In this document: positions 1 through 64,000 of the stretch, one piece after another
How positions within the stretch are numbered: position 1 is the stretch's first letter
Layout of the letters: each line of letters starts with the position of its first letter
Sequence record: NC_102531.1
Source: a phage
DNA: 64,000 nucleotides
Direction: 5' to 3' (one strand)
Position numbers and translations under genes: made by a program
The notes under the pieces: model-generated
The model's input: only the letters and a program-made list of their open reading frames with translations
What the model was told of the DNA's origin: nothing
Databases searched by the model: none

Positions 1-397
1 CAACTTCAAGATCCATATCAAGCTGACCACCGATAGATCCGTAATCAACTATTCTGCCAGAAGAAGTTGCAGCAAGCTCACCAAAAACAGACCAGGCATT
101 TGCAGACACACCCCCAGCACCCTCTACAGTGGAGTCTGGGAGGATTATTTTAGGATAATCCCCGTTCCACGTGTAGTAGCGCTTAGTTTCTGGATCATAA
201 GCAAAGTCCTTCTTGCTCTTAAGATAACCACCCTCTGTGAAATAGACTATTTTAGTAATGCTGAGATCGTTGACAACATCATCAATCTTAGCCTTTCTTG
301 TCCCATCAGTCTGGTTGACAACCAAGAAGTCATCACTCAGGACTGTTTCTGCATCTTCAAGATCTGGAATTGGTATTGTAGGATAAGCTACAGCCAT
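1..397 (-). CDS. putative tail fibre / receptor-binding protein, N-terminal part (gene continues beyond window start)
   Basis: Open minus-strand frame running off the window edge; ATG at 395-397 with GGAGA-like RBS; translation begins MAVAYPTIPIPDLEDAETV...; position distal to baseplate genes. Function inferred from synteny only. Confidence 0.4.
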   Translation of the reverse strand, partial: MAVAYPTIPIPDLEDAETVLSDDFLVVNQTDGTRKAKIDDVVNDLSITKIVYFTEGGYLKSKKDFAYDPETKRYYTWNGDYPKIILPDSTVEGAGGVSANAWSVFGELAATSSGRIVDYGSIGGQLDMDLEV

Positions 398-406
398 GAT
401 TTCTCC

Positions 407-1123
407 TTAGTTAACATCAATAGCACGACCAGACTGGTTGGCAATAGCCTCATCATTGGAGGTAGCAATAACACCAGAGTATTCGCGCTCATCTGGAGCA
501 AGCGTCCAGGTATTGCGGTTAATGGTTTGTTCTGCCTCAGTCATCAGCAGATCTTTATCCTGAGTCAACAGAGAGCCTACAGGGATCGGGTTTTCCATCT
601 CAGGACCAGCATACTGGTTCCACCATGTGGCATCTCCGGTTCTAGGCAATCTGAAGTTGATCAGGTAGTACAGTTTATTAGCCCACTTAATCCAACCTTC
701 ATCATCACAGAGAGAGGTTGTCCCAGAATCAGGCTGTGGGTAGGTAAACTGATCAAGACCTACAAAAGCCAGCCTTACAATCTCGTTCTCTTTGGTAACA
801 ACCTCAAAGAACGCTTGGTATGTTCTCGATCTTCGATCCATGGTAGACTGGAAGTTTACGATGTTTAGTACATCCGGCTCTTGTCTTGCCACTTCCATAA
901 TCTTGTTATCAAGAACAGTCTTCATGACCTTCTTACTGAGAAAGTCCATATAAGGGAAGCCAAACAACTCGTCAAAGTACCAGCTCCCCTTCCACGTATT
1001 AAACCTCATCCACAAGCGCTGGCGTAGACTTACCTGGTTTGAATCTATCAACTCAAGACCTTTGTCTATCGCCAAATCGCCTGTCTGTGGGTCCATCAAT
1101 ATATCACTATAAAGCGTAGCCAT
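407..1123 (-). CDS. hypothetical tail/baseplate protein
   Basis: 238-aa ORF tightly packed in the tail module; no motif recognised. Confidence 0.35.
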   Translation of the reverse strand: MATLYSDILMDPQTGDLAIDKGLELIDSNQVSLRQRLWMRFNTWKGSWYFDELFGFPYMDFLSKKVMKTVLDNKIMEVARQEPDVLNIVNFQSTMDRRSRTYQAFFEVVTKENEIVRLAFVGLDQFTYPQPDSGTTSLCDDEGWIKWANKLYYLINFRLPRTGDATWWNQYAGPEMENPIPVGSLLTQDKDLLMTEAEQTINRNTWTLAPDEREYSGVIATSNDEAIANQSGRAIDVN

Positions 1124-1135
1124 GAAAGCCCTCTA

Positions 1136-1813
1136 TTAGTGCGGTCCACTTGTCTCGCCATCAGGGCAAGAGTGGGTATGACCTTTATATTCTGCATAGA
1201 ATGAATCCAAATCCACACCAGCAGCAGTTATAATTCTACCAGATGGGTCTATTGTGGCACCATTCATTCTGATATTTCCATCCACAGCAGCTCGCAAATT
1301 GGCAGCACCGTTAGTGAAAGAAAACTCCCCGCTGCTGTCGCACCGTAATGTCCCACCCGGTGTTTGAAGCTCAAAATCTCCAGAAGGTGTCAGTTTAAAA
1401 TAGACCTTATCATTCCATAACTCTACGTTATCAGGATCGATCTGTAAAGCGTTTGAGTCTGAATGAACAGAGGTTATTGCCCACCCAGGAAACAGGCCGT
1501 GAGTTTGTTGATCGTCGTTATTGTTTTCATTTCTCTCTGAAAACTGCAATCCTACAACATCACCAGCTTTAATAGGAAGTGTTAACCTTGCCTTTCCACT
1601 GTTTGCAGACATCACCTGAATTGGAACGTCATAGATAAGAGGGTATCTCTCCACATCTCCGTCATCAAACGTGGTTTCAGCTATTGGCTGCACGGCTGCA
1701 GAAGGGATACTGTAGTCTACACTGACAACTCTGGCCCTGATACTGGTGTGGTAGTCCCTCATTATTTTTTCTATAAAGGATCTTACAGCAGCATCTTTCC
1801 TATTTATTGCCAT
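1136..1813 (-). CDS. hypothetical baseplate protein (possible spike/hub)
   Basis: 225-aa ORF in tail module; C-terminal GHTHSCPDGETSGPH could be a metal-binding apex; speculative. Confidence 0.3.
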   Translation of the reverse strand: MAINRKDAAVRSFIEKIMRDYHTSIRARVVSVDYSIPSAAVQPIAETTFDDGDVERYPLIYDVPIQVMSANSGKARLTLPIKAGDVVGLQFSERNENNNDDQQTHGLFPGWAITSVHSDSNALQIDPDNVELWNDKVYFKLTPSGDFELQTPGGTLRCDSSGEFSFTNGAANLRAAVDGNIRMNGATIDPSGRIITAAGVDLDSFYAEYKGHTHSCPDGETSGPH

Positions 1814-2817
1814 TATACCTCCTCAGTTTTGTCAACAACCCCACCGACTGTTTCCCCAAGGCCAAGCTCTGTGATGTAATCACCTCCTTCTATGGTTCCT
1901 TTATGATGCACCGTGATCACCTTATAGAAGCCTGTATATTGCTTGCTTTTAAGATAAATAGTGGACTCTGGGAGGATAGCTCCGTTAAGGCATGTGGTTA
2001 CAGTAAGGCCAACATCCTCTCTCGGGTTTTTCTTTTTCTTTTTAGATGTCGAACCACCTTTGGCAGCAGCTTTAGCTTTTCGTTTTTTAGCAGGTTCTGG
2101 ATTTTTAGGGGTAGGAGATCCGTGCATCCCAGACTCTGCACTTATTTCAAACACAGAGTCTTTGAACCTTTTTCCAACCTTGGTCCAATACAAAGCCCCA
2201 TCCTGAACGCTAAATGTGGAGTTGGTCAGCCTTGCAAACCTGCGGAGGTTCTCTGCAGTGTTTCCAGAGAAAGCCATAGAGTATTGCAAAGTCTGGTTTC
2301 CAAAACCAACAACCCTACCTTTTGGCAAGTTCATATCCTTCAGCAGGTCATTAAGCACAGAGTTCAGAGGTGTGCCTTTCTGATAAGATCTTGTGCTTTG
2401 GCACTTAATGATGTTCTCAGTGCCATCCCCGAAGATGAACTTAGTTTTTCTGGTCGGACCTTCCCATCTGTCTTCAACAAACTCCACAGTTCCGGAGAAT
2501 ATTAACTGGTTCTCATTATCATAGCCAGCTTCAAACATAACTGCAAGGGCATCAGCCTGATGCATATCCAAATAGTTAACTGTATCGTCAGACAGGTTGT
2601 AAACTGTCACATAACCTTTGTTTGGCTCTTTGGTATTGTCCTTTTGTATGTCAAACTCTATATTGGCAGCACCAGTGTCCGAGCTAACTTCATAAACTCC
2701 GGAATCACTCTCCCCTTTCTTTTCAACAGATTTTGGGATATTGGTTTTTGATTTACCGCCATGTTCTACAGGACGACCAAACAATAATCGCCATGTTCTA
2801 CGTCTGTACTCTGCCAT
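1813..2817 (-). CDS. hypothetical tail/baseplate protein with lysine-rich segment
   Basis: 334-aa ORF; stop/start overlap with neighbours; internal KKRKAKAAAKGGSTSKKKKK stretch. Confidence 0.3.
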   Translation of the reverse strand: MAEYRRRTWRLLFGRPVEHGGKSKTNIPKSVEKKGESDSGVYEVSSDTGAANIEFDIQKDNTKEPNKGYVTVYNLSDDTVNYLDMHQADALAVMFEAGYDNENQLIFSGTVEFVEDRWEGPTRKTKFIFGDGTENIIKCQSTRSYQKGTPLNSVLNDLLKDMNLPKGRVVGFGNQTLQYSMAFSGNTAENLRRFARLTNSTFSVQDGALYWTKVGKRFKDSVFEISAESGMHGSPTPKNPEPAKKRKAKAAAKGGSTSKKKKKNPREDVGLTVTTCLNGAILPESTIYLKSKQYTGFYKVITVHHKGTIEGGDYITELGLGETVGGVVDKTEEV

Positions 2818-3197
2818 TATTCTAACCCTTGCTGTTCCTTGTAAAGATCAACCGGGGTGCCGTATACAAGTTGTAGCTCAGATCTCGCCCCAAGGTTATA
2901 TCTTCCAACCCTGCCCCAATATTGATCGTCTTTAAACGACAGCGCCATCAGTCTACCTTTCGGTAAATCATCTCGGTAATGCAGTCCGTCTAAAATATCT
3001 TGACAAGCTGTTACTTTTCTGGTTACTAAAGGGCTGTCACCTACTGGACCAAGAGATAACCACCAGGACTCATCCCTCTCATTCCATTGCATACGCATTT
3101 CATACGTTTCATTGTCTAAAACAACACGCATGGTTTGATCAGGAAAGCCGTCAATGTCCCACACAAAGGTAATTATGCACCAATCTTTAAGCTCCAT
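2817..3197 (-). CDS. hypothetical small tail/baseplate protein
   Basis: 126-aa ORF translationally coupled within tail module. Confidence 0.3.
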   Translation of the reverse strand: MELKDWCIITFVWDIDGFPDQTMRVVLDNETYEMRMQWNERDESWWLSLGPVGDSPLVTRKVTACQDILDGLHYRDDLPKGRLMALSFKDDQYWGRVGRYNLGARSELQLVYGTPVDLYKEQQGLE

Positions 3198-3209
3198 TAT
3201 ACGCTCTCC

Positions 3210-4121
3210 TTATTTCCCGTTAACTTTGTTGTAGTTTCCCTGCTCAGAGGGGACTATGGTAGAAGGTCTTCCATATTCCTGATAATACCAATCCGCAGCC
3301 GATTTGGTAACACCGTTTTCATCTGTCCACATCATAGATTTGTATGGCTGCCACTCCTCTGCAGCGTTTGTGGATGCAGTGTCTGCGAATGCTCCTGTGT
3401 CCCTCTTGTTACCCACGTTACTGCCATTCTTACAGTCGTTGACAGCACCTTTTTGCTGGGTTTTGCCTACTTTCTTAGGATTGCTGTATACAGTTGCATT
3501 AACAACCTTATTCAAGTAGAATGTGCGGAACTCTGTAAGCTCTACATCAAACACCATTGCAGCGCCTTCACCAACAGACTTGTTGGCAGAAAGACTGGTT
3601 ATGATGTAGTTCTCAAGAAGTCTCTCCTCGGTAACCAAAGAAACCAACTGTCGCTTATTGATAATCTCAGTCAAAGCCTCCAATGCAGCGCCTGGTCGCA
3701 TAGATGCTGCAGGGTTTTTAGAGTCAGTATTCCTATCAATGTAGTTTTGCTCATAAATTATGTGTGGAGATGTATTTACCCTACCAGTAAAAGAAAATAC
3801 ACCATCTTTAATTACAGCGTGGTCTGACAGGGTAGATTTATCTTCCACCGCAAACCCAGTCTTATCAACAGAATGTTTGAAAGAGTAATTCTCAACCTGA
3901 TCGAAGATAATGGCAAGATCGTTAGTAAAGTTTTTACCCTTCATCTCCGTATTGCGACCGCCATAGTTAAGACCGCTGACAAACATAGTGTACTTTACAT
4001 CGCTTTCAGTTTGCTGCTCTGCCTTTTCAGCCTTTGGAGATTTAACCTCTTGAGGCTTGTACAGGTCTTTTTCATCAACTATATTGCTTGGCATAACCTC
4101 TCCAGGACACTCCGATACCAT
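3210..4121 (-). CDS. hypothetical tail protein (immediately downstream of tape measure)
   Basis: 303-aa ORF; synteny only. Confidence 0.3.
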   Translation of the reverse strand: MVSECPGEVMPSNIVDEKDLYKPQEVKSPKAEKAEQQTESDVKYTMFVSGLNYGGRNTEMKGKNFTNDLAIIFDQVENYSFKHSVDKTGFAVEDKSTLSDHAVIKDGVFSFTGRVNTSPHIIYEQNYIDRNTDSKNPAASMRPGAALEALTEIINKRQLVSLVTEERLLENYIITSLSANKSVGEGAAMVFDVELTEFRTFYLNKVVNATVYSNPKKVGKTQQKGAVNDCKNGSNVGNKRDTGAFADTASTNAAEEWQPYKSMMWTDENGVTKSAADWYYQEYGRPSTIVPSEQGNYNKVNGK

Positions 4122-4159
4122 CTAGATATTGTATCATAAAATAGCCGTTTTTACAACAC

Positions 4160-4190
4160 CGATAAAATAAAGGGGGGCCGGAGCCCCCCT
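4160..4190 (-). terminator. rho-independent terminator candidate
   Basis: Minus-strand GC hairpin GGGGGGCTCCGGCCCCCC followed by TTTTATTTTAT, just downstream of the tape measure stop. Confidence 0.6.
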
Positions 4191-4200
4191 GCACAGTTTA

Positions 4201-6537
4201 TTACCAAAGGTCGGTAGACATGAAGTTGATATCTTTATTGTTCTCCCACTCAAGTTTTGCATCAAATATTTTGTTAAACTCACCCTCATCTATTGAAATC
4301 GTGATTTTCCCATCACTGATCTCTAAAGGTAGCATTTCCATAGTTCTTAATTGAGAAGCAAAACCAGGTCCACCCGGCAACGGAAGAGTCCCGCCCGGTA
4401 AGGTGTCCAAAGGATTAACAAGCCCGTTACCTCCCGATATGATATCTTTGCGAATCATATCGCTGATAGTATCCAGCTGCTGATTTCTTTCACTTAGTGG
4501 GTTGTAACGGTCATTAAATAATTCCCCGGCGCTTAGTATTGTACCGATAATGCCCAGCTTACCGAGCAGACCAACTTTGCCACCAGGTGTCTTGAGGCCA
4601 CCTCCACCTTTTCCTGCCGGAGCTCCACCACCAGATCCTTCTGTAGTAGCGGCACCCGCTGCTCCAGCTGCACCCCTTAGAAAGTTAAGGAATTTAAAGG
4701 TTTTTACAAGCATAGATGCCATGACAAAACCTTTTGTTAGGGCGTTGACGACCAGCATGATGGCAGCAGCAAACCCTGCCCATTTAGCGTAGCTAAAGGT
4801 GTCATGAAGCTCTTCAGAATATTCCTTCGTCTTGGCTGTTATGAACCCCCATTTAATCCCCCATTCAAGGAAAAACATGCGGATCTTGACTATAGTGTTG
4901 TTTAGTTCACCAACTACCCAGTTAAGGCCTCTCACAAACCCGCTAACAAAATCACCAGAGGCATCCCACACAAATTGCAGAGTCTCACCAGTGCGGATTA
5001 GTGTATAATAGAACTCTGTTAGTTCGTCAGACCAACGGGTGAACAGTTTCTGACGAGTCAGTTCGATAAAGGTTTTCAGTCTGTTTTCTGCCAGCACGTT
5101 AGACTTCTGCATTCTTTCATAACCAGCTGCAGATGCCTCGTTCATGTACTTAGCCACATACTTCATGATCTTGGCTGTTTTAACCTCGCCTTTCTTCATC
5201 ATATCCATGAACTGATCCATGGAGAGTTCAGAAAGACCAAAAGCCTCTTTGGTGGCCTTGATAAAAGGTTCGTATGCACCAGGCAATGCTTCAGCAAGCT
5301 GTTGCTTCAGTTCCTCGGACATTACTTGTCCCTTGCCAAGCATCTGTTGGATTGCCATAATACCGCGCTGGTATTTTACCTCATCGGCACCATAAGCAGC
5401 AGCATACTGGGAGTATGCAGAAAACAGCTCATGCACTTCCTGATTTGTCATCTGGTTTTTGGCGTTTACCGACATCTGGGCGTAACCTTGAAGACCAGAT
5501 TTGAGATCAAAACCAAGACGCATAGCCTCTTGCTGGACAAACGCAACCTCACTGTTGGCTTTGTTTGGATCTCCAGTAACAGCAGTAAGAGCAGCACTTG
5601 CCCCCTCCATCATGTGACCGGATCTGTTAACCGCAGCAAATCCAGAAAAAGCTGTATACGCAGCTGTTGCATTAATAACAGATCTACGTAAGTCTCTCAT
5701 GGCATCGCCTAGTGTAAGCGTTTGGCTGGTGGCGCTTTTAAACCCAGACTGCAGCGCTGACAGGTGGGCGTTAAAGGTTGACTTCTTCATCTCCCCGCGA
5801 GCAAACCTGGACTCTAACTCTGAGTATCCTGGCAAGCTTCCACGGAATCCGGCCCCATACTTGGCAGAAAGTCTTATCGCGGAGTTGTAGAGGTGGGTTC
5901 TCCTTGCCTCACGATCCGACATAAGCCTATTATCCATACCAGCTTTACTGTCTCTTCTTAGCTGTCTATGATAACGATTCATAGCGGCTGTCTGAGCTTT
6001 CACAAGGTTAGGGTCGGAAGCCACACCACCCATATTAGGGTTACCGGGGATATATTTGAAAGATTTGGCATTAGCCAAAACTCTTGCCTTAGGTGCCTTA
6101 TAACCACCGTAAGACACTGGTGCAGATTTGGCAGCCTTTTTGGCCTCTTTAGCTTGCTGCTGGTAGAACTTACGCATCCTAGCCATTTCTGGATTTTTAG
6201 CGGTAAGATTACCTACAGCTTGTTTACGTCTCGCATTCTCCCTACGTTCTATTGCAGCCCTTACTGCAGCCTCTTTCTTGGCCTGTGCTACGCTCTCTCT
6301 GTGCAGTTTAGCATTTGCCTGAGATTGCTGTCTGGCAACCCTCTGCATTGTCTGCTGGGTTTTAACAGCTACCGCCTGCCATCTACTCATGGGGTTGGCT
6401 GAGTTAAAATCCTCGCCCAGTTTCCTGAACTCCCTCCCAATACTGCGAATTTTCTCTACAGCTTTTTTGTAGGAGGAGTTCTCTATCTCAAAGCCAATCT
6501 TGTTGACTGTTGTGGCAACTATTTTGTTTGTAGCCAT
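4201..6537 (-). CDS. tail tape measure protein
   Basis: 778 aa, largest ORF of tail module; coiled-coil-like Ala/Gln/Lys-rich N-half, hydrophobic segments, Gly-rich tract AAGAAGAATTEGSGGGAPAGKGGGGLKTPGG; located after chaperone pair. Confidence 0.7.
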   Translation of the reverse strand: MATNKIVATTVNKIGFEIENSSYKKAVEKIRSIGREFRKLGEDFNSANPMSRWQAVAVKTQQTMQRVARQQSQANAKLHRESVAQAKKEAAVRAAIERRENARRKQAVGNLTAKNPEMARMRKFYQQQAKEAKKAAKSAPVSYGGYKAPKARVLANAKSFKYIPGNPNMGGVASDPNLVKAQTAAMNRYHRQLRRDSKAGMDNRLMSDREARRTHLYNSAIRLSAKYGAGFRGSLPGYSELESRFARGEMKKSTFNAHLSALQSGFKSATSQTLTLGDAMRDLRRSVINATAAYTAFSGFAAVNRSGHMMEGASAALTAVTGDPNKANSEVAFVQQEAMRLGFDLKSGLQGYAQMSVNAKNQMTNQEVHELFSAYSQYAAAYGADEVKYQRGIMAIQQMLGKGQVMSEELKQQLAEALPGAYEPFIKATKEAFGLSELSMDQFMDMMKKGEVKTAKIMKYVAKYMNEASAAGYERMQKSNVLAENRLKTFIELTRQKLFTRWSDELTEFYYTLIRTGETLQFVWDASGDFVSGFVRGLNWVVGELNNTIVKIRMFFLEWGIKWGFITAKTKEYSEELHDTFSYAKWAGFAAAIMLVVNALTKGFVMASMLVKTFKFLNFLRGAAGAAGAATTEGSGGGAPAGKGGGGLKTPGGKVGLLGKLGIIGTILSAGELFNDRYNPLSERNQQLDTISDMIRKDIISGGNGLVNPLDTLPGGTLPLPGGPGFASQLRTMEMLPLEISDGKITISIDEGEFNKIFDAKLEWENNKDINFMSTDLW

Positions 6538-6544
6538 GGTTTCC

Positions 6545-6588
6545 TCATAATAAAAAGGGCCAGATCCCAGAAAAGGAATCCGGCCCTT
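6545..6588 (-). terminator. hairpin plus U-tract (terminator/attenuator candidate) upstream of tape measure gene
   Basis: Minus-strand inverted repeat GGGCC...GGCCC followed by TTTTTATTAT. Confidence 0.35.
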
Positions 6589-6591
6589 AGA

Positions 6592-6950
6592 TTATCCTCT
6601 CCTGCGCTTAGCTTTCGCAGCAGCTGCGGCAGCCTTCTGCTCCCGCTCCATTTCCCTGTTTTGGACGGTATCTAGGAATTCTTCGATATCAAGATACTCA
6701 CAGAGCTTCAGGAAATACGCCATATCTGCAAGATTTAGCGATTCAAAATTTTCCCCTTTGAAATTCTTGAGCACCCTGCACCAAAGAAAGTCGAACCAGT
6801 TGAGTGAACTGTTCTTGGCTGCCCACTCACTGGCCCTCACAACAACCTTGCTTATTCCTGCTCTTCCGGAGTCTGATCCAGGTTGTTCACCTGCTGAATC
6901 ATACCCATCTGCTGTAACATCTCCAGAAGGCTTCCTAAACCGTCTTGTGT
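6592..6950 (-). CDS. tail assembly chaperone, -1 frame extension (GT-like fusion partner)
   Basis: Frame is open upstream of the annotated GTG and overlaps the 3' end of ORF 6852..7325 in the -1 frame; see slippery site. Confidence 0.45.
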
Positions 6951-7325
6951 GAAAAAACAGCCGTAGTTAACCTCCAGAACCTTACCTGCCAGCTTAATCA
7001 TCCCCAGCAGATGCCCTGCAAACACAACATCCGGGTTAAGCTTATCCACACCATCTACGGTAATATCTTCGAACAAGATTTTAAATAGCTCTTCAATAGA
7101 GTTATCATCAAGTTCTTGGAACAGGTAAGCCAGAGCTGTAGGAAGGACCTCTGCCATGTTCTGACCGCCTGAGATAATAGATCCACCGATAGCACCTAGC
7201 GGGACAGCCACAATCTTACCGATTTTAGGCATGTTTTTCATTGCTTTCATCGGTCCCCAGTGGGTGATCACAAAGTTGTGCCCTGCTAAATCAATCTCTG
7301 TTGTAGGTCTAAAGTTTATAGCCAT
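6852..7325 (-). CDS. tail assembly chaperone (G-like)
   Basis: 157-aa acidic ORF between tail tube and tape measure genes; synteny. Confidence 0.5.
   Translation of the reverse strand: MAINFRPTTEIDLAGHNFVITHWGPMKAMKNMPKIGKIVAVPLGAIGGSIISGGQNMAEVLPTALAYLFQELDDNSIEELFKILFEDITVDGVDKLNPDVVFAGHLLGMIKLAGKVLEVNYGCFFTQDGLGSLLEMLQQMGMIQQVNNLDQTPEEQE
6951..6957 (-). other. candidate -1 programmed ribosomal frameshift slippery heptamer (U UUU UUC)
   Basis: Minus-strand T TTT TTC in the 0 frame of the upstream chaperone ORF (codons ...GCFF...); the -1 frame downstream is open and is the frame of ORF 6592..6840. X XXY YYZ pattern, canonical position between tube and tape measure. Confidence 0.45.
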
Positions 7326-7435
7326 TTTATAGCATCCTTATTAGTCATGTTGTGCACCATATTTGTGTATTTTACCATGATTATGGTGCATTGTCAATTT
7401 AACCTTTCAAGCAATTCAAGAACGTGTGTCAAAAC

Positions 7436-7471
7436 CATAAAAGCAAAAAGCCCCACCCGAAGGTGAGGCTT
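7436..7471 (-). terminator. rho-independent terminator candidate
   Basis: Minus-strand hairpin AGCCTCACC-ttcg-GGTGGGGCT followed by TTTTTGCTTTTAT after the tube gene. Confidence 0.6.
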
Positions 7472-7487
7472 ATGCTAAAGTGTGCCC

Positions 7488-7961
7488 TTAGATAATACCT
7501 GCAAGACCTGCGAGGCCAGTAAGAGCACCAGTGATGTTATCACGGTTGAGCCATGCATCCAGAATACCGATATCCCAGTCCAGCTGACCTACTTCGGTTC
7601 CGTAAGTCAGGTCAGGCTGTTTCTGGATCCAACCAATTGTGGAAATACCAGGGCCCTGGCTACCTTCCAGCAGAACCGGGAAGAATACCAGGCCAGTAAT
7701 CGATGCCTGTTTCTGCCAGTCAGAAAGGTAAGCGTTCCATACAGAAGTGTTCTGCAAAGATACAGTCATAACACCAGATTGGTTACGAGACAGGGCAGCA
7801 GACATTTCGCCATCCACACCAACGTGAGGGTAGATGTTGTCTTCGTTTCTTGAAACAACGATCTTGGTGTCAGCAGCGAAGCCAGTGACACGCTGCTGCA
7901 TCAGATACAGTTTGACCTTTTTAGGGTCATACGCATAAGGAGTTAAAATTTGAGTTTCCAT
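7488..7961 (-). CDS. putative tail tube protein
   Basis: 157-aa ORF directly downstream of the sheath candidate and followed by a strong terminator; synteny. Confidence 0.5.
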   Translation of the reverse strand: METQILTPYAYDPKKVKLYLMQQRVTGFAADTKIVVSRNEDNIYPHVGVDGEMSAALSRNQSGVMTVSLQNTSVWNAYLSDWQKQASITGLVFFPVLLEGSQGPGISTIGWIQKQPDLTYGTEVGQLDWDIGILDAWLNRDNITGALTGLAGLAGII

Positions 7962-7971
7962 CTAGTCTTCC

Positions 7972-9348
7972 TTATTCAGTCATTGCAACAGCATTGGTGG
8001 ATTTAGAACCAACTTTGTCCAGAAGAACGTTGATCCGGATACGAACGAAGTGCAGGGCGTTGTTATACACCAGTTCTACTTTCACACCTTCCAGAACACG
8101 AGCAGCCAACTGATTGGTTGGGATTTCTGCACGTTTAGGAACTGTGATGATCGGGTCGTAGAATACATTATTGTCTTCGTCGAAACCTGTCAGGATCGCA
8201 CCATTCTTAATGCCAGTGTTGATTGGGTTGTTCATCAGGACAGACTTGATAACCGGAAGATCATCATCAGACATCTTCATGCTTAAACCCATGTTGGAGC
8301 GACGATGCATGTACCCAAACATAGATTCTTCAGATCTGAACTTGATCCAGTGTGCAAAACGAATAGCGTCTGCATACTGACCTGAAGCACACTTACCTTC
8401 CCAGAAAGCGCCAACACCGTTAATCATTCTGTAGAAGTTAACGTGGTTTTCCCAAATAGCCATACGCTGAGTTAAAGTCAGAGACGGTGCAATCACACCT
8501 GGCATCTGTTTTAAGTGCAAGCTGTCGCCGTAAGACGGATCGTTGGATGCCATAGCACCTATGATACCACCCTCCGGGAAGTCCTTATCTGCACGAGGAT
8601 CGTACATGCCGACACTGTCATATTGTGCAGCTTTCAGTTTGGTGGCGATGTTATTATCTTTACCAGTCACATCTTCTGCAGTAGAGTAGACATGCAGCTT
8701 GTAGTTAGCCTGAGCCCACTTAGCACATGCTTCGATGTCGGTGTGGTCTTCATGGCACAGGAAGTACCAATTGTCACGCTCAGCATTGATCTTATCAACT
8801 ACTGTAGAAGGTTTTTCAGCATTGGCGATATTTTTGATTGTATAGTTACCAGTATGATAACCAACGGTACAGTCACCAGTGATGGTGAGAACACCTTCAG
8901 CAGCCTCTACAGTGATATCGTTCAAGCTGTCATCTGCTTCAATTTTAGTCTTCATTGACTCTGCAATCTGAGTTGCACCTGTTCCACCAGAGATAGGCAC
9001 TATCAAAGAAGTATTGTAGCTACCTTTTGCAATAGTCATTACGACATCGGTATCAGCTGCGGCAGCAATACCTTTAAAATCTACAGTGGTCTTTTCTTTG
9101 GCCTGTCTGCCGATCATAACGTATTGTGGAGGGAATACACCACCAAAAGCTTTTGCTGCAAACTCATACGCTGCAGAGCCTTGTGCGAAACCATCTTCCA
9201 CCATCTGATCCAGCTCTGCATATACGCGAGCTCGCTCAGTAAAGTTGTTGTGGATAGCGATGAACAGGGGAGTTTCGAAACCTACAGTGTCAATAGGCTG
9301 GGTTCCGAGGTTAACTGTAACATCTACCACTTTATCTAAATATGGCAT
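7972..9348 (-). CDS. putative tail sheath protein
   Basis: 458-aa ORF upstream of tube and chaperones; size and order typical of contractile-tail sheath; no motif verified. Confidence 0.5.
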   Translation of the reverse strand: MPYLDKVVDVTVNLGTQPIDTVGFETPLFIAIHNNFTERARVYAELDQMVEDGFAQGSAAYEFAAKAFGGVFPPQYVMIGRQAKEKTTVDFKGIAAAADTDVVMTIAKGSYNTSLIVPISGGTGATQIAESMKTKIEADDSLNDITVEAAEGVLTITGDCTVGYHTGNYTIKNIANAEKPSTVVDKINAERDNWYFLCHEDHTDIEACAKWAQANYKLHVYSTAEDVTGKDNNIATKLKAAQYDSVGMYDPRADKDFPEGGIIGAMASNDPSYGDSLHLKQMPGVIAPSLTLTQRMAIWENHVNFYRMINGVGAFWEGKCASGQYADAIRFAHWIKFRSEESMFGYMHRRSNMGLSMKMSDDDLPVIKSVLMNNPINTGIKNGAILTGFDEDNNVFYDPIITVPKRAEIPTNQLAARVLEGVKVELVYNNALHFVRIRINVLLDKVGSKSTNAVAMTE

Positions 9349-9420
9349 TTGTTTCCTCTTAATATCTGTGCACGGATATCAAACACGCAGTGTAATCATT
9401 ACACTACACAATTATAACGA

Positions 9421-9972
9421 TTACTGACCACTGTCTGTAACCGCTTTACCAGAATTGGGTGAAGGGAAGTGTGTGGTTATTTCAGCCTTAATTCCCTCAA
9501 GATCCTCAAAAGCCCCAATGTCTGTTTCAACAAACCTTACGTTAAATGTCAGCATCACAGTGGCTCTATTTTCATACGTCTGCTTATTCAACGGCACTCT
9601 TTGAGGTGAGATTGTTGAATTGTTAGAGTAGGCAAAGCACGATCCCAGAGGGAAATACTTGTCATAAAACATTGGAAGGTTTATTGCTTGCAATACTCTG
9701 CTAAGTGCAGCATATGCCCTGCCACGATAAGCTGTTAGCAGATAGGTAACAGTGTAGCTGTGGGTGACGTAAGCATTACCCTCCGCATCTTGAAACTCAT
9801 TATCTTCCCAAGTGGTGGGATTGATCGCCAAGGTTTGTAAGAGTACAAACTCACCTTCCGGCTTCGGTATGGTAGAGCTTTCTGCCAGAACTACAGTTCT
9901 TCCTGTGGCAACCTTGACAAGCTTAGCAATGGCTGTTTCAAGATCAGAAAAAACTTTTTCGAAAGCTTCCAT
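9421..9972 (-). CDS. hypothetical neck / tail completion protein
   Basis: 183-aa ORF between capsid and sheath genes. Confidence 0.3.
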   Translation of the reverse strand: MEAFEKVFSDLETAIAKLVKVATGRTVVLAESSTIPKPEGEFVLLQTLAINPTTWEDNEFQDAEGNAYVTHSYTVTYLLTAYRGRAYAALSRVLQAINLPMFYDKYFPLGSCFAYSNNSTISPQRVPLNKQTYENRATVMLTFNVRFVETDIGAFEDLEGIKAEITTHFPSPNSGKAVTDSGQ

Positions 9973-10397
9973 CAGTTTTCTCCTTCAGGCTCTTCTACCA
10001 CAAAAAATCTATATCTCCCACCACCAGAGGTAACATATGCATCGCATTTTAAAACGGTAAACCATTTCAAGTCACCACGGATGTTAGGAAGTTGAATTTG
10101 ATCAGCCATTGCATATGTTCCTTCATCCGGACTATACAACTTGGTTGAGGAGTAAACTGTAAAAGCCTCGTACTGTCTGTCACCTTCAGGGTTTATTTGA
10201 GAGGAGTAATCTTTGGCTGCCCTTCCTGTCAACGGCTGCACAACACACTCTAAGACATCAAACTCTTCATACTCAAGTTCTAACCCCTCGTTGGCAAAAG
10301 GGCCACCAACTGTTTTGTTATACACTCTGTGGCGACCTTTGAATGTTTTACGAGGTATTAGTCTGTTCTTTCCTATCAGCTTATAACCTGCTGCCAC
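9972..10397 (-). CDS. hypothetical neck / head-tail joining protein
   Basis: 141-aa ORF, start/stop overlap with neighbour. Confidence 0.3.
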   Translation of the reverse strand: MAAGYKLIGKNRLIPRKTFKGRHRVYNKTVGGPFANEGLELEYEEFDVLECVVQPLTGRAAKDYSSQINPEGDRQYEAFTVYSSTKLYSPDEGTYAMADQIQLPNIRGDLKWFTVLKCDAYVTSGGGRYRFFVVEEPEGEN

Positions 10398-10412
10398 TCA
10401 ACCCCCTTATTT

Positions 10413-10883
10413 TTACTGTCCGATTTTAAAGGTTGCAGATTCAAGCAGCACATCGTAATGCCGCATAGCCTCGTTGAAGCCTTTCTCTTGTGCCCACTGC
10501 TCGCTAACAGTAGGATTACTAAACTGCCCAGCCTCAATAACAAACTGGATAGCTTTGGCCCCTGTGTCCCCCATCTGCTTAAGAATAGCCTCTGCACTTG
10601 ATCCTCTAGCCATAGCTCTCAACAATTTTTCTGTCAAGGTCTGTAATTGAGTGCTGTGAAATGCAAAGGCTGTCTCCATGAAATTGCGAACAGGCAGCCC
10701 GTTCCAACCGAAGTTGTGAATGGCTGCCAATGTTGCCATATTTAAGCCTGACGGGTGAGGTTCGTCATAAAAGCCGTAGGTTATTGTTTTACTTTCAAGT
10801 CTCACAAGTTCTTTGTAGAAGCGATCTAAACGCTTTAGGTTGAACCTTGTTTGACATTTAACCTTTAGCATTATATCCCTCAC
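10413..10883 (-). CDS. hypothetical head-tail connector protein
   Basis: 156-aa ORF in the connector region. Confidence 0.3.
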   Translation of the reverse strand: MRDIMLKVKCQTRFNLKRLDRFYKELVRLESKTITYGFYDEPHPSGLNMATLAAIHNFGWNGLPVRNFMETAFAFHSTQLQTLTEKLLRAMARGSSAEAILKQMGDTGAKAIQFVIEAGQFSNPTVSEQWAQEKGFNEAMRHYDVLLESATFKIGQ

Positions 10884-10924
10884 TAATGTATTTTACCACA
10901 AAGATACATCAAAAGCAACAATTT

Positions 10925-11602
10925 TTAAAAACTGCGTTTGCGTCTTGGGTGTCGAGGAGGTTGGTTATTTAGACCACTGATAGGTGTAATCCCCTGGACA
11001 TCGAACGGTCCGTTGCTGTTTTCATTAAATTTAACCCGAATTCCTTCGTCTACACGAACACCACCAATGATAATCATTCTGCTGTAAGCATCTAGCTCAG
11101 AATCTACATAGTCTGGGTGTGCCAGCAGCCAATCAAGGAAATCCTTCCATTGGGCGTAGGAAGATCCACCACGAATCTCTATGGTCTCATCACCTATTTT
11201 TTCCAGACGGGAAGTTATACTTGCATTACCACTGGACACTTCCTGCATCATCAGCCACCGCACAAGCTGCACAAGCACATTGTACTTAAGCAGAGGTAGC
11301 TTATCAGGGTCTGCTGGATAATTTAGTTTCAGCTTCTCCATGTCAAGGAATGTTTTAATTACCTCGTCAGGGAGGGTTTCCTCATCAACATTGCCAAGCA
11401 ACAACCTCATAATATTAATAAGGGGTTGGTCTGGATCAGGTTCCGGAGGTACAGGGTCTTCTTTTGGTGGTTCTTCTGGGGTATCAACTACACCATCATG
11501 GTTAGGCGGGGACTGGATAATCTCTTCATCTTCATACCATGCCATTTGAAAATACCTCGTAAAAATAAAGCCCCATTCCTGATTTGGAAGGGGCCTTAAC
11601 AA
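10925..11602 (-). CDS. hypothetical structural protein
   Basis: 225-aa ORF; Pro/Glu-rich linker PEEPPKEDPVPPEPDPDQP. Confidence 0.3.
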   Translation of the reverse strand: MLRPLPNQEWGFIFTRYFQMAWYEDEEIIQSPPNHDGVVDTPEEPPKEDPVPPEPDPDQPLINIMRLLLGNVDEETLPDEVIKTFLDMEKLKLNYPADPDKLPLLKYNVLVQLVRWLMMQEVSSGNASITSRLEKIGDETIEIRGGSSYAQWKDFLDWLLAHPDYVDSELDAYSRMIIIGGVRVDEGIRVKFNENSNGPFDVQGITPISGLNNQPPRHPRRKRSF

Positions 11603-11604
11603 AA

Positions 11605-12453
11605 TTATGCCAGTGCAGCCTCAAAATCTTTCATCATATTTTGGAAAGTTTTTGCCTTACTTAAGGTAACACCGTACTCTTTGGCGAAGGTTTGGAGTGC
11701 ATCTTTTGAACCACTTTTGTCATCTTCGTTGTTAAGAGCTGCGGCCTGCTGTAGTATGGCATCAACATCACTGCGAGAAGATCTTGATTCTTGTGCCTGT
11801 TCAGGATCCTGCTCAGTGCCTTCCTCCGGTGCAGTCGGGCCTTGGGATTCTTCACCACCACCACCAGGTTCAGTAGGACCTACAGGCGGCTCCGGCTCTG
11901 GTTCAGGCGGTGGAGCTATCGTAGAGACCAGTCCAAGATTTACAACCTGAGAACGTTTCTTAGGCCACTCAATGGTGAAAGTTTGGGTATCTTCTTCATA
12001 AACAATGCTGCATTGCTCATCGTTTATGGTCACTTTTTTAGGCATCCCTACAGGGTCCCATAGATGGCCCTCTGCCACGGAAACTTGGAAAGCCGCATCT
12101 ACCTCTTTAAACACTGACGGGGTGAGTGTGATATTGACATCCCCGCTTTGCAGTGTTAAAGTGCTTTCATCAAGGTTCTCTGTGAAGAACAGAAGAATAA
12201 CACCCATACGGATAGTTGAAATACCAGTATCAATTGGCAGTCCTGTATGTTTTGCAATCTTCTCGAAGAAGTCTACAATCGTTCTGCACGGATAGTGAAC
12301 ACTGCCGATAACGAATTCTGTTGGTGGCAGAAGGGCTGATAAGCCAACATTGATTTCTGGGTTATATTGTGCTAAAAATTGATAAAAACTTAACTGATTG
12401 TTGAAAACTCTTAATAGAGGATCATACTCAACTGGGTAGACGGTTCGCTTCAC
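11605..12453 (-). CDS. hypothetical structural protein with PE-rich linker
   Basis: 282-aa ORF; PPPEPEPEPPVGPTEPGGGG linker. Confidence 0.3.
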   Translation of the reverse strand: MKRTVYPVEYDPLLRVFNNQLSFYQFLAQYNPEINVGLSALLPPTEFVIGSVHYPCRTIVDFFEKIAKHTGLPIDTGISTIRMGVILLFFTENLDESTLTLQSGDVNITLTPSVFKEVDAAFQVSVAEGHLWDPVGMPKKVTINDEQCSIVYEEDTQTFTIEWPKKRSQVVNLGLVSTIAPPPEPEPEPPVGPTEPGGGGEESQGPTAPEEGTEQDPEQAQESRSSRSDVDAILQQAAALNNEDDKSGSKDALQTFAKEYGVTLSKAKTFQNMMKDFEAALA

Positions 12454-12469
12454 GGGACACTCCTGTTAA

Positions 12470-12510
12470 ACCCTAATAAATAAAAAGGGGAGGGGGAGAA
12501 CCCCCTCCCC
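12470..12510 (-). terminator. rho-independent terminator candidate
   Basis: Minus-strand GGGGAGGGGG-ttct-CCCCCTCCCC followed by TTTTTATTTATT downstream of the capsid gene. Confidence 0.65.
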
Positions 12511-12534
12511 ATATGGGATGAATCACCGTAGTGA

Positions 12535-13548
12535 TTATTCACTTTTCAGAGTTGCTTTAACAACCAGCTCTGGACGGGTGTTAACTGCCAGCATAGAGGT
12601 TTCAGATTCGATTTTCTGTTCTCTCAGGTAGGCAGAGTGTTTATACCACATATACAGTTCTTGTGCTGGGGTATTTGCATCTTCCACAGTGTCAGCTGGA
12701 GCAAAGTGCAGCTGGAACATCTGATCGATACCCATAGGCATCAGGCGAGCCTCACCGTCCGGAATGTTACCAGAGATGTCTTCGATGAAGGTCATGCCTT
12801 TGTGTTCGAACACACGGTAAATGCTCTGTTCGCCACCTGCACCCAGACGACGACGCAGCGGTTCCTGAGAAGAGCTGTAGTAGGTGTAAGCCAGCTCTAC
12901 CAGCGGATGATGAACCAGTGCAGAGAAGAATTTCGGAGAGCACAGCGCGATGATGTTGTAAGCACCAGCGTTGTCGCCAGCCTGAAGAGCAATGTGCAGA
13001 CGTGCATCTTCGATTACTTCCATCGGGTCCTGTGCTGCATTTTTAGGATCGATTTCGATAGATTTCTGGGAAACGCCCCACAGTTTGTAATAGTCATACT
13101 GACAGGTTGCATCACCAGGTGCATAGGATTTACCCAGAACTGCAGCAAAAAGAGCTTTTTCACGTAGGGTTTCGTGGCTCAGACGAATACGACGAACTAC
13201 ACGAGTAACCACGTCTTGCACAGTTTTCGGTGCATCCGGAGTGAAGTAGCGACGGAAGTTCTGAACGTCCGCAGCAGTGATTCCCTTATCCAGCGGGAAG
13301 AACGGGATGTTCAGGTTTTTGATCTGTGCACGTTCGCTATCAACGTAGTTACGTTCACCACCACGACGACGAGCGGCGATATCACCAACCACTTCATCAA
13401 CACGTTCGATCTGTGCGATTGTTGAGGTGCCAAGATGGGTTTCAAACAGATCCATACCAGTGATCAGGCGATATTGGCGCGGAACCAGTTCAAGAGTAGC
13501 ACCTAAATCAACAATACCAAAATCATCTTTACGCATTATTTTCTCCAA
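12535..13548 (-). CDS. putative major capsid protein
   Basis: 337-aa ORF downstream of scaffold and decoration-like genes, followed by a strong terminator; synteny and size. Confidence 0.5.
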   Translation of the reverse strand: MEKIMRKDDFGIVDLGATLELVPRQYRLITGMDLFETHLGTSTIAQIERVDEVVGDIAARRRGGERNYVDSERAQIKNLNIPFFPLDKGITAADVQNFRRYFTPDAPKTVQDVVTRVVRRIRLSHETLREKALFAAVLGKSYAPGDATCQYDYYKLWGVSQKSIEIDPKNAAQDPMEVIEDARLHIALQAGDNAGAYNIIALCSPKFFSALVHHPLVELAYTYYSSSQEPLRRRLGAGGEQSIYRVFEHKGMTFIEDISGNIPDGEARLMPMGIDQMFQLHFAPADTVEDANTPAQELYMWYKHSAYLREQKIESETSMLAVNTRPELVVKATLKSE

Positions 13549-13583
13549 ATAACTTTAAAATTTTGTTTCCCAAAGATCTAGGA

Positions 13584-13958
13584 TTATTCCTGAACTTTGT
13601 TGCCTTTGGCTTCGAGAGCTTCCAGAACTGCAGCAGGTGCAGCCGTGCCGCCAGCCACTTTAAGATGTTTTTTAGCGAAAGTAACGCCACGAACAGCAAC
13701 AACCAGTTTATACTTCTCGCCAACTTTCAGAGGCTCTGCCAGATTAACTTTACCAGAATCGTCAGGCAGAAGAGCGCGGTCAACCAGTACACCAAAGGTA
13801 TCTGAGCCATCTTGATTAGCCAGAGTGCCAGTTTTGGTAACTACTGCGCCAGCAACGTGATCAGCAGTAAGGGTAATTTCAATCTCTTTAAAGTTGAAAC
13901 CTGCATCGCTTGCATCTACTTTGCCGAGCACGATATCAGAATATTGAGTGGTGATCAT
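13584..13958 (-). CDS. putative head decoration / accessory capsid protein
   Basis: 124-aa Gly/Ala/Val-rich ORF between scaffold and capsid genes. Confidence 0.35.
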   Translation of the reverse strand: MITTQYSDIVLGKVDASDAGFNFKEIEITLTADHVAGAVVTKTGTLANQDGSDTFGVLVDRALLPDDSGKVNLAEPLKVGEKYKLVVAVRGVTFAKKHLKVAGGTAAPAAVLEALEAKGNKVQE

Positions 13959-13979
13959 TATTTTCCCCTATTACGCAAA

Positions 13980-14960
13980 TTATTTATTAGATTCTTTACG
14001 TGCACGAGCCAGAGCTTTAGCGACGTTTTCAGCAATAATATCTTCAGCAGATTTAGCAATGTCATCTACTACGACATCACCATCTTTGCCTTGCTCGGTA
14101 GTTGCGAACTCATCTTTAGCTTTTTCAACCTCAGCTTCCAGTTCAGCAATACGAGCTTGGGCTTTTTCCAGCAATGCAACAACAGAAGCATTAGCTTTGT
14201 CCAGCATGAATTCGACCAGAGTTGTGTGATCTTCTTCAGTAGCGAAGCTTAACGCTTGAGCTTTTTCCAGCATTTTAGCTTTTTCAACTTCTACCTGAGC
14301 CTTGATGATTTCTTCAGCTTTTTCATTGGTAGCCTTCAGTTCTTCGAACTGTTTCAGCAGGTCCAGGTACTCTTGAGACTTGGTTACGTCTTCCACCGGA
14401 TTCTCCTCGGTATTTGCGGATTTATCAACATTGTCCACAGCATCAGTAACAACCTCTTCTGTGGTTTCCTGTGCCGCTTTAATAAGTTTCCCTTCTTCAT
14501 CGAAGAGATCAGCGGTCATCTGCTCAAAAACTTGTTGGGTTTTTAACAGGGTGTATTGGTCAACAATACTTAAATCTTTACCTTCTTTAGCAGCTTTGTG
14601 AATGGTTACGTTGTCACAACGTTCTTCTAACCACCGCACACAAGCCTCTGCATCAGCCTGCGCCCACTCCCAATCTGGGTGTTCTTTTGCCCAAGCTTCT
14701 TCTTCAATCTCGAACCCGAGCAGGTGAGCCAGTGCCTTAGCATCGTCATACCACATATCGAAGAAACGACGAAGGTATTCTTCAAAGCTAAGTTCAACAG
14801 TAACTTGGCGAAGAGCCTTAACAATATCCTCTGTCAACTGCTCAGGCTGAAGATCGCTCTTCATTAAAAGAGATACAGGTCGATTGTTAGCGCTATAGCC
14901 TTGCGCCTTATGGCACAGGGCAATCCCTTTCTCTTTAATAGTGATTGTTTTTTCAGACAT
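13980..14960 (-). CDS. putative scaffolding protein
   Basis: 326-aa acidic protein with long Glu/Lys/Ala heptad-like C-terminal half; located between portal and capsid genes. Confidence 0.45.
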   Translation of the reverse strand: MSEKTITIKEKGIALCHKAQGYSANNRPVSLLMKSDLQPEQLTEDIVKALRQVTVELSFEEYLRRFFDMWYDDAKALAHLLGFEIEEEAWAKEHPDWEWAQADAEACVRWLEERCDNVTIHKAAKEGKDLSIVDQYTLLKTQQVFEQMTADLFDEEGKLIKAAQETTEEVVTDAVDNVDKSANTEENPVEDVTKSQEYLDLLKQFEELKATNEKAEEIIKAQVEVEKAKMLEKAQALSFATEEDHTTLVEFMLDKANASVVALLEKAQARIAELEAEVEKAKDEFATTEQGKDGDVVVDDIAKSAEDIIAENVAKALARARKESNK

Positions 14961-15379
14961 TACTCATTGCCCTCTTCTACAACACTGATCCCGAAGTTTA
15001 CGTTGGTGATCTCTCCAGTTTCTTCATCAACATTACCAGTTGCCTGAATGCTTAGGCCACCAACAATGCCAGCCTTCTTAGCTTCCCATAACTCAGGATT
15101 ATTGTATTTAACTTTAGCAACCCAAGAGCCAGCCTTGATGACCTGCTCAGTGCCAATTACTACAACATCAAACTCTTCTTGAATCCACGTCTTTTCAATA
15201 GTGAAAGCATCTGTAGAGGTCAAGTGAAAAAGGTTTTCAGAAACTAGGCCTGCGGCGTATGCTGCGTCCCAGTTATCTTTAGCCTTTTTGATGGTGTCTT
15301 TACTCATCCACTCACCGTGAGCATCTTTAGTGTCAGGTTCGTAGATGATTTCGTAGGAAATCATTTCTTCCTGTGGCAT
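14960..15379 (-). CDS. hypothetical head morphogenesis protein
   Basis: Track ORF 14960..15535 overlaps the portal 3' end; an internal ATG at 15379 avoids the overlap. No protease motif recognised. Confidence 0.3.
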   Translation of the reverse strand: MPQEEMISYEIIYEPDTKDAHGEWMSKDTIKKAKDNWDAAYAAGLVSENLFHLTSTDAFTIEKTWIQEEFDVVVIGTEQVIKAGSWVAKVKYNNPELWEAKKAGIVGGLSIQATGNVDEETGEITNVNFGISVVEEGNE

Positions 15380-15446
15380 CTTATTCCCCATGTGGATTAT
15401 TTTATCACGCCAAAGGAGGTTTTGCAACCCCCTGTGTTGATAATTT

Positions 15447-17003
15447 TTAATTTTCCATGTTGGATATGGAATTATCTCTGGTTGATGACATCTTAGAAGT
15501 GCCGTTGCCAGTGGATCCTGCAGCCATTCCATCACCAGCCCTACTAATGTCCTGGCCCAAGAGCTTCATCAGCTCTTCCTGATCCATGTCCTCGTCAAAT
15601 CTTTCATCAAACCCGCCTACTTCAAGAATCTTATTAATTACCGCAGGAGTTTTTGGCAAGTAACCTACAGCACCGATCCTCTGGACAAACTTGGAGAAGC
15701 TCTCCATATCCACTTCTTCAATCAGACCAGGTTTCAGTTTAGGCATATCATCATCTTCAAGGATGATACCATTCAATGCCAGAAGCTGTGGAATAAGATC
15801 TTTATTGAAGGCCTCAGTGATAATATCTATATCACGCTGAACAAAATGACCATGGATAGACTGTTTTGACTCAGACAGAGAGAAGGATCCAACGTTATCG
15901 TTACCGAGGTTAATAAAGCCAGCACCGAAACGGTCAAGAATCGCCTTCTTACGGGCATCAATCAAATCTTTAGTGGAATACTGCTTACCCATACCGTCAA
16001 CCCCCTTCAGGGTCATGGAGTAAAGCTCTTTACCAGACTTATCTCTATCAGACGGAAGTATAAAGAAACTTTGCTCACCACTATGGGCGTTTGCTGCGTC
16101 AAGCATAAGGTCTGCAACCATCCTCCCTTCCATTGAATTCGGGTCAATGCTGGCCTTGTTCAAAATATTGGAAGGAATTTTCAGCTCAAGCACACCACCA
16201 AGGTCTTTGGAACAGCCAACAACCTCAAGGTTTTCAATCAGAACTTTCTCACGGAAAGATCTGTAGCAACCTATCATCGGTGACACACCTGCGGGGTTAG
16301 ATTCTGTTCCTGACAGGGTCATGAGCATAAGCTTTTTAGCAGGGATGAAAATTTCAGGCTCATTAAAGCCTTTTGAAGGCATTGCAGCAAGAGGTCCAGC
16401 CCAGCGTGCATTCTGAGTGTTTAGAAATGCATTAGGTGATTGATAAATACCTGTCAGTGTTCTACTATTCTTGTCAAAGACAAACGGCTCTGATCTGGAC
16501 AAACTGGCCTGAGGTCGGAATGCAATTTTATCAATAAGAAGCATCCCGGCATATTTACCTTCTTTCTCTCTGCGGTATACTTTCTCAAACAGTGAAAAAC
16601 CATACTCGTTAAAGGTAGCCGCGCTTCTTGCAATATCTCGAAGAGTTTGTTGGTTTGCCAAATTACGCAAAGAATACTCTATAAGCTCGGCAGCTTTCTT
16701 AGAGTCTTCACTTTTAACATTATAAAGGATCTTAAAATCATTGAATGCTTTCGTGATGAAAACATATTTTGTATCTAAGGCAGTAGCAACTGTGGAATCA
16801 CATTTCATAGTCTCCACTGTAGCAATCAGTTGAGGCCAACGCAATTCCTCAACCATCATAGATTGCGATTCTGCCATAATTTGGGAAAGTGCGCCAGAAC
16901 CGATCTCACTCATACGAACATTATGAGTTGGTGCGCCTGCGTTCCCAGATTTATTCACAGTTTTGGCTGTGGCGTTGTGTTTCCTGCGGTTCTTTTTGGA
17001 CAC
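15447..17003 (-). CDS. putative portal protein
   Basis: 518-aa ORF directly downstream of the terminase large subunit; size and synteny. Confidence 0.55.
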   Translation of the reverse strand: MSKKNRRKHNATAKTVNKSGNAGAPTHNVRMSEIGSGALSQIMAESQSMMVEELRWPQLIATVETMKCDSTVATALDTKYVFITKAFNDFKILYNVKSEDSKKAAELIEYSLRNLANQQTLRDIARSAATFNEYGFSLFEKVYRREKEGKYAGMLLIDKIAFRPQASLSRSEPFVFDKNSRTLTGIYQSPNAFLNTQNARWAGPLAAMPSKGFNEPEIFIPAKKLMLMTLSGTESNPAGVSPMIGCYRSFREKVLIENLEVVGCSKDLGGVLELKIPSNILNKASIDPNSMEGRMVADLMLDAANAHSGEQSFFILPSDRDKSGKELYSMTLKGVDGMGKQYSTKDLIDARKKAILDRFGAGFINLGNDNVGSFSLSESKQSIHGHFVQRDIDIITEAFNKDLIPQLLALNGIILEDDDMPKLKPGLIEEVDMESFSKFVQRIGAVGYLPKTPAVINKILEVGGFDERFDEDMDQEELMKLLGQDISRAGDGMAAGSTGNGTSKMSSTRDNSISNMEN

Positions 17004-17011
17004 AAGCTTTA

Positions 17012-17046
17012 CCCCTCAAAACAGTATAACAAAATAGCCCTCGTGT
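17012..17046 (-). terminator. hairpin plus U-tract (terminator candidate)
   Basis: Minus-strand AGCCCTC-taacac-GAGGGCT followed by ATTTTGTTAT. Confidence 0.4.
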
Positions 17047-17105
17047 TAGAGGGCTAGTATCTCCGATTACTCTATTCTACCACATCTAATTAAGATTGGC
17101 AACAC

Positions 17106-18194
17106 TTAGATAAAACGCTTGAACATAGAAGGTGATGAGATTGATGGAATCACACAAGGAAGTGCTACCTCCTCTTTCTCCAGGAAATTAATCGCAGAAG
17201 CTACACAGTCAGCCCAGTCGTCTTTTCTGTTAAATGTTGATCTTTCCCCGTTGAATTTTTCAAGTTCGGTCAGAAATGCTTCCAGAGTATCAGGATGGAA
17301 ACTGGATTTTACAATCCTTACCATTCCTTGTTGGGCAAGATTGGCAAAAGGTGAGAACCTTGTCAGTTTAGACTTGTTGGAAGGCATTGGGTCTTCTTCA
17401 ACCCTAAACCCTTCGGCAAGCAAGGATCTGGAGGAGGTTAAGAACTCACTCTTACCTGCCTGACCGGGGTCCACAGAGAATACGATTATACAATCATCAC
17501 CATCAAACTGCGCCTGTTTCCTGATGATCACATCTCGTTCACCAGCCTTTTTACAGAACTTACCTTCCAGACCTGTGGAATACCTCCCGTCATCCACGTT
17601 CTCAGGACAATAATCCCCGGACAGGTAATAAAAGCCGTCGCTATCTTTACTTACCTTAACACTGGCGGTAAAGTCAGGAAATTTATTACCGGAAGTTCTC
17701 TCGGTTCCTGCTTTATCCCATGCCCTGCAAGACACTGATCCAAGGGGTACTCTATCGGCATCACGAAGGAAAGATCTTTGAAAATAGTTTGCACCCTCAG
17801 GCTTTGCAAACCAGTTACCATGGAGAAGCTGAGCTTTTTCAAGCTCGGGCAGACCTTCAAGGAAAGCAAGGTATTCTGGGTTGTCTCTCAAGCAGACAGG
17901 ATTATCGAATATTGTTGCGCCTATAAACGAGAATGACAACGGTCTCGGCTTGATCTCTACACCCAGTCCGTTAACAGTGGTGTATTTCTCTATCAACTCT
18001 TCTTTAGAGTCTCCCCAGATAAATTCACCGTCGCGTCGGATAAAATATCTTTTCTTACCGCATTTCTCCGGATCTGGATACCCCTCATCGTCCAACCACC
18101 ACCTAACCAGTTTGGCAAGCATGTGTTCTGAATCGGGGTTACAGCTGATAACCATTCTTGATGGATACTTTGACTGAGATCGCAGACGAGACAT
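17106..18194 (-). CDS. terL: terminase large subunit, exon 2 (nuclease domain)
   Basis: 362-aa ORF; frame is open only about 12 codons upstream of the first Met, so it cannot be contiguous with the ATPase exon; follows the Walker A/B exon across an intron. Confidence 0.75.
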   Translation of the reverse strand: MSRLRSQSKYPSRMVISCNPDSEHMLAKLVRWWLDDEGYPDPEKCGKKRYFIRRDGEFIWGDSKEELIEKYTTVNGLGVEIKPRPLSFSFIGATIFDNPVCLRDNPEYLAFLEGLPELEKAQLLHGNWFAKPEGANYFQRSFLRDADRVPLGSVSCRAWDKAGTERTSGNKFPDFTASVKVSKDSDGFYYLSGDYCPENVDDGRYSTGLEGKFCKKAGERDVIIRKQAQFDGDDCIIVFSVDPGQAGKSEFLTSSRSLLAEGFRVEEDPMPSNKSKLTRFSPFANLAQQGMVRIVKSSFHPDTLEAFLTELEKFNGERSTFNRKDDWADCVASAINFLEKEEVALPCVIPSISSPSMFKRFI

Positions 18195-18209
18195 CAGGTA
18201 GTCTATCTG

Positions 18210-19109
18210 CTCCCATTCGAATTGTGTCGTTTATGTTCGGGCAAGGTCGCTAGTCTTGCCCCGCCATTTTCAGGCAGCTGCATGTCTCCATGCAGACCAG
18301 ACTATATCTTATGAATGTGTAAATACTCTGCCGCTCTAAGAATAGTTTCCTCATCTTCTTGGAAGAAACCTAAAGCTCTGTTGCATTTATCACAAAGCAA
18401 CCCTCTTACAGCACCAGTTTTATGGTCATGATCAACACAAAAGAAATCTCTGTACCCTTGCATCCTATACTCATTAAGAGATATTCTACAAATGGCACAC
18501 TTATGATCTTGATCTGAGAGTAGACGATAGTATTCATCTTTTGTTATGTGAAATTTCTTCTCAATCTGATAAAACTTTTCACACATCTTACACCTGTTCG
18601 TAACCAGATATACTTTACCATAGTCACGTTTTGTGTAAAAACTATCAGCGAGCATACTTTCATGACAAGATTTGCATTCAAAAAGTTCACCTTTCTTCAG
18701 CAAGTCTTGAATAAACAATGCTGCGTCATCTCTCTTAACCATATTTTTATTTTTACGAGATCCACCCTTCCTGTAGTACATATAGCATTCCTTGCATGTA
18801 CCTGAGTATCCATCCTTGCTCTTAGATGATAAAAAGAAATCATCAATAGGCAGAACTCTTTGGCAATCCATACATTTTTAGTATTACACATTCACCCTCC
18901 CGTTTCGAATCGCTTGATTCTACGTCTTTCGACTAGTCGTTGAACGTTCATCCTCTCGGATGCTTCGCTGCGGATTATCTAAATTAACACACTGTTACCC
19001 TACCTTCGATCTCTCTTCGAAGCCTCTATTATGTTACCATAACAGGTTGGTGGTGTCAATAATAAAGATTTCCCCGCAATTAGGGAGGTTTTACGAGAGC
19101 TACAAATTA
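18210..19109 (-). mobile_element. group I intron interrupting terL (boundaries approximate)
   Basis: About 900 nt between the Walker B exon (ends ...MVCFDEG then stop) and exon 2. The 5' part contains strings resembling group I core elements (TAATTGCGGGGAAAT, AATCCGCAGC, GTTCAACGACTAGTCG); an HNH ORF lies in the 3' part. Confidence 0.6.
18302..18871 (-). CDS. intron-encoded HNH / endonuclease VII-family homing endonuclease
   Basis: 189 aa with CAICRISL...FCVDHDHKTGAVRGLLCDKCNRALG, the Endo VII-type Cys-DHDH-GxVRGLLC-CN signature; sits inside the terL intron. Confidence 0.7.
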   Translation of the reverse strand: MDCQRVLPIDDFFLSSKSKDGYSGTCKECYMYYRKGGSRKNKNMVKRDDAALFIQDLLKKGELFECKSCHESMLADSFYTKRDYGKVYLVTNRCKMCEKFYQIEKKFHITKDEYYRLLSDQDHKCAICRISLNEYRMQGYRDFFCVDHDHKTGAVRGLLCDKCNRALGFFQEDEETILRAAEYLHIHKI

Positions 19110-19535
19110 ACCCTCATCGAAGCAAACCATGGTGTACTCAAGACCCTGATGGTTAAGCTTATCTTGCACATACTCCATATGGCAGTATTTTACAACAGCT
19201 CCCTTTTTGCTTCTATCCCACTTACCAGTGTTCGGATCAAACCGTGGAAAAATGAACTTATGATCCTTCTCTCTGAACTTTGGCTTAATGTTTTCAGGCA
19301 GATCACTATAAATAGCTACTGCTTTAGGCCATAGTCCACCCTCACCTTCCAACTGTGGGGTTGTTCTTCGGAACATAACCACAGAGCTGTGTGGGTCATC
19401 AATAATTTTAAGTGGCATCAACTGCAAGAGGAACGACTTGCCAGACCCTGCGGCACCGCCGATTACCAAGATATCTGCATCGTTTTCGAGGATCATCTTC
19501 TGCTTTTCAGAACACGGTCCGTAAATCTTAGACAT
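19110..19535 (-). CDS. terL: terminase large subunit, exon 1 (ATPase domain)
   Basis: Walker A GGAAGSGKS and Walker B-like ...MVCFDE at the exon end; in-frame stop lies immediately inside the intron. Confidence 0.8.
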
Positions 19536-19822
19536 TAACCTCTCTCCTTTGGAAACAGTGTTCTAATATAGTCTTGCAAAATGATCAATTTAGCTCTATC
19601 ATTGCTACAAGACAGATTATTATCCCTCATAATGCCAGAATTCACTGCATCTGGCGCACCTTTCTTCAAAGGCATAGCTTTAGCAGGTGGTTTCATGGCA
19701 CCTTCTGGGGGTTTAACAATCAACCTTCCTACATCCGGAGGGTCAATCTTGTATTCTCTCTCAACGCTGGTTGCACACCCACATAATAACAAGCACGCAA
19801 TAAACAGTGTGGCAACTCTCAT
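19535..19822 (-). CDS. o-spanin (Rz1-like outer-membrane lipoprotein)
   Basis: 95 aa; signal peptide with lipobox-like LLLCGC, proline-rich KPPEGAMKPPAKAMP, C-terminus ...PKERG recalling lambda Rz1 ...SPSERG. Confidence 0.65.
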   Translation of the reverse strand: MRVATLFIACLLLCGCATSVEREYKIDPPDVGRLIVKPPEGAMKPPAKAMPLKKGAPDAVNSGIMRDNNLSCSNDRAKLIILQDYIRTLFPKERG

Positions 19823-20217
19823 CGATCCTCCTGATTGATACTCTCATTATAAATATCTATAAGCTGATCAGGAAGTGTTGACTTCTTACCTTCAGGTGAT
19901 TGGAGGTAGATAATCTGCTTTTCTCTACCTGCCCTCTCAGCTATATTTAATTTATCCTGTAGATCAGAAAGGGATTTTTCAAGGTTTTTAACCTCCTCTG
20001 CGTGGCCCATTTTAATTTTGTCGGCCTGCTTTTGTTGATGATCAAGGATCCGTTCCCACTTCAACTCTGTTGCTAACACACCTTCTTGGTAGGCTTCATT
20101 AAGCTTAGAGTTAAACCAATACACGGCCCCAAGATAAGCTGTACCTATAGCCGCTGCAAAAACTAAACCTTTTATGATCCCTCTATACCTACTCAGCCAT
20201 GTTAAACCTGAAATCAT
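19819..20217 (-). CDS. i-spanin (Rz-like)
   Basis: 132 aa; N-terminal TM helix GLVFAAAIGTAYLGAVYWF then coiled-coil-like periplasmic domain; 4-nt overlap with the o-spanin gene. Confidence 0.6.
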   Translation of the reverse strand: MISGLTWLSRYRGIIKGLVFAAAIGTAYLGAVYWFNSKLNEAYQEGVLATELKWERILDHQQKQADKIKMGHAEEVKNLEKSLSDLQDKLNIAERAGREKQIIYLQSPEGKKSTLPDQLIDIYNESINQEDR

Positions 20218-20227
20218 TTTAAGGCTC

Positions 20228-20268
20228 CAGAAACGAAAAAACCCCGCAGCTATACAGCTAACGGGGCG
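20228..20268 (-). terminator. rho-independent terminator candidate
   Basis: Minus-strand CCCCG...CGGGG hairpin followed by TTTTTTCGTTT. Confidence 0.5.
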
Positions 20269-20322
20269 GGTTAAAATTTAGTAACCTAAATAGATCGAAA
20301 CTAACTAAAAGGAGACTAATAC

Positions 20323-20592
20323 TTATCGAGGCACTCGGTGGATGATTCTAACAGTAACTGCGTTTTCATTCATCAAGTATGCATCTACATCTCTGTAAAT
20401 ATAAAACTTCTGCTCACTATCAACAACACAAGCTACCGCCCCTTCAGAGTTGTCTTCAAAAAAGACCACCACTGCATCGCAGCTGAGTTCATGATATGAC
20501 TCTCGAAGATTTACAGACAGAGGATTGAAATCGTCACGAAAATCTACGGTATGGGTTGGATTTACACGCTCTACAATTTTAAGTGTATACAT
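20323..20592 (-). CDS. hypothetical protein
   Basis: 89-aa ORF downstream of the tRNA cluster. Confidence 0.4.
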   Translation of the reverse strand: MYTLKIVERVNPTHTVDFRDDFNPLSVNLRESYHELSCDAVVVFFEDNSEGAVACVVDSEQKFYIYRDVDAYLMNENAVTVRIIHRVPR

Positions 20593-20638
20593 TTTAAAGG
20601 TTCCTTTTGTTTATATATGTTTAAAGTATAACTGAAAG

Positions 20639-20715
20639 TGGTCTCCACGGAGTGATTCGAACACTCGACCTCCTGATCCCAAATCAGGCGCTCTACCAAG
20701 CTGAGCTACGCGGAG
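20639..20715 (-). tRNA. tRNA-Pro (anticodon UGG)
   Basis: Hand-folded cloverleaf: C1-G72 acceptor, D-arm GCTC/GAGC, anticodon loop TTTGGGA, T-loop TTCGAAT, encoded CCA. Confidence 0.8.
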
Positions 20716-20726
20716 TATTTACTATT

Positions 20727-20801
20727 TGGTGGCCCTGGGTGGAATTGAACCACCGTCTGGCGATTATGAGTCGCTTGCTTGAACCTTCCAGCTACAGGGC
20801 C
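20727..20801 (-). tRNA. tRNA-Met or tRNA-Ile2 (anticodon CAU)
   Basis: Hand-folded: acceptor GGCCCTG/CAGGGCC, anticodon loop CTCATAA, T-arm GGTGG-TTCAATT-CCACC, encoded CCA. Confidence 0.7.
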
Positions 20802-20802
20802 T

Positions 20803-20878
20803 TGGTGCTGATGGCAGGACTTGAACCTACAACCTATTGATTACAAATCAATTGCACTACCGATTGTGCTACATCAGC
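20803..20878 (-). tRNA. tRNA-Thr (anticodon UGU)
   Basis: Hand-folded: acceptor GCTGATG/CATCAGC, D-arm GCAC/GTGC, anticodon loop TTTGTAA, T-loop TTCAAGT, encoded CCA. Confidence 0.8.
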
Positions 20879-20883
20879 AAAAA

Positions 20884-20982
20884 GGTGCTAGGTGATGGAA
20901 TCGAACCACCTATGTATTCAACGACTACCTCGTCTATTTTCAGGATTAAAAATCCTCGCCCTTGCCAAAGGGCTTACCTAGC
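20884..20982 (-). tRNA. atypical tRNA-like gene (99 nt; anticodon loop UUUUUAA, putative UUU; roughly 30-nt variable region)
   Basis: Perfect 7-bp acceptor GCTAGGT/ACCTAGC, D-arm GCCC/GGGC, T-arm GGTGG-TTCGATT-CCATC, anticodon hairpin AGGA-TTTTTAA-TCCT; the region between anticodon and T-arm is far longer than in canonical type I or II tRNAs. Confidence 0.4.
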
Positions 20983-21080
20983 TCAGTATGTTGACCATGT
21001 TGCTAGTCGGCGATGACGACTGTAACATTTGATAATCCGGTTCTGCTTCCGGCTTTCGCTTAATTACAAGGTCAACAATG

Positions 21081-21171
21081 TGGCGGAGAGTAATGGAATC
21101 GAACCATCATCGAGTCATACCCAACGGGACGGTTTTCAAGACCGCTTGAGCACCATTGCTCCCTACCCTCC
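21081..21171 (-). tRNA. tRNA-Ser (anticodon UGA)
   Basis: Hand-folded type II tRNA: anticodon loop CTTGAAA, long variable arm, T-arm GATGG-TTCGATT-CCATT, encoded CCA. Confidence 0.75.
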
Positions 21172-21285
21172 TTTATAAATTATACTGATAATGACACTGA
21201 TTTTCGAGCAGTTAGTGACTAGTATAAACGACGATAAATATCAATGCCATTATCTGTATTATTTATGCATCTAAAAATATAAATT

Positions 21286-21372
21286 TGGTGGGGAGTGGTG
21301 GAGTCGAACCACCCGAGTCGCAATGACAATAGATTTACAGTCTACACCGCTACCTCTACGGGATAACTCCCC
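21286..21372 (-). tRNA. tRNA-Tyr (anticodon GUA)
   Basis: Hand-folded type II tRNA: acceptor GGGGAGT/ACTCCCC, anticodon stem-loop GTAGA-CTGTAAA-TCTAT, long variable arm, T-arm GGTGG-TTCGACT-CCACC, CCA. Confidence 0.7.
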
Positions 21373-21376
21373 AATT

Positions 21377-21451
21377 TGGCACCCCGTACTGGACTCGAAC
21401 CAGTGTCAACGGCTTAGAAGGCCGCTGCTTTATCCACTAAGCTAACAGGGC
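21377..21451 (-). tRNA. tRNA-Arg (anticodon UCU)
   Basis: Hand-folded: D-arm GCTT-AGTGGATA-AAGC, anticodon stem-loop GCGGC-CTTCTAA-GCCGT, T-arm CTGG-TTCGAGT-CCAG, CCA; two G-U pairs in acceptor stem. Confidence 0.7.
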
Positions 21452-21509
21452 ACTGGGTGGCTTTCTTTTACACCTTAGCCGCCAGAAAAGGTGGGAGACC
21501 ATGTTTACA

Positions 21510-21538
21510 ATATTACACTGTTAAGCAAAGTTTGTCAA
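21510..21538 (-). promoter_or_regulatory. sigma70-like promoter of the tRNA operon
   Basis: Minus strand TTGACA - 17 nt - TAATAT, about 50 nt upstream of the tRNA-Arg 5' end. Confidence 0.6.
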
Positions 21539-21547
21539 GAAAATATT

Positions 21548-21886
21548 TTAGCTATTGCCAACAGGCTGTATTTCTGTAGTAAATGGCATAAAAGGTGCTG
21601 GTTTTTCAGCCTCTTCCACTACCACCTCTTCCTCTTCACCAAACATCTCATCATATTCTTCCTGCATTCGGTCTGCCTTATCAAGAACATACTCTGCAAT
21701 GCTTTGACGAATATTTTGTTTGGTTTTCGGGTCCAACATCAGCTCTCTTAAAACTTTGTGAGCTTCTGGAACCATCGCTATAAAAGATTCCTTCATATCA
21801 AGGATGTTCTTCTCTAGCTGAATGGCGTTGGACTCCTCTTTCAGAGGTCTGCCTCTACGGCGACGCTTTTTAGTTGTATCCGCCAT
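21548..21886 (-). CDS. small basic DNA-binding-like protein (AT-hook-like RRRRGRP; possible small terminase)
   Basis: ATG at 21886 with GGAGG RBS; MADTTKKRRRRGRPLKEE... then acidic C-terminus; assignment speculative. Confidence 0.4.
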   Translation of the reverse strand: MADTTKKRRRRGRPLKEESNAIQLEKNILDMKESFIAMVPEAHKVLRELMLDPKTKQNIRQSIAEYVLDKADRMQEEYDEMFGEEEEVVVEEAEKPAPFMPFTTEIQPVGNS

Positions 21887-21914
21887 GTTTCCTCCATTAT
21901 CACGTGATAGGTGG

Positions 21915-21943
21915 ATTTTATCATAGCAAATACTGATTGTCAA
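21915..21943 (-). promoter_or_regulatory. sigma70-like promoter
   Basis: Minus strand TTGACA - 17 nt - TAAAAT just upstream of the 21886 start; palindrome ATCACGTGAT between -10 and RBS. Confidence 0.55.
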
Positions 21944-22232
21944 GTTCGCCGCAGGGTGGTATTCCCTGCGACTTGTCCAGCGTCCTGGACCAGCAAGACC
22001 CAACAAGTGGGTTACCAGAGGCCTATTACCCGCGCTTCGGCTCGACCTTGTTACAGGTTGGCTGGGGTCACATCGTCATGTGCTGGCTGCCCCTACCATT
22101 TTAAGTGTGGTGCACTATCAAGCCCTCTAAGGGGAACTCAGTCTTCTCTGAACCCTGTTTCAAAGCATCCAGAGATAAAGCCATCAAATTCATCTTTAAA
22201 TTGGATATTCATCATGATACACGAAAACAACC

Positions 22233-22475
22233 TCATTGTAAAGCACAAATAAATAAAACATACTTAATTTGTTTGTTATCAGGCTCAGGGTAGAAGTAGA
22301 AGATCTTGCTATCACCGATCTGAACACCACCATCCCAACAACATAGCCCATAACCTGTATTCATACAAGCTAAGTCGTTGGCAAAATCTATTGCATCATC
22401 CAGTGCACGAAATTCACCTTCATCTTCTAAATAATCCTCATTCATGGAACGAAAAACGAGCTTAACCTTAAACAT
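22233..22475 (-). CDS. hypothetical protein
   Basis: 80-aa ORF with its own promoter. Confidence 0.45.
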   Translation of the reverse strand: MFKVKLVFRSMNEDYLEDEGEFRALDDAIDFANDLACMNTGYGLCCWDGGVQIGDSKIFYFYPEPDNKQIKYVLFICALQ

Positions 22476-22526
22476 AGCATTACCTGTAGACCTCGTAAGT
22501 TAAAATTGTATAACATCATATTGCAG

Positions 22527-22555
22527 ATCTTATCAGGTAACATTATTTTTGTCAA
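22527..22555 (-). promoter_or_regulatory. sigma70-like promoter
   Basis: Minus strand TTGACA - 17 nt - TAAGAT upstream of ORF 22233..22475. Confidence 0.55.
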
Positions 22556-22740
22556 CAGATTCCGGCCTTATCTCGCCTGTCTGCGTATTCTTTAATCGCA
22601 ACCTCATCTGCATTAGTGACTAAATCTTCAAAGTAATTCTCAAGCTCCTCGTCAATGTCAGGAGACCAGCTCTTTTTCCTGTCAGTGTGAATCGCAGACT
22701 TGTTAAACTTATTACAGTTCTTTGCTACCGGATTGTTCAT
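22552..22740 (-). CDS. hypothetical small protein
   Basis: 62-aa ORF, acidic C-terminus. Confidence 0.35.
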   Translation of the reverse strand: MNNPVAKNCNKFNKSAIHTDRKKSWSPDIDEELENYFEDLVTNADEVAIKEYADRRDKAGIC

Positions 22741-22751
22741 TAATCACCCCC

Positions 22752-23330
22752 TCATCGTTCACAGTAAATCTTATTTAACATTACCTCATCATTTGCAGAA
22801 AGGATATCTAGATATGCATCACCAAATCTACCTGCAACAACCTCTGCATGATACATCACTTCGTTAATATCGTCAAGAGTGATAACCGGATGACCGTATC
22901 TCTCTGAGTATTGTCTCAGAGTGCGATGTAGAGAGTCGTCATCATAGGAAGACTTTTTAATATCACAAACACGACGAATAGCCTTGATGTCGAAAAACCC
23001 TGTACGATACCAACCAAGAAAAAGGTTTCGTACAGTGTCAACACCTACATCAACACTATCAAGAACCTTATCTACAAGATAGCTGTCATCCTTTGGACCT
23101 GCTTCCTTAGTGCGAATGTAGTTGCCATCTTTTCCAGGCGACATCTCCTTCTCATCCCCAACCTGCATGCCATCATTTGGCGGTGTTAGCCACTTATCCG
23201 GATGCTTACGATCACGAGCGTTAGAATGATTACGCTGGAAACCGGGCTTCCACTTGAAAGTTTTCTCCATCTGTTCTTCATTCTGATAACGTTTTGCAAT
23301 CTTTTCACGGTCATCTTTGCGTGAACCCAT
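22752..23330 (-). CDS. hypothetical protein
   Basis: 192-aa ORF with strong RBS GAGGAGG; no motif recognised. Confidence 0.5.
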   Translation of the reverse strand: MGSRKDDREKIAKRYQNEEQMEKTFKWKPGFQRNHSNARDRKHPDKWLTPPNDGMQVGDEKEMSPGKDGNYIRTKEAGPKDDSYLVDKVLDSVDVGVDTVRNLFLGWYRTGFFDIKAIRRVCDIKKSSYDDDSLHRTLRQYSERYGHPVITLDDINEVMYHAEVVAGRFGDAYLDILSANDEVMLNKIYCER

Positions 23331-23833
23331 AGCTGCCTCCTCTTCAAGTTATAGAAAAACTCACTGTATCGCTTTGTAACGAGCTTTTCTATCAAACTGG
23401 TGCGATTGCATTACCTGGTATAGTTTATATAGCTGTGGAGCGATTTAGGGGCCTTCTTGTCAGTTTCCACACATAAACTTCATCCAAGCTCGCGCGGGAG
23501 ACTCTCAACCGACTCCTTACGGCGCTGGCAAGCTTTCGTCGGTGGTCCACATCAGTGCTAGGCCTTTGGCCTGCGCTATCGCTTCGCTCCCACACATGTT
23601 AACAGACCTGCATGTATGAACTTCTGTTATTGTGTGCACCAAGGAGGCCCGGCATCTCGCCCCTCGTAGGCGAGTGCCAATGAAGGGCCGACACTGCCCA
23701 TAGTAAGTAATAAATTTAAAACATGGTACTTAGGATCTAGTATATTCTACATAAGTTAAGTATATGTACTTAGTACCATAAGTACTAGATCTTTTATTTT
23801 TTATTATTTAGTTATTTTAGTTATATTCTTTAT

Positions 23834-23940
23834 GTGTCCGTATCACGGACAGTTAGTGTCCGTATTACGGGCAGATGTGTCCGCGTGACGGACAGTAGTG
23901 TCCGTATCACGGACAGTTAATAGTATCCGTTCCATGGCGA
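23834..23940. repeat. phased array of 4-5 palindromic 19-bp sites (iteron/operator-like), consensus GTGTCCGT-ATC-ACGGACAG
   Basis: Copies at 23834, 23856, 23877 and 23898 plus a degenerate copy at 23922; 21-22 bp period; each is a 7-3-7 inverted repeat. Confidence 0.8.
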
Positions 23941-23990
23941 ACATAAAACATACGAATCCTTATAGTACAGATATTTAAGTTTTTACTGGT

Positions 23991-24341
23991 CTAACCAGTT
24001 GTTGACATCCGAATAACTTCTTCTGGTGGCAAAACTTTGGAAAATGTGCATCTTTTACCTCTCCCTTGTGTGGATGTTTCAACCACTCCTGCACATTCTA
24101 AAGTTTTAACGCACGCTGCTGCTTTTGTTTTCTTTATCCCAACATCTGCTGCAATTTTCCTTGTGCTTGGTGTGAAGCGTGAATTTCCTCCAAGCTTATA
24201 CCAGTTGTGCAGGTAGCAGTATACGATCTTGTCATACAAGTCAAGAACAACAACCTCCCCAGTTGTGTCATTCAAAACTTTTGACATAGATAGTATTTCA
24301 AGGGGGACTTTAAGATATAGCAGCTTATCCCCATCTTTCAT
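23991..24341 (-). CDS. putative HTH DNA-binding protein
   Basis: 116 aa; C-terminal segment FTPSTRKIAADVGIKKTKAAACVKTLECAGVVE looks like helix-turn-helix; adjacent to the palindromic repeat array. Confidence 0.4.
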   Translation of the reverse strand: MKDGDKLLYLKVPLEILSMSKVLNDTTGEVVVLDLYDKIVYCYLHNWYKLGGNSRFTPSTRKIAADVGIKKTKAAACVKTLECAGVVETSTQGRGKRCTFSKVLPPEEVIRMSTTG

Positions 24342-24388
24342 ATCTCCTGATTCTCCTTGTGTGGCAATTTTCTTTAAAATAGCAGGGA

Positions 24389-24943
24389 TTACTCCCTGCT
24401 GTCAATATCAAAACTCATTGCAATACGGTATGCCTCTTCTAATGGTAAGAGTCTCCCCCACACATCCCAACCGACATCAAGCTGCCTGCCAAACAACTGT
24501 TGTGTGGTTCCGTGAGCATGACCGAACAGTTGGACTGATCCGTGAGGCTTTCTGTTCCACTTTGCAAACTGGTAATGGCTCATACAGATCAAATTCTTGT
24601 TGTGGCGAAGCTCGTAATAATCTACAACCTCATGACCGAACTCTTTCATAATTCTGACAGTCGTCCTTGTGTCATGGTTGCCACGAACAAGAATAATATG
24701 TCCGTTCAACATATTTAGAATATCTGGAAGTAAGTTGTTGATATTCTTATCATTAGTGCACGCAATATCTCCCAAGTGGAACACAGTGTCTGCAGGTGAC
24801 ACAACAGAGTTCCACTCGGCGATGATTCCTGCATTCATACTGTCAAGATTACGATTATACTGAGATCTGTGTTTTTGACATGAATCAAACTCCATGACCC
24901 GCTGGTGGAGAAAGTGTGTGTCGCTTGTTACAAAGTATTTCAT
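24389..24943 (-). CDS. calcineurin-like metallophosphoesterase (putative RNA 2',3'-end healing phosphatase)
   Basis: Start ATG 24943 (MKYFVTSDTHF...); motifs SDTHF, GDIACT, GNHD, GHAHG match the metallophosphatase signature. Confidence 0.65.
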   Translation of the reverse strand: MKYFVTSDTHFLHQRVMEFDSCQKHRSQYNRNLDSMNAGIIAEWNSVVSPADTVFHLGDIACTNDKNINNLLPDILNMLNGHIILVRGNHDTRTTVRIMKEFGHEVVDYYELRHNKNLICMSHYQFAKWNRKPHGSVQLFGHAHGTTQQLFGRQLDVGWDVWGRLLPLEEAYRIAMSFDIDSRE

Positions 24944-24950
24944 ACATTCC

Positions 24951-25361
24951 TCATTTAAGTTTAATGCAGTTTTTAAGCTGGCGTTCCATACGATCCACAA
25001 CCCTGTCTGGAACATCATGAATGCTTTTATTACCGTGGCGGTTTTCAACCACGATCACGGTATAACTATACCCATTACTGATTGCCATGTCAATATATTC
25101 TTGCACATGTTTTTCTTTTGTAAACGTATTACTTACCACGATACGGTCGTATCCCATACGCATCATATCTTCTACGTTATCTTTGCACCATTTTGCTGCA
25201 AGTGTTACTTTACTTGCATCCCAGTTGTAATTTCCGTCATCGTCGTACCAGAACATGTCGTTCTCAAAATGTGGATACAGACCTTCTAAAGATAGCGCAT
25301 TTGCCAGTGTTGATTTGCCAGACCCTGGTAGACCACGCACGATATATAGCATTTTAGACAT
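24951..25361 (-). CDS. P-loop polynucleotide kinase-like protein
   Basis: Start ATG 25361 with GGAGGA RBS; Walker A GLPGSGKST near N-terminus, VVSNTF later; small kinase resembling the T4 Pnkp kinase domain (from memory). Confidence 0.55.
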   Translation of the reverse strand: MSKMLYIVRGLPGSGKSTLANALSLEGLYPHFENDMFWYDDDGNYNWDASKVTLAAKWCKDNVEDMMRMGYDRIVVSNTFTKEKHVQEYIDMAISNGYSYTVIVVENRHGNKSIHDVPDRVVDRMERQLKNCIKLK

Positions 25362-25461
25362 AGTAATCCTCCGTTTTAATTTTAATGATAGTATACCTAA
25401 CTGTTTTGTTAATTTCAAGTGTTGACACTAGGTTATTTGTGTGGCAGGATAGACTGACAAA

Positions 25462-26397
25462 ATGACAAATGAGGAACGTATGATGAAGTATTTTAATGCA
25501 GACGACTTGGTTGACAAAGGTCTTGTAACCAGTAGATATTACCCAGATCTTGGGTTAAAGATCTATAAATATGCCAGAAAAGTATTTTACAACAATTTAT
25601 GGCATTTGTCCCCTCGTTTACTAGAGTGCCGAGGCATTGTTGTCGGTAATGAAGGAAATGTTGTGGCATGGCCCTTCACAAAAGTGTTTAACTTGGGAGA
25701 AAACTCCACCAACCTGCCTGACAATAAGCTTGTGACGGCGGTAGAGAAAAAGAACGGATTCCTTGGTGTGGTATCATCTCATAAAGGTGAACTATTGTTC
25801 TCAACAACCGGATCTATTGATTCTCCATATTGTAACCTCGCAAAGGAAACCATCCAGGAGCAATGTGGTAATTTAGATCTTATCAAGAAGGTTATGGGTA
25901 ATGAAAACATGACATTCATGTTTGAAATTTGTCACCCTTCAGATCCGCATATTGTTCAGGAAGATCATGGCGCATATTTGATAGGTTGCAGATATAATGA
26001 TTCTGGAATAATGCTACCAGAGGCAGCTTTAGATGGGATTGCCAAATACCTTGGTGCAAAACGTCCTCACACTGTGCGTGAAATTCCGTTCAGCTATGCA
26101 AAAGAATTAGCTGCAGAAACAAGAGGCGAAGGGTATATGATCCGTAAGCCTTACTACCCTTATGACCTGCAGCTGAAGATCAAGTCTCCATACTATCTGG
26201 CACGGAAGGCCGTAATGAGGTGTAAAGCTTGGAAGATTTGGGATGATGATATCTTTAAACGTGTTGACGAAGAGTTTTACGGCATGGTAAACTTCATTCG
26301 TAGCAATTACACAGAAGATGTGTGGAACTGTCTCCTGGAGCAGGAACGCCGCGAGATACTTGACTGCTATTTCCACAACGAGGACTATATGCAATGA
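25462..26397 (+). CDS. RNA ligase, T4 Rnl1 family
   Basis: LLECRGIVVGNEGNVVAWPFTKVFNLGEN and EKKNGFL parallel T4 Rnl1 ALECRGIMFE...KFFNLNEN and KEDGSL (recalled); alternative start ATG 25480 has the better RBS. Confidence 0.75.
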   Translation: MTNEERMMKYFNADDLVDKGLVTSRYYPDLGLKIYKYARKVFYNNLWHLSPRLLECRGIVVGNEGNVVAWPFTKVFNLGENSTNLPDNKLVTAVEKKNGFLGVVSSHKGELLFSTTGSIDSPYCNLAKETIQEQCGNLDLIKKVMGNENMTFMFEICHPSDPHIVQEDHGAYLIGCRYNDSGIMLPEAALDGIAKYLGAKRPHTVREIPFSYAKELAAETRGEGYMIRKPYYPYDLQLKIKSPYYLARKAVMRCKAWKIWDDDIFKRVDEEFYGMVNFIRSNYTEDVWNCLLEQERREILDCYFHNEDYMQ

Positions 26398-26744
26398 AGA
26401 AGTTGATTGTGTGGCTGGATGACTTGAGAGATCCGTCAAATTATGGGCTCCCAGACGCTATTTGGCTAAAGAATTCCTCCGAGTTTATGGATTTTATTGA
26501 CGATAATAGAAAGCTCTACAGACGCGTTTCTGAGTGGCATATGGACAACGACCTTGGAGAGGTATTCGAAGGGTACGATTGCCTATCTATGTTGGAGGAA
26601 AAATTTGTATTTGGTAAGCCTCCTGTAGTTGACAACGTGAAGATTTTCGTGCATACTTCTAACCCATCAGCTGCTCGTAAATTCATGCTTGCAGCTGACT
26701 CGTTTAAAAAGTTCGGAATAGAGATTAAACAAAACATCTACTGA
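26394..26744 (+). CDS. hypothetical protein translationally coupled to the RNA ligase
   Basis: ATGA overlap with the ligase stop; 116 aa; no motif recognised. Confidence 0.5.
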   Translation: MKKLIVWLDDLRDPSNYGLPDAIWLKNSSEFMDFIDDNRKLYRRVSEWHMDNDLGEVFEGYDCLSMLEEKFVFGKPPVVDNVKIFVHTSNPSAARKFMLAADSFKKFGIEIKQNIY

Positions 26745-26752
26745 GGACACTT

Positions 26753-27514
26753 ATGCGACGACTGATCATTATCTCCGGTGCTGGTTTGAGCGCTGAATCT
26801 GGTATCCCCACTTTCCGGTCTGGTGGCACTGCAATGTGGGAGAATTTCAGCATCAATGAGGTGTGTAACATCCACACCTTCGCCAAGAACTACTATAAGG
26901 TGCATGACTTTTACAATGCACGACGTGTAGCTCTGGGCAGTGTTGATCCTAACCTTGCACATCTCCGGATCGCTGAGTGGTATTCCCGCTGGTCTGGTCG
27001 TGTGATCAACATTACCACCAATGTGGATGATTTGCTGGAGCGTGCTGGTGTAAAACATGAAGATATTTTACATGTCCACGGGTATTTGCCAGAAATAGTC
27101 TATGAGGACGATGAAGGAAGTAACGTTATTAAGGACATTGGATACTCTGAGGTAGATGCAGGAAAGTATACCTGGGTTAAGCCTAATGTAGTGTTCTTCG
27201 GAGAAGTAGCTCCGAAGTATACAGACATGTACGACCTGTTGACTTCCCTTACGAGTAATGATATGGTTATCCTTGTAGGGTGTTCCAACACAGTTATCAA
27301 TTTTAACTGGGAGCTATTCCCTGCCTGCAATAAGGGAACCAAACTACTGATCGTTAACAAATACGACTCACAGCATCTAGAGGAGAATGGCATTTCACGT
27401 AGTGATATTTACCAATATGAGGATCGCGGCATCCCAGTTTGGTTTAACGGGGCGGTTGATGCTTTCTCTGATAAAACATTCATTGAGATCGTAGAAAACT
27501 TTATGGAACTTTAA
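26753..27514 (+). CDS. Sir2 (sirtuin)-family NAD-dependent enzyme, no recognisable Cys4 zinc module
   Basis: GAGLSAESGIPTFRSGG, TTNVDDL, HVHG, VVFFGE and VGCS line up with sirtuin Rossmann/catalytic motifs; no CxxC pairs between the HG and FGE motifs. Confidence 0.7.
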   Translation: MRRLIIISGAGLSAESGIPTFRSGGTAMWENFSINEVCNIHTFAKNYYKVHDFYNARRVALGSVDPNLAHLRIAEWYSRWSGRVINITTNVDDLLERAGVKHEDILHVHGYLPEIVYEDDEGSNVIKDIGYSEVDAGKYTWVKPNVVFFGEVAPKYTDMYDLLTSLTSNDMVILVGCSNTVINFNWELFPACNKGTKLLIVNKYDSQHLEENGISRSDIYQYEDRGIPVWFNGAVDAFSDKTFIEIVENFMEL

Positions 27515-27527
27515 AAGGAGACCTTTA

Positions 27528-28241
27528 ATGCTGAATACCAAATTGATTGACAACCTGGAAAAACTGTCCCAACCTGAAAACTACCTTTGGTCTGCTAACT
27601 GGGTGGAAAACTGGAACCGTGTGGCAGCTAAAGTGAAAAAATCATACACACCGTTCGAATTACAGCTTAGCTTCATTGAGGAAGAGTTCAATGAAGTTTT
27701 GGAAGAGCTGGAGAAAGGTGATGGTGGAGATCACCTGCTAAAAGAGGCCTGCGATCTTCACGTTGTCACAAGTTATGCCGCTTATCTTGTTAATGACAAT
27801 CACGAAAAGTGGTCAAGCCTGTTTGATAATCCACGAGGCCTTAAGTTCAAGATCGGTGAGTTCTATGATACCCTGATCGCTGCGAAAAACACACCTAAGC
27901 AAAGAGCGTCAGCTTACCGCTTAGCGGAGTTGTCAACAGCTTTGCTGTTCCAGCTTCGCGGCGATGTGTGCGGGATGATGCGTAAGGTTCTCAAATCGAA
28001 TGACAGCAAGTTTGCAAAGATTAACCATCTACGGTATTCACACGGTGCCAGTGCAGATATGCCTGCTGAACAACTCGTAGAGTTGGAGATTAAAGATCTT
28101 GAGCGACGCTTTGATGGTCGATATGAAGGTTTTGTTGCTAAGGAAGAATTCTACAACGGTAATAAAGTTATCATATTCCTTGACAGTAAAGGTAAGATCA
28201 TGAAGCCTTCAAGCTTCAAGGATGTAACAGAGTATATTTAA
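27528..28241 (+). CDS. MazG-like nucleotide pyrophosphohydrolase domain protein (N-terminal) with uncharacterised C-terminal half
   Basis: EEEFNEVLEELEKGDGGDHLLKEACDLHVV resembles the MazG/HisE all-alpha E-x2-E...E-x2-D metal-binding signature; 237 aa. Confidence 0.4.
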   Translation: MLNTKLIDNLEKLSQPENYLWSANWVENWNRVAAKVKKSYTPFELQLSFIEEEFNEVLEELEKGDGGDHLLKEACDLHVVTSYAAYLVNDNHEKWSSLFDNPRGLKFKIGEFYDTLIAAKNTPKQRASAYRLAELSTALLFQLRGDVCGMMRKVLKSNDSKFAKINHLRYSHGASADMPAEQLVELEIKDLERRFDGRYEGFVAKEEFYNGNKVIIFLDSKGKIMKPSSFKDVTEYI

Positions 28242-28248
28242 CAACATA

Positions 28249-28275
28249 GCCGGGATCACCCGGCTTTACTTGTTG
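28249..28275 (+). terminator. hairpin plus weak U-tract
   Basis: AGCCGGG-atca-CCCGGCT followed by TTACTTGTTG. Confidence 0.35.
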
Positions 28276-28283
28276 TGGAAAGT

Positions 28284-28613
28284 ATGCAAGTGAGGCAGAT
28301 AGTTATGTACAAGCACTCCAGAGATCTTGAAAACGATGCTGTGTTTGGGGATCAGATGAAAGAGTTGGTTAAACTCATAGGCAGAATAGAGGATAAGTTT
28401 GACACTAAGATCTACATCGACAGCAAAGTATTCAACCACAAAATATGGACAAATCTGTGTGTTGGACTACATGGAGATAAAGATGTGGTAAATTTAGTTG
28501 TAATTAAGTTCATAGTGTGGCAGAATAAAACTATAAATTATTACGATCCACACCTGCTGGTTTACCCGATAAAAGACCTATTAGATAAGGAGGACTGCAA
28601 TGCCGTTATTTAA
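28284..28613 (+). CDS. hypothetical protein
   Basis: ORF with ATG 28284 (track start 28275 is GTG). Confidence 0.4.
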   Translation: MQVRQIVMYKHSRDLENDAVFGDQMKELVKLIGRIEDKFDTKIYIDSKVFNHKIWTNLCVGLHGDKDVVNLVVIKFIVWQNKTINYYDPHLLVYPIKDLLDKEDCNAVI

Positions 28614-28869
28614 TCTTGCTAAACCTGTAGAAGCACACCAGTTTGACGGAAGCTCTTCATCAGTATCTGATCTGCAACGGTGGATTGATACAGGTGTGTT
28701 TACATCGTCACCTGTTCGGACCAGAGATCTTCGTCGCATGTGTGAGCTTGTAGAGCCGTTTGGTAACCTAGTCTTGTACCATGGAGATTGGTTAGTTGAC
28801 TTTATGGGAGACTGGTTGGTAATGAGTAAAGAAGAGATGTTTAAAATTTTTAAGGAAGAGGCCGAGTAA
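28600..28869 (+). CDS. hypothetical protein
   Basis: 89 aa, AAGGAGG RBS. Confidence 0.45.
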   Translation: MPLFNLAKPVEAHQFDGSSSSVSDLQRWIDTGVFTSSPVRTRDLRRMCELVEPFGNLVLYHGDWLVDFMGDWLVMSKEEMFKIFKEEAE

Positions 28870-30152
28870 TGCATCAAATCAAAACAACACTGTACGCACT
28901 GAATAAAGATGGCAGCTACCAACAGTGGAAAGTATTCACGGATGGTGATAAGGTTATCGTAGAGTTTGGCAAGCTTGATGGTAAACTGCAATACAAAGAG
29001 ACGATCTGCACACCTAAGAACGTGGGTCGCGCCAATGAAACTACAGCTGAGCAACAGGCCGAGCTGGAAGCGATCAGTAAGTGGGAAAAACAGGTCCGAC
29101 TTGGGTACGTGGAGAGTATGGAAGATTGTGAGCAAGGTGTTGATCTTCTACCCATGTTGGTGCATGACTACCTGAAGCGTGGCAAGGCACTTAAATTACC
29201 TTGCTGGATCTTGCGTAAGTTAGATGGCCTTCGTCTACTTGTTGTTTTCCAGAATGGTGAGCCTAAATTTATTTCCCGTGGTAATAAGTCCTACCCTATT
29301 CAAGGGAAGCTTCTGGAGCAACTTCGCTCTTTCCACCTAACCACCGGGATTAAACAGCTCGACGGAGAGCTCTATATTCATGGTCTGCCTCTGCAGAAAA
29401 TAGTATCTCTTGCTAAACGGTGGCGCACACAGGAAGAAATTCAGGCCGAGATCGATAAAGACTACGAGGCAGATAAAAAACGCCGTCAGGCTGCGATTAA
29501 AGCAGGTTTAGCAACATACAAAAACTTCAACAAGATGGACATTCCTGTTGATGTTGAGCCTGTTCGTGATGATTTGCGTTACGGAGGGTACTGCAGCTAC
29601 GACTTAGAGTATCATATTTTCGATATTCCTAGCGATAAGGTGTGGTGGGATCCTGAAACAGAGTCTGGACGCTGTAAGGATCTTATGGAGGCAAATGGTG
29701 CTATTGCTTCTTTGATGCTTGATCATATTAAGGTTGTTGATGCAGAGCTTGCATACACAGTTGATCGGTGCGAAGAGTCTGTTGGTATATTTATGTCTGA
29801 GGGATATGAAGGTACCATTATGCGTAACTTCTGTGGTAAATATGAGTATGGTCAGCGAACATCTGAAGCATTGAAATGGAAAAAGTTCAACGACGCAGAG
29901 GTGAAAGTTATTGACGTTGAGAAAGATAAGAATGATGAAGGTGTTCTTATCTGTGTTGACAAGGAAGGTGTTGTTGTTAAAATGAAGATGAAAGGCACGC
30001 ACGAGGAGCGTAGCTATGACAGGATGCAGGAAATGATCGGCAAGTTTATCACCTTCAAATACCAAGCAAGGACAGAAGACAACAACTACCAATTCCCTGT
30101 CGGTATCTGCGTTCGAAATGTTAACCCAGACACTTGGGAGGTGCTGGAATGA
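28869..30152 (+). CDS. ATP-dependent polynucleotide (DNA) ligase
   Basis: 427 aa; nucleotidyltransferase motif I KLDGLR (KxDGxR); TAATG overlap with upstream gene. Confidence 0.6.
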   Translation: MHQIKTTLYALNKDGSYQQWKVFTDGDKVIVEFGKLDGKLQYKETICTPKNVGRANETTAEQQAELEAISKWEKQVRLGYVESMEDCEQGVDLLPMLVHDYLKRGKALKLPCWILRKLDGLRLLVVFQNGEPKFISRGNKSYPIQGKLLEQLRSFHLTTGIKQLDGELYIHGLPLQKIVSLAKRWRTQEEIQAEIDKDYEADKKRRQAAIKAGLATYKNFNKMDIPVDVEPVRDDLRYGGYCSYDLEYHIFDIPSDKVWWDPETESGRCKDLMEANGAIASLMLDHIKVVDAELAYTVDRCEESVGIFMSEGYEGTIMRNFCGKYEYGQRTSEALKWKKFNDAEVKVIDVEKDKNDEGVLICVDKEGVVVKMKMKGTHEERSYDRMQEMIGKFITFKYQARTEDNNYQFPVGICVRNVNPDTWEVLE

Positions 30153-30276
30153 TGTAGGAAGGTTCAGTAGGTAACGGTAGCCAATTGAATGATGGTTTTT
30201 CAATTGGAACCTACATAACCACACCATGCAGTGTTGTTGATCGGGTTAGTTATGAGTAAACTGGAGAGTATGAAAA

Positions 30277-30747
30277 ATGAAACTTGATAAAAATGTTCAA
30301 CGAAAAGCTTTCTTGGATATGATCGCATATTCGGAAGGCACAGATAATGGTAGACAACCTACCAAGGATCGGGGATACGATGTCATAGTCGGAGGCAAGC
30401 TGTTCAGCGATTACAGCAAGCATCCCGGTGTTTACGTTAAGCTAAATGCTAAACTTACCTCCTCCGCTGCTGGGCGTTACCAGGTTTTGGAGAAGTTTGC
30501 TAAGCACTACATGAAACAGTTAGGATTACCAGATTTTGGCCCTGCCAGTCAGGACAAGATTGCGTTGCAACTGATTCGTGAGTGCAAGGCTCTCGTCGAC
30601 ATTGACGAAGGGCGTATCCACGAAGCTATCCGCAAATGCCGTTCCCGCTGGGCTTCGTTACCCGGTGCCGGATATGGTCAGCATGAACAGAAGATCGAGA
30701 AGTTGATCGAGGTGTTTAAAAAGGCAGGCGGCATTGTCCTGGATTGA
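30277..30747 (+). CDS. endolysin, lambda R-type lytic transglycosylase
   Basis: N-terminus NVQRKAFLDMIAYSEGTDNGRQPTKDRGYDVIVGG closely parallels lambda R NNQRKAFLDMLAWSEGTDNGRQKT...GYDVIVGG (recalled). Confidence 0.85.
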   Translation: MKLDKNVQRKAFLDMIAYSEGTDNGRQPTKDRGYDVIVGGKLFSDYSKHPGVYVKLNAKLTSSAAGRYQVLEKFAKHYMKQLGLPDFGPASQDKIALQLIRECKALVDIDEGRIHEAIRKCRSRWASLPGAGYGQHEQKIEKLIEVFKKAGGIVLD

Positions 30748-30750
30748 TCA

Positions 30751-30779
30751 TTGACATAACCACACGGACGTGGTATTGT
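30751..30779 (+). promoter_or_regulatory. sigma70-like promoter
   Basis: TTGACA - 17 nt - TATTGT. Confidence 0.45.
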
Positions 30780-30810
30780 TGCCTTATGAAATGTTCAGTA
30801 GGGTTTAACC

Positions 30811-31017
30811 ATGAAAGATTTTCTGTTGGCAATTTTGTTCATGGCAGCATGTCTGGCCTGTGGTGTTGTGTTTGCAGGTGAAACAGCGTATCTTGTCGAT
30901 GTATATCGGGACAATGGTAAACGTATTTGCCTTTATGAGACAAGTCAAGGTGAGCTATACGAGCTTGTGAAACAAGGCGAGGCTGGATCTTGTCCTCGGA
31001 CTCACTTCTTCGAATAA
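30811..31017 (+). CDS. small secreted or membrane-anchored protein
   Basis: 68 aa with N-terminal hydrophobic segment LLAILFMAACLACGVV. Confidence 0.4.
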   Translation: MKDFLLAILFMAACLACGVVFAGETAYLVDVYRDNGKRICLYETSQGELYELVKQGEAGSCPRTHFFE

Positions 31018-31027
31018 GGTTGGTAAT

Positions 31028-31246
31028 ATGGCTTTAGAAGGCACCGATTATATTCACGATTACCGTGGGAGTGCAGTGTATGTAGGTGATACTGTTGCAG
31101 TATACTACGGTTATGGTTCCCTGGAAACAGCGAAGGTCATACAGATCAAGAATGACCGTGCTAGGCTTGAAGTTTATTACTCTAATGGCGAAAGATCGAT
31201 TTCTAAGTGGAAAGATGGTCATTGTATGGTCAAATTGGAGGACTGA
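31028..31246 (+). CDS. hypothetical protein
   Basis: 72-aa ORF. Confidence 0.4.
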   Translation: MALEGTDYIHDYRGSAVYVGDTVAVYYGYGSLETAKVIQIKNDRARLEVYYSNGERSISKWKDGHCMVKLED

Positions 31247-31710
31247 TGGAAGACGGACGTTTAATGAAGTCTGAACGCAGGCTTATTGTGCAACTGATCC
31301 CAGAAACAGCTTGGTATAATAACCTCCGAAACGCTGTGAAGAAGAGTGAGTGGGATAAGATCCGTAAGAAGTGCTACAGAGAAGCCAACTACACTTGTGA
31401 GGTGTGCGGCGGTAAAGGCAGCAAACATCCAGTGGAGTGTCATGAACTTTACACTTTCGAAGAGGGAGTGATCCGGCTTGTAGGACTGATAGCGTTGTGC
31501 CCAGATTGTCACACATCGGTACATCCTGGGTTAGCAAATATCCGTGGAAAGTATGCTCAGGCAGTTAGTCAGTTAGCTAAGGTGAATAAGATCACCAAGG
31601 GTATGGCAGAGGCGTATTACCGAGACTGCTTTGCAGAGTGGCGTGAGCTTAGTAAAGTTCCAGAATGGAAGACTGACTTTTCGTGGATAGAGGGTTACCT
31701 TGATGGCTAA
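31246..31710 (+). CDS. zinc-binding HNH-like protein
   Basis: ATGA-overlap start with GGAGG RBS; CEVCGG...HPVECHE...LCPDCH cysteine/histidine pattern. Confidence 0.4.
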   Translation: MEDGRLMKSERRLIVQLIPETAWYNNLRNAVKKSEWDKIRKKCYREANYTCEVCGGKGSKHPVECHELYTFEEGVIRLVGLIALCPDCHTSVHPGLANIRGKYAQAVSQLAKVNKITKGMAEAYYRDCFAEWRELSKVPEWKTDFSWIEGYLDG

Positions 31711-31993
31711 GAGACCTGTAAAAGAGAAATTCGATAAGACAGCTTTTGTATTCGATACACCTCTGGACGATATCATCAGAGGTATGCAAGCCTTGTATCG
31801 GAAGGCTGAATCTGAGCAGTTGTCTGAATCAGAACTTTACTGGCTTAGTTGGTGGGAGTTAAACCTGCCTAAAGCTGAAAGTTCTTGTCTGAGAACTGTT
31901 AAAACGTGCGCCCAAGAAAACGCTGCACTTGGAATCTACCACAAAAGGAAAAGATCAACAAAAAGCTCTCCAAGAAAGACTAAAAAGTCTTGA
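31703..31993 (+). CDS. hypothetical protein with basic C-terminus
   Basis: ORF; C-terminal KRKRSTKSSPRKTKKS. Confidence 0.4.
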   Translation: MAKRPVKEKFDKTAFVFDTPLDDIIRGMQALYRKAESEQLSESELYWLSWWELNLPKAESSCLRTVKTCAQENAALGIYHKRKRSTKSSPRKTKKS

Positions 31994-32019
31994 CAAAAGT
32001 GTTATTAATCTGATATTAT
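31990..32019 (+). promoter_or_regulatory. sigma70-like promoter
   Basis: TTGACA - 17 nt - ATATTAT followed by AGGAGA RBS and ATG 32053. Confidence 0.6.
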
Positions 32020-32052
32020 CGGTCAGATATCTATAAACTAGGAGAACTAGAT

Positions 32053-32361
32053 ATGCTTAAAATTTTTATTGTTGAAGATAAAGATATTGTCCAGTTGTAT
32101 GCAAACGAGAATCATAAAGGTATGATTCTGAAGAAGGCAAGCAACCTTCATGAAAACACAATTCAACCTGGCGATGTAATTAAGATCTGTGGTTATATGA
32201 TACCAGACTCCTTGATGAAAATAACCCACCACTGGGGGTCTAATCCGTTCCTTTTTGAAAAGTATTGGGATGTTGAGTCACTTATTGCAGAGAGTGATGA
32301 TGCATTCCATTACAGCATCCAACCATCTTGCAGAATAACTAACAGGAGGGTCTTTGAGTAG
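32053..32361 (+). CDS. hypothetical protein
   Basis: 102-aa ORF downstream of a consensus promoter. Confidence 0.5.
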   Translation: MLKIFIVEDKDIVQLYANENHKGMILKKASNLHENTIQPGDVIKICGYMIPDSLMKITHHWGSNPFLFEKYWDVESLIAESDDAFHYSIQPSCRITNRRVFE

Positions 32362-33493
32362 AGAATATCCACTTATTGAGTCCATAGATTGTCTGGCTGA
32401 TCTTCTTGAACCTGACGCTATAGTTTATTATGACTTCGATCAGGTTGCATATCAAGCTGCAGCAAGTTGTGAAAAAAGGACAATTGAGGTAACACACAAA
32501 GCCTCCGGACGTAAGAAGATGTTTAAAACACGAACAGAGTTCTGGGGGCGGCAGAAGAACACCGTTGGTGGTTGGTTAAAAGCTGAGAATACCAACCGTG
32601 AAGCTGCATGTAAAAAGGCTGGCAAGGAGTTTATTCCGTGGACACGAGAAGATTTCGATGTCTTGGATATCCAAACCCCTGATCCTGTAGAGAACTGCTT
32701 GCACACAATTAAGTGTAAAGCTAATGCAGTCCTTAATTATCTCGGTATTCCGGAAGATCGGTGCGTGGGGGTACTTGGAGGCACAGGTAATTTCAGACTA
32801 GATCTTCCCATGCCGGAAAGATATAAAGCCAACCGTAACAATACTCTTCGACCACTGCTGCTTGGAGATGCAAGACAGTATCTCCAAAAGCAGTATAATG
32901 CTCAAGTGATCAACGGTATCGAGGCTGACGACTGGTTAGCTATCCAGCAATTTGAAGGTTGGAATCACTACCAAAAAACAGGTAAGTTCAACAAGTTTAT
33001 TATCTCTATTGATAAGGACCAAAGAACACTACCGGGGCTTGTGTTCGATCCTATGCGAAACGATAAGGGGGATTTTGTAAGGGAAACCCCTATGCTGATC
33101 GATAACGGTATGGGGAACATCTTCATGAAGCCTAATGGAGAGGTTGGTGGTTACGGAATGCTGTTCTTCGGATACCAAATGCTGTGTGGTGACTCTGCTG
33201 ACAACATCAAGCCGTATCAAGGACTTATCGGTAAGGGTAAGTTCGGAGATGCCTCAGCATTCTACCTACTGTCTCAGTGCAGCACTCCAAAGGAGATGTG
33301 GGTGGCTATTATTGATCAGTACAAGAAGTGGTTCCCGAAAGGTGTTGTTAAGTATACTGACTTCAATGGTATTGATCGTAGAATTTCCGTAGGTCAATGG
33401 ATGAGTATAATTTTTGACTGTTTGTATATGAAGCGAACATTCAATGATCAAACAAAACTTGTTAACGTTCTTAGAAATGTTGGAGCAATTTGA
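32354..33493 (+). CDS. 5'-3' exonuclease / flap endonuclease (Pol I 5'-nuclease, T4 RNase H-like)
   Basis: YKANR, GIEADD, ISIDKDQ and GDSADNIKPYQGLIGKGKFG correspond to FEN-family metal-binding and helix-hairpin-helix motifs. Confidence 0.7.
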   Translation: MSREYPLIESIDCLADLLEPDAIVYYDFDQVAYQAAASCEKRTIEVTHKASGRKKMFKTRTEFWGRQKNTVGGWLKAENTNREAACKKAGKEFIPWTREDFDVLDIQTPDPVENCLHTIKCKANAVLNYLGIPEDRCVGVLGGTGNFRLDLPMPERYKANRNNTLRPLLLGDARQYLQKQYNAQVINGIEADDWLAIQQFEGWNHYQKTGKFNKFIISIDKDQRTLPGLVFDPMRNDKGDFVRETPMLIDNGMGNIFMKPNGEVGGYGMLFFGYQMLCGDSADNIKPYQGLIGKGKFGDASAFYLLSQCSTPKEMWVAIIDQYKKWFPKGVVKYTDFNGIDRRISVGQWMSIIFDCLYMKRTFNDQTKLVNVLRNVGAI

Positions 33494-33825
33494 TGACTAA
33501 AAATTCTGTAGATAACGCAATTATGGAAGCTGTTTTTGAGGATGATCACACAACAGGGACACTTAAAACAAAAAATACATTCGTTGTTGCCACAGGTATG
33601 TGGCGGTTGTACGAAGATGACACCATTTCATACATCCTGTACACGGATGATTACGCAGATGACCGTGTATGGTCTGCTGTTTTAAAAGAGGATTGTGAGC
33701 TGATTGAGGGCGAGCGGTTATGCATGTTCACCAGTGTGGAAACAGATGTTAAGCTTTGCTCTCTCGTCTTGTTCAAAGATAAGGCTTATGCTCCTGATGA
33801 AGGAGAGGAGGATGAGGAAGCATGA
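33493..33825 (+). CDS. hypothetical acidic protein
   Basis: ORF with TGATG overlap; C-terminal EGEEDEEA. Confidence 0.4.
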   Translation: MTKNSVDNAIMEAVFEDDHTTGTLKTKNTFVVATGMWRLYEDDTISYILYTDDYADDRVWSAVLKEDCELIEGERLCMFTSVETDVKLCSLVLFKDKAYAPDEGEEDEEA

Positions 33826-34451
33826 GAGAGCGTCTATTATCCATAGACCAGTCGTTGACACACACAGCTTGCGTTGTATGGGACGATGGAAAGCCTGTTC
33901 ATAAGGTTGTGTTACGAACTCAAAGCTCATCTGCAAAAGAGAAGAAACCAGGGACGGTTTCTTTTGCAACAGCTGCTGAGCGTATTGACTGGATCTGCAA
34001 ACAGGTCAGATATTATATCCACACGCACGGCGTTGACACCGTAGTTATGGAAGGGCTTTCCTTTGGATCACGCGGGGATGCCACACGTGAACTGGCCGGG
34101 TTGTTTTACGGTCTTGAAATTATGCTTTGGGATGCCTTAGCTGATTGTGCAAATGACGGCCTGTTTAAGGTCCACACAGTGACACCAACAACCGCCAAAA
34201 AGTTTGCTCGCAGTCATCTTCCTGAAGAACTTGCTTTTGAGGAGAAGAAAAAGCTTGACAAAAAGACAGGTAAAGAGCATACTGTGAAGAAACCTGTTAC
34301 AATGGATAAAAAGTTGATGGTTAAGGCCTGCGAAGTATCTGAACCTGGGTTCCTAGACGGAATCAATTTGGTACAAGGTAAGGCCGATCTCGCAGATGCT
34401 TATTGGATAGGCAGGGCTCATCTGGAGGGATTATCGCAAAGCGTAAAATAA
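33822..34451 (+). CDS. RuvC-like Holliday junction resolvase
   Basis: N-terminal LLSIDQSLTHTACVV (Asp), central VVMEGLSFG (Glu), C-terminal KADLADAYWIG (Asp pair) in RuvC-fold order. Confidence 0.5.
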   Translation: MRERLLSIDQSLTHTACVVWDDGKPVHKVVLRTQSSSAKEKKPGTVSFATAAERIDWICKQVRYYIHTHGVDTVVMEGLSFGSRGDATRELAGLFYGLEIMLWDALADCANDGLFKVHTVTPTTAKKFARSHLPEELAFEEKKKLDKKTGKEHTVKKPVTMDKKLMVKACEVSEPGFLDGINLVQGKADLADAYWIGRAHLEGLSQSVK

Positions 34452-35008
34452 GAAAGAAAGCTGTCAAAGCCCCAGTTCATAACGGGTGGTTAAAAGATTC
34501 TAAGGACATAGCCAACTTTCGAAAAGAATTGTCAGAGGAGCAGGATGGTCTTGATCCGATCTTGTGCGAGCCACTTCGTAAGCCTTGTTTAGATCATGAT
34601 CATCTGACTGGTCGTTGCAGGGGTGTTTTGTCTCAATGCACTAATACCTTTGAGGGGTATGTGCTTAAATACTGGATGAAATACTGTAACGAGTATACAG
34701 ATTGCAGTTTATCAGAGGCGTTGCGCCGGATGGCTGACTATTTGGAGAAAGACTACAGCGACTTCCCGCTCCACAAAAACTACAGAGATGATATGACAAA
34801 GTTCTTGAGGAGATGCTCTAAAGCTACGATTATTGCACGAGCAGAATCTGATCTCAATCTTGTCATTAATCCAGAGTGCACCAAGCATGAGGCTATTGAG
34901 TTCTACATGCAGGAGTTTATAAAGAAAACTGAGGAGAGAGATTTCTATGGGGATGAAAAAGGTATTCAATCCTTGCGACTCAGTCCTGATCAGGATGAAA
35001 TACCGTAA
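34403..35008 (+). CDS. endonuclease VII / HNH-family nuclease (start uncertain)
   Basis: CLDHDHLTGRCRGVLSQCTN resembles the Endo VII core also seen in the intron ORF; track start is TTG with no clear RBS. Confidence 0.45.
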   Translation: MDRQGSSGGIIAKRKIRKKAVKAPVHNGWLKDSKDIANFRKELSEEQDGLDPILCEPLRKPCLDHDHLTGRCRGVLSQCTNTFEGYVLKYWMKYCNEYTDCSLSEALRRMADYLEKDYSDFPLHKNYRDDMTKFLRRCSKATIIARAESDLNLVINPECTKHEAIEFYMQEFIKKTEERDFYGDEKGIQSLRLSPDQDEIP

Positions 35009-35168
35009 CTGGAAAGGTGTTGTTGCAGATCGCTGCGTTACTGAGCCTAATTTATGGTTTGGCTCTACAGAGTATCATAAAGAAGAGCAGTGGTTGATGC
35101 ATGCCTTTGATGTAGACAAGGGCGAATATCGTGACTTCGCTTTAAAAGACATTCTTCAGTTTTACTAA
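34995..35168 (+). CDS. hypothetical small protein
   Basis: Short ORF, start ambiguous. Confidence 0.25.
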   Translation: MKYRNWKGVVADRCVTEPNLWFGSTEYHKEEQWLMHAFDVDKGEYRDFALKDILQFY

Positions 35169-35180
35169 GGAATCTTGACG

Positions 35181-36164
35181 ATGATGACAAAGTTAACTCT
35201 TGAGCAAATTTTAACACTAAAGCAACAGGGATACACTAATAGACAAATTGCTCGTGAATTTTTAGGCCGTGAGTCACGTGAGAGCTGGATCCGACTACAG
35301 CTTAAACGTGCACAAGAGAATATGTCAGAGATTGTAGGAGAAGCAACGGAGCGCTTCCTTGAAGAGCACAAAGGTGCTAAAGTTTGGGTGTATGATACAG
35401 AAACATCCCCAACAAACGGCTGGTTCTTTGGGCACTATAAGACCAACATTCAAACCTGTGGTATTGAAGTTATGCCCTATATGCTAACTTTCGCAGGTAA
35501 GTGGTTAGACAGCCCTAGTGTGGTTGACTGCGCTCTTCCCGATTACAAAATGTGGGATGAGGATATTCACAATGATCTCGAATTGATTCAGGATTTGTGG
35601 TATTATCTGGATAAATGTGATGTCGCAGTAGCCCACAATTCAGGTTTTGACTGCGGGTGGGCCAACCAACGATTTGCATTTCACGGGTTGCCTCCAACAA
35701 GCCCCTACAAAGAGGTTGACACCCTTAAAATGATCAAGAAGGCATTCCGTTTGAATGCAAACACTTTGGAGTATGCATGCAAATACTTCCAACTTGCCCG
35801 ACAGAAACTGATTGACCACACATTTGAAATGTGGATCAAGTGTGTTCACGGTGACCTTGAGGCGTTTAAACAGATGCGGGAGTACAATGTTGGTGATATC
35901 TTGTCTCTGGAAGGCCTGTATTTGCTGGCTCGCCCGTTTACTAAGCAGCACCCAAATATGTCATTGTACTATCAAGACGAGGAGCCAAAAGTTCGTTGTC
36001 CACGCTGTGGTGGAGAACACCTTCACGAGGAAGAAGCTTTGGCGTATACTCAACTGAGCGCATTTAAAACATACCGCTGCGAAGGTTGTGGATCTGTTGT
36101 TCGTGATCGTAACAACATCCGTACCAGAGAAGAAATGAAAAACACCCTGATTCAGATAATCTAA
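35181..36164 (+). CDS. DEDD-family 3'-5' exonuclease with N-terminal HTH-like segment
   Basis: VYDTETS, AHNSGFD and YNVGD match DnaQ-like exonuclease motifs; N-terminal QQGYTNRQIAREF resembles an HTH. Confidence 0.55.
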   Translation: MMTKLTLEQILTLKQQGYTNRQIAREFLGRESRESWIRLQLKRAQENMSEIVGEATERFLEEHKGAKVWVYDTETSPTNGWFFGHYKTNIQTCGIEVMPYMLTFAGKWLDSPSVVDCALPDYKMWDEDIHNDLELIQDLWYYLDKCDVAVAHNSGFDCGWANQRFAFHGLPPTSPYKEVDTLKMIKKAFRLNANTLEYACKYFQLARQKLIDHTFEMWIKCVHGDLEAFKQMREYNVGDILSLEGLYLLARPFTKQHPNMSLYYQDEEPKVRCPRCGGEHLHEEEALAYTQLSAFKTYRCEGCGSVVRDRNNIRTREEMKNTLIQII

Positions 36165-36168
36165 CAAT

Positions 36169-36200
36169 TATAGGGAGGCTTGTGCCTCCCTTTTCCTTTT
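36169..36200 (+). terminator. rho-independent terminator candidate
   Basis: AGGGAGGC-ttgt-GCCTCCCT followed by TTTCCTTTT. Confidence 0.55.
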
Positions 36201-36209
36201 GGAGGCACT

Positions 36210-37028
36210 TTGAGCAAGAAAGAGTCCAACGACAAATATTACACAAACCCTGAGTATGCAGAATATCTTGTTGATAAAGTAAAAGATAAGTATGGGAATT
36301 GTGCATACGTTGAGCCTTCTGCTGGAAGGGGTTCTTTTTCAAAACTATTTTCAGAGATACTGTCGTACGATTTAGTACCAGATCCTGAATTTGAAGGACC
36401 AACACCATGCATTCAGGCAAACTTCTTGGAGGTGCATCCCAAGGCAGATGTCTTCATAGGTAACCCACCATTTGGCAAGAATTCATCCTTAGCTTGCAAA
36501 TTCTTTAACCATTGTGCATCATTGCTAGAGCTTGGAGGGGCTATAGCCTTCATCTTGCCACGGACATTTGAAAAAATATTTTTTGCAAACAAACTGGACA
36601 TGTCGATGCACCTTGTCTACAGTGAAAGGTGCCCTAAGAACTCGTTTTTACTTAATGGCAAACCTTATGACGTGCCATGTGTTTTCCAAATTTGGGAGAA
36701 AAAGGCGTGCAATAGGGATCCTGTAGAGATTGGAGAGAATAAGTTATTTTCTTTTAGCACACCAGATGACTACGACTTCTGTGTAAGACGTGTTGGGTAT
36801 AATGCTGGAAAAGTATTGGGGGAGGATGATCCAAAATCTGAAGAATCTACATATTTCATAAAATCTTTAGTTGACGGTGTTGACAGAGTGTTTGCTGAAT
36901 GCTATTCTTCTTTTCAAGAAGAAGCAGGTAAGACTGCTGGAATGAAGAGTATAGGCAAGAAAGAACTACAATACATTTTGGAGACCCGGTATGATCAAAA
37001 GCATAGACTTGACCAAAGAACTTACTGA
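36210..37028 (+). CDS. putative DNA methyltransferase (NPPF motif)
   Basis: FIGNPPFG catalytic motif and candidate SAM site EPSAGRGSF; likely TTG start at 36210 after GGAGG, because the track start lies inside the terminator hairpin. Confidence 0.5.
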   Translation: MSKKESNDKYYTNPEYAEYLVDKVKDKYGNCAYVEPSAGRGSFSKLFSEILSYDLVPDPEFEGPTPCIQANFLEVHPKADVFIGNPPFGKNSSLACKFFNHCASLLELGGAIAFILPRTFEKIFFANKLDMSMHLVYSERCPKNSFLLNGKPYDVPCVFQIWEKKACNRDPVEIGENKLFSFSTPDDYDFCVRRVGYNAGKVLGEDDPKSEESTYFIKSLVDGVDRVFAECYSSFQEEAGKTAGMKSIGKKELQYILETRYDQKHRLDQRTY

Positions 37029-37449
37029 TGCAAAAGCTTTTGGTGAGACAGCGGTACAAAGGGGGCAGGCGATGGGACTGGCACTACCTTTCGTCTTAAA
37101 AGAGCACTTTACAGATTTTCAACTTATCAAAGGTGATAAGGGAATTCTTATCCTGGAGCATAAGTTGAGTAAGAAACGCTATAAAGTCGTTTTTAATTCT
37201 AAAGCTCCAACAAAACTGGGATTCAGAACTTACAATCTTAACCCATCCTACACTAAGGGTGTTGGAAGGGTAGAACAACAGCATTTCAGTGCCAGAGCTT
37301 CTTTAGCTCCTTTGATGCTAAATTTCTCAGGGGTGGCTTTAGGATACCTTGATAAGAAAAGAGTTCTTCATGTTCGTTTCACAGACTTTGTAACGCTTTT
37401 AGCTAACAATGAGGTTGATGAAAAGGGACGTGTAAAAACAAACTTCTAA
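36991..37449 (+). CDS. hypothetical protein
   Basis: 152-aa ORF, GGAGAC RBS, overlaps the methyltransferase 3' end. Confidence 0.4.
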   Translation: MIKSIDLTKELTDAKAFGETAVQRGQAMGLALPFVLKEHFTDFQLIKGDKGILILEHKLSKKRYKVVFNSKAPTKLGFRTYNLNPSYTKGVGRVEQQHFSARASLAPLMLNFSGVALGYLDKKRVLHVRFTDFVTLLANNEVDEKGRVKTNF

Positions 37450-37476
37450 TAACGCATAGTATGATTGGAGACCGAA

Positions 37477-37668
37477 ATGACACTAGAGTTAACAATTCCA
37501 GACAGCTTTTCAGAAAACTTTATCCCAGAAATGATGAGTAAGATGCGATCATTGCTTGATCAGATTGAGGAAGCTGTTTGGGAAGACGATGCTGTAGTGG
37601 CTAACGAGCTGGTAGATAAGTGTAAAAGTATTATTGATGCAGTTGAAGAATACCACGGAGGTTTTTGA
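37477..37668 (+). CDS. small acidic protein
   Basis: 63 aa; GGAGA RBS. Confidence 0.4.
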   Translation: MTLELTIPDSFSENFIPEMMSKMRSLLDQIEEAVWEDDAVVANELVDKCKSIIDAVEEYHGGF

Positions 37669-38282
37669 TGGATATTATTGTTCTTAACGCCCCACCTAGC
37701 AGTGGCAAGGATCACATTGCAGATCTCTTGTTGGAAGCTATTCCTAACTCACACCACCGTGAGGTTAAGGAAATGCTCTTCAGTGTGGCAATTAAGGCAG
37801 CTGGTGTAACCCCTCAACTCTGGAATGCACTTTATGACCGCCACTACAAGGAAGAGCCTTGCCCTTTCTTAATGATAGACGGCAAGCATGTTTCTCCGCG
37901 AGAATGGATGATCCATTGTAGTGAAAATCTGATTAAACCTATCTTTGGTGAAGATGCTTTCGGTAAAGCCGCAGTCGCATCTTTGAAGAAAGATTTCCCT
38001 GAAGGTAAAGGGGTTGTTGTTTACTCCGATGGTGGATTCAAAGAGGAGCTGGCATGCCTTAGTGAGTACGCATACAGCACAGGTGGAGATCTGTTGTTGT
38101 TCCGTATTCACCGTGTAGGATATGACTGGGGAAATGATTCCAGAACCTATCTAAGTCTGGAAAAGAACGGAATAAAAGGGGTTGAGTTTGATGTTGTAAA
38201 CCCTGAAGGTGCACCTTGGGAATGTGCATCGGAGATTGTGTGCAAGTATATTGATGCTAAAGAGGCCCAAGCAGAATGTTAA
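37668..38282 (+). CDS. putative deoxynucleoside monophosphate kinase
   Basis: N-terminal P-loop-like NAPPSSGKD; resemblance to T4 gp1 N-terminus (recalled). Confidence 0.4.
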   Translation: MDIIVLNAPPSSGKDHIADLLLEAIPNSHHREVKEMLFSVAIKAAGVTPQLWNALYDRHYKEEPCPFLMIDGKHVSPREWMIHCSENLIKPIFGEDAFGKAAVASLKKDFPEGKGVVVYSDGGFKEELACLSEYAYSTGGDLLLFRIHRVGYDWGNDSRTYLSLEKNGIKGVEFDVVNPEGAPWECASEIVCKYIDAKEAQAEC

Positions 38283-38869
38283 TCGGAATTGATGTAGATT
38301 TGACACTGGTAGATTCAGGAACAGCATGGTGGGAGTGGTTGGAGCGTTTGTATGGTCCAGCCAGTAAGACAGTCGCTAAACCTTCTAACGGGCTGATGTA
38401 TTACGATCTGTCAAAGTATTGGCCTGATCGCCCAAAAGAAAACATCATAGGGCCTTTTGATTTTTGGAGTGACCCGTTCCTCTACGACTTTCTTAAGCCT
38501 GAAGGGGGGGCTATTGAGGTTATGAAAGATTTGGTGGCTCGTGGTCACAAGCTTGCATTTATCTCGGTATGCAAGAAAGGTCACCTTGCATCTAAATCAA
38601 GGTTCTTAAAGCGTTGGACCAGTGATTTTATGGATCTGGACGATCACACCCAGGGCCACGGCTTCTACGCCACACATTTCAAAGGAAATGTGGCTGTAGA
38701 TGTTATAATTGACGACAGGCATGAATACCTGAACCAATTCGCTTCACGACCTGAAGTTATTAAAATCCTAAAAGATACGCCTTATGAGCAATTCGAGGAG
38801 TTAAAGGTCAGTGTTGACTATACCGCTAATAGCTGGTATAAAATAGGAAAGTTTTTAGAAGGTATTTGA
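38276..38869 (+). CDS. HAD-superfamily phosphatase-like protein (possible nucleotidase)
   Basis: N-terminal IGIDVDLTL fits HAD motif I DxDxT. Confidence 0.35.
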   Translation: MLIGIDVDLTLVDSGTAWWEWLERLYGPASKTVAKPSNGLMYYDLSKYWPDRPKENIIGPFDFWSDPFLYDFLKPEGGAIEVMKDLVARGHKLAFISVCKKGHLASKSRFLKRWTSDFMDLDDHTQGHGFYATHFKGNVAVDVIIDDRHEYLNQFASRPEVIKILKDTPYEQFEELKVSVDYTANSWYKIGKFLEGI

Positions 38870-38870
38870 A

Positions 38871-39071
38871 ATGGGTAGATGTTCTAAAGGTGGCGATCCT
38901 GTAGTCAGATATGGAGACTGGCTAGAGGTATATAATCTGGAGGGGAAGCTGGTGTATGCTTCCAGGATCACCCAGGATATGTGCTCTGATATGTTTAACA
39001 GGTACCTTGCATTTAAGGCCAACATAAACCCAGACGAAATTTCCAAAATTAAAACAAGGAGAGCTAAATAA
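38871..39071 (+). CDS. hypothetical small protein
   Basis: 66-aa ORF. Confidence 0.4.
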   Translation: MGRCSKGGDPVVRYGDWLEVYNLEGKLVYASRITQDMCSDMFNRYLAFKANINPDEISKIKTRRAK

Positions 39072-40054
39072 TGCTAAAACTGTGCACTGCAAAGATTATT
39101 GCTGACAGCATTTCCGAGAAAGGTAAGCGTATAACCACTTTTGAGCTAGAGTATCCTAGAATCATTCACTCTGAACTCATGACACACCGAGTTTTCAGCA
39201 GAAACGCCATGTCCTCTCGTGCAGTACCTGTTAACAAAATGCTGCAGCAGGTTGTGGAAAATCCTGCAATGCCAGTTCGTTTTGGTGTAAACCAGCGAGG
39301 TATGGAGGATGGTGGCGATCACGATCAGAAGATCCGTGTCGAGTATACTGATCTTGAGTTCTCTCCTGAAGAGTTCTGGAAAGAAGCTGCCAAAAATGCA
39401 GCCTGGCATGCTGAGAAGTTTGCTCTTGCTGGATACCATAAGCAGGTGTGTAACCGCTTAGTAGAGCCGTTTCAGCGCATGAAAACAGTTGTAACAAGCA
39501 CCGAGTGGAATAATTTTTTCCACCTCCGTTGCTGGCACGATGCGGATCCTACGATTCAGATGTTGGCTAATTGTATGTGGGAGGCTATGGCTAATAGCAC
39601 TCCTGAAATCCTTAAACCCGGTCAATGGCACACCCCATATGTAGAGCACATTTATTTGGACGGTGAGTTTAACTATGCTGTACGGGATGCAGAAGGAAAG
39701 CTCTGCGTTCTCAATACTGAAGAAGCTCTGTCTATTAGTGCAAGCTGTTGTGCACAAGTATCTTATCGCAATATTGACAGCACGTTTGAAAAGGCAGACA
39801 ATGTGGCTAAAAAATTGATTGGTGGGGATCGTATTCATGCAAGCCCTTACGAGCACCAGGCAACACCTATGGATCACGATAATGCAATGGAACGTTTAAA
39901 CTACTATCTGTCTTCATGTGAAATCACACAAGACAGTTGTGTTTGGCAGGAAGGTGTAACCCATCAAGACCGTGATGGTAAATTCTGGTCTGCCAACTTT
40001 TGTGGGTGGGTTCAGCACAGACAACTGCTTAATAACCACTTCATGAAAGGTTAA
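39071..40054 (+). CDS. thyX: flavin-dependent thymidylate synthase
   Basis: ELMTHRVFSRNAMSSRA fits the ThyX RHR-x7-S signature region; embedded in a nucleotide-metabolism block. Confidence 0.6.
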   Translation: MLKLCTAKIIADSISEKGKRITTFELEYPRIIHSELMTHRVFSRNAMSSRAVPVNKMLQQVVENPAMPVRFGVNQRGMEDGGDHDQKIRVEYTDLEFSPEEFWKEAAKNAAWHAEKFALAGYHKQVCNRLVEPFQRMKTVVTSTEWNNFFHLRCWHDADPTIQMLANCMWEAMANSTPEILKPGQWHTPYVEHIYLDGEFNYAVRDAEGKLCVLNTEEALSISASCCAQVSYRNIDSTFEKADNVAKKLIGGDRIHASPYEHQATPMDHDNAMERLNYYLSSCEITQDSCVWQEGVTHQDRDGKFWSANFCGWVQHRQLLNNHFMKG

Positions 40055-40080
40055 TCCTATCACAGTGATAGGTAACTTTT
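40054..40080 (+). terminator. hairpin plus T-tract
   Basis: CCTATCAC-a-GTGATAGG followed by TAACTTTT. Confidence 0.35.
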
Positions 40081-40083
40081 GTG

Positions 40084-40112
40084 TTGACTAATAGTATCAG
40101 ATAATCTATAAT
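40084..40112 (+). promoter_or_regulatory. consensus sigma70-like promoter
   Basis: TTGACT - 17 nt - TATAAT. Confidence 0.65.
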
Positions 40113-40140
40113 AATGGCTCACTTTGTTGGTGAGCCAGAA

Positions 40141-40614
40141 ATGGAGACAGATATGAGTAATGTTATGATTCCTAAAAAGACATTTATTTCAGTTACTTTA
40201 GATTTCCTAGCTACCGTCCCTGGGTTTAACGTTCGCACACGAAACGGTCTCCGAGCTGCACTCTTCGCCGTAGGGTTTGATTTAAAAAATATTGATGTTC
40301 TTCGTGGAAAAAACGTTCGATGCAAAAATAAGCCAACCCATTATCGAAAGGCAGATGTATTTGCTGGTGTCATGCGTGCAGACTTTAGATACCCACAAAT
40401 GTATAACGGTGTAGATATTTTAGATGTAGATAAAGCACCTGGTGAGGCAATGCTTGTTCAAGATCTCCCGTATGATATCCCCGTAGAGGATCGTGTTAAT
40501 GTAAGAAAGTATACAAAACAATCTGAAAAGGCTGAAGATATTCATATTGTTGATGAACCTTTCAATTTTGAAGATCTGCATCGCCTGGAAAAATTATTCG
40601 GTATTGAAAGCTAA
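40141..40614 (+). CDS. hypothetical protein
   Basis: The track start 40114 sits about 2 nt after the -10 element, so a downstream ATG (40141 or 40153) is more likely. Confidence 0.45.
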   Translation: METDMSNVMIPKKTFISVTLDFLATVPGFNVRTRNGLRAALFAVGFDLKNIDVLRGKNVRCKNKPTHYRKADVFAGVMRADFRYPQMYNGVDILDVDKAPGEAMLVQDLPYDIPVEDRVNVRKYTKQSEKAEDIHIVDEPFNFEDLHRLEKLFGIES

Positions 40615-40624
40615 GGTGGTGAAG

Positions 40625-40855
40625 ATGAGTCATAACTCCAAGTGGAAGGATCTTGGTTTTGCAAGTCGGGCAGAATATGTTGGTTGGCTTTGGTTCAACG
40701 GCCTGACAAACGATATTAAAATGTATGATGATGTTTATTATGACGAGTATACAGGTAAGATTATAAATATCTCTGTAGAAGAGGATACCTTTATCCAGCA
40801 AGATACTGATACCTGCCTTGATAAATACGTTAATGAAGTGGAGGAAGCAAATTGA
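40625..40855 (+). CDS. hypothetical small protein
   Basis: GGTGG RBS, ATG 40625. Confidence 0.4.
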   Translation: MSHNSKWKDLGFASRAEYVGWLWFNGLTNDIKMYDDVYYDEYTGKIINISVEEDTFIQQDTDTCLDKYVNEVEEAN

Positions 40856-43167
40856 TCACCAAGGTAATTAAAAGCAACGGATGTGAAGTGGCATTCGATC
40901 CAGAACGTTTAAATAAGGCAGCTATTTTCGGTGACGACGGTAACGGCAATTGGTCACATATTGCACTGGATGCATACAAACGACTGTATGATGGATGTAC
41001 AACCAAAGAAGTTAACCAAGCTATTATAGACTCCTGTGTTAGCCGTAAAGACGAAGCACATTCCCGTATGGCTGGTCGTGTTCTTATTGGTCAGATTTAT
41101 AAAGAGGCTTTTGGAGGGTTTACAAAGATCCCTTCCTTACCATCATTTTACAACGACATGGTTGAGAAAGGGTATTGGGAGGATATGGGTTACAGCTTTA
41201 CCGAGTTAAACACTTTAGGCACTGTTATTGATCACAGTAAAGATCTCGGTTATGGCTATGCAGTCCTTAAACAGTTTCGCGACAAATACGGGATCAAGGA
41301 TACTCTTAAAGACACCTTGTTTGAATCTCCCCAGATGATGTTTATGGGGATAGCAATGGCTGTCATGAAGAATATGCCGAAAGAACGTCGTATCAACGAT
41401 GTTGTAAAATTATACACTTATCTGTCCGACTTAAAGATCAATGCCCCGACACCGTACTTAAACGGGCTGCGCACAGGTAAGACAGGATATGCATCTTGTT
41501 GTGTAATAAAAGCTGACGATACAGCAAAATCTATTGGTGTGGCACGTGAAGTTGCGTACACAATGACGGTTAACCAAGCAGGCATCGGCTACTACTTATC
41601 CTCAAGATCTGCAGGCGATGGTGTTCGTGGTAACACTATTAAACATATGGGTAAGATTCCATATTATCGAGGTATTGATGCTGGTGTTAAGGAGAACAGA
41701 CAACAATCACGTGGCGGTTCTGCAACAGTATCATTCCTTGCACTGGACCCGCAGATTGATGAGCTAATCCGTTTGAGAAACCCTATGACTGTTGCTTCAA
41801 AAAGAATCAACACCATGGACTACTCCATCGGTATTAATAGGTCGTTTATCAACCGTGTGGCTAAGAATTTGGATTGGATGCTTGTTTCTTATAAGCACGC
41901 ACCTCAACTGCATGAGGGTATCTTCACCATGTCTATGGAGGAGTTTGATGCAGAGGTTGATCGTATTGCTAAAGATGACAGTATTCCTAAAACATGGATC
42001 CGAGCCAGAGATCTTGCTGTTGAACTGATCACGCAGCGTACTGAGGTGGGAAGGCTGTATGTATACTGGACAGATGAGATGAATAGGCATACACCTTTTA
42101 AAGATGTGATCTATTCAAGCAACCTGTGTGCAGAAATAGCCCTCCCGACAAAAGGCTATTCAGACATGCGTAATATCTTCAAGTACGATGTTGATGATGG
42201 TGAGGTTGCATTGTGCTTCCTGTCATCTCTTGTAGCTGGAAGGGTTACCCCAGAGGAGTATGAGGATGTTGCATACTACACGGTGCTTATGATTGACAAT
42301 GTTATGGAAATCATGACATATCCGTATGAAAATATGGAGAGCACTGTTAAAAAACGCAGATCCATCGGGGTTGGCCTTACCAATGTTGCACATTTTATTG
42401 CCAGCCACAAGGTTACTTACGGATCTCCTGAAAGTAAACAGCTTGTTCACGATCTTGCAGAACTTCACAGCTACAGCTTGCATAAGGCAAGTTTACGGTT
42501 GGCAAAAGAGCGTGGTGTCTGCGAGTGGATGTATAAAACAAAATATCCAGAAGGCTGGTTACCAATCGACACTTATAACAAAGAGGTCGATAGTGTGGTG
42601 AAAGATCCTTCTCTTAAACAGGATTGGGAAGGGTTACGTAAAGAAATCATTGAAAATGGTGGGCTACGTAATAGCGTTCTTGAAGCATATATGCCTAATG
42701 AAAGCTCTTCGCTGGCAACAAACACCACTAACGGGGTTTATCCTGTCCGTGAGCACATTATCTTTAAAAAGTCGCCACAAGGGCAGGTGCTGTTTATCGT
42801 TCCTGACTATGATGAGTTGAAAGAGTATTACACTTCGGCTTGGGACGTTGATACTAACGACATGATCGATATGTATGCTGTGATTCAAAAATTCACAGGT
42901 CAGGCAATCAGCGCGGATTTATACATAGACTACACCAAGTTGAAAGATGGTAAAATTTCAATGAAGGAGCAGCTAGGGTACCTTATCCGTGCCACTAAAT
43001 TCGGGATGAAGACATGGTATTATTTAAACTCTAGGGTTGGTGCTGGTGACTCCTTGGCAGAGGAACTTCATGCCAAGAAACAGGCTGAAGATGAAACCAG
43101 AAAGAACTATCCTTTGATTGCAGATAGTTCAGTTGAAGATCCGTATTGCGAAAGTTGTGCACTATAA
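40852..43167 (+). CDS. nrdA: ribonucleotide reductase class I alpha subunit
   Basis: 771 aa; N-terminal ATP-cone-like VIKSNGCEVAFDPERLNK; followed by nrdB and a glutaredoxin. Confidence 0.8.
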   Translation: MITKVIKSNGCEVAFDPERLNKAAIFGDDGNGNWSHIALDAYKRLYDGCTTKEVNQAIIDSCVSRKDEAHSRMAGRVLIGQIYKEAFGGFTKIPSLPSFYNDMVEKGYWEDMGYSFTELNTLGTVIDHSKDLGYGYAVLKQFRDKYGIKDTLKDTLFESPQMMFMGIAMAVMKNMPKERRINDVVKLYTYLSDLKINAPTPYLNGLRTGKTGYASCCVIKADDTAKSIGVAREVAYTMTVNQAGIGYYLSSRSAGDGVRGNTIKHMGKIPYYRGIDAGVKENRQQSRGGSATVSFLALDPQIDELIRLRNPMTVASKRINTMDYSIGINRSFINRVAKNLDWMLVSYKHAPQLHEGIFTMSMEEFDAEVDRIAKDDSIPKTWIRARDLAVELITQRTEVGRLYVYWTDEMNRHTPFKDVIYSSNLCAEIALPTKGYSDMRNIFKYDVDDGEVALCFLSSLVAGRVTPEEYEDVAYYTVLMIDNVMEIMTYPYENMESTVKKRRSIGVGLTNVAHFIASHKVTYGSPESKQLVHDLAELHSYSLHKASLRLAKERGVCEWMYKTKYPEGWLPIDTYNKEVDSVVKDPSLKQDWEGLRKEIIENGGLRNSVLEAYMPNESSSLATNTTNGVYPVREHIIFKKSPQGQVLFIVPDYDELKEYYTSAWDVDTNDMIDMYAVIQKFTGQAISADLYIDYTKLKDGKISMKEQLGYLIRATKFGMKTWYYLNSRVGAGDSLAEELHAKKQAEDETRKNYPLIADSSVEDPYCESCAL

Positions 43168-43171
43168 TTTT

Positions 43172-43195
43172 AAAGGGGCTTCGGCCCCATTTTAG
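43172..43195 (+). promoter_or_regulatory. intercistronic hairpin between nrdA and nrdB
   Basis: GGGGC-ttcg-GCCCC followed by ATTTTAG. Confidence 0.35.
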
Positions 43196-43206
43196 AGGTT
43201 AGAATA

Positions 43207-44295
43207 ATGGCTGTATTTAATGCTGAGAACACCGCTCATAAAACTGGTGACTATCCGCTGTTTCTGGGACAGCAAATGGGTATGTACGACTCTATCAACA
43301 AAAAATATCCACAACTGTTTGAACTGTACAAAAAACAAAAAGAACAAGATTGGGCAGAGGATGAAGTGGATTTGTCGCAATCTATTTCAGATTTTGTAAC
43401 ATGCTCAAAGTCAACTTATGACGTGATGGTGCAGACCTTGATGTGGCAATGGGAGGCTGATAGCGTTGCGGCAAGATCGATCATCTGCCTCTTTTCACCA
43501 TTCATCACTAATAGTGAGCTTTTCACTCTATTGATGAAACAGTCAGAGATTGAAGTTCTTCACGCACTAACCTACTCAGAGATTGTTAGACAATGCCTCC
43601 CTAATGCTCGTGAGATCATAGAAGAGATTCAGGAAAACCAAAACGTTCTGAGCAGATCCGGCGTTATTGTCAAATACATGCAGGAACTCGAGGTTATTGG
43701 TGCAAAATACCGACTGGATCCTTCTAGTGTTGAAGAAGATATTGTGCGGAAATGCATTCTTAGGGCGCTTTTTGCACTTTTAGCTCTGGAAAGTATTGAG
43801 TTTATTGCAAGTTTTGCATGCACTTTCGCAGTAGCTGAACAGGGTATTTTTGTTCAGGTGGCGCAGCTTGTTCAAAAAATCATGCTTGACGAAATGCTGC
43901 ATTCGAAAGGTGATTTTGCCATCATTGATATCCTGCTTAATGATCCCGCATGGGAGAAAAGCTTCCTTGAGATAAAGGGAGAGTTAAAAGAGATTCTTGA
44001 TGAAGTACGAACCAAGGAGTACGGTTGGAGCGACTATATTTTCAGCGAAGGAAGAGCGATTATAGGTCTTAATTCACCATTGCTTAAAGAATGGGTTGAC
44101 TATAACTGTTCACCGATTTATGATTACTACGACATCGACAAAGACTTTGTGCCGCCAACAAAGGACCCGCTACCGTTTATGCAGGTGTGGATGAAACCTT
44201 CATTGCAACAGACGGCGAACCAAGAAATGTCGAACACTGACTACCGCGTCAACACAACTGTTAACGACGCTGAAGAAGAAATTTGGGAGTTTTAA
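43207..44295 (+). CDS. nrdB: ribonucleotide reductase class I beta subunit
   Basis: 362 aa immediately downstream of nrdA; His/Glu-containing helices; size and synteny. Confidence 0.7.
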   Translation: MAVFNAENTAHKTGDYPLFLGQQMGMYDSINKKYPQLFELYKKQKEQDWAEDEVDLSQSISDFVTCSKSTYDVMVQTLMWQWEADSVAARSIICLFSPFITNSELFTLLMKQSEIEVLHALTYSEIVRQCLPNAREIIEEIQENQNVLSRSGVIVKYMQELEVIGAKYRLDPSSVEEDIVRKCILRALFALLALESIEFIASFACTFAVAEQGIFVQVAQLVQKIMLDEMLHSKGDFAIIDILLNDPAWEKSFLEIKGELKEILDEVRTKEYGWSDYIFSEGRAIIGLNSPLLKEWVDYNCSPIYDYYDIDKDFVPPTKDPLPFMQVWMKPSLQQTANQEMSNTDYRVNTTVNDAEEEIWEF

Positions 44296-44298
44296 TAT

Positions 44299-44577
44299 AT
44301 GAGCTGTGAAAAATCTTTTTTCTTTATTATTTACGGTAAAGATAACTGCCCACATTGTGTAAGAGCAAAAGAATTTGCAGTCAGTAAAGGTCTGCCTTTT
44401 GTATATAAGACACTTGGCGAGGGTTACACAAAAGAAGAGCTTATTGAGAAGTGTAGTCCAATCGTGCCCAGAACGTTGCCGCAGATCTTCTTAGAAAGCA
44501 ATCTTGAAAGTGTCCATATAGGCGGTGCCGACGATTTCATCTCTTTTGTTAAGAATGGTTTTGGAGAGAAAAAGTGA
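44299..44577 (+). CDS. glutaredoxin / NrdH-like redoxin
   Basis: 92 aa with CPHC active-site motif near the N-terminus. Confidence 0.6.
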   Translation: MSCEKSFFFIIYGKDNCPHCVRAKEFAVSKGLPFVYKTLGEGYTKEELIEKCSPIVPRTLPQIFLESNLESVHIGGADDFISFVKNGFGEKK

Positions 44578-46697
44578 AAGTTGTAAAACGGGACGGTAGA
44601 GAAGAGTTCTATAACGGAATTAAGGTGATCAAGGCGGCAGAGTCCGCCTTACTTGAGTCTGGACATACTGAAGAAGAGGCTTACCGGATCGCCTGTGCGG
44701 TTAATGAAGTTGTTGCTAACAATCTACCAACCGACCAGTGCACGATCTCTGTAAAAAATATCCATATCCTTGTTGAAGACGCTCTTATGGATATGGGTTT
44801 AAAATGTGCAGCCAGAGAATACATCCAGTATAGACAGACAAGAGATAATAACAGAGAGGCAGGTGGAAAACTGCTTGCAGATATTAGTGGCTTCTTGGAT
44901 CGCACTTGTGATGAATTTACAAAAGAAAACGCAAATAAGCCCACCAATCATGTACACACTCATCGTGACCTGCTTGCAGGCATCCTTAGCAAACACCTTG
45001 CATCAACACAGATCCTGCCAGACCGTGTCTCAGAAGAGCACAATAAAGGCTTCATCCATGTGCATGATCTTGACTACCTGATTAGTCCGTTAACAAACTG
45101 TTGTTTGGTAAATTATCCAGATATGTTGGAAAACGGATTCAACATTGGTAACGCCCATGTCAGTAAGCCGAAGTCAATAGGGGTTGCAACAACAATCCTT
45201 AGCCAAATCTCTAGTGCAGTAGCTAGTGCTCAATATGGTGGTCAGACTATGAGCCATATTGATCATTATCTGGCACAGTATGCTGAGGCGACTTATGAGA
45301 AGAACCTTAAATTTTGCCAGGAACATTGGTTGCCAGATGCTGAGACTGTTGCAATGCAAATGACAGATAAAGACGTATTTGACAGCATGCAGACTTTGCT
45401 CTATCAAATCAATACGTTAACTTCTGTCAACGGGCAAACTCCATTTATCACATTAAGTTTAGGGCTGGATACCTCGGTCTTTGGTAGAATGATTACCAAA
45501 AACTACTTGAAAGTCCACAAAATGGGTCTTGGTGAAGAACGTATCACACCTGTGTTCCCTAAAGTGCTGTTCTTCCTGGAAGAGGGTGTCAACATGAACC
45601 CTGGGGATCCTAACTATGATTTGAAACGATTAGCTCTGGAGTGCTGTGCAGAACGTATCTACCCTGACTTCGTATCTGTACCACTAAATAGAAAAGTGAC
45701 AGGCTCGACAGATGGCAAAGTAACGAGCATGGGTTGCCGGAGTTTTCTTAGCAAATACAACGACTTGGAAACAGGTGAGGAGAAATACCTAGGCAGATTC
45801 AACTTGGGTGTTGTTAGTCTTAACCTGCCAATGATTGCGGCAAAAGCTAAGACGGAAGGTGTTGATTTCTTTGCCGTTATTGACGAGTATCTGGATTTGG
45901 CATATGAAGCTCACCTTGTAAGGGTTAACCGTCTGAAAGGCACTAAGGCAGGGCAGAACCCTATCATGTGGTGTGAAGGCGCTCTTGCTCGCCTGGATCC
46001 TGAAGAGAGTATTGATAAACTCTTCTATGACGGGTACGCTTCCATCAGTATTGGGTATATTGGTGTGTATGAAACCTGTCAGATTTTGGGTAGAGAGGGT
46101 GACAAGGCTTTAGCTCTTGGAATCCTTCAGCACATGAGAGATGCTTGTGAGCGATACAAGAAGGAAAGTAGACTAGCGTTTAGCTTGTACGGCACTCCTT
46201 CTGAGAGTCTATGCTATAAAGCTGCAACCTGTCTGGATCGTGAATATCCGGAAGTGTTGAAGCACGAGCATGAATATCTCACCAACAGTTTCCATCAGCC
46301 AGTATGGATAAATAGCTCTCCTTTTGATAAGTGGAAGTATGAGGAAGGTTTTGCTATGATCTCCTCTGGTGGCAACATCGGATACGTAGAGACACCTAAC
46401 CTGAAAAACAACTTGGATGCTTTAGAGGCTCTTGTTGACTTCGGGTATAAACACATTATGTATTTTGGTATTAATCAACCTGTGGATAAATGTCTCAAGT
46501 GTGGTTTCTCTGGTGAGTTCAGTGCAACAGCTAAAGGGTTCTGCTGCCCTGCGTGCGGATGCCACGATGAACAATATATCTCAGTGATCCGAAGAGTGTC
46601 TGGATACCTTTCCAGTCCTAACTCCCGTCCTTACAATAAAGGTAAGCAAGCGGAAGTTATCGAGCGAGTTAAGCACTATGGAAGTTGTAGTTGCTGA
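44574..46697 (+). CDS. nrdD: anaerobic ribonucleotide reductase class III
   Basis: 707 aa; N-terminal ATP cone; C-terminal zinc ribbon CLKCGF...CCPACGC and glycyl-radical motif RRVSGYL. Confidence 0.8.
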   Translation: MKVVKRDGREEFYNGIKVIKAAESALLESGHTEEEAYRIACAVNEVVANNLPTDQCTISVKNIHILVEDALMDMGLKCAAREYIQYRQTRDNNREAGGKLLADISGFLDRTCDEFTKENANKPTNHVHTHRDLLAGILSKHLASTQILPDRVSEEHNKGFIHVHDLDYLISPLTNCCLVNYPDMLENGFNIGNAHVSKPKSIGVATTILSQISSAVASAQYGGQTMSHIDHYLAQYAEATYEKNLKFCQEHWLPDAETVAMQMTDKDVFDSMQTLLYQINTLTSVNGQTPFITLSLGLDTSVFGRMITKNYLKVHKMGLGEERITPVFPKVLFFLEEGVNMNPGDPNYDLKRLALECCAERIYPDFVSVPLNRKVTGSTDGKVTSMGCRSFLSKYNDLETGEEKYLGRFNLGVVSLNLPMIAAKAKTEGVDFFAVIDEYLDLAYEAHLVRVNRLKGTKAGQNPIMWCEGALARLDPEESIDKLFYDGYASISIGYIGVYETCQILGREGDKALALGILQHMRDACERYKKESRLAFSLYGTPSESLCYKAATCLDREYPEVLKHEHEYLTNSFHQPVWINSSPFDKWKYEEGFAMISSGGNIGYVETPNLKNNLDALEALVDFGYKHIMYFGINQPVDKCLKCGFSGEFSATAKGFCCPACGCHDEQYISVIRRVSGYLSSPNSRPYNKGKQAEVIERVKHYGSCSC

Positions 46698-46760
46698 TAC
46701 TTGACAAAAGCCACAAGGATGTGGCATATTATTGACACACCGTGAGTTAGGAGGTGCAGT

Positions 46761-46877
46761 ATGTCATCAGGTATTTATAAAATTTGCAAGTGCGGCTGTA
46801 GTTGCAATCTTCGTTGGTGCAAGGCACTAGACGATTTTATTTGGCATTGCCCTAAATGTGATGCGGAGTATCTATGA
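46761..46877 (+). CDS. small cysteine-rich protein (38 aa)
   Basis: GGAGGTG RBS; MSSGIYKICKCGCSCNLRWCKALDDFIWHCPKCDAEYL; ATGA overlap with nrdG start. Confidence 0.45.
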   Translation: MSSGIYKICKCGCSCNLRWCKALDDFIWHCPKCDAEYL

Positions 46878-47347
46878 ACATTGTCGGATACACAGAAATA
46901 TCTTACACCGAAGGGCCAGGTATTAGAACTGCCTTGTGGGTATCTGGGTGCCCACACGCTTGCCATGGTTGCTTTAATCAGGCATTTTGGTCAAAAGATA
47001 AGGGGAGAGAGTTCACTGAAGAAGACTTGCAAAAAATCTTGTCAGATCTAGATAACCCGTCTGTGTGCGGTATCTCTCTGCTGGGTGGAGAACCCTTAGC
47101 ATACTATAATGAGCCAGGTATTATTAGCCTGATGGAGAAAATTAAGGAAAAATTTGGTGACAAGAAAACCATTCTTGTATATACTGGGTTCACATTTGAC
47201 CATATCTCTAGTGATGTTCTTAAACTGGCTGATATCATCATTGACGGTAAGTATGTAAAAGATTTACCAACCAAGAAACCGTTCCGAGGCAGCGATAACC
47301 AAAGAATGTTTAAAAAAGTAGCAGGCGGTTGGGTTCAGGTAGACTAG
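46874..47347 (+). CDS. nrdG: anaerobic RNR activating enzyme (radical SAM)
   Basis: GCPHACHGC gives the CxxxCxxC radical-SAM cluster motif; directly downstream of nrdD. Confidence 0.8.
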   Translation: MNIVGYTEISYTEGPGIRTALWVSGCPHACHGCFNQAFWSKDKGREFTEEDLQKILSDLDNPSVCGISLLGGEPLAYYNEPGIISLMEKIKEKFGDKKTILVYTGFTFDHISSDVLKLADIIIDGKYVKDLPTKKPFRGSDNQRMFKKVAGGWVQVD

Positions 47348-47350
47348 TTG

Positions 47351-47380
47351 TTGACAAAGCTTGGTGTAGATAGGTATAAT
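47351..47380 (+). promoter_or_regulatory. consensus sigma70-like promoter
   Basis: TTGACA - 18 nt - TATAAT followed by GGAGGTG RBS. Confidence 0.65.
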
Positions 47381-47411
47381 TATCGTAAAATGAAAGCAGA
47401 GGAGGTGCCAA

Positions 47412-47525
47412 ATGGCTAAAAAAGCCTTGAATAAGGCGTACAAGAAAGAGATTGCGCTTGAGCTTAAGAAAAAACACAAGCGTGAAAAGAAACATCATGA
47501 AGATGAAGAGGGGGTGCAACAGTGA
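47412..47525 (+). CDS. small lysine-rich basic protein (37 aa)
   Basis: MAKKALNKAYKKEIALELKKKHKREKKHHEDEEGVQQ; strong promoter and RBS. Confidence 0.45.
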   Translation: MAKKALNKAYKKEIALELKKKHKREKKHHEDEEGVQQ

Positions 47526-47872
47526 CACAAGAACGTATCGATTTGGCTAATAAGTTTGTAGATCTCATTTTGCCACGGTTAGTTACTCAACATGCAGATG
47601 CTATTTCTACTAATCTTGATGGCTTACGCCTAATGCTGAATCGCACAGATGACCCTCGTATTCGGGCTGATTTAGAAGCCTCTGCCAACAAACTGGAAAA
47701 GTTCTTGCAAGTAGACACGCAAGAAGCCTTGCACAAGATTATGGTGGAAGGTTTCTCTAAAGAATTTACCATTAAAGAGCTTAAGGAGCTGATCCACCAA
47801 GAAGAGATGAATATCCGAGTTCAGGCTGTTGCAAGCAGCATGGAAGCGGCTATTGAAAAACTGTTGCAGTAA
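47522..47872 (+). CDS. hypothetical protein
   Basis: 116-aa ORF coupled to the upstream small gene. Confidence 0.45.
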   Translation: MTQERIDLANKFVDLILPRLVTQHADAISTNLDGLRLMLNRTDDPRIRADLEASANKLEKFLQVDTQEALHKIMVEGFSKEFTIKELKELIHQEEMNIRVQAVASSMEAAIEKLLQ

Positions 47873-47910
47873 AAGTACTTGGCACATCTAAATCTGAAAG
47901 GAGTCCCAAC

Positions 47911-48699
47911 ATGGGTCGAGCTAAAGAAACAAAACGCATGCGTGATGAAGCTAGAGAGGCTCGAAAATCTGATCGCCTGCGTAAGGCTGCTGAGAAATTT
48001 GCTGACGAAAGAGAGCACACCGCTCCAGCTCTCCGACCAATGAATAAGAAGCAGCAAAAGTATCTTGATTATCTAGGGTCACGTAAGATTATTATTGTAA
48101 ACGGTGTGTTTGGATCCGGTAAGACATTCATGGCATCTGCATATGCAGGTGATCTTCTGCGTAAGAACGAGATTGATAAGATCATTGTTGCACGTCCTTA
48201 CGTCCAGACAGGAAAGACTTCAGGATTTAAACCCGGAAATGCAATGCAGAAACTGTGGCCCTATCTTCGAAGCATGATGGACACGATTTGTCGTCGTGTT
48301 GGCAAAGGTGCTTTTGCCGCAATGCTGGGAGACGGTCAGAACAGTCGTATCGAGATTTGTGAGGTTGAAAGCATTCGTGGTCGTAGTTTCGATGAGCGAT
48401 GCTTTGTCCTGATTGACGAGGCACAGCAAACTAACCCTGAAGAAATGTTGTCAATTATCACAAGGATCTCTGATCAAGCCACCCTTGTAATTATGGGTGA
48501 TAATAGCCAACGTGACATCCCTGGTAAATCTGGCCTTGCGTGGGTGACGGATTTCTTTACTCGTCATCCAGATCCTGAGGTTGGAATGATCAGCTTTGAT
48601 AGTCCAGACGATGTCGTTCGTTCCGGGTTGGGCCGTCAGATCGCACTCAATCTTATTGAGGATCGTGCAAATCATGTTTGGACCCCTGTTTCCGAGTAA
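47911..48699 (+). CDS. phoH: PhoH-like ATPase
   Basis: Walker A GVFGSGKTF and Walker B-like FVLIDEAQ. Confidence 0.8.
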   Translation: MGRAKETKRMRDEAREARKSDRLRKAAEKFADEREHTAPALRPMNKKQQKYLDYLGSRKIIIVNGVFGSGKTFMASAYAGDLLRKNEIDKIIVARPYVQTGKTSGFKPGNAMQKLWPYLRSMMDTICRRVGKGAFAAMLGDGQNSRIEICEVESIRGRSFDERCFVLIDEAQQTNPEEMLSIITRISDQATLVIMGDNSQRDIPGKSGLAWVTDFFTRHPDPEVGMISFDSPDDVVRSGLGRQIALNLIEDRANHVWTPVSE

Positions 48700-48743
48700 T
48701 ACAGAAGGGTGGTTATTCCACCCTTAAATATCTAAAACAGTTG

Positions 48744-48772
48744 TTGACAAATAGGTAAGCTTTAGATATTAT
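48744..48772 (+). promoter_or_regulatory. sigma70-like promoter
   Basis: TTGACA - 17 nt - TATTAT. Confidence 0.6.
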
Positions 48773-48800
48773 TATCGGACAAAACAGAGAGAAGGACAGT

Positions 48801-49112
48801 ATGGCTACAATACAAGAGAAACTGAATAAAATATACTGCCTGTTTGTCTATAACGGCGAGACAATTTTGGCAAATAAAGGATCCAAGAATGTGTGGACCA
48901 AGGACAGCGGTGGTAATATAATTAACTTAGCGTTGCTACGTGAGCGCCGACACAGATTCTTTATCGAGTCTCGAATTATTGAAAGCAGCACTTGCTACAG
49001 AACAGGCGATAAAGTAATTGTTGACAATGATACGTGGTATGTGGTAGACTGGCAATCATTGAGTTGTGATGCTTCTGACAATCGTAAGTATTCCATAGTG
49101 ATTGCTAAATAA
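48801..49112 (+). CDS. hypothetical protein
   Basis: 103-aa ORF. Confidence 0.45.
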   Translation: MATIQEKLNKIYCLFVYNGETILANKGSKNVWTKDSGGNIINLALLRERRHRFFIESRIIESSTCYRTGDKVIVDNDTWYVVDWQSLSCDASDNRKYSIVIAK

Positions 49113-49172
49113 AGGTAAATGTGAATCAGGTTTAAATAAATAGCTTTCAACTTCCAATATTAAGGATTTCTC

Positions 49173-50222
49173 ATGAATTTAACACCTCGCAGCACCATGG
49201 TACACGGCATGAAAGAGAAACAGAACGGTTTCGAACCTATGAGTAATAAAATGTTTGGTATGCCGGGCGGTATCATGGAAACATACAGCTACCCAACACC
49301 TGTTGTTGACCACGTTCTTTATATCGACGATTTGGAAGACCTGCAGGATCATATGTCTCGCCTGCAGACGATCCGTATGGCTCAGCCTGAAGAAAGCATT
49401 CGAGTGATCATTAACAGCCCTGGTGGTTGCGTGCACATTGCGATGGCTTATCTGCAGGCATTCCGCGAGTCTCAGGCAAGCGTTGTTGCACATGCGGAAG
49501 GGATGTGCTGCTCTGCTGGAACAATCTTATGGCTGGGTTGCAAAGAACGTACTGTGGCTCCGGACACAGAATTTATGTTCCACTACTATCAAGGTGGCAC
49601 TTATGGTAACGGTGTGAACATGAATACTCAGGTCAGCTACTGGAAAAAGCGTTTCGAACGCCTGATCGAAAAATACTACGGTTGGGTGCTGACAGAAGAT
49701 GAGATCGCATCCATCACAGCTGGTGGTGAAGTGTGGTTGGACGGAGAGGAGCTGGCAGCTCGAACTGGAGCTATCATTCTGGATGAAGGTAACATACAAC
49801 GCATCCAGAACGGACAAAAACCGAAAAAGCTTCTGGCAAAAGGTGATGAAGAAGGTGTGCTAGGTGAAGCAGGTCTCCCGGAGATTCACCAGTGTACCTC
49901 TTTAGATGAGTTAGTTCATGCTGTTGAATCTGCAAAAGCTGGTGGTTCGAAAGGTGATGTTCACACTGTGTTCCTGAACCTGCAGATGGAAAGTGGTGAG
50001 ACCGTTAAGATTGCCTTAGGTGAGATTACCTCAGAAGATCTGCAGCGATTCTCTGTCGTTGAACTTCAAGACATTTTGTCCCAATTGAAGACAACCCTAA
50101 ACGGCGGTGAAGAGGTTAAGGTAAAAGATAAGACTCGCAAGCGTCTGGTGGACAATATTATTAAAACAGCAAAAGAGCTCAATGAAAAAATCCTGGGTGC
50201 AGGAATTGTCGAAGAAGCTTAA
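49173..50222 (+). CDS. ClpP-family (S14) serine protease with C-terminal extension
   Basis: INSPGG and catalytic-Ser-like CCSAG; about 120-aa C-terminal extension; located in the early block rather than the head module. Confidence 0.55.
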   Translation: MNLTPRSTMVHGMKEKQNGFEPMSNKMFGMPGGIMETYSYPTPVVDHVLYIDDLEDLQDHMSRLQTIRMAQPEESIRVIINSPGGCVHIAMAYLQAFRESQASVVAHAEGMCCSAGTILWLGCKERTVAPDTEFMFHYYQGGTYGNGVNMNTQVSYWKKRFERLIEKYYGWVLTEDEIASITAGGEVWLDGEELAARTGAIILDEGNIQRIQNGQKPKKLLAKGDEEGVLGEAGLPEIHQCTSLDELVHAVESAKAGGSKGDVHTVFLNLQMESGETVKIALGEITSEDLQRFSVVELQDILSQLKTTLNGGEEVKVKDKTRKRLVDNIIKTAKELNEKILGAGIVEEA

Positions 50223-50233
50223 ACATTAATTCT

Positions 50234-50258
50234 AAAGCCCTCTTCGGAGGGCTTTTAT
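50234..50258 (+). terminator. rho-independent terminator candidate
   Basis: AAGCCCTC-ttcg-GAGGGCTT followed by TTAT. Confidence 0.55.
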
Positions 50259-50273
50259 GATCTGGAGATTTGC

Positions 50274-50807
50274 ATGACTTGTGCTCGAAAACCTGATGAA
50301 CAACGTAACGCCTACGATGAGTATGTGACACCGGAGTGGTGTGCAGAAGGGCTGTATGACCTTATTCCGTTCCCAGAAGACTGGACCTACTTAGAGCCTT
50401 GCAGGAATAGTGCCTCAGGTGTGTTCTACTCCCGTATGCCGTTAGGATCTGCATGGGGAGAAATACAAGAAGGTGTTGACTATCTGAATACAGAATACAA
50501 CCATGTTGACTGTATTATCACCAACCCACCATACAGCCTGGCTCGTGAGTTTGTAGACAAGGCGTTGAAAGATGCTGACGTAGTTATTATGCTTTTGCGT
50601 CTTAATTTTCTGGAAAGCAAAGCCAGATTTGAATGGTGGCTTGATAATGCACCTACTACTGTGATCACAATATCTAAGCGTCCATCATTTCAATCAAACG
50701 GCAGAACTGACGGGCAAGCATATGCATATTTTGTGTGGGATAAGAAAAACCGTTTAGACTTGCCGCCGTTTATGTGGTTGGCACCCCCAGAGGTAGACCT
50801 GAAATGA
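50274..50807 (+). CDS. putative DNA N6-adenine (or N4-cytosine) methyltransferase
   Basis: 177 aa with ITNPPY catalytic motif. Confidence 0.55.
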   Translation: MTCARKPDEQRNAYDEYVTPEWCAEGLYDLIPFPEDWTYLEPCRNSASGVFYSRMPLGSAWGEIQEGVDYLNTEYNHVDCIITNPPYSLAREFVDKALKDADVVIMLLRLNFLESKARFEWWLDNAPTTVITISKRPSFQSNGRTDGQAYAYFVWDKKNRLDLPPFMWLAPPEVDLK

Positions 50808-51088
50808 AAATGAGTGCTAAGGACAAATTACACCAGTTAGCGCTAAAACGTCCTGTAACGCTTCCTGACGAGCTTAACTCCATTTATGATGCGATTGTAG
50901 GAGAGATACAAAATAAAGCGTTAGCAGGCTTTCTGGGGTGCGGATTTTCGATAAATCTACCCTCGCATCTCTCAGATTACTTCCCGCACATTGTTGGAGA
51001 TTTAAGGGCAGGAGGTCTGCAGGTAGATGTTGTTGGCATCTCCCCAGAGAAAAATAATACGGTTGCCTACTTGACAGTAACCTGGTAG
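50804..51088 (+). CDS. hypothetical protein
   Basis: ATGA-overlap start. Confidence 0.4.
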   Translation: MKMSAKDKLHQLALKRPVTLPDELNSIYDAIVGEIQNKALAGFLGCGFSINLPSHLSDYFPHIVGDLRAGGLQVDVVGISPEKNNTVAYLTVTW

Positions 51089-51124
51089 TTGTGTATTGTT
51101 GTTTTCAACAAGAGGGGGTCATTT

Positions 51125-51364
51125 ATGTACAAGTCATTTTCAATCTACTCAAGACAGGCGAAACACTACACAGAGATCCTGATCACTCAGAAAAAATCTG
51201 TGGAAGGTGAGTGGGAATATCACCATAAAATGTTGCGTCCAGACTGGGTTTTTGATAGACTTATTGCTATGATCCCTCTCGGAGAAGTATACCCTCTGAC
51301 AGCCCATCGCGATGTTTGGGATTTAATTGATTACATAGATTCATTTAAGGAGCCTAGATTATGA
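51125..51364 (+). CDS. hypothetical protein
   Basis: AGGGGG RBS, ATG 51125. Confidence 0.4.
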   Translation: MYKSFSIYSRQAKHYTEILITQKKSVEGEWEYHHKMLRPDWVFDRLIAMIPLGEVYPLTAHRDVWDLIDYIDSFKEPRL

Positions 51365-51762
51365 AGATTGAGATTACTAAAGAAGGTAAGAAAGTGTCCG
51401 GCAACTATGCAACAGTAATTCGGGATTTAATGTTTGAAGCCACTAAGATCGGTACATCTAAAGTTGGTCAAACTGTTAGTGTGCAAAGTAATATCGCCAC
51501 AGGAGAGAAGGTATTCATTGTGGTCAAAGGGCAGGATCCTGTGGAAGGAACAGTGGGCCGAGGAGGTTACCTGTGCATTTCTGAAGAGCCTCGTATGTTA
51601 GTGGCTGACTCCGCTACTATAGGTGGGAAACGTGTGGGCGAGGCGGATGAGGTAATGATTATCCAGCCTGTTGACCCAGATGATCCAGCAACTTGGGTGG
51701 TAGGAAATGAAATCTTCTCTTTAGAAGAGTTATCCTTCCCAGCCCCGCGCTCTGTTCAGTAA
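51361..51762 (+). CDS. small protein, MKIE/MKVK paralog family
   Basis: Starts MKIEIT; internal VVKGQD motif shared with paralogs. Confidence 0.45.
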   Translation: MKIEITKEGKKVSGNYATVIRDLMFEATKIGTSKVGQTVSVQSNIATGEKVFIVVKGQDPVEGTVGRGGYLCISEEPRMLVADSATIGGKRVGEADEVMIIQPVDPDDPATWVVGNEIFSLEELSFPAPRSVQ

Positions 51763-51801
51763 TAATTTATCTTACCAGGGACGGTAGAAGCAGGAGGTAG
51801 C

Positions 51802-52035
51802 ATGAAAGTTAAATTTCTTACAGATTTAGGGTACCCTTCCTTGGTTGACTGTGTTGGTAAAATTGTGGAAGCAAAACGGCTATCTGCAAACGAGAATGTT
51901 GTCCTGGTTAAAGGGAAGGATTTACTAGCTGCAGGTGCAGAGTCTGGCAGGATCTCTCCTGATTATATGTATTACCTATCTTTAAGTAATCTGCCAGAGC
52001 GAGGCGGTAAAGGCCTTGAAGTTGTGGAGGAGTGA
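51802..52035 (+). CDS. small protein, MKVK paralog family
   Basis: MKVKFL...VKGKDLLAAGA...LEVVEE. Confidence 0.45.
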   Translation: MKVKFLTDLGYPSLVDCVGKIVEAKRLSANENVVLVKGKDLLAAGAESGRISPDYMYYLSLSNLPERGGKGLEVVEE

Positions 52036-52040
52036 CAGGT

Positions 52041-52565
52041 ATGCTTCTGATTAACTGGGAAGACCTCTATGGGGACAAAGACCCTGTTGCGTTTGTTGAT
52101 CGTAGGTGGAGATACACTGAAGAACAACTGGCGGCAAAAAATTTAACTGCAAAACGCAGAAAGATCATCCAGTGCAAGTACAAATACGCACAGTTTGCTG
52201 CAAAAGTGTCTCCACAAATCGAGAGCTTTGTGCTTAAATTGTATGACGAGTACCTCAAATTCAAATTGGATTTTGTACAGATATACCGTGCACAGATACG
52301 CCCAGATACCAGCATTTGTAGATGGAAGGTTGTTTGTGACGGTAAAGATTTGCCACTCAGCTTGACAATTGAGCAGCGTTGGGGGTATCATGAGTGCGGT
52401 CTGTATGAGACTTGGGATGTCATTGCAGATCCTGCTAAGTACCTGAACACAGAGGAGCTGGAATATATCAATAAGGTTATTCTAGACATGTTTTTCAGCT
52501 ACACTCGTGAAAACTCTGAGAAAGAACGGGATAATTTTCTTAACACCATCAGCAACCATCCGTAG
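52041..52565 (+). CDS. hypothetical protein
   Basis: 174-aa ORF. Confidence 0.45.
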   Translation: MLLINWEDLYGDKDPVAFVDRRWRYTEEQLAAKNLTAKRRKIIQCKYKYAQFAAKVSPQIESFVLKLYDEYLKFKLDFVQIYRAQIRPDTSICRWKVVCDGKDLPLSLTIEQRWGYHECGLYETWDVIADPAKYLNTEELEYINKVILDMFFSYTRENSEKERDNFLNTISNHP

Positions 52566-52595
52566 TATACAATTTAACCTACAAAGGGAGGACCA

Positions 52596-52832
52596 ATGAG
52601 TATAAATGTTGTGCTAATAGGTTACCTGGTAATGTCCGTTATAACAGCGGTATTCTTGACAGGTGTATGCATCGTGTCCAGACGAAGGGTGAAGTTTGAT
52701 GATTTTATCACCATCATCACTGCTGCACCTTTTTGGCCTGTTGTTATCTTCATCGTGATAATGTGCCTGGTTGATTACTACAAGAATATCCGTAAGGAGA
52801 AAAAGGAGGGTAGGGATGGAGACCGCACCTAA
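52596..52832 (+). CDS. small membrane protein (two predicted TM helices)
   Basis: Two hydrophobic stretches followed by a basic tail. Confidence 0.45.
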   Translation: MSINVVLIGYLVMSVITAVFLTGVCIVSRRRVKFDDFITIITAAPFWPVVIFIVIMCLVDYYKNIRKEKKEGRDGDRT

Positions 52833-52968
52833 AACTGTTTATACTGTTCTTAAAGAGATTGCGTTCTACGCAGATCTTAGCCAGGCACCTTTATGGGAAA
52901 AGAGCATGTATTTAAAATGGTGCGTTAATTTAGGGAGGCCTTCCAGTGTTTCAAGCCATGTTTATTGA
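52816..52968 (+). CDS. hypothetical small protein
   Basis: AAGGAGGG RBS before ATG 52816. Confidence 0.3.
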   Translation: METAPKTVYTVLKEIAFYADLSQAPLWEKSMYLKWCVNLGRPSSVSSHVY

Positions 52969-53051
52969 GATGCTATCTGGGGTATTGTTACTGGTAGCCA
53001 TCTTAGGTGGTGCAGTTCTGATGTATAACTATCTTGAAAAAGGAGACAGCA

Positions 53052-53237
53052 ATGGTAAAAAATAAATCTTTAGAGCAGGCTGAAAACCTTCTCCACGAGC
53101 TGGTAAAGGAGTGGAAAGTTGAATACTCAGATTTTAATGCACGAGAGGGTGAAGATTATTGGCCTACGGAGCGCTCAGAGGGAGAATGGTATCAAGATTT
53201 TATAGAGTGGTTATATCAGACGTGCGATGAGGGGTGA
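53052..53237 (+). CDS. hypothetical small acidic protein
   Basis: AAGGAG RBS before ATG 53052. Confidence 0.4.
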   Translation: MVKNKSLEQAENLLHELVKEWKVEYSDFNAREGEDYWPTERSEGEWYQDFIEWLYQTCDEG

Positions 53238-53239
53238 CG

Positions 53240-53704
53240 ATGTTTGTTAAATATGTAAAAACGTGCCTCAACAGTCTTGGCAGAGAGCATTGGTACACCT
53301 TGCTTGAAAAAGGGGAAATTTTAACAAAATCTGGAAAGATAACTTTGATACCTCTTGATAGTAAAGGTAAAGACCCGTCACGACTTGTTATAGATGATTA
53401 CGTTACAGGTGTGACGTTCGAGGTCTCTGTGGAGAGGTTAATACGCAGAGCTGGCGGCCCTTATGACCGAAGAGAGTATGTTTTCGATTCCGTTACAGAG
53501 ATGGGGGAGCATCCGTCTTTAATGTTCAGGATGGTAATCAGGGATATGAGGTCATCTATAGATAGGATCGTAAAGGACATTAAGGAACCTTTTAGAGTAA
53601 AAGTTAAGAAGTTTTTCGATTCTAAGATTAACATACTCGCCGTTGCACTAGGTGTAGTTCAACTTCTGTTAATTTTGCACTATTTTGAACTACCATTTAA
53701 GTAG
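53240..53704 (+). CDS. hypothetical protein with C-terminal TM helix
   Basis: ORF; C-terminal ILAVALGVVQLLLILHYF. Confidence 0.45.
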   Translation: MFVKYVKTCLNSLGREHWYTLLEKGEILTKSGKITLIPLDSKGKDPSRLVIDDYVTGVTFEVSVERLIRRAGGPYDRREYVFDSVTEMGEHPSLMFRMVIRDMRSSIDRIVKDIKEPFRVKVKKFFDSKINILAVALGVVQLLLILHYFELPFK

Positions 53705-53766
53705 TAGTTGAGATATGGCACAAAGGATGTGCCATAGTGAAATAAACTAAGAAAGAGGTAGAGAGA

Positions 53767-54114
53767 ATGCCAAAGATTAAAACGTTATTACTGTGGGTAG
53801 CTGTTTTAGCTTTTATAGGGTACTGGACTTGGGAAACTGAATTAAAAGATATCGGATATACCAGTCTTGAGAGCAAGGCGTGCATTGGCATAACCGATGC
53901 GTTCAGGCAAAATGCTATGGATCACGAATGTGTTGATGCAGATATAGATGAGAAACTGTCTAAGGACAAAGATTTTTACCATGGGCATGCTTTACTTGAT
54001 AGTGGTGACACTGTAGAGTTCTGGTCGTGGTTTCGTGAAGATGGAACAATAAAAACAGCAGTAAAGATCTCTAACAAAGAGTTAATGCTGTTGCAGCAAA
54101 AGGAGGCTCAATGA
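53767..54114 (+). CDS. hypothetical protein with N-terminal TM/signal segment
   Basis: N-terminal LLLWVAVLAFIGYWTW. Confidence 0.45.
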   Translation: MPKIKTLLLWVAVLAFIGYWTWETELKDIGYTSLESKACIGITDAFRQNAMDHECVDADIDEKLSKDKDFYHGHALLDSGDTVEFWSWFREDGTIKTAVKISNKELMLLQQKEAQ

Positions 54115-54398
54115 TCTGGATATCCTATGCTGATGGCACCATGCTGTATACTGCAGGTACCAGATATGAAGTTCAGGAGAACGATAAAAAATTTATCGTA
54201 AAAACATTTGACAAGGACGACAACCTTTTGCTAGAATTGACTTACAAAGTTGGAGAGGTATCCAATATCCAGTTGGATTGTGGTCATAAAGATAATCCAC
54301 TCAAAAAACCTGGAGTAGGTAAGGCTTCAGAAGAACGTCTGTCTCGTATTGCAGAAAGCGTTTCTCCCCAAAAATCTAAGAAGAGGACTAGAAAATGA
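54111..54398 (+). CDS. hypothetical protein
   Basis: 95-aa ORF, coupled. Confidence 0.4.
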   Translation: MIWISYADGTMLYTAGTRYEVQENDKKFIVKTFDKDDNLLLELTYKVGEVSNIQLDCGHKDNPLKKPGVGKASEERLSRIAESVSPQKSKKRTRK

Positions 54399-54589
54399 AA
54401 AACTTACATTTTAACACTTATTACTACAACACATTGAATGATTTGTATTATATTGTTCGAAGTAAAAGTCCTGAAACAGTCCTATTCTGCCGCGAACCTT
54501 TCAAAGGGGAGGAAGTAGAGTCTGAGATGAATGTTAGCCAGATCACCTCTTTGTTGCTCTCAGGCGCAATGGAAGAAGCAATATTCTAA
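54395..54589 (+). CDS. hypothetical small protein
   Basis: 64-aa ORF. Confidence 0.4.
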   Translation: MKNLHFNTYYYNTLNDLYYIVRSKSPETVLFCREPFKGEEVESEMNVSQITSLLLSGAMEEAIF

Positions 54590-54607
54590 ACCAGGCGGGA
54601 GGGTTTT

Positions 54608-54793
54608 ATGAAGCACTATTGCCTGTCTGGTAGAATGGGTGCAGATTGTGATTGGGTTTTCTTAAAACTTGTCAGCATTCGAGAGTTCATCCCAGAGGAA
54701 GAGCAAGAAAGCGAGCTGATGTCATGGATCAACCATTACGGTAACACTTTTCGGCATGTTAAGGTAGAAGAGTTGCCAAGCGAGGCTGATTGA
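54608..54793 (+). CDS. hypothetical small protein
   Basis: 61-aa ORF. Confidence 0.4.
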   Translation: MKHYCLSGRMGADCDWVFLKLVSIREFIPEEEQESELMSWINHYGNTFRHVKVEELPSEAD

Positions 54794-54888
54794 CTATGAT
54801 TGCATCAATATTAACGTTTATGGGTGGCGTGGCATTCGGATTCATTGTTTGCCTGTTTATAGTGATTATGTCTATGCGAGGCTGAATT

Positions 54889-55185
54889 ATGAAACTTTTT
54901 GAGTGGTTTAAAAAGTTTAAATATAAAGCTGTAGCCATCGTGCCGTGGTCCATTCAGTGGGTTGATGAAGGTGGTCTACCGATACCTGGTGACAAAGATA
55001 CTGGGTACTGGATTATGATGGAGAACGGGTTTGGAAAGCGAAAGTATACGTGCACAAACTCTACTCGATCTGCACTTAACAGGGTGCCGGGTTACAAACT
55101 TATGGTTGTGTGGAAAATGTCAGGCGTGCCTCCAGCCAATGCTCAATTTCTTACTGACAATCCGACCACGGTAGAGGGAGATTGA
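54889..55185 (+). CDS. hypothetical protein
   Basis: 98-aa ORF. Confidence 0.4.
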   Translation: MKLFEWFKKFKYKAVAIVPWSIQWVDEGGLPIPGDKDTGYWIMMENGFGKRKYTCTNSTRSALNRVPGYKLMVVWKMSGVPPANAQFLTDNPTTVEGD

Positions 55186-55187
55186 TA

Positions 55188-55469
55188 ATGAAAAAGATTA
55201 ACAGTAGTGAAGTCGAGTTTAAACTTGTCGGAAAAGGCACTTACTGGGAAGTTCGTCAAAAGGTATATTTGTTCGGTCTTATTCCCTACTGGTCTAAATT
55301 CTACTGGGGAGCTAACGAGTTGGGAAGATACGCCACCAAATCAATGGCACTTATTGGTATAGCAGAGTACATTGCAGCCAGAGATAGGGTTGGAGACACT
55401 TATTACTACACTGCTGACGATATTCGTAACAGTGTTTACGTCCCACAACCACCTGATGGAGACCGTTGA
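55188..55469 (+). CDS. hypothetical protein
   Basis: ORF with GAGGGAG RBS. Confidence 0.4.
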   Translation: MKKINSSEVEFKLVGKGTYWEVRQKVYLFGLIPYWSKFYWGANELGRYATKSMALIGIAEYIAARDRVGDTYYYTADDIRNSVYVPQPPDGDR

Positions 55470-55693
55470 TGAAAGTTAAAGTTTTAGATTCAAGCTTCTA
55501 TATTGGTCAGGAGCCTTTAGTAGGGAAAGTGTTTACTGCTGTACCTAACGAAGATTACCCTGACCTTTTAAAAATAAAAGGGGCAGATCTTATTGCCGCT
55601 GGTGCATCTCAGGACTGCTTTGACAGTCAGTGGACCTACAACTTTGCCCTAGGTGAGGATGTGGAGATCGTGGAGGACGATCATGAAGGTTAA
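55469..55693 (+). CDS. small protein, MKVK paralog family
   Basis: MKVKVLD...IKGADLIAAGA...VEIVEDDHEG. Confidence 0.45.
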   Translation: MKVKVLDSSFYIGQEPLVGKVFTAVPNEDYPDLLKIKGADLIAAGASQDCFDSQWTYNFALGEDVEIVEDDHEG

Positions 55694-55937
55694 AATTCTT
55701 GACTCTAACGTCTACTTGGGGCAATCCTTCCTGAAAGGAAAGGTCGTCCCTGCGGTATACTTTGAAGGGTTGCCGTGGGATGATCCTGTGCGGCAACATC
55801 ACAGTTATGTAGGCCACAACGTGGTGTTTATTTTAGGATCAGACCTGATCACCGCTGGTGCACCTGAATATTATTTCGGGGAAGAGTCCTATTATGCCTT
55901 TGGGGTAGGGTCAGACGCAGATATTGTAGAGCTGTGA
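55683..55937 (+). CDS. small protein, MKVK paralog family
   Basis: MKVKILD...ILGSDLITAGA...ADIVEL; overlaps upstream paralog by 11 nt. Confidence 0.45.
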   Translation: MKVKILDSNVYLGQSFLKGKVVPAVYFEGLPWDDPVRQHHSYVGHNVVFILGSDLITAGAPEYYFGEESYYAFGVGSDADIVEL

Positions 55938-55949
55938 TGGGTAACCGTT

Positions 55950-56348
55950 GTGAAAAATAAACTGTTCAAAGTTACAATGAAAATTCGCGGAGCTTGGAGC
56001 GTAAAGCAAGGGCGTATCCCCGAATTTGAGAAAGACTTCTACGTAGTCTCCACCTCGGAGGAGGCTGCATGCTGGCAGGCTGGCTATGCCTATGCAAGAA
56101 CCTGGTACGAAGGATACCAGACTGGTGGCTATGACGGAGAAATTATCAGCAAAGGTGTAGAAGAAATTAATGTGTTGACAAGTGAAAAAGTTTTTGTTAT
56201 AGTGCATCCAGATTCCAGAGTAAAGCATTACTGGAATGCCAGAACAAAAACTTGGACACCGTTTGCAGATTCTGCTACACCACTTTTAAACCAGAAAGCT
56301 CTTGACTCTGTCCCAAGCTATGGTGTTGTTGAAGAAAAGCTAAACTGA
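55950..56348 (+). CDS. paralog family B protein (HP-x-S...YW...WTP motif)
   Basis: VIVHPDSRVKHYWNARTKTWTP matches VMRHPHSNIAYYWDVLNNEWTP in ORF 58157..58552. Confidence 0.45.
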   Translation: MKNKLFKVTMKIRGAWSVKQGRIPEFEKDFYVVSTSEEAACWQAGYAYARTWYEGYQTGGYDGEIISKGVEEINVLTSEKVFVIVHPDSRVKHYWNARTKTWTPFADSATPLLNQKALDSVPSYGVVEEKLN

Positions 56349-56365
56349 AACAGTGAGGTGCCACT

Positions 56366-56656
56366 ATGATGGATTTAGTTCTGAATATGGATAACGCAGG
56401 AGAGTTTAAAGACGATGGTGTAACAAGCATGGACAAACCCTGCTCTGCTAAGGTTGACTCAAAATGGACCTACAAGTTTGACGGAGAGATCTTCGCAAAT
56501 GATGAGAAGGTTGTAGATGCTGCAGCCATTTTGAACGCTCTAGGGTACGACCCTGTGAATTCTTTGATCAAGGATCCTGTTGAGTTTGCAGAGTATGTTC
56601 GAAAAATGGCAGATCTTGCTGTAGATATTTTAAAAACTATCGACAACAAGCTGTAA
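56366..56656 (+). CDS. hypothetical protein
   Basis: 96-aa ORF. Confidence 0.4.
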   Translation: MMDLVLNMDNAGEFKDDGVTSMDKPCSAKVDSKWTYKFDGEIFANDEKVVDAAAILNALGYDPVNSLIKDPVEFAEYVRKMADLAVDILKTIDNKL

Positions 56657-56662
56657 AAACTG

Positions 56663-56691
56663 TTGACACAACGCTTCAGATTTAGTATCAT
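56663..56691 (+). promoter_or_regulatory. sigma70-like promoter followed by a 5' UTR hairpin (56700-56720)
   Basis: TTGACA - 17 nt - TATCAT, then AAGAGGG-tttggtt-CCCTCTT and CTTTAAAA before ATG 56739. Confidence 0.55.
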
Positions 56692-56738
56692 TGTTTTCAA
56701 AGAGGGTTTGGTTCCCTCTTCTTTAAAAGGAACACGTT

Positions 56739-57056
56739 ATGCAAATTGAAATCACTGGCAACGTAGAAATCACTGAAGGTATGGTGTCTTTCATTTCCCA
56801 CAAAATGTCTAAGCTGGAGCGTTTGCACCCCTCTGCCAACTATGCACGTGTGAGTGTAAAAGTTGAAAATGATCACCAGGAAGTTATGGCGTTCATTTTT
56901 GACACTTCCGGAAAAGAAGTTATTGCCAAAGCTAAAGGCAGTGATGCTTACGAGGCAACTGACCGTATGGTAGATGTTGCAGCACGTCAGTTGGCTAAAT
57001 GTGGTGGAAAGAAAGGTAAGGGGAAAGGCAAAGTAAAGATTGACTTTGGAGAATGA
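56739..57056 (+). CDS. hypothetical protein (MQIEITG N-terminus, Gly/Lys-rich C-terminus)
   Basis: 105-aa ORF downstream of promoter; C-terminal CGGKKGKGKGKVK. Confidence 0.45.
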   Translation: MQIEITGNVEITEGMVSFISHKMSKLERLHPSANYARVSVKVENDHQEVMAFIFDTSGKEVIAKAKGSDAYEATDRMVDVAARQLAKCGGKKGKGKGKVKIDFGE

Positions 57057-57193
57057 GGTGCTACAATGGGCGTGATTAAGAAACTAGTCCCAAATGTAGA
57101 GATTGCATGCTTTGAAATTATGTTTGCAATCGCAGTTGTAGTTAATGTGTTAGGTTACGGCTATTAATATCAAATAATTGAGGAGACCTCTAA

Positions 57194-57463
57194 ATGAAAA
57201 TTAAATTATTCAAAACTGAGCTGGCAGACAAAAACTGTGGACTGGTTGAAGGCATGATCGTTGAAGCACAACCAGTAGACTACATGAAGGTGGTTCGTGA
57301 TGCCCTGGGTGAAGGTTTTGATCTGATGGAGCCAGCTCTGCGAGAAGATGTTATCGAGATGGCTAAAAAGCACACACCTGAAGGTTTGGTGGTGTTTGTT
57401 GCACCGGGTAACGGAGAAGAGTTGATTGTAACTCCTGATGTGTATGAGGTTGTAGAGGAATAA
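57194..57463 (+). CDS. small protein, MKIK paralog family
   Basis: MKIKLFK...ends YEVVEE. Confidence 0.45.
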   Translation: MKIKLFKTELADKNCGLVEGMIVEAQPVDYMKVVRDALGEGFDLMEPALREDVIEMAKKHTPEGLVVFVAPGNGEELIVTPDVYEVVEE

Positions 57464-57556
57464 TCCTGCTTGGATTAGCATACTGCCTCAATAAGAAGAA
57501 AAGTTTGTAATTACTTGTGGGAAAGGAATCCCCATTCTTGCCAGAGGTGATACTAT

Positions 57557-57820
57557 ATGATTGTTTATTTTAAAACTTCAGGTGGATACCCTGATTCTCA
57601 AAGCTTGATCGGAAAAACGTGCACAGCATACTCACCTCTTGATGAGGAGGTAAGCGATATCCTACGGGATATGTATCGGATTGATCCGCAAGAAGCTTTT
57701 GATCAAAACCTTGTATTTGTCAAGGGCTTAGACCTGAAGTCATTGGGAGCATTCCCTGAAGCAGATGATGATGCCGTTTATTCGTTCATGACTCCTTTTG
57801 AAGCTATGGTTGTTGGGTGA
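57557..57820 (+). CDS. small protein, paralog family (VFVKGLDLKSLGA)
   Basis: Shares the KG-DL...GA motif. Confidence 0.4.
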   Translation: MIVYFKTSGGYPDSQSLIGKTCTAYSPLDEEVSDILRDMYRIDPQEAFDQNLVFVKGLDLKSLGAFPEADDDAVYSFMTPFEAMVVG

Positions 57821-57824
57821 TAAT

Positions 57825-58157
57825 ATGAAAGTACGTTTTATTGGTGAAACAATTCCTGTGCATCTCCGGTCGCCTGAGGATTCTGCAGATCTTGCATCTC
57901 AAAAGGCAAGAGGTTATGATAAGAAAGTAACCTCAACCGATGTAGAGCTTGAGGCCACTAGTCTACCTGACCCTGCTGCATTCTTTAATCATTATGGGTA
58001 CTATTTCAGCAACCTGATGAATATCGGTGAGCTTGTGTTTATTAGTGGTGGAGAAATTGTTAGCAAGCTTGGCGGCGATCCGGATGTCTTTCCTGAAACC
58101 TGTCCTTTTGCATTTATAGTAGGTTCAGATGTGGAAGTTATTGAGGAGGTTCGGTAA
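57825..58157 (+). CDS. small protein, MKVK paralog family
   Basis: MKVRFIG...IVGSDVEVIEEVR. Confidence 0.45.
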   Translation: MKVRFIGETIPVHLRSPEDSADLASQKARGYDKKVTSTDVELEATSLPDPAAFFNHYGYYFSNLMNIGELVFISGGEIVSKLGGDPDVFPETCPFAFIVGSDVEVIEEVR

Positions 58158-58552
58158 TGGTAAGTCTATACCGTGTTGAGTATAGCTCAGACACTGTATA
58201 CAACGTAAGAAGCAAAGATCGCAGTGACAGAGTGCAAGAAATGTATGTTCTTGCAGACAGTCCGTTATCTGCAGCGTTTAAGGCAGGAGCTCTTGCATCT
58301 CGTTGGAAATTCGAGGGCGGATCTTTCTATGAAGAAACTCTTGAAGATTCTGTTGTTATTTCTTCTGTAGAGGTTTCAACTGACTACGAAGGGAAAAAGT
58401 TCGTAATGCGGCACCCACACAGCAACATTGCGTACTATTGGGATGTTCTGAACAACGAGTGGACCCCAGATCTTCAGAAGGCTACTGTGCTAACACCGTT
58501 TTTGGCAGATAAGTTCCCACCAGAAGGTAATTTATTCACACTGTTTCAGTAA
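58157..58552 (+). CDS. paralog family B protein (HP-x-S...YW...WTP motif)
   Basis: Paralog of ORF 55950..56348. Confidence 0.45.
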   Translation: MVSLYRVEYSSDTVYNVRSKDRSDRVQEMYVLADSPLSAAFKAGALASRWKFEGGSFYEETLEDSVVISSVEVSTDYEGKKFVMRHPHSNIAYYWDVLNNEWTPDLQKATVLTPFLADKFPPEGNLFTLFQ

Positions 58553-58570
58553 TTTTCTTGCACACAGGTG

Positions 58571-58599
58571 TTGACAACGCCAACCCTGTGTGAAATAAT
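58571..58599 (+). promoter_or_regulatory. sigma70-like promoter flanked by an 8-bp inverted repeat
   Basis: TTGACA - 17 nt - AATAAT; CACACAGG (58561-58568) and CCTGTGTG (58585-58592) bracket the -35 and spacer. Confidence 0.5.
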
Positions 58600-58631
58600 A
58601 CCTTCATCTTAACAAGACAGGAGACTGATTG

Positions 58632-58889
58632 ATGAAGATTAAATTGAAAAACCTTGAAACGGCAGAGATTCAGGACGGTGTTGATTTCCGTTCTAAAGAT
58701 GGTGACATCTTAGAGGTAAATCTCCCAACCTACGAGCTGATTAAAGGTTTTGGCAACGTTCCGGAAGAGGATATTACAGAAATTCTTATGATGTTGATTC
58801 TTGACGGAACTGTGTTTGTAGGTGAAGGTGAGAACGCTATTGCAATCCCAGGCCATTTTTATGAAGTAGTTGACGAAGAGGTGCTGTAA
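58632..58889 (+). CDS. small protein, MKIK paralog family
   Basis: MKIKLKNL...ends YEVVDEEVL. Confidence 0.45.
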   Translation: MKIKLKNLETAEIQDGVDFRSKDGDILEVNLPTYELIKGFGNVPEEDITEILMMLILDGTVFVGEGENAIAIPGHFYEVVDEEVL

Positions 58890-59240
58890 ATGAAAGTAGA
58901 AATTACCGGTTTTGATACTAATGTGGTTCCGGAAGATATTTTAGCTAACTTGCCGGAAGGTTTTGGTAACGGTGTTGTGGTGGATGCTGTTCCTCCTACC
59001 AAGGACATTCTGCTGCAGTATGGTGTAGCAGAGGAAGATGTCGATAAAGTTCTTACAATGATGGCAATCGATCGTGTTGTCGTTGTTAAAGGTCTCGATA
59101 ATTTTGAGAGTGATCCCCTGATTATTCGTGGAGATGACTACAAAATCATCGATAATGAAGGCCAAGAGTTCTATGAGCCTTGTGCAGAAGATATTCTTAA
59201 CTTATTACTGGAAGCAGGCACCGAAGAGGAGGACGAATAA
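58890..59240 (+). CDS. small acidic protein, paralog family
   Basis: MKVEITG...VVVKGLDNF...EEEDE. Confidence 0.45.
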   Translation: MKVEITGFDTNVVPEDILANLPEGFGNGVVVDAVPPTKDILLQYGVAEEDVDKVLTMMAIDRVVVVKGLDNFESDPLIIRGDDYKIIDNEGQEFYEPCAEDILNLLLEAGTEEEDE

Positions 59241-59569
59241 TGAAGATTGACCCGTTACTGAAGGCTCGTGCAGAAAAAGCGTACACCATTAAGCTGACCA
59301 ACCTGGTTCCTACTTGTCATCCAGATGTAGGTTGGCCTGAAGGTCTGGTAGAGGGGACTGTAACAGCTGCATACCTTCCTAACATCAAATACCTTATGGA
59401 AATCTTAGAGATGGAGGAGGAAACTGCAGAACAGTTCCAGTTGGATATGAAACAGAGTGGGACTCTGGTTATTCACGGGTGGTATAATACTAAAGATGCA
59501 GAAGACCCTCTGGTAACTTCTAATCTGGCATATGAAATCTTAGGGCCTTTGAACCTGGAGGAAGACTAA
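59240..59569 (+). CDS. hypothetical small acidic protein
   Basis: 109-aa ORF, coupled. Confidence 0.4.
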   Translation: MKIDPLLKARAEKAYTIKLTNLVPTCHPDVGWPEGLVEGTVTAAYLPNIKYLMEILEMEEETAEQFQLDMKQSGTLVIHGWYNTKDAEDPLVTSNLAYEILGPLNLEED

Positions 59570-59856
59570 TGAAAGATCTGGTTAAGATTAAGATTAAAGA
59601 TACCAATGGGGAGCTCAGCCATTTTGGAATTAATGATGGTGACGAACTGATCGCACACCTGCCTACCAAGGAGGTTGTAAGCAAAGCAGTTGCCGGAGAA
59701 GAAGCTGCAATGCAGGCTGCAGGTGTGGATGAAAACTATGTAGCTATGTGCATGTGCCGAGATCAGGTTGTTCTGTATAAAGCGTATCGACCAAACGGAG
59801 CCACGGAGTGGCTTGTATTCCGACCAGATGGATATGAAATCTTAGAGGCACTATGA
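59569..59856 (+). CDS. hypothetical small protein
   Basis: 95-aa ORF, coupled. Confidence 0.4.
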   Translation: MKDLVKIKIKDTNGELSHFGINDGDELIAHLPTKEVVSKAVAGEEAAMQAAGVDENYVAMCMCRDQVVLYKAYRPNGATEWLVFRPDGYEILEAL

Positions 59857-59945
59857 TAAATCTTGCCAAGGTTGCAACAGTTCTGTTAATTATTTGCTGG
59901 TCAGTAACCTTAACACTGTGTCTTGTATTTCAGTAAGGTGCTTGT

Positions 59946-60209
59946 ATGAACATCCTGATGTGGGTTGTAGCAGTGGCGTTTGTTGCATGTTTTTGCTGCT
60001 GGGTTGCGGTGAGGATTTCTATAGCTACCCTTCGGAAGTTGGGGTTCTCAGAGTGGGATATTAATATCCTTTCTTTTCGCAATGAAACAATCTCAGCCGC
60101 CCTGCTCTGTAAGAAATTCAAGTGGGAACCTTGCGAGGTCATGAACTATCTAAGAACAGGAGATATCCCTGAAAGATTTAAAAAAGTTCTTGACGGCAAG
60201 GATAAATGA
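59946..60209 (+). CDS. small membrane protein
   Basis: N-terminal hydrophobic helix MWVVAVAFVACFCCWVAV. Confidence 0.4.
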   Translation: MNILMWVVAVAFVACFCCWVAVRISIATLRKLGFSEWDINILSFRNETISAALLCKKFKWEPCEVMNYLRTGDIPERFKKVLDGKDK

Positions 60210-60364
60210 CAGTATAGTGACTAACAAGAGGTGAGGAGTGACTGATTTTACTGAAGCTTTAATGATGGCCTTGTCTGTTTTAGTGCTATCGGTGTGTTTT
60301 GGGGCGTTATTCACATCTCTGGTTAAAGTTTTACATACAGTATTATTACCCAAGGAGCGCAGTA

Positions 60365-60619
60365 ATGACAAAGATTGACTTAAATGCTGGAGACCATGTT
60401 GTTGTCAAATGCATCGGAGATTATCTTGGATTCACAATCGGCAATACTTACGAGGCGGTAGTGGCGAAGGTTTACCATGATAAAGTCCTCAGTCTTGTAT
60501 TTGACTGCGATGATGATGATGGGGATGACCGATACGTCTGTGAGGTACTGGCACGAGACGATAGTGAAGACCAGAAATTCCTGGTTATTGAACTGAATGG
60601 TATTTTTGTAGAACGTTAA
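60365..60619 (+). CDS. hypothetical small acidic protein
   Basis: AAGGAG RBS before ATG 60365. Confidence 0.45.
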   Translation: MTKIDLNAGDHVVVKCIGDYLGFTIGNTYEAVVAKVYHDKVLSLVFDCDDDDGDDRYVCEVLARDDSEDQKFLVIELNGIFVER

Positions 60620-60647
60620 TTTAAAACAACATAAGGAGACTCCTACT

Positions 60648-60953
60648 ATGGCTAAATCTAAAGTTGAACTGTTCACCTCTCTTCCTTCTGACACTGCAGA
60701 ACGTGATCGCCTTCGCAAAACAATCGAAGAACTGGTGGAACTCCAGCTTCAGATTAAAGATCTGAAAGATGCCATCAAGGATATCATTCTTGTTGAGAAG
60801 CAGGATCATCTGTATTCTCCTAAATTCATCAAATCTCTGGTGGCTACCGAGTTCGATATTCGCTATGAGGCTGAAAAACGTCGAGCTAAAATCGAAGAAG
60901 AGGTTGAGCACATGTCTGAGGCAGACATTCTGTTCAAACGCTCTGTAGAATAA
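60648..60953 (+). CDS. hypothetical protein
   Basis: AAGGAGAC RBS; followed by a terminator. Confidence 0.5.
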   Translation: MAKSKVELFTSLPSDTAERDRLRKTIEELVELQLQIKDLKDAIKDIILVEKQDHLYSPKFIKSLVATEFDIRYEAEKRRAKIEEEVEHMSEADILFKRSVE

Positions 60954-60957
60954 TGAC

Positions 60958-60985
60958 AAAGAGGGGCCCAAGCCCCTCTTTTACT
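60958..60985 (+). terminator. rho-independent terminator candidate
   Basis: AGAGGGGC-ccaa-GCCCCTCT followed by TTTACT. Confidence 0.55.
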
Positions 60986-61005
60986 ATCCATGAAGGAGAT
61001 TTGAG

Positions 61006-61332
61006 ATGGGTATACCGATTACTGTAAAAGAACTAAATGAACGTGATGCAGGCGGTCTATGGCCTGCACGAAAAATCCGCTGCGTCTATATGAAAGAGAA
61101 TCTTGAACATCTTGATCAACAGATCAAGGTCGGTGATATTTTCGAGGTCTTCTATTCCAATCGTCGCAACTGGGAAACCATTCAGCCTTCTGGTTTTGTT
61201 CTTGCCAAACTTGACACTGGAGAAGTGATTATCCCTGGGTTGGATATTGTCTTCGAAATTATCCAGGAGTGGGATCCGGATAAGATTAGATACGAAGAAT
61301 TATTCGGTAAAGGTATTATCAAACCTGTGTGA
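61006..61332 (+). CDS. hypothetical protein
   Basis: GAAGGAG RBS, 108 aa. Confidence 0.5.
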   Translation: MGIPITVKELNERDAGGLWPARKIRCVYMKENLEHLDQQIKVGDIFEVFYSNRRNWETIQPSGFVLAKLDTGEVIIPGLDIVFEIIQEWDPDKIRYEELFGKGIIKPV

Positions 61333-61340
61333 GGTGGATT

Positions 61341-61622
61341 ATGTCTACAAAGGCGGCTAAATACTCCTACATGCCATCAACCTCTGCAGAGGTAGACTTT
61401 AGTTTCGATGTGTTCCCACTATTTGAGGTGGTTCTGGCATACCCAACAATACTATCCACTCCTGAATCACTTGTGCCTGTTAAGTTGCAGAACGCTATGC
61501 ATTCTATGCACTACAACAATAAATGTAGGCACAGATGGTGTCAGGACGAGGAAAAAGATCTGGACAGTTTGAGAGATTTTGACAATCACCTTTTGACACC
61601 TTTCAGCTACTCCAAACCTTGA
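61341..61622 (+). CDS. hypothetical protein
   Basis: GGTGG RBS before ATG 61341. Confidence 0.45.
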   Translation: MSTKAAKYSYMPSTSAEVDFSFDVFPLFEVVLAYPTILSTPESLVPVKLQNAMHSMHYNNKCRHRWCQDEEKDLDSLRDFDNHLLTPFSYSKP

Positions 61623-61663
61623 TAAGCCCTCATGGGTATAGCAAAATATCAAATTTAAGACAC

Positions 61664-61692
61664 CTAGGACGCTCTATGGCGTCCTTTTCTTT
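61664..61692 (+). terminator. rho-independent terminator candidate
   Basis: AGGACGC-tctatg-GCGTCCT followed by TTTCTTT. Confidence 0.6.
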
Positions 61693-61854
61693 ATCTGGTG
61701 CACGATTGCATACCTTGGACAGATAATCTCGTTACAGAGCGTTTAAGGACGGTCTATAAACAAATCTCTCTTTCGAGCGTAGCGAGAACGCACGTCCGTT
61801 TTGGCCCAAATCACCATACGCTCGGATTTTAACCAAACCCTCGCGGCGTTTCTG

Positions 61855-61883
61855 TTGACACATTGCCGCTCCAGTGATAATAT
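61855..61883 (+). promoter_or_regulatory. sigma70-like promoter
   Basis: TTGACA - 17 nt - TAATAT followed by GGAGAAT RBS. Confidence 0.55.
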
Positions 61884-61903
61884 CCACACATCGTTTGGAG
61901 AAT

Positions 61904-62005
61904 ATGGAATACACAATGAGAACATTGTCCGAAGTTTTAGTGGTGATCCTGATGATCATTACGTCCATAGCGGCTGTTGCCGGAATACTCACGGGTGGAA
62001 CATGA
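61904..62005 (+). CDS. tiny hydrophobic peptide (33 aa, single TM helix)
   Basis: MEYTMRTLSEVLVVILMIITSIAAVAGILTGGT behind promoter and RBS; stop overlaps the next start. Confidence 0.4.
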   Translation: MEYTMRTLSEVLVVILMIITSIAAVAGILTGGT

Positions 62006-62217
62006 CTACCACACATGCGTCTGAAGAGACATCCGAAGGAGTGACCATATGTTGCCCATTGGCTGAGCCAGTGAAAGAGGAAAACTTCGATTCTGAAGAT
62101 TCTCCATCTTCGCTCCAGGTAGATCCTGAGGCTGATGACCTGACGTGGGAAGACATCGTAGATATCTGGTTCTCTATTATGCCTGAGCACGAAGAGTTCA
62201 GAGGTGGTAGACTATGA
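62002..62217 (+). CDS. small highly acidic protein
   Basis: MTTTHASEETSEGVTICCPLAEPVKEENFDSEDSPSSLQVDPEADDLTWEDIV...; GGGTGG RBS; preferred over the antisense ORF 61732..62190. Confidence 0.45.
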   Translation: MTTTHASEETSEGVTICCPLAEPVKEENFDSEDSPSSLQVDPEADDLTWEDIVDIWFSIMPEHEEFRGGRL

Positions 62218-62337
62218 AGCACCGAGCCCACACAGGTTCCTCATGCTAAAGCATGGCCTGAAGAGGCAAACGTGCATAATTCCAGCGTGTTGTAACGTGT
62301 AAACCCTGTTCACACTCTCATTTCCAGAGGAGATTCA

Positions 62338-62553
62338 ATGAAGATAGAAATATTTGGTGGAGCTGACAACACTCGTGGCCTGATTTACCTTGAATTCGAT
62401 GAATCATACCTGCCAGAGGTGTTAAATATAGACTCTGTTGCTGAGGCTTTGGGAGTAAACCCTAAAGAACTCCACTCTTGTGCTGAGATCGATGGTTGGG
62501 AGGAGACCATGAACATTGATTTCAGTGAAGTAGAGGATGAACCGCTGGACTGA
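62338..62553 (+). CDS. small acidic protein (MKIEIFG, paralog-like)
   Basis: AGAGGAG RBS, 71 aa. Confidence 0.45.
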   Translation: MKIEIFGGADNTRGLIYLEFDESYLPEVLNIDSVAEALGVNPKELHSCAEIDGWEETMNIDFSEVEDEPLD

Positions 62554-62679
62554 CACACAATTAGCTGCCTGGCTAAAGTGCTGGAGCACCTATAACACAT
62601 CTTTCAACTAAATTTCCTACCACCACAATCACTTACCTCCCACACATGACTGTTTGCTTGTTTAGTGAGCAGTCATGCC

Positions 62680-62707
62680 TTGACATTCTTGCCTATCCTG
62701 ATAAAAT
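62680..62707 (+). promoter_or_regulatory. sigma70-like promoter with no downstream ORF
   Basis: TTGACA - 16 nt - TAAAAT, preceded by inverted repeat CATGACTG...CAGTCATG; downstream 300 nt lacks a convincing ORF. Confidence 0.45.
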
Positions 62708-64000
62708 TAAGTTCTTCTCTTTTCTTTTACCGAGTAATTCGGGTTTTCTGTTCTCTTCGGTTTGAAGGGGTATGGAGATACACCTGAGTGAACAGGGTGA
62801 ACAACCGAACATTTGGCTATGGCATTAGCATGGCGAAGCGGACGGGTGACGAAAGAGGGGCCGGAGGACACCAGTCACTGCCATATGATATATGGGTGAT
62901 AACCTGAAGAGTCTGAATAAGTGTTTAAGTACCAGTCAGAGGAAAAGGTGAATGGTAGCCGAAGGGGGAGGGGGGTTTCTTGTATCTTTAATTTGTATAT
63001 TATGTATACACTTGTAAACCAATCTCATCTGAATCTGTTTACCACACAAAGCGGATAGAGACAAATATTGCCTATTAAACTTGAATTATTTATAGAAAAT
63101 ACCACAACACCACTTAAGTCTTTGATTTTACACACAAATCCTACAAATATCCTACCTTCATATTTAACATACCTGTAACATATTCCATACTCTACCTGCC
63201 TGATCAATTTCCCCAACTACATACCCATATTTTCCCTGTCTGTACTACCCATGCCCCGCCGGGAGTCCCGTCATATCTGGCTTTCCAGCAAATATCACAC
63301 CCACAAATATCATTGCCTGAAGAGGGTTTCATCCCATAATACCTGCCTTGCCTGAAGAGCGCTTCATACACCACGTAAATTTTTTAATTGACCCCTCCCC
63401 GCCGCCGGAGAGGTTGGCTTTTCCCACACAGACCTGAAGAGTCAGCCAGAAATATCTGAACAGGTCCAGTTCTGCCACGATTTTGACCTGACATACAGGA
63501 GCGCTGCCCTGTCAGGAGCCGTAGCGACTGGAGTGCTGCCAGGCGGACGGAATGGGAATACTTCTCATTCTTATAATAATTCTCAAATATCGAGGCAGTG
63601 AGGCAAATTAATAGGCCAGGCCGTTCACACAGTGGCACAACATTTGCAACCTATCTTGGGCGGGTGAATGAGAATACCTATCATTGTGAGAACTGTTATC
63701 ATTACGGGCAATTTAACATAATACCCATTATGCGCACCACTGGCGATACATACAGGGATTGATAACATGGGTTACTGTTTACGCACATAACAATTATATT
63801 TCTTACTATTTGTGTGGGATATAGTTAGCAGCCGATAGATTAGATATTAACCTGCAGACTTCTGACCGTCCAGACGTCTAAACGCCCACACACCAAGGAT
63901 TATACATACACTCCTGAATGTAAACAGGGCCGCAAAAATGCTACCATACAAGCTTGTAAATTTTCCATGCAGCACTTGACAAAGAGGAGAAAAACTTGTC

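Follow-up and report, generated by a model that had tools for sequence, protein, structure and literature searches.

A tRNA-like RNA in the tRNA operon of an rV5-like coliphage belongs to a structurally constrained family of Vequintavirinae phages

The window analysed here, a stretch of 64,000 nucleotides of phage DNA (NC_102531.1), comes from the genome of an rV5-like coliphage of the genus Vequintavirus. It contains a tRNA operon on the minus strand, in which a tRNA-like element at 20884-20982 lies between tRNA-Thr and tRNA-Ser, as an earlier note on this DNA had proposed and as both ARAGORN and the Rfam tRNA model agree. The consensus promoter that the same note had placed ahead of the operon was also recovered (TTGACA-17-TAATAT at 21538..21510, minus strand), and this promoter is annotated as P(tRNA) in the rV5 record. 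The operon has the members listed in that note, but their order has to be read in reverse, with transcription running Arg, Tyr, Ser, element, Thr, Met(CAU), Pro. The features of the locus are as follows.

21510..21538, minus strand: sigma-70 promoter TTGACA-17-TAATAT, upstream of tRNA-Arg (consensus scan, 10/12 matches)
20639..21451, minus strand: tRNA operon, including the element (ARAGORN and Rfam)
21451-21377, minus strand: tRNA-Arg(UCU) (ARAGORN and Rfam)
21372-21286, minus strand: tRNA-Tyr(GUA) (ARAGORN and Rfam)
21171-21081, minus strand: tRNA-Ser(UGA) (ARAGORN and Rfam)
20884..20982, minus strand: the whole tRNA-like gene, 99 nt as called (ARAGORN, Rfam tRNA model and family model R1)
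20878-20803, minus strand: tRNA-Thr(UGU) (ARAGORN and Rfam)
20801-20727, minus strand: tRNA-Met/Ile2(CAU) (ARAGORN and Rfam)
20715-20639, minus strand: tRNA-Pro(UGG) (ARAGORN and Rfam)

The 961-bp region around the element is 99.7-99.8% identical to that of Escherichia phages V5, AlexBoehm and many others, and copies with 99% identity or more occur in 89 phage records. Six tRNAs are listed in the original rV5 record and in the genome paper, both of which omit the element. Other GenBank labels include tRNA-Lys (AAA), which stems from tRNAscan-based annotations, tRNA-Stop(tta)/TERM, and tRNA-OTHER or tRNA-???(atcc), while the record of Erwinia phage Hena1 labels its copy tRNA-sup(tca). Some records draw a 'hypothetical protein' CDS across the element and some give no annotation. 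Our literature searches found no paper describing it.

To relate the RNA to the DNA, position i of the RNA lies at 20983 - i in the window, so that the 5' end of the RNA is at 20982 and its 3' end at 20884. The RNA reads GCUAGGU AA GCCCUUUGGCAAGGGC G AGGA UUUUUAA UCCU GAAAAUA GACGAGGUAGUCGUU GAAUACAUA GGUGGUUCGAUUCCAUC ACCUAGC A CC, and the next base is U. Its parts, from 5' to 3', are listed here with the evidence for each, including the variants described below.

20976..20982, minus strand: 5' strand of the acceptor stem, GCUAGGU, partner 20887-20893 (7/7 Watson-Crick pairs)
20958..20973, minus strand: D arm GCCCUU-UGGC-AAGGGC (pairs 11:24, 12:23 and 13:22 covary)
20942..20956, minus strand: anticodon-like hairpin AGGA-UUUUUAA-UCCU, a 4-bp stem between invariant G26 and G42 (stem covariation)
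20935..20941, minus strand: junction strand J1, GAAAAUA, unpaired, core G(A/U)AAA nearly invariant (no partner by RNAalifold)
20920..20934, minus strand: hairpin 3, GACGA-GGUAG-UCGUU, 5-bp stem, in the position of the variable arm (folding of variants)
20911..20919, minus strand: junction strand J2, GAAUACAUA, unpaired, with AUACAUA and the following GG invariant (variant alignment)
20894..20910, minus strand: T arm GGUGG-UUCGAUU-CCAUC, with the canonical T-psi-C loop sequence (5 pairs kept in 30/30 variants)
20884..20893, minus strand: 3' strand of the acceptor stem, ACCUAGC, with discriminator A and CC (read from the sequence)

The acceptor stem had been described as perfect, and GCUAGGU and ACCUAGC indeed pair at all seven positions; the distance between the anticodon stem and the T arm, put earlier at about 30 nt, is 31 nt by our count, with hairpin 3 inside it. 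The D arm allows two readings, with either 4 bp and a loop of 8 nt or 6 bp and a loop of 4 nt, and the GG of its loop forms the elbow. Within this arm U14:A21 and U15:A20 are invariant, hence covariation does not speak for or against pairing there. The arm is preceded by A8 and A9, where canonical tRNAs have U8. The anticodon-like stem consists of four Watson-Crick pairs and a G-G juxtaposition, not the 5 bp of a canonical tRNA, and CCA is not encoded (A-CC-U), whereas all six neighbouring tRNAs encode it.

The minimum-free-energy fold of the element reaches -34.2 kcal/mol (z = -3.66), a stability matched by none of 200 shuffles. This fold adds two U:A pairs to the anticodon-like stem, giving 6 bp and a UUU triloop. 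The 7-nt loop UUUUUAA reported earlier is thus correct as sequence (U32 U33 U34 U35 U36 A37 A38 when open), with the caveat that it needs a stem of four Watson-Crick pairs. The Rfam tRNA model gave the window copy 35.5 bits against a gathering threshold of 29, in an alignment that requires a 26-nt insertion and flags two non-pairs in the anticodon stem. ARAGORN labelled 20884-20982 (minus strand) 'tRNA-??? anticodon (atcc)'. We rejected this four-base anticodon as a software artefact, produced by an alternative all-A:U stem that is not kept in homologues.

We searched phage, viral-contig and metagenome collections by BLAST and by motif and obtained 30 distinct variants of the element. They span five genera of Vequintavirinae (GenBank taxonomy assigns Vequintavirus, Seunavirus, Mydovirus and Henunavirus; we take Av-05 to be an Avunavirus), together with unassigned metagenomic contigs. 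In the viral scan with the D-arm motif TTTGGCAAGGNCGAGG, most of the matches listed were due to chance, and junction-based patterns were used instead. The element always resides within tRNA clusters, adjoining or near tRNA-Thr.

The predicted fold is kept throughout the family. In the alignment of the 30 sequences, 630/630 base-pair cells form standard pairs, and 10 of the 21 pairs show two-sided compensatory changes; control structures slid by one to three columns were paired in 33-51% of cells. The acceptor stem keeps its seven pairs in all 30 variants, five of them with two-sided compensatory change, and pair 3 of the T stem covaries between U:A and C:G. Pairs 27:41 and 30:38 of the anticodon-like stem (element positions) covary as well (A:U, U:A, C:G, G:C), and the fourth pair of this stem is A:U, U:A or C:G depending on the clade. 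At the elbow, a G in the D loop (20965) and a C in the T loop (20903) change together, the pair being G:C in 17 and U:A in 8 of 25 variants, which shows that the element folds into a genuine L shape. RNAalifold, run unguided, returned the same four helices as the alignment structure.

With a covariance model of the family (R1), members scored 97-119 bits, and no ordinary tRNA exceeded 29 bits. The window copy obtained 105.3 bits (E = 1.5e-25), and by this model every stretch of related genome that was searched contained a single copy. The next-best matches were usually class II tRNAs (23-29 bits). In Rfam, no family matched the copies from Seunavirus and Mydovirus at E < 0.1, and the Hena1-type and Av-05 copies went to the tRNA-Sec model, with scores under its threshold. 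The element was absent from phi92 (Stephanstirmvirinae; 45-95 kb) and from Certrevirus CR3 (40-149 kb), in both cases including the annotated tRNA cluster, and from the T4 tRNA region searched, including the species 1 and 2 stable RNAs. A two-junction-motif scan of 185,579 bacterial and archaeal genomes, one per species, yielded 21 chance matches, none with a cloverleaf and mostly in one Bacteroides gene; the family appears to be confined to phages. We conclude that the element represents a structurally constrained family of tRNA-like RNAs that is specific to Vequintavirinae and distinct from ordinary tRNAs.

Sequence conservation is concentrated at particular positions of this fold. Invariant or nearly so are U7, A8, G10, U14, U15, the first loop G, A20, A21, C25 and G26, as well as two G:C pairs of the anticodon-like hairpin, A37, the G(A/U)AAA strand and the T arm. 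The core of J1 is GAAAA in 29 variants and GUAAA in one, and AUACAUAGG, which leads into the T stem, is identical in 30/30 variants, an identity that the search patterns partly guarantee. Hairpin 3 is the most variable module and occurs in three forms, unrelated to one another, whose lengths run from 15 to about 25 nt; some form of it was predicted in 15/15 variants folded, weakly in Ro1, and in Av-05 it carries a compensatory change of A:U to G:C. The length of the variable region ranges from 31 nt in rV5 to 39-40 nt in Seunavirus. Two near-invariant single strands, G(A/U)AAA and AUACAUAGG, flank a swappable hairpin and together form a conserved variable-arm module. The earlier suggestion of a tRNA with an insertion was right as anatomy, but the insertion is itself a conserved module and not debris. 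No complementarity beyond 6-7 nt was seen between the remainder of the operon transcript and the hairpin-2 (anticodon-like) loop, the hairpin-3 loop or the junction strands, and, compared by eye, the junction strands fit none of the hammerhead core, the kink-turn, the loop E/sarcin-ricin motif and the 11-nt GAAA receptor.

Divergence within the genus of the window phage was compared over eleven Vequintavirus operons. In the element 6% of the columns were variable, and pairs of copies differed by 0.015 on average, roughly a fifth of the values for the spacers on its two sides (0.072 and 0.079). It thus ranks among the best-conserved parts of the operon, which points to purifying selection; the values for neighbouring tRNAs were 0.002 (Met), 0.028 (Thr), 0.051 (Ser) and 0.072 (Tyr). 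The few changes in the element sit in loop bases of hairpin 3, in the T stem (G:U to G:C) and in the acceptor stem (U:A to U:G).

The anticodon-like arm behaves differently from clade to clade. Its loop is UUUUUAA in the rV5 clade, UUUAUAA in Av-05, NAUCAAR in the Erwinia-phage and related metagenomic clades, and an 8-nt CCAUCCAG in Seunavirus and Mydovirus (four variants). Across the family the loop has 7 or 8 nt, the 'anticodons' are UUU, UAU, UCA and others, and A37 alone is invariant in the loop. Position 33 is U in the rV5 and Av-05 clades alone and A or C in the others. A discriminator A is confined to the rV5 clade, the remaining clades having U or C (U73 or C73 in Av-05). U-CCA is encoded in all copies except those of the rV5 and Av-05 clades, whose 3' ends are A-CC-U, A-CA-U, U-ACA or C-ACA. 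In Av-05, the middle anticodon base and the discriminator have changed while the fold was kept through compensatory changes.

The anticodon UUU given in the earlier note consequently holds for the rV5 clade only; Av-05 has UAU, the Erwinia-phage type has UCA after A33, and Seunavirus and Mydovirus have the 8-nt loop. We conclude that the anticodon of the element is not conserved across the family and, since it differs by clade, that lysine decoding cannot be the family's shared function. The anticodon stem that is one pair short, the loop of unfixed length, the lack of U33 in most clades and the different middle anticodon base in the sister clades rV5 and Av-05 all speak against a standard decoding tRNA. 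Moreover, in the stretches examined, Mydovirus and related phages carry 14 to 24 canonical tRNAs beside the element, including tRNA-Lys(UUU), so that it fills no anticodon gap there. In the most diverse clade, however, loop positions 33-37 (AUCAA) are fixed and positions 32 and 38 vary, which is how a real anticodon loop behaves and keeps decoding alive as a rival explanation.

We tentatively favour, at somewhat less than even confidence, the reading that the element is a non-decoding tRNA mimic that engages a tRNA-binding protein. A decoy was among the options raised at first, and decoy or mimic is the best-fitting of them; expression, processing, the absence of decoding and the nature of the binding partner are what we infer from the sequence. 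The element would be co-transcribed with the six phage tRNAs from one promoter and presumably excised by tRNA-processing enzymes, with RNase P acting at the 5' end and trimming at the 3' end, and with completion of CCA in the rV5 clade. The tRNA body (7-bp acceptor stem, D/T elbow and T arm) would supply processing, stability and docking, and the conserved junction module would make the specific contact with the bound protein. In this way the element may occupy a tRNA-binding protein of the host or of the phage, the likeliest target being a tRNA-targeting defence enzyme or a tRNA-handling enzyme.

The surroundings of the operon bear on the kind of pressure involved. An Rnl1-type RNA ligase (PF09511, E = 4.9e-15) is encoded 4.5 kb from the element and a calcineurin-type metallophosphoesterase 3.4 kb from it. 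Enzymes of the Rnl1-ligase/phosphoesterase kind mend anticodon-nuclease damage in T4, and their presence nearby suggests that tRNA cleavage is a selective pressure on rV5-like phages. The Rnl1-type ligase showed no co-distribution with the element, being far more widespread (Phapecoctavirus and phages of Pseudomonas and Vibrio, for instance, have it), and it is therefore not a dedicated partner.

The main rival to the mimic, which we regard as unlikely but worth serious consideration, holds that in the rV5 clade the element is a working, aberrant tRNA-Lys(UUU), charged by LysRS and evading anticodon nucleases (PrrC, RloC, PARIS AriB). It would supply lysine decoding once the host tRNA-Lys is cut, in parallel to the tRNA-Lys of phage T5, and its odd anticodon arm and giant variable arm would make it a poor nuclease substrate. 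The loop UUUUUAA, with U33, U34-U36, A37 and A38, and the discriminator A speak for this reading, host tRNA-Lys having the loop CUUUUAA and A73. The U33, UUU, A37 and A73 of the rV5 copy make up what we take to be the full E. coli LysRS identity set, and among orthologues the tRNA-Lys identity set (U34, U35, U36, A73) is present in the rV5 clade only. The tRNAscan-based label points the same way, as does the distribution of canonical genes: rV5 has no other tRNA-Lys, and a canonical one is present in two relatives without the element, phi92 and CR3. The ligase and phosphoesterase nearby would suit such a role, and there is a precedent in a phage tRNA-Lys that neutralises PARIS (PMC11464382).

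As a tRNA-Lys, however, the element would have to function with four Watson-Crick pairs in its anticodon stem, a loop that the minimum-free-energy fold closes to a triloop, A8 in place of the canonical U8, a variable region of 31 nt and a CCA that is unencoded, unlike that of its six neighbours. In the sister clade Av-05, where the anticodon is UAU and the discriminator U or C, compensatory changes have preserved the fold, so that the function selected in both clades is not lysine decoding. In addition, R1 gives canonical phage tRNA-Lys only 15-16 bits, and we therefore consider that the element is not derived from tRNA-Lys. The mimic reading admits a variant in which the rV5 clade would have turned a mimic into a nuclease-proof tRNA-Lys.

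Improbable, in our view, is a second decoding explanation, in which the family consists of class-II-like or Sec-like suppressor tRNAs with anticodon-independent charging, either by SerRS via the long arm or by CysRS via U73, C35 and A36. The Erwinia-phage and related forms would read UGA, and the rV5 copy would descend from such a tRNA through a shift of its anticodon. In E. coli the selC loop is CUUCAAA, and the loop N-A-UCA-A-R, whose positions 33-37 are invariant in the most diverse clade, differs from it mainly at position 33; yet the A found there stands where working tRNAs have U, and the Seunavirus and Mydovirus copies have an 8-nt loop. The long arm and the possible 6-bp D stem with a 4-nt loop recall tRNA-Sec, which is the best Rfam model for the Hena1-type copy, but the 37.6 bits obtained are under the gathering threshold of 47, and the acceptor and T stems are 7 + 5 bp against 8 + 5 in tRNA-Sec. 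The encoding of U-CCA in every copy outside the rV5 and Av-05 clades and the label tRNA-sup(tca) in the Hena1 record are also in keeping with a suppressor. TGA stops, however, are not avoided in loci with the UCA form (9/47 ORFs, against 16/73 and 24/79 in other clades), a crude comparison given few ORFs and GC content as a confounder. Anticodon-independent charging combined with UUU or UAU anticodons would, furthermore, cause mistranslation.

We give little credence to a third explanation, by which the element is a processing or punctuation handle that would direct RNase P cleavage and 3' processing of the operon's polycistronic transcript, with no function as a free RNA. Its constant place inside tRNA clusters, next to or near tRNA-Thr, would fit, and the long structured spacers 5' of the element in rV5 would need cleavage sites, although RNase P sites are already given by the neighbouring tRNAs. 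For such a handle the acceptor stem, T arm and elbow suffice, which leaves the invariant junctions, the anticodon-like hairpin and hairpin 3 unexplained. The remaining option, a decaying tRNA pseudogene with an insertion, had been raised in the earlier note and would accommodate the unencoded CCA, the atypical anticodon arm and the disagreement between software calls, but it is refuted, with hardly any probability left to it, because the element is about five times less variable than its flanking spacers, shows 100% pairing with many compensatory changes across five genera, and recurs at 99% identity or more in those 89 phage records.

The non-decoding mimic can also be given a more specific form, which is possible but which we hold with considerable doubt: the element would be a new class of phage-encoded tRNA mimic, with a conserved variable-arm module that binds a tRNA-recognising host enzyme and thereby blocks it. 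A tRNA-targeting anti-phage nuclease or transferase would be the most attractive target, and the rapid change of the anticodon-like loop and of hairpin 3 would be the trace of an arms race. A decoy that acts stoichiometrically, however, protects poorly from a catalytic enzyme if it does not bind very tightly, and it also counts against a mimic that the rV5 copy carries the LysRS identity set in a phage with no other tRNA-Lys.

These distinctions matter for annotation, as rV5-like, Seunavirus and Mydovirus phages are widely isolated and figure in biocontrol and therapy against E. coli, Salmonella and Klebsiella. The label 'suppressor tRNA' may raise needless safety questions, and the label 'tRNA-Lys' puts wrong numbers into codon-usage studies. 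Recognition as one family gives a clean annotation and a covariance model, and the proper annotation should be that of one tRNA-like RNA family of unknown function, not tRNA-Lys or suppressor tRNA. If the element does act as a mimic against tRNA-targeting immunity, it would add an RNA-based counter-defence beside the canonical phage tRNAs and proteins known there. Should it decode instead, the accepted structural limits of tRNAs would be stretched by a working tRNA of bacterial type whose anticodon stem has 4 bp and whose variable region spans 31-40 nt.

Among known systems, class II tRNAs (Ser, Leu, Tyr) share with the element a 7-bp acceptor stem, a 5-bp T stem, a UUCGAUU T loop, a GG elbow in the D loop and an extra hairpin between the anticodon and T arms. 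The variable region of real tRNAs is 4-5 nt, or about 13-24 nt in class II, whereas that of the element is 31-40 nt, with a hairpin flanked by 7 and 9 unpaired conserved bases. The element further differs from class II in its four-pair anticodon stem, in a loop of unfixed length and sequence, in a discriminator that varies, and in having A8 with U14 where a usual tRNA has U8 with A14. With tRNA-Sec (RF01852) it shares the possible 6-bp D stem with a 4-nt loop and the long extra arm, and the UCA-A-A loop is common to tRNA-Sec and the Erwinia-phage clade, although UCA occurs in that one clade only. The stems are 7 + 5 and not 8 + 5, the Erwinia-phage clade has A33 and a U discriminator, the rV5 copy has UUU, and the best scores with the tRNA-Sec model, for the Hena1-type copy and Av-05 (29.4 bits), lie below its threshold.

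Several RNAs reuse a tRNA body for protein binding or non-standard decoding, among them YrlA, Bacillus cereus tRNA-Other, the tRNA-like domain of tmRNA and the allo-tRNAs. The YrlA model (RF02553) had no match on the element, its sole match in the window (25 bits) lying over two other tRNAs, and in YrlA the ends of the RNA lie at the anticodon side. ARAGORN made no tmRNA call, and the Ala identity pair G3:U70 is absent from the element. Allo-tRNAs have acceptor/T stems of 8/4 or 9/3, which the element does not.

Anti-defence phage tRNAs decode and have a canonical structure, in which small changes prevent cleavage, in contrast to the structurally non-canonical element with its clade-dependent anticodon. 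They are likewise phage-encoded and located in tRNA clusters, the rV5 copy shares a Lys-like anticodon loop, and the rV5-like phage also carries an RNA-repair-type ligase. In phage T5, tRNA-Lys acts against PARIS (PMC11464382) and tRNA-Tyr against Retron-Eco7 (bioRxiv 10.1101/2023.03.15.532788). The species 1 (rnaC) and species 2 (rnaD) RNAs of T4 are also small stable RNAs within a phage tRNA cluster, and rnaC ends in a T-arm-like hairpin, CCGGGUUCGAAUCCCGG. Both are longer than the element (139 and 119 nt) and are not full cloverleaves; with filters off, the R1 score over part of rnaC was 8.9 bits (E = 0.28), and rnaD was not matched over its full length. By the features that define each of these closest systems, the element falls outside all of them. 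Collectively, it comes closest in anatomy to class II tRNAs and tRNA-Sec, in genomic setting to the T4 species 1 and 2 RNAs, and in possible role to the anti-defence phage tRNAs and the non-translating tRNA look-alikes.

Two spacers within the tRNA operon are structured (window coordinates):
21172-21285 (-), inverted-repeat spacer of 114 nt, separating tRNA-Tyr from tRNA-Ser
20983-21080 (-), structured spacer of 98 nt, separating tRNA-Ser from the tRNA-like element

The Tyr-Ser spacer is a long, nearly perfect inverted repeat (arms GAUAAUGGCAUUGAU and AUCAGUGUCAUUAUC), with a predicted fold of -26.2 kcal/mol (z = -4.45) that was equalled by none of 200 shuffled sequences. It also contains a promoter-like TCGAAA-17-TATAAT (window 21207..21179). 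The spacer may serve as a site for RNase III processing or as an internal promoter, or may encode a further small RNA. The spacer between tRNA-Ser and the element has an outer 8-bp stem (UGUUGACC/GGUCAACA) around a pair of small hairpins (z = -2.57). Across Vequintavirus genomes it is about five times more variable than the element, and BLAST detected nothing equivalent to it in the Seunavirus loci.

A terminator scan matched twice on the (-) strand of the element itself: at window 20958-20973, where its D arm is followed by GAGGAUUUUU, and at 20889-20912, where the T arm and acceptor strand are followed by GCACCUUUUU. Because the U runs behind both matches are limited to the rV5 clade, the matches probably just reflect the U-rich loop and the spacer that follows the element. 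Some termination 3' of the element may nevertheless occur.

Directly 3' of the element, Seunavirus genomes carry some 190 nt of non-coding sequence that is 91–94% conserved. Loci with this stretch, whole or in part (coordinates local to each related locus):
L004, 1306-1496
L007, 1239-1429
L006, 1424-1613
L135, 2809-2874 (part of the stretch)

The stretch opens with a tRNA-like GCAUUAGCUCAG, the leading ~65 nt can still be recognised in Av-05, and some records overlay it with small "hypothetical proteins". We suggest that it may be another structured RNA that has escaped annotation.

Relatives also carry further non-standard tRNAs, called by ARAGORN as "tRNA-??? (agat)", "tRNA-??? (ga)" and "tRNA-??? 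(ggca)":
L005, 1118-1194
L159, 524-598
L133, 5383-5457
L131, 5994-6079

The (agat) and (ga) calls occupy the slot immediately between tRNA-Thr and the element, a slot whose GenBank label differs between phages (tRNA-Ile, tRNA-Ser or tRNA-Arg). A tRNA with the amber-reading anticodon CUA lies 1.5 kb from a UCA-loop copy of the element in a metagenomic contig of 151,860 bp:
L174, 7862-7934, ARAGORN "tRNA-Pyl", call clipped at the locus end

Eighteen records that give Campylobacter jejuni as the phage host (within MG065635-MG065677; "Campylobacter phage C15, D1, A141 ...") carry the E. coli rV5-type operon, those listed being 99.6–99.7% identical to it. These genomes are mostly rV5-like in size, and the records look wrongly labelled for host or derived from contaminated preparations. 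In the rV5 record, the large terminase subunit is annotated as a join of three pieces (ORF64ABC). The window ORF at 17106-18194 (-) covers only part of the two terminase domains, which suggests that the gene holds intervening sequences.

Cronobacter phage CR3 (Certrevirus), in which the element was not found in the region searched, has three annotated tRNA-handling genes, a tRNA nucleotidyltransferase, a second nucleotidyltransferase and a histidyl-tRNA-synthetase fragment (L190 15056-15649, 17072-18193 and 20122-21438); tRNA-handling genes therefore vary among Vequintavirinae genera. In the window, three genes lie 3.4–6.6 kb from the tRNA operon:
24389-25048 (-), calcineurin-type metallophosphoesterase
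25462-26397 (+), Rnl1-type RNA ligase (PF09511, E = 4.9e-15)
26753-27514 (+), SIR2-family protein (E = 5.9e-27)

Of these, the phosphoesterase and the ligase resemble a pair of RNA-repair enzymes; their counterparts stand side by side in records of Phapecoctavirus.

Follow-up and report, generated by a model that had tools for sequence, protein, structure and literature searches.

The window analysed here, a stretch of 64,000 nucleotides of phage DNA (sequence record NC_102531.1), is by sequence comparison that of an rV5-like Vequintavirus. The 1.1 kb around the region of interest is 95–100% identical to 118 rV5-like Vequintavirus genomes, in whose records this region carries either no annotation or inconsistent small 'hypothetical protein' calls on both strands. 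The region, a block at positions 21890-22232, lies among genes that are all encoded on the minus strand. A gene for an 80-aa protein (22475..22233) is located upstream, and a gene for a 112-aa protein with a PHROG match to phrog_3330 (21886..21548) is located downstream, followed by a cluster of seven tRNA genes (21451..20639) detected by ARAGORN. We found no known function for the genes flanking the RNA motif described below. When 5,426 complete E. coli genomes were searched with the block by blastn, no match was found, and the block is therefore not derived from the host.

The initial annotation had described the block as rich in G and C and bracketed by two promoters, and both observations hold. 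The GC content is 47.8% over 21890-22232 and 56.6% in 21945-22140, compared with 43.2% across the whole window; the value of 56.6% is equalled by only 0.13% of 196-nucleotide windows. Both promoter-like sites were found at the claimed places on the minus strand. The upstream site is a sigma-70-like promoter (TTTACA-17-TATCAT, 22242..22214, 10/12 match) that points into the block. It is kept among rV5-like phages, with one change in the -10 element of a single relative (L146). The promoter of L117-type relatives (TTGACA-17-TATACT), about 50 nucleotides further downstream, is not its homologue. From this site transcription is predicted to start near 22207. The second site is a near-consensus extended -10 (TG) promoter (TTGACA-17-TAAAAT, 21943..21915, 11/12 match) that is conserved in L117-type phages and by its position serves the phrog_3330 gene and the tRNA cluster. 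The surrounding 1.3-kb region contains eight promoter-like sites, where 2.9 are expected from shuffled sequences.

The block is also full of hairpins. The example quoted in the initial annotation, GCAGGG-tggtatt-CCCTGC, is present at 21951-21969 and extends to seven base pairs with a flanking C/G pair. Read on the minus strand, it is the last of three hairpins in the 3' part of the block (hairpin c, CGCAGGG-AAUACCA-CCCUGCG, 21950..21970). Hairpin b (GUCCAG-GACG-CUGGAC, 21975..21990) has an analogue in L117-type phages, GCUGG-AGACGGA-CCAGC. Hairpin a (ACCCA-CUUGU-UGGGU, 21998..22012) is largely removed by a 10-nucleotide deletion in the rV5-like L151, and is thus dispensable and lineage-specific. 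A scan of 21890-22232 for intrinsic terminators found none, and hairpins a, b, and c all lack a U-tract; hairpin c is for this reason not a canonical intrinsic terminator. The folding energy of the single sequence is unremarkable, both for the 271-nucleotide region 22200..21930 (z = -1.55; a further run that gave z = -1.54 is similarly uninformative) and for the conserved motif within it (z = -0.35). The evidence for structure given below is consequently comparative.

The statement that the block lacks a credible open reading frame is mostly right, with one exception. A minus-strand ORF of 25 codons (MMNIQFKDEFDGFISGCFETGFRED, 22215..22138) occupies the AT-richer 5' part of the block, has its ATGs upstream of the predicted transcription start, and is annotated in the phages Mangalyan and MiataMamis. 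Among rV5-like phages, all four substitutions in codons 1–22 are synonymous third-position changes, while those in the last three codons are non-synonymous. A relative of the L117 type keeps only the eight-codon MKDEFDGF behind a strong Shine-Dalgarno sequence, and KDEFDGF is part of the small-ORF peptide. We regard it as a candidate small ORF. Two plus-strand ORFs (21911-22252 and 21937-22104) run antisense to the conserved RNA and should be broken in close relatives, judging from the indels found there. Codon-like periodicity, which the initial annotation had named as an argument against a noncoding RNA, is confined to the small ORF of the 5' flank and is absent across the motif. The extent of the proposed RNA accordingly needs revision. 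The central 80–130 nucleotides of the block correspond to a conserved RNA, whereas the 75 nucleotides at the 5' end of the interval may hold a small ORF.

A sensitive blastn search with the block matched all rV5-like phages and, in addition, 458 T4-like genomes that share a 44-nucleotide core (22022-22065) at 86–89% identity. In the T4-like phages this match falls within the denV-vs.8 spacer, which the motif fills; in T4 and Bp7 the spacer is short and the motif has the orientation of its neighbours. On the 5' side of the shared core the T4 and Bp7 sequences differ, yet they have the same layout of a hairpin within a helix. A first pattern scan of IMG/VR yielded 24 true loci, two looser scans added further true loci among chance matches, and an exact-pattern scan of metagenomes gave 34 loci. 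Among bacteria and archaea (185,579 species, one genome per species) only three loci were found, all of them in MAGs, and the motif appears to be specific to phages. A covariance model, based on a MAFFT alignment of 40 sequences, identified 97 copies (77 distinct) in the collected loci, with scores of 44–103 bits save for one weak duplicated MAG/metagenome match at 23.6 bits. The single copy in the window matches at 22093..22006 with 53.8 bits, a score to be read in the knowledge that the window sequence was in the model seed.

The carriers comprise Tevenvirinae, in which the motif has three structural subtypes and sometimes occurs as two tandem copies; rV5-like phages; an uncultivated sister lineage (L115, L117, L119, L052, and L141) with about 75% identity to rV5 in the flanking genes; Klebsiella siphophages of about 46 kb such as KP591P1 and BUCT541; and approximately ten unrelated viral contigs (L028, L053, L102, L103, L106, L111, L114, L116, and L158).

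The RNAs of the family are about 80–115 nucleotides long. A helix of four to five base pairs (P1) encloses a YAR linker, a segment of four to seven nucleotides, and a variable hairpin (H). It is followed by a three-way junction formed by P2 (three to five base pairs), a hairpin termed Pa (ACCU/AGGU with a GURRNA hexaloop), and P3 (GC/GC with a free loop). The 3' tail beyond P2 pairs back to the short segment inside P1 to form a pseudoknot (PK1). The Pa hairpin and the two junction strands, CNA and GGUAA, hardly vary, and a core of the form ACCUGUAAYAAGGUCNAGC-(3–6 nt)-GCGGUAA is common to all copies and almost without variation.

In the window the core RNA motif occupies 22093..22014 on the minus strand, in the centre of the block. 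P1 is formed by GGGG (22093-22090) and CCCC (22067-22064), and its interior contains the 5' strand of PK1 (GCCAG, 22087-22083, in the linker) and hairpin H (CACAU-GACG-AUGUG, 22082-22069). P2 pairs GCC (22062-22060) with GGC (22023-22021), and encloses Pa (ACCU-GUAACA-AGGU, 22058-22045), the junction strand CGA (22044-22042), the short hairpin P3 (GC-CGAAGC-GC, 22041-22032), and the junction strand GGGUAA (22031-22026). The 3' strand of PK1 (CUGGU, 22018-22014) lies in the 3' tail. The window copy has the family's P1, H, and PK1 pairings (GGGG/CCCC, CACAU/AUGUG, and GCCAG/CUGGU), and the core at 22058..22026, ACCUGUAACAAGGUCGAGCCGAAGCGCGGGUAA, conforms to the family core apart from one extra G.

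The proposed pairings are retained through compensatory changes across related phages. In the alignment made by MAFFT only, all five P1 pairs change on both sides (AU, GC, UA, and CG), and 89% of cells are paired overall, compared with 25–60% when the partners are slid against each other. In the alignment to the covariance model (A2), which replaced an automatic helix finder that was too noisy for segmentation, 93.3% of cells are paired (slid controls at most 59%), both sides change in 11 of 15 pairs, and none of 500 shuffled alignments, for which the covariation score is 0.148, reached the observed 0.457; these figures are not probabilities, as this alignment was fitted to the proposed structure. 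The sequences are also phylogenetically related, and the shuffle statistics therefore overstate their independence. For the pseudoknot, in the MAFFT alignment of 35 T4-like and two other copies, pair 11-109 is CG in 20, AU in six, UA in six, and GC in three sequences and unpaired in none, and pair 12-108 is GC in 21, CG in nine, and AU in four. Taken over all subfamilies, a linker fits the 3' tail of its own RNA (mean match 11.3) better than the tails of other copies (8.3), and none of 2000 permutations attained the mean of 11.3. P1 and Pa were recovered independently by RNAalifold. Frequent G-U pairs, which would be A-C on the opposite strand, indicate that the RNA is the minus-strand transcript.

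Comparison of the window with the L115/L117/L052 lineage shows compensatory changes in every variable helix. P1 is GGGG/CCCC in the window and GGAAC/GUUCC in L115-type phages, while H is CACAU/AUGUG and CUACG/CGUAG, respectively, with an identical GACG loop. The PK1 pairing GCCAG/CUGGU is replaced by GAGG/CCUC, UGAGG/CCUCA, or GUGAGGG/CCCUUAC. Among the close rV5-like relatives, the sites that vary by substitution or indel are the P3 loop, position 5 of the Pa loop, the 3' strand of P2 with the linker region, and the first 3' hairpin; P1, H, the 5' strand of PK1, and the core are invariant. Variation in Pa is limited to a single swap of A-U to G-C (L059b) and in P3 to a GUC/GAC variant, and since both stems are nearly invariant, covariation tests them weakly. 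The minimum free energy fold mixes PK1 with an alternative long-range ACC/GGU pairing, which may form instead. A second pseudoknot between the GUAA of the Pa loop and a UUAC in the 3' linker was suggested by L034 (GUGA/UCAC), L058, and L053. However, the rV5-like and Klebsiella-phage lineages and several others leave no space for this interaction, and overall the variants of the loop do not correlate with those of the linker. We retain it only as a possibility specific to T4-like phages.

The same alignments bear on the proposal that the conservation reflects DNA or protein rather than RNA, either as a homing-endonuclease target spread by gene conversion or as a plain spacer with promoters, hairpins, and a small ORF or N-terminal extension. 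Homing-endonuclease genes are indeed located 188–290 nucleotides downstream of the motif in two unrelated contigs (an HNH_3-like gene below the Pfam cutoff in L028 and a NUMOD4 gene in L103), variation on the 5' side of the interval is codon-like, and the reference annotation of T4 places the start of vs.8 at an ATG inside hairpin H, which makes the motif the annotated N-terminus of Vs.8. However, when 41 distinct T4-like loci that have a vs.8-like ORF were compared, the vs.8 frame proved open through the motif in only two, both of them T4 records, and the remaining 39 have stops or a different frame. A role of the motif as coding sequence, as an extension of vs.8 or as a small protein, was rejected on these grounds. 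In the frame that crosses the core of the window copy, a TGA lies upstream and a start codon is lacking. The P3 loop and J3 linker carry indels that ignore codons, and the compensatory changes in P1, H, P2, and PK1, together with G-U pairs on one strand, require selection on RNA. A DNA-level or coding reading of the motif is therefore largely excluded by these patterns and we consider it very improbable. The two homing-endonuclease neighbours fit a conserved gene that is shared among co-infecting phages. The structured noncoding RNA or regulatory leader that the initial annotation suggested is thus supported in its central part, where the minus strand of 22093..22014 has covarying helices and a pseudoknot. 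The comparative evidence shows the block to encode one member of a conserved family of pseudoknotted phage RNAs.

In phages other than the T4-like ones, most copies are located within or next to a tRNA cluster encoded on the same strand. The motif of the window is approximately 560 nucleotides upstream of the tRNA-Arg gene at 21451 (minus strand), and same-strand tRNA neighbours were also observed in L111, L053, L102, L114, L033, L035, L064, and L074, and in the L115-type and rV5-type loci. T4-like phages are the exception. The genes downstream differ by lineage and include vs.8 (phrog_1488), the phrog_3330 gene, a gene for a 629-aa protein without a Pfam match, homing endonucleases, and tRNAs. 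Vs.8, which is weakly similar to the terminase large subunit (phrog_2), was considered as a protein partner of the RNA and rejected, as neither the window nor the non-T4 loci contain a homologue. Because the downstream genes vary and the window has no Vs.8 homologue, the motif is not tied to one gene.

Several arrangements around the motif suggest that it is a discrete unit. In the window it is preceded by an accessory module, GUUCCCCUUAGAGGGCUUGAUAGUGCACCACAC (22137..22105, minus strand), which consists of the hairpin CCCU-UAG-AGGG followed by CUUGAU and directly abuts the stop codon of the candidate small ORF. This module (CCCUUAGAGGG-CUUGAU) lies 24–26 nucleotides upstream of the motif in Vequintavirinae, and the window has a single copy. 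The roughly 75%-identical L115/L117 lineage has an almost unchanged version, which is found a few nucleotides past the promoter and again as a second copy directly 3' of the motif, and the module also occurs 42 nucleotides downstream of the motif in the unrelated L114. From this distribution we infer that the module is a boundary or processing signal. In Klebsiella phages the motif unit belongs to an array of stem-bracketed units and is itself enclosed by a stem of 8 bp (GUUGUGAC/GUCACAAC). L115-type phages have a consensus promoter (TTGACA-17-TATACT) directly upstream of the motif, and intrinsic terminators can be read from the sequences 3' of the motif in L111, L053, L103, and L116.

Taken together, the signs of a discrete unit, the proximity to tRNAs, the absence of a regulated gene common to the lineages, and a junction that hardly varies across unrelated enterobacterial phages favour a trans-acting RNA. 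We therefore tentatively prefer, at somewhat less than even confidence, the reading in which the motif is a stable RNA that would be processed, act in trans, and bind a conserved partner. Transcription would begin at the promoter-like site 22242..22214 or result from read-through from upstream, and the RNA would form the head of a unit that runs into gene 21886..21548 and the tRNA cluster. The context suggests that it would then be trimmed to a discrete, stable molecule of roughly the size of a tRNA, whose invariant junction would bind a conserved macromolecule, either from the enterobacterial host or from the tRNA and translation toolkit of the phage. It would be an RNA that binds protein or acts as a decoy, and that accompanies the tRNA genes of phages. 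Against a role in trans, the motif of T4-like phages lies inside an operon and in most genomes is directly upstream of vs.8, an arrangement that also fits action in cis. Moreover, since the window has no terminator and a strong promoter immediately downstream of the motif, the RNA could be a plain 5' leader of the downstream operon.

The main rival to this reading is a cis-acting leader that modifies RNA polymerase, such as a processive antiterminator resembling the put sites of phage HK022 or an anti-Rho element, which would secure read-through of terminators and of long untranslated structured tRNA transcripts. The motif is always co-directional with the downstream genes and tRNAs. It heads a tRNA operon with a promoter upstream in rV5-like and L117-type phages, and precedes a tRNA sub-cluster in L033-type loci. 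In L111, L053, and L103 a terminator and genes follow within 13–25 nucleotides, and HK022 put sites have the same layout. Like put RNAs and other cis-acting antiterminator RNAs, the motif is a phage RNA of about 70–100 nucleotides that follows a promoter and precedes terminators or structured genes. A near-identical core across unrelated enterobacterial phages fits a common host target such as RNA polymerase, and on this comparison the motif would be expected to bind a host protein common to all hosts. However, put consists of two simple stem-loops without a pseudoknot. The position of the motif relative to the tRNAs is inconsistent, as it lies downstream of them in L111, L053, L102, and L035. 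In the window a consensus promoter just downstream of the motif makes read-through unnecessary, and the processing-type stems and flanking hairpins suggest excision. We regard an antiterminator role as rather unlikely.

A riboswitch-like aptamer would place vs.8 in T4-like phages, and terminator read-through elsewhere, under the control of a small molecule. The compact pseudoknotted fold with invariant junction nucleotides is typical of aptamers, and the motif of T4-like phages stays with vs.8 whatever the upstream gene and is followed by a hairpin that by eye covaries and has a GGA loop. In L111 and L053, the sequences show a G-run in the 3' strand of P2 that is complementary to the 5' strand of the next terminator. 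In contrast, no downstream gene or function is common to the lineages, L033-type copies reside in tRNA arrays without a downstream ORF, a promoter separates the motif from the next gene in the window and in L116, and no Rfam riboswitch matches. A riboswitch is thus an explanation to which we assign little probability.

The covariance-model scan that the initial annotation had proposed shows that the motif matches none of the 4227 families of Rfam 15. At Rfam gathering level, the only matches in the window are tRNAs. A scan of 451 nucleotides at E<=10 gave two chance-level matches, both of which are outside the motif, and a scan of five homologous loci at E<=1 gave nothing. The seven tRNAs found by ARAGORN are at 20639-21451 with none in 21890-22232, where the Rfam tRNA model likewise has no match, and the motif qualifies as neither a tRNA nor a tmRNA.

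HDV-like ribozymes, whose helices follow a nested double-pseudoknot order, share with the motif the succession of P1, a pseudoknot strand, an inner hairpin, the second strand of P1, an appended domain, and a closing pseudoknot strand (alignments A2 and A3). This order (P1-PK1-H-H'-P1'-[domain]-PK1') raises the prospect of a new class of self-cleaving or self-processing ribozyme that frees itself or its neighbours from polycistronic tRNA transcripts, and the scarcity of strictly conserved nucleotides, their location in junctions, and the occurrence of the motif in phages and near tRNAs, where small ribozymes are common, are compatible with it. However, the strand equivalent to J4/2 lacks the catalytic C in several lineages ('U' in L033-type loci and 'UAU' in L019), P1 has four to five base pairs rather than about seven, and conservation is greatest in the appended three-way junction, a domain that is dispensable in HDV-like ribozymes. 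The Rfam HDV models do not match the motif, nor does any Rfam ribozyme model at E<=10. We consider such a ribozyme improbable.

Resemblances that were noticed by eye to twister (a CCCAAGC loop), to hammerhead (CUGA), and to the type I-E CRISPR repeat were discarded, since the relevant positions are variable or mis-spaced. The last of these concerns GAGUUCCCC (22139..22131), which we take to be the first nine nucleotides of the E. coli type I-E repeat. An RNA anti-CRISPR that mimics a solitary repeat seems improbable, as the stem of GAGUUCCCC has only three to four base pairs and the 9-mer is lost in L119, L141, and L052. The likeness is probably due to chance.

Other RNAs encoded by phages provide further comparisons. 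Like the motif, rnaC (species 1) and rnaD (species 2) of T4 are phage-encoded RNAs; they are stable, of tRNA size, and located in the tRNA cluster, and to our knowledge their function is still unknown. We detected no relation between them and the motif, as the model matches T4 solely at the denV-vs.8 spacer (L121, 1843-1939), and rnaC has a tRNA-like T-arm whereas the motif has none. The Pa loop region CUGUAA presumably equals positions 32–37 of the tRNA-Tyr anticodon loop. Phage tRNAs are known to evade tRNA-cleaving defences, as in the case of T5 tRNA-Tyr against retron-Eco7 and in those of PARIS and Septu (PMC11555353, PMC13096335). The motif has the same genomic neighbourhood as these anti-defence tRNAs. 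However, it is not a tRNA, and the register of its stem does not mimic an anticodon arm. There is a small chance that the RNA is a counter-defence or takeover effector, in the form of a decoy that titrates a tRNA-directed enzyme or an immune nuclease or sensor, or that it represents a new ribozyme or RNA-polymerase-modifying class. In the decoy version, the effector parts would be the invariant junction and the loop containing CUGUAA; in the other version, the class would be common to T4-like, rV5-like, and other lytic enterobacterial phages.

The viral RNA catalogue of PMC10690425, with about 10,000 structured candidates, holds objects of the same kind, namely orphan phage RNA motifs supported by covariation; the main text of that article does not mention the motif. 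The core sequence occurs in no paper that we searched, and these searches yielded nothing specific on T4, denV, or structured or anti-defence RNAs of phages. A preprint on a UG27 ncRNA array proved to be unrelated. Because the motif has no Rfam match and its core is absent from the literature searched, including the text of PMC10690425, it appears to be a new class of RNA, and one found in model phages.

T4 has been studied very heavily, yet its reference annotation reads the RNA element as the N-terminus of Vs.8. The near-invariance of a 35-nucleotide core throughout Tevenvirinae, Vequintavirinae, Klebsiella siphophages, and uncultivated phages points to a strong constraint that acts on all of them, most likely from a conserved host partner. 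Since phage tRNA clusters are now recognised as anti-defence loci, an RNA that accompanies them without being a tRNA is a direct candidate for a new RNA-based function in takeover or counter-defence. At the least, the motif adds one more family to the known RNAs, and hundreds of phage genomes have gene calls that it corrects.

In the T4 reference genome (NC_000866), the start of vs.8 is placed at an ATG that lies within the RNA motif, so that the motif, at record coordinates of about 64842-64938 (1843-1939 of L121, the T4 locus used in our comparison), is annotated as the vs.8 N-terminus. The vs.8 frame through the motif is closed in 39 of the 41 T4-like loci, and the true start is likely a downstream ATG (MRTFLTGPYLSL...). 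Some T4-like phages carry two copies of the motif in tandem, as in the loci L059 (5079-5303) and L067 (8968-9193). The second copy, with the core GGCCAGUCCGCGACGGUAA, is the more divergent, and it is the source of the only covariation seen in the near-invariant hairpins Pa and P3.

The T4-like loci also contain an extra conserved hairpin just 5' of vs.8, GCCA-NGGAA-UGGC followed by CC(C), which was recognized by eye only, as were the features of it described here. It is located about 25-45 nucleotides downstream of the motif (for example, at about 1455-1475 in L004), has GGA within its loop, and occurs as a compensatory variant (GGCA/UGCC) in L093. Possible identities for this hairpin are a translational operator and a CsrA-type site.

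Two unrelated contigs, L028 and L103, have free-standing homing-endonuclease genes directly 3' of the motif. The gene in L028 (2195-2731) is HNH_3-like, with a match under Pfam's cutoff, and the motif there occupies part of an ORF-free region of roughly 1 kb; in L103 a gene matching NUMOD4 is located about 290 nucleotides downstream of the motif.

In the window, the 5' accessory hairpin upstream of the motif includes the 9-mer GAGUUCCCC (22131-22139, minus strand), which is identical to the first nine nucleotides of the type I-E CRISPR repeat in E. coli. However, the stem in the window is much shorter than that of the CRISPR repeat, and the 9-mer is not retained in the sister lineage; for these reasons the match is probably due to chance. 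The motif region is also present, with 99% identity to E. coli rV5-like phages, in 18 GenBank records named 'Campylobacter phage' (MG0656xx), which are likely mislabelled or contaminant genomes.

Two other minus-strand features of the window are annotated inconsistently. ARAGORN reports a 99-nucleotide tRNA-like gene with a four-base anticodon (atcc) at 20884-20982, which Rfam scores as a tRNA (35.5 bits) and whose counterpart is labelled tRNA-Lys in one record and omitted in others. It may be a frameshift-suppressor-like or an intron-containing tRNA. The second feature is another GC-rich block (23420-23700), where GC content reaches the window maximum of 0.58. Its conservation is limited to 118 rV5-like genomes, it has an MFE z-score of -2.34 and no Rfam match, and it is preceded near 23745 by a TATACT-like -10 element. 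An ORF of 56 amino acids within it (23425-23595) is called in some records only, and the block is possibly another noncoding RNA.

Contigs of about 46 kb that resemble Klebsiella siphophages (L033, L035, L041, L064, L074, L105, L133, L139 and L154) carry stem-bracketed arrays adjoining tRNA genes. The array units have long conserved stems (ACAACAGGUAAGAGCAYU ... AGUGCUCUUUCCGUUGUG) at both ends, separated by variable inserts of about 50-60 nucleotides, and one unit contains the motif. These arrays look like a processing-stem system serving multiple small RNAs.

Follow-up and report, generated by a model that had tools for sequence, protein, structure and literature searches.

Results

Organization of the locus

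The window analyzed here is the whole 64,000-nucleotide stretch of phage DNA from record NC_102531.1, whose source phage is a Vequintavirus, an rV5-like coliphage. It contains a gene-free region at 23331-23990, bordered by ORF77 on one side and by a gene for a 116-aa protein on the other. The absence of any ORF of 60 codons or more, reported in the initial annotation, was upheld: the largest ORF lying wholly inside the region encodes 56 aa (23425-23595, minus strand), and a 69-aa shadow ORF at 23186-23395 overlaps its left edge only. Read on the minus strand, the order is initiator-domain gene, iterons, AT tract, folded element and ORF77. The features, by ascending coordinate, are the following:

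22752..23330, minus strand: ORF77 gene (192 aa; rV5 ORF77), PHROG 12226, function unknown
23351..23392, minus strand: inverted repeat ATAGAAAAACTC / GAGCTTTTCTAT (I8, 92% complementary)
23398..23417, no strand assigned: quasi-palindromic 20-bp site TGGTGCGATTGCATTACCTG, with a plasmid counterpart
23492..23596, minus strand: closed structured domain of ~105 nt (RNAalifold consensus), the best-conserved part of the GC block
23599..23640, minus strand: variable middle hairpin (inverted repeat I5), with the apex UGCA-UAC(A/G)-UGCA in most relatives
23646..23689, minus strand: extended hairpin, conserved in all phages and the first GC-block element on this strand
23701..23791, no strand assigned: nearly invariant block of 25% GC with interleaved inverted repeats and two GATC sites
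23792..23833, no strand assigned: strongly conserved 42-bp tract of 7% GC abutting the first iteron
23834..23919, no strand assigned: four dyad-symmetric iterons, TGTCCG-N5-CGGACA, from repeat and pattern searches
23920..23940, no strand assigned: decayed fifth iteron ATAGTATCCGTTCCATGGCGA, with the single half-site TATCCGT left
23991..24341, minus strand: 116-aa stand-alone RepA_N-type winged-helix DNA-binding domain (rV5 ORF79/gp075), predicted from profile and fold matches

The locus sits within a long minus-strand transcription unit, with early-type genes on one side and tRNA, lysis and terminase genes on the other. The phage replication genes lie ~65 kb away, and GC skew across the window marks a switch in transcription direction near 25-26 kb and nothing else. 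Promoter and terminator scans predicted no sigma-70 promoter or terminator inside the gene-free region, the rV5 'late promoter' motif TGGTAAAATA was not found within it, and ARAGORN detected no tRNA or tmRNA there. The sole promoter-like site is upstream of the winged-helix gene (24405-24376); since no terminator was predicted between this site and ORF77, read-through is possible, and if transcription enters from upstream the GC block would form a long leader of ORF77. The inverted repeat at 23351..23392 lies immediately upstream of the next gene's ribosome-binding site and is nearly invariant among relatives. A similar copy of the 20-bp site TGGTGCGATTGCATTACCTG is found at 61695-61718, and UGUGUGGG would be a candidate place for processing of a putative minus-strand transcript across 23700 to 23330.

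Phased iterons and their conservation

A repeat search recovered the four near-identical palindromes that had been described at a 21-22 bp period. The 22-nt repeat unit occurs in four copies starting at 23834, 23856, 23877 and 23898, a spacing of 22, 21 and 21 bp (two helical turns), and the 17-bp palindromes TGTCCG-N5-CGGACA occupy 23835-51, 23857-73, 23878-94 and 23899-915. With half-sites of 6-7 bp on either side of a 3-5-bp centre, each copy is semi-palindromic. Allowing up to two mismatches, the palindrome matches these four places only in the 64-kb window and, with up to one mismatch, it is absent from the remaining 73 kb of a 99.9%-identical genome; a genome-wide regulon for the palindrome was rejected on these grounds. 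Four phased copies in 81 bp cannot be the product of chance.

The degenerate fifth copy noted earlier is present at 23920-23940; it retains one half-site, and no other stretch varies more among relatives (variation at 15 of 30 columns), which marks it as a decayed copy. The number of iterons in relatives is 2, 4 or 6, changing in steps of 42-43 bp (two units), phage navn having two only, and across these genomes the half-sites are conserved whereas the central spacers vary. Two metagenome contigs and one GenBank record terminate within the array. No good DnaA or IHF site was found near the iterons; near-consensus matches, with one mismatch each, lie 350-440 bp from them, inside the GC block. 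The module was found in the genus Vequintavirus only and is absent beside the orthologous phosphoesterase gene of a related Klebsiella phage, and it therefore cannot be the ancestral origin of the subfamily.

The AT-rich block

The AT-rich block with inverted repeats was likewise borne out, with 19.5% GC at 23701-23833 against 43% for the window and both repeat pairs present within 23701..23791: ATGGTACTTAG (23723) with CTTAGTACCAT (23769), and GATCTAGTA (23734) with TACTAGATC (23783). This stretch shows 2-3 variable columns per 30, below the flanking coding DNA, and the motif ATGGTACTWAG of the AT block is unique in the window. Neither a sigma-70 consensus promoter nor the rV5 late motif was detected in 23701..23791, which is a candidate for protein sites or for an unrecognized promoter. 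The adjoining 42-bp tract contains two TTTAGTTAT 9-mers, at 23807 and 23816. An AT-rich tract beside the iterons is a feature of RepA_N-class origins and is present here by composition (7% GC); on sequence grounds, 23792-23833 is a candidate DNA-unwinding element.

The 116-aa protein and its relation to replication initiators

The HTH-like gene said to lie beside the region is indeed found at 23991-24341, in minus-strand orientation, and its product is a winged-helix protein. The protein matches PHROG 12838, 'replication initiation protein', with E=5e-80; in Pfam, DUF6945 scores 27.4 bits against a cut-off of 28 and HTH_36 24.5 bits against one of 25, each marginally below threshold, and RepA_N gives no match. 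PDB entry 4RO3 was matched by sequence (E=3e-6) and was also the top Foldseek match (E=4e-5, TM 0.65, identity ~28%), followed by the S. aureus RepA initiators 4PQL, 5KBJ and 4PT7, one of which is a Rep-DNA complex. The alignment-based AF2 model (pLDDT 78.8) consists of a single winged-helix domain; a single-sequence AlphaFold model with a pLDDT of 39 was discarded. Neither Pfam nor the AF2 model revealed a nuclease or other effector domain, and the C-terminal replisome-engaging domain that characterizes RepA_N initiators is missing. A word-indexed search of 5.8 billion proteins recovered only clusters of at least 87% identity, an exhaustive HMMER search returned a few remote HTH_36/DUF6945 proteins together with low-complexity noise, and IMG/VR held no relative of either the protein or the folded element described below. 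Judged by its profile matches and modelled fold, the neighbouring protein is predicted to be a RepA_N-type initiator DNA-binding domain and not a generic HTH regulator, and it is presumed to be the binder of the iterons.

The chief competing reading of these elements is an operator array, in which the protein is a winged-helix transcription factor and the palindromes serve as a roadblock or operator with no replication function, controlling read-through or an unrecognized AT-block promoter that leads into the structured leader, ORF77 and, beyond it, tRNA and late genes. Many database records label the gene 'putative transcriptional regulator', its fold is also near those of the MarR, CodY and SlyA regulators, the site is flanked within the minus-strand unit by early-type genes and by those for tRNAs, lysis and terminase, and related genera dispense with the module; iteron-binding initiators, moreover, commonly autoregulate as well. 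However, the top matches in both sequence and fold are initiators and not regulators, and the repeats neither overlap nor border a sigma-70 or rV5 late promoter consensus. The iterons begin at least 75 bp past the stop codon of the 116-aa gene, outside the gene and not at its promoter, and an operator leaves unexplained both the 7%-GC tract abutting the phased sites and the parallel with the plasmid replicons presented below. Weighing these points, we consider a purely regulatory array unlikely.

A conserved folded element in the GC block

The GC-rich block was confirmed, 23440-23700 having 56% GC. The claim that it holds many local hairpins stood in part: folding of the single sequence against shuffles gave z-scores of -1.8 and -2.1, which by themselves are not significant, whereas comparison with relatives, including the plasmid copies introduced in the next section, does back a structure. 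The extended hairpin reads, in plus-strand letters, GGCCC / internal loop / GGCA-(T bulge)-CTCGCC, loop, GGCGAG-TGCC / GGGCC, and plasmid copy L015 carries two compensatory G:C to U:A changes in it (simulated chance ~2e-4). The middle hairpin is dispensable, since 18 nt of it are missing in phage rV5 itself. The ~105-nt domain, with 2 variable columns per 30, contains P1, in which GUGUGGGAG pairs with CUCCCGCGC and two G.U pairs form on the minus strand only, a hairpin of sequence GGCC-AAA-GGCC, and helix b, which carries a CUUGC/GUAAG stem at its apex. In helix b (plus-strand letters ACCGAC at 23508-13 and GTCGGT at 23538-43), three double changes separate phage from plasmid, the pairs seen across phages and plasmids being A-U/G.U/G-C, C-G/U-A and A-U/C-G, and plasmid L039 has a different 8-bp helix at this position. 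The simulated chance of the compensatory pattern at helix b is ~6e-6, with covariation drawn from few independent lineages, namely the phages, a plasmid consensus and L039.

The ~105-nt domain folds somewhat better on the minus than on the plus strand (alifold -36.6 versus -31.1 kcal/mol; single-sequence z -1.6 versus -0.5), and wobble pairs at the ends of helix b are contradictory, some terminal pairs favouring plus. The G.U pairs and the better folding energies, a modest basis and one partly settled by the alifold consensus, suggest that the structured RNA is probably read on the minus strand. Scanning the whole window against Rfam 15 gave no match in the region at gathering thresholds; rli43, the best permissive match there, scored 21.9 bits, whereas its gathering score is 100.

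Conservation in this block might instead reflect a small coding gene, either rV5 ORF78 (the 56-aa ORF at 23425-23595, minus strand) or one of its neighbours. ORF78 is annotated in rV5 and several other records and is open in all relatives but one. Yet its variable columns are distributed 10/8/10 over the codon positions, with no third-position excess, and those of the other two small ORFs 5/7/7 and 6/6/6. In addition, ORF78 has a GTG start codon and no PHROG match, its frame is not kept in the plasmid homologue because of large insertions, and conservation runs past the ORF and is accounted for by the paired helices. A translated small ORF, which the initial annotation had allowed for as an explanation of the block, is thus not provided by ORF78, rejected as a gene because its substitutions lack codon periodicity; none of the three small ORFs explains the conservation, and we regard a coding origin of the block as almost certainly wrong. 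The proposal of a structured RNA is supported by this lack of a coding signature and by compensatory changes that conserve two helices, albeit across few independent lineages.

Plasmids that share the element

Two parts of the GC block recur at 84-87% nucleotide identity in rare E. coli plasmids, among them NZ_CP020521.1, NZ_CP035869.1, NZ_CP178698.1, CP148565.1, CP134895.1 and the trimer NZ_CP043822.1. These plasmids are circular, 13.2-13.7 kb long and autonomous, and they carry capsid, tail-tip and tape-measure genes. Their structural genes are related to Vequintavirus genes, with 25-50% amino-acid identity for the shared genes, so the folded element is far closer between phage and plasmids than any gene they have in common. 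A literature search on satellites of Vequintavirus or rV5 found nothing relevant, and 13-kb plasmids with phage capsid and tail genes are apparently undescribed so far. Pattern scans of genome and metagenome collections for the conserved cores returned nearly all chance matches, the genuine finds being a further plasmid-like contig (L120) and an rV5-like contig (L153).

The plasmids have the same layout as the phage, in which the folded element is followed by their own dyad iterons at a 23-bp period. They encode an initiator-type protein of 288-306 aa whose N-terminus is homologous to the 116-aa protein (hhalign 95.8% probability, E=8e-9), a relationship detected by profile-profile comparison only, as BLASTP of the phage protein against the plasmid 303-aa protein was negative. 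Phage and plasmids also share the punctuation motif CCCACACA, and the plasmid site CAGGTAATGCAATTGCACCA corresponds to the phage 20-bp site at 19/20 identity in inverted orientation. The plasmids differ from the phage in their iteron sequences and period, in having extra hairpin cassettes that vary in number, order and orientation, and in having no AT block homologous to that of the phage; their protein, unlike that of the phage, is full length with its C-terminal part present, and its gene lies downstream of the element instead of upstream. Plasmid iteron sequences track the recognition-helix and wing residues of the plasmid's own protein, a cognate pairing, and TGTCCG-N5-CGGACA is unlike all seven plasmid iteron types examined.

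Another reading is packaging. According to this explanation, the repeats would be terminase small-subunit sites in a pac recognition region, shared so that satellites get packaged. A satellite must share its helper's packaging signal, the terminase gene lies ~4 kb downstream of the locus, and the contig and record ends mentioned above fall in the iteron array. Furthermore, Vequintaviruses are circularly permuted phages that package by headful (PMC8407724; PMC13211470). Nevertheless, what the plasmids have in common with the phage is the folded GC block and not the iterons, and the compensatory nature of the GC-block differences points to an RNA or single-strand structure rather than to recognition of double-stranded DNA. 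That contigs end at tandem repeats is expected as an artefact of assembly, and the neighbouring protein is initiator-like, not terminase-like. A pac region is, in our judgement, highly improbable.

We also put forward, tentatively and as a proposal that is clearly more likely to be wrong than right, that the GC block is an RNA family new to Rfam that would act as a phage-satellite 'handle' beside both origins, coupling replication or gene expression of the plasmids, as satellites, to a helper-encoded factor.

Discussion

Comparison with known replicons and with phage-satellite conflict

Among solved structures, 4RO3 stands nearest to the 116-aa protein in both sequence and fold. It represents the N-terminal domain of RepA from PLE, a satellite in Vibrio cholerae. 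PLE RepA is a dimeric initiator that recognises semi-palindromic iterons, its binding to the origin has been shown by experiment, and it is necessary for replication and sufficient only in helper-phage infection (PMC7145576). Like those of the phage, the PLE iterons are internally palindromic direct repeats in a gene-free region. The two systems differ in that the phage has four 17-bp palindromes at a 21-22-bp period, compared with three ~30-bp repeats in PLE, and in that the phage encodes the N-terminal domain alone, at ~28% identity, in a lytic myovirus and not a satellite. RepA_N plasmid initiators also bind semi-palindromic iterons as dimers (as summarised in PMC7145576). The Gram-positive representatives (pSK41 and pTZ2162 RepA; 4PQL, 4PT7, 5KBJ) have the winged-helix N-terminal fold in common with the phage protein, which differs from them in lacking both a Pfam RepA_N match and a host-specific C-terminal domain.

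Another point of comparison is the lambda origin, which has four phased dyad iterons, an adjacent ~40-bp AT tract and an initiator, O, whose winged-helix N-terminal domain binds as a dimer. The resemblance is functional, without significant sequence similarity to the phage locus. Lambda ori lies inside gene O, and the C-terminal domain of O recruits P-DnaB, whereas in the phage the sites are external to the gene and its product lacks such a domain; in pSK41-type plasmids, too, the iterons are located within rep. Given the position of the iterons, the missing C-terminal domain and the weak matches to O-like PHROG families (E ~0.03), a lambda-type origin was rejected.

A different relation between phage and satellite is exemplified by ICP1, a lytic helper phage that, like the phage studied here, carries a satellite-type RepA_N DNA-binding domain: its origin-directed nuclease, Odn, has an N-terminal domain that shares 42% identity with the RepA_N domain of PLE1, and the PLE iterons are the target of Odn (PMC8263062). 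By analogy, the locus could be a helper-satellite conflict module, that is, a satellite initiator domain and a piece of replicon acquired by the phage to interfere, compete or be exploited, possibly through titration of a shared factor via the common RNA or through occupation of Rep sites. ICP1 sets the precedent of a PLE RepA_N domain captured to build a nuclease (PMC8263062), and the 116-aa protein, a homologue of the plasmid proteins, consists of nothing but an N-terminal domain; the restriction of the module to one genus and the contrast between the GC block and the shared genes in their degree of identity are also compatible with capture. On the other hand, Odn is fused to a T5orf172/GIY-YIG nuclease and hits satellite iterons, whereas the 116-aa protein has no effector of any kind and its presumptive sites are in the phage's own genome, unlike any of the plasmid iteron types. 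A conflict module appears to us quite unlikely.

A candidate replication origin and how it might work

On balance, and by a modest degree, we consider it probable that the region constitutes a self-contained replicon module, iteron-type and of RepA_N class, with a structured RNA domain attached. Origins of this class have at least three phased direct repeats of the initiator site, here present in four copies, and a cognate initiator N-terminal domain encoded nearby, here supplied by the 116-aa gene (Pfam RepA_N unmatched). Iterons set against a 7%-GC tract form a classic origin layout, and the replication-origin function first suggested for the region gains support from this arrangement, from the initiator-type protein and from the same layout in the plasmids. 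The partition site suggested alongside it does not: no ParA/ParB-type match was found among the six flanking genes scanned with Pfam, two of which, including ORF77, are unmatched, the rest being a phosphoesterase, a P-loop kinase-like protein and small proteins of unknown function.

In the mechanism that we propose for such a replicon, dimers of the 116-aa protein would bind the four phased 17-bp palindromes and, as the sites are two helical turns apart, all dimers would occupy the same face of the helix. The resulting nucleoprotein array would, on the model of iteron origins, strain and open the adjoining 42-bp 7%-GC tract. With the initiator C-terminal domain missing, loading of the replisome might, more speculatively, proceed via the phage primase, helicase and PIF1/RecD-type helicase; such a dependence on phage machinery would parallel PLE, whose RepA_N initiator drives replication during helper infection only. 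The GC block would give rise to a folded RNA that is most likely read on the minus strand, in one transcript with the flanking genes, and that consists, in order, of a 5' extended hairpin, a dispensable middle hairpin and a closed ~105-nt domain. The role that we favour for it is that of an origin-proximal transcript, which may serve in transcriptional activation or priming of the origin or in control of the downstream operon.

Implications for rV5-like phages

The rV5 genome paper sought an origin and could not define one (PMC3606486). These phages, widely used in E. coli O157 typing, in biocontrol and in phage-therapy collections, have so far been without a defined origin, and the locus offers a precise candidate. 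In this candidate a lytic, Gram-negative myovirus carries an initiator domain of RepA_N type together with iterons of its own; until now PLE had been described as the source of the first RepA_N initiator to be functionally characterised in a Gram-negative bacterium. If the 13-kb plasmids are satellites of Vequintavirus, they would constitute a new E. coli helper-satellite system, for whose study the shared RNA and origin architecture would offer a starting point; and if the tentative reading of the GC block as a handle is true, the phage locus would combine the part of an origin with that of the docking point of the satellite on its helper.

Gene order and anatomy of the gene-free region

All local genes lie on the minus strand, and in transcription order the locus reads as follows:

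minus strand, metallophosphoesterase gene
23991-24341, minus strand, 116-aa winged-helix protein (rV5 ORF79/gp075)
23331-23990, gene-free region between ORF79 and ORF77
22752-23330, minus strand, 192-aa protein (rV5 ORF77)
minus strand, small ORFs, tRNA cluster, spanins and terminase

The 1.2 kb around this locus is matched at 90-99.9% identity by 118 phage records, all rV5-like (genus Vequintavirus). Across the locus, 18 'Campylobacter phage' GenBank records (MG0656xx) are 95-99.6% identical to rV5-like coliphages, and PLSDB lists the genome of an rV5-like phage as an 'E. coli plasmid' of 137.6 kb (CP057073.1); mislabelling or contamination probably accounts for these records. Directly upstream of the module, an RNA-repair-like set at 24389-27500 comprises the metallophosphoesterase, a P-loop kinase (AAA_33/Zeta-toxin-like) and a T4 Rnl1-like RNA ligase, and is followed by two SIR2-family genes. 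The tRNA cluster includes an oversized tRNA-like gene (20884-20982, minus strand, 97-99 nt) with a 4-base anticodon 'atcc' in ARAGORN and a weak Rfam tRNA score of 35.5 bits, which may be a tRNA with an intron or one resembling frameshift suppressors.

The repeat array reported in the initial annotation was recovered as four 22-nt units starting at 23834, 23856, 23877 and 23898, each with a TGTCCG-N5-CGGACA palindrome. No further good match to this palindrome was found in the 64-kb window, and it is absent from the remaining 73 kb of JLBYU08, a 99.9%-identical genome. The suspected degenerate fifth copy (23920-23940) indeed retains a single half-site, and no other stretch varies as much among relatives. 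Across the 12 sequences compared, the half-sites are invariant and the central spacers variable, while array length changes by 42-43 bp, or two units per step, from two copies in phage navn through four in most phages to six in O157 typing phage 14. Three independent assemblies (Logan contigs L008 and L009, and MG065672.1 at position 1) terminate in or just past the array, most likely because assembly breaks at a tandem repeat of variable copy number; we weighed them as evidence of a packaging end and set them aside.

The compositional blocks and the lack of ORFs of at least 60 codons were likewise confirmed: GC content is 7% at 23792-23833, 25% at 23701-23791 and 56% at 23440-23700, against 43% for the window, and the largest internal ORF encodes 56 aa. 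Variable columns number 2-3 per 30 in the AT-rich block and 2 per 30 in the core of the GC-rich block, compared with 6-7 per 30 in flanking coding DNA.

The GC-rich block is shared with 13-kb plasmids

A BLAST search of the GC-rich block against E. coli genomes and plasmids matched gene-free DNA of circular 13.2-13.7 kb plasmids, plus one assembled as a 39.6-kb trimer. The family comprises NZ_CP020521.1 (L015), NZ_CP178698.1 (L036), NZ_CP035869.1 (L037), CP148565.1 (L038), CP134895.1 (L039), NZ_CP043822.1 (L016) and one metagenome contig (L120). Segments 23485-23552 and 23642-23695 are 84% and 87% identical to the plasmids, respectively. The element occurs in 7 of 5,426 complete E. coli genomes, plasmid-borne every time and never chromosomal. 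The plasmids encode the proteins below, and several of their genes are 25-50% identical to Vequintavirus genes:

major capsid protein
Dit-like tail protein, 50% identical to a window gene
tail-completion-like protein, 45% identical to a window gene
tape-measure protein, 706 aa, 25% identical to a window gene
RepA_N-like winged-helix protein, 288-306 aa
small HTH proteins

Our literature search found no paper describing these plasmids, which look like an undescribed plasmid-borne phage satellite.

Compensatory changes define a folded element

The possibility that the GC-rich block is a small gene was rejected on the flat codon-position variation of rV5 ORF78 (23425-23595; 10/8/10 variable columns); the spread is equally flat in two other small ORFs. 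Rfam and ARAGORN gave no match in the region. The many local hairpins proposed for the block did not stand out in single-sequence folding alone (z of -1.8 and -2.1), and it was the comparison of phage and plasmids that brought out the structure, because their differences are compensatory. Helix b is ACCGAC/GTCGGT in phages and GCTGCC/GGCAGC in plasmids (three double changes), its first pair is G.U in one phage lineage, and plasmid L039 carries an unrelated 8-bp helix at this position. In the 5' hairpin, two G:C pairs of the phage are U:A in plasmids. By simulation, the chance of such patterns is ~6e-6 for helix b and ~2e-4 for the 5' hairpin. The plasmids' three-hairpin cassettes covary in all three stems, with variants such as TTAGCC/GGCTAA vs TTAGCT/AGCTAA and GTGCC/GGCAC vs GTCAC/GTGAC. 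Among the 12 sequences, rV5 is missing 18 nt in the middle hairpin. The record of phage vB_Eco_Alma (L002, OV101294.1) alone has four single-base indels in the block, one within the invariant TCCACA; sequencing error is a more probable explanation for them than real variation.

RNAalifold on the minus strand added a closing helix, GUGUGGGAG/CUCCCGCGC, that brings together the two best-conserved motifs; two of its pairs are G.U, and if read on the plus strand these would turn into A.C mismatches. Folding energy of the domain alignment is -36.6 kcal/mol on the minus and -31.1 kcal/mol on the plus strand, with single-sequence z of -1.6 and -0.5, respectively. We conclude that the folded element is under selection, most likely as an RNA read in the direction of the genes; confidence in the minus strand is moderate, and independent lineages are few.

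The region could alternatively be a pac site, a reading we consider unlikely because the element common to phage and plasmids covaries as an RNA would and the two have no iterons in common.

A second ORF-poor region and a recurrent 8-mer

The window closes with another ORF-poor region (62553-64000), which may be the 'non-coding' box on the rV5 genome map. It and its surroundings contain:

within 62553-64000, cluster of the CCCACACA motif
62553-62599, two-hairpin cassette of plasmid type
62680-85 (TTGACA) and 62702-07 (TAAAAT), strong sigma-70-like promoter with 16-nt spacer
61695-61718, second copy of a 20-bp quasi-palindrome (first copy 23398-23417)
63568-63591, 24-nt patch 92% identical to all plasmids

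The 8-mer CCCACACA (UGUGUGGG on the opposite strand), which we take to be identical to the boxC element in the rrn leader of E. coli, is enriched in the window (12 copies vs 2.1 expected), as is CCACACA in plasmid L015 (17 vs 1.4). Copies are mainly intergenic, often immediately 5' of gene starts (e.g. 24352-24358, before the winged-helix gene), and in the RNA domain as predicted, CCCACACA base-pairs with CUCCCGCGC.

The 116-aa protein resembles plasmid initiators

The neighboring gene had been called HTH-like; its product is a winged-helix protein, and the match is more exactly to an initiator-type DNA-binding domain. The protein belongs to PHROG 12838, 'replication initiation protein', with weak matches to other initiator and O-like PHROG families, and Pfam DUF6945 and HTH_36 score slightly below cut-offs. 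Its family is tiny (five clusters at at least 87% identity among 5.8 billion proteins), and an exhaustive HMMER search added a few remote HTH_36/DUF6945 proteins. Among solved structures, its sole significant sequence match is 4RO3 (E=3e-6), also the best structural match (E=4e-5, TM 0.65) of an AlphaFold model computed from a small alignment (pLDDT 78.8), ahead of the S. aureus plasmid initiators 4PQL, 5KBJ (a Rep-DNA complex), 4PT7 and 4PTA. The 4RO3 structure covers the N-terminal domain of an initiator of the RepA_N family, RepA from the Vibrio cholerae satellite PLE; this initiator recognizes semi-palindromic iterons at the origin of PLE and drives replication only when a helper phage infects (PMC7145576). 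On these matches, the protein is a stand-alone initiator-type DNA-binding domain that lacks the C-terminal domain usual in such initiators. Public records already annotate the gene as 'replication initiation protein' and mark the repeats.

A likely plasmid replicon of related design

Each plasmid has a gene-free region of 2.2-2.9 kb, ordered as follows:

first, promoter and operon including the winged-helix gene
second, conserved blocks homologous to the phage GC-rich block
third, variable set of short hairpin cassettes with CCCACACA between them
fourth, dyad-symmetric iterons (three tandem at 23 bp, another at 43-44 bp, some outliers)

From plasmid to plasmid, iteron sequence varies in step with the protein's residues in the recognition helix and wing: KTVR..VKR proteins accompany CGG(A/T)AA..TTACCG iterons, and VKSKGKS proteins those of ..ACAGGT type. 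Since the plasmids are autonomous and no other initiator or origin candidate was found in them, the array and winged-helix protein are likely the plasmid replicon. Profile-profile comparison shows homology between the phage family and the plasmid proteins' N-terminal domain (probability 95.8%, E=8e-9), and both match one common PHROG initiator family. The phage locus is a shortened relative of this design, and its iterons share no sequence with those of the plasmids. A 60-nt patch, 80% identical between window 62021-62080 and L015 10882-10938, joins ORF 61801-62217 (plus strand; acidic, 'EGVT...PVKEE') to the linker region of the plasmid initiator-like protein, which points to a remnant of a related gene beside the phage's second non-coding region.

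An iteron-type replicon module is the best-supported reading

The origin of rV5 could not be defined, its skew analysis tracking transcription only (PMC3606486), and skew in the window also follows transcription. We favor an iteron-type replicon module, in which a dimeric initiator domain would bind four sites on one helix face, the adjoining 7%-GC tract would melt, and the phage's own replication proteins would carry out the remaining steps; the adjacent folded RNA, if transcribed, may activate or prime the origin, or else regulate downstream functions. Directly observed are the anatomy, the protein's fold family, the covariation and the parallel in the plasmids. The locus was likened to both RepA_N and lambda-type iteron origins; the lambda-type class was rejected, and most sequence-level features of RepA_N origins are present, but not the C-terminal effector domain.

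Against the replicon reading stand the DNA-binding domain without a C-terminal partner, the confinement of the module to Vequintavirus, its absence next to the phosphoesterase ortholog in a related Klebsiella phage, the distance of ~65 kb to the replication genes, and phage navn, which lives with two iterons only. The main rival, that the iterons are instead an operator or roadblock array, seems to us less likely, and a helper-satellite conflict module, for which the ICP1 origin-directed nuclease Odn offers a precedent (PMC8263062), less probable still. Our literature search turned up no published analysis of the locus, of its folded element or of the plasmids. The interest of the locus lies chiefly in the conserved RNA domain and in the satellite-like plasmids that share it.
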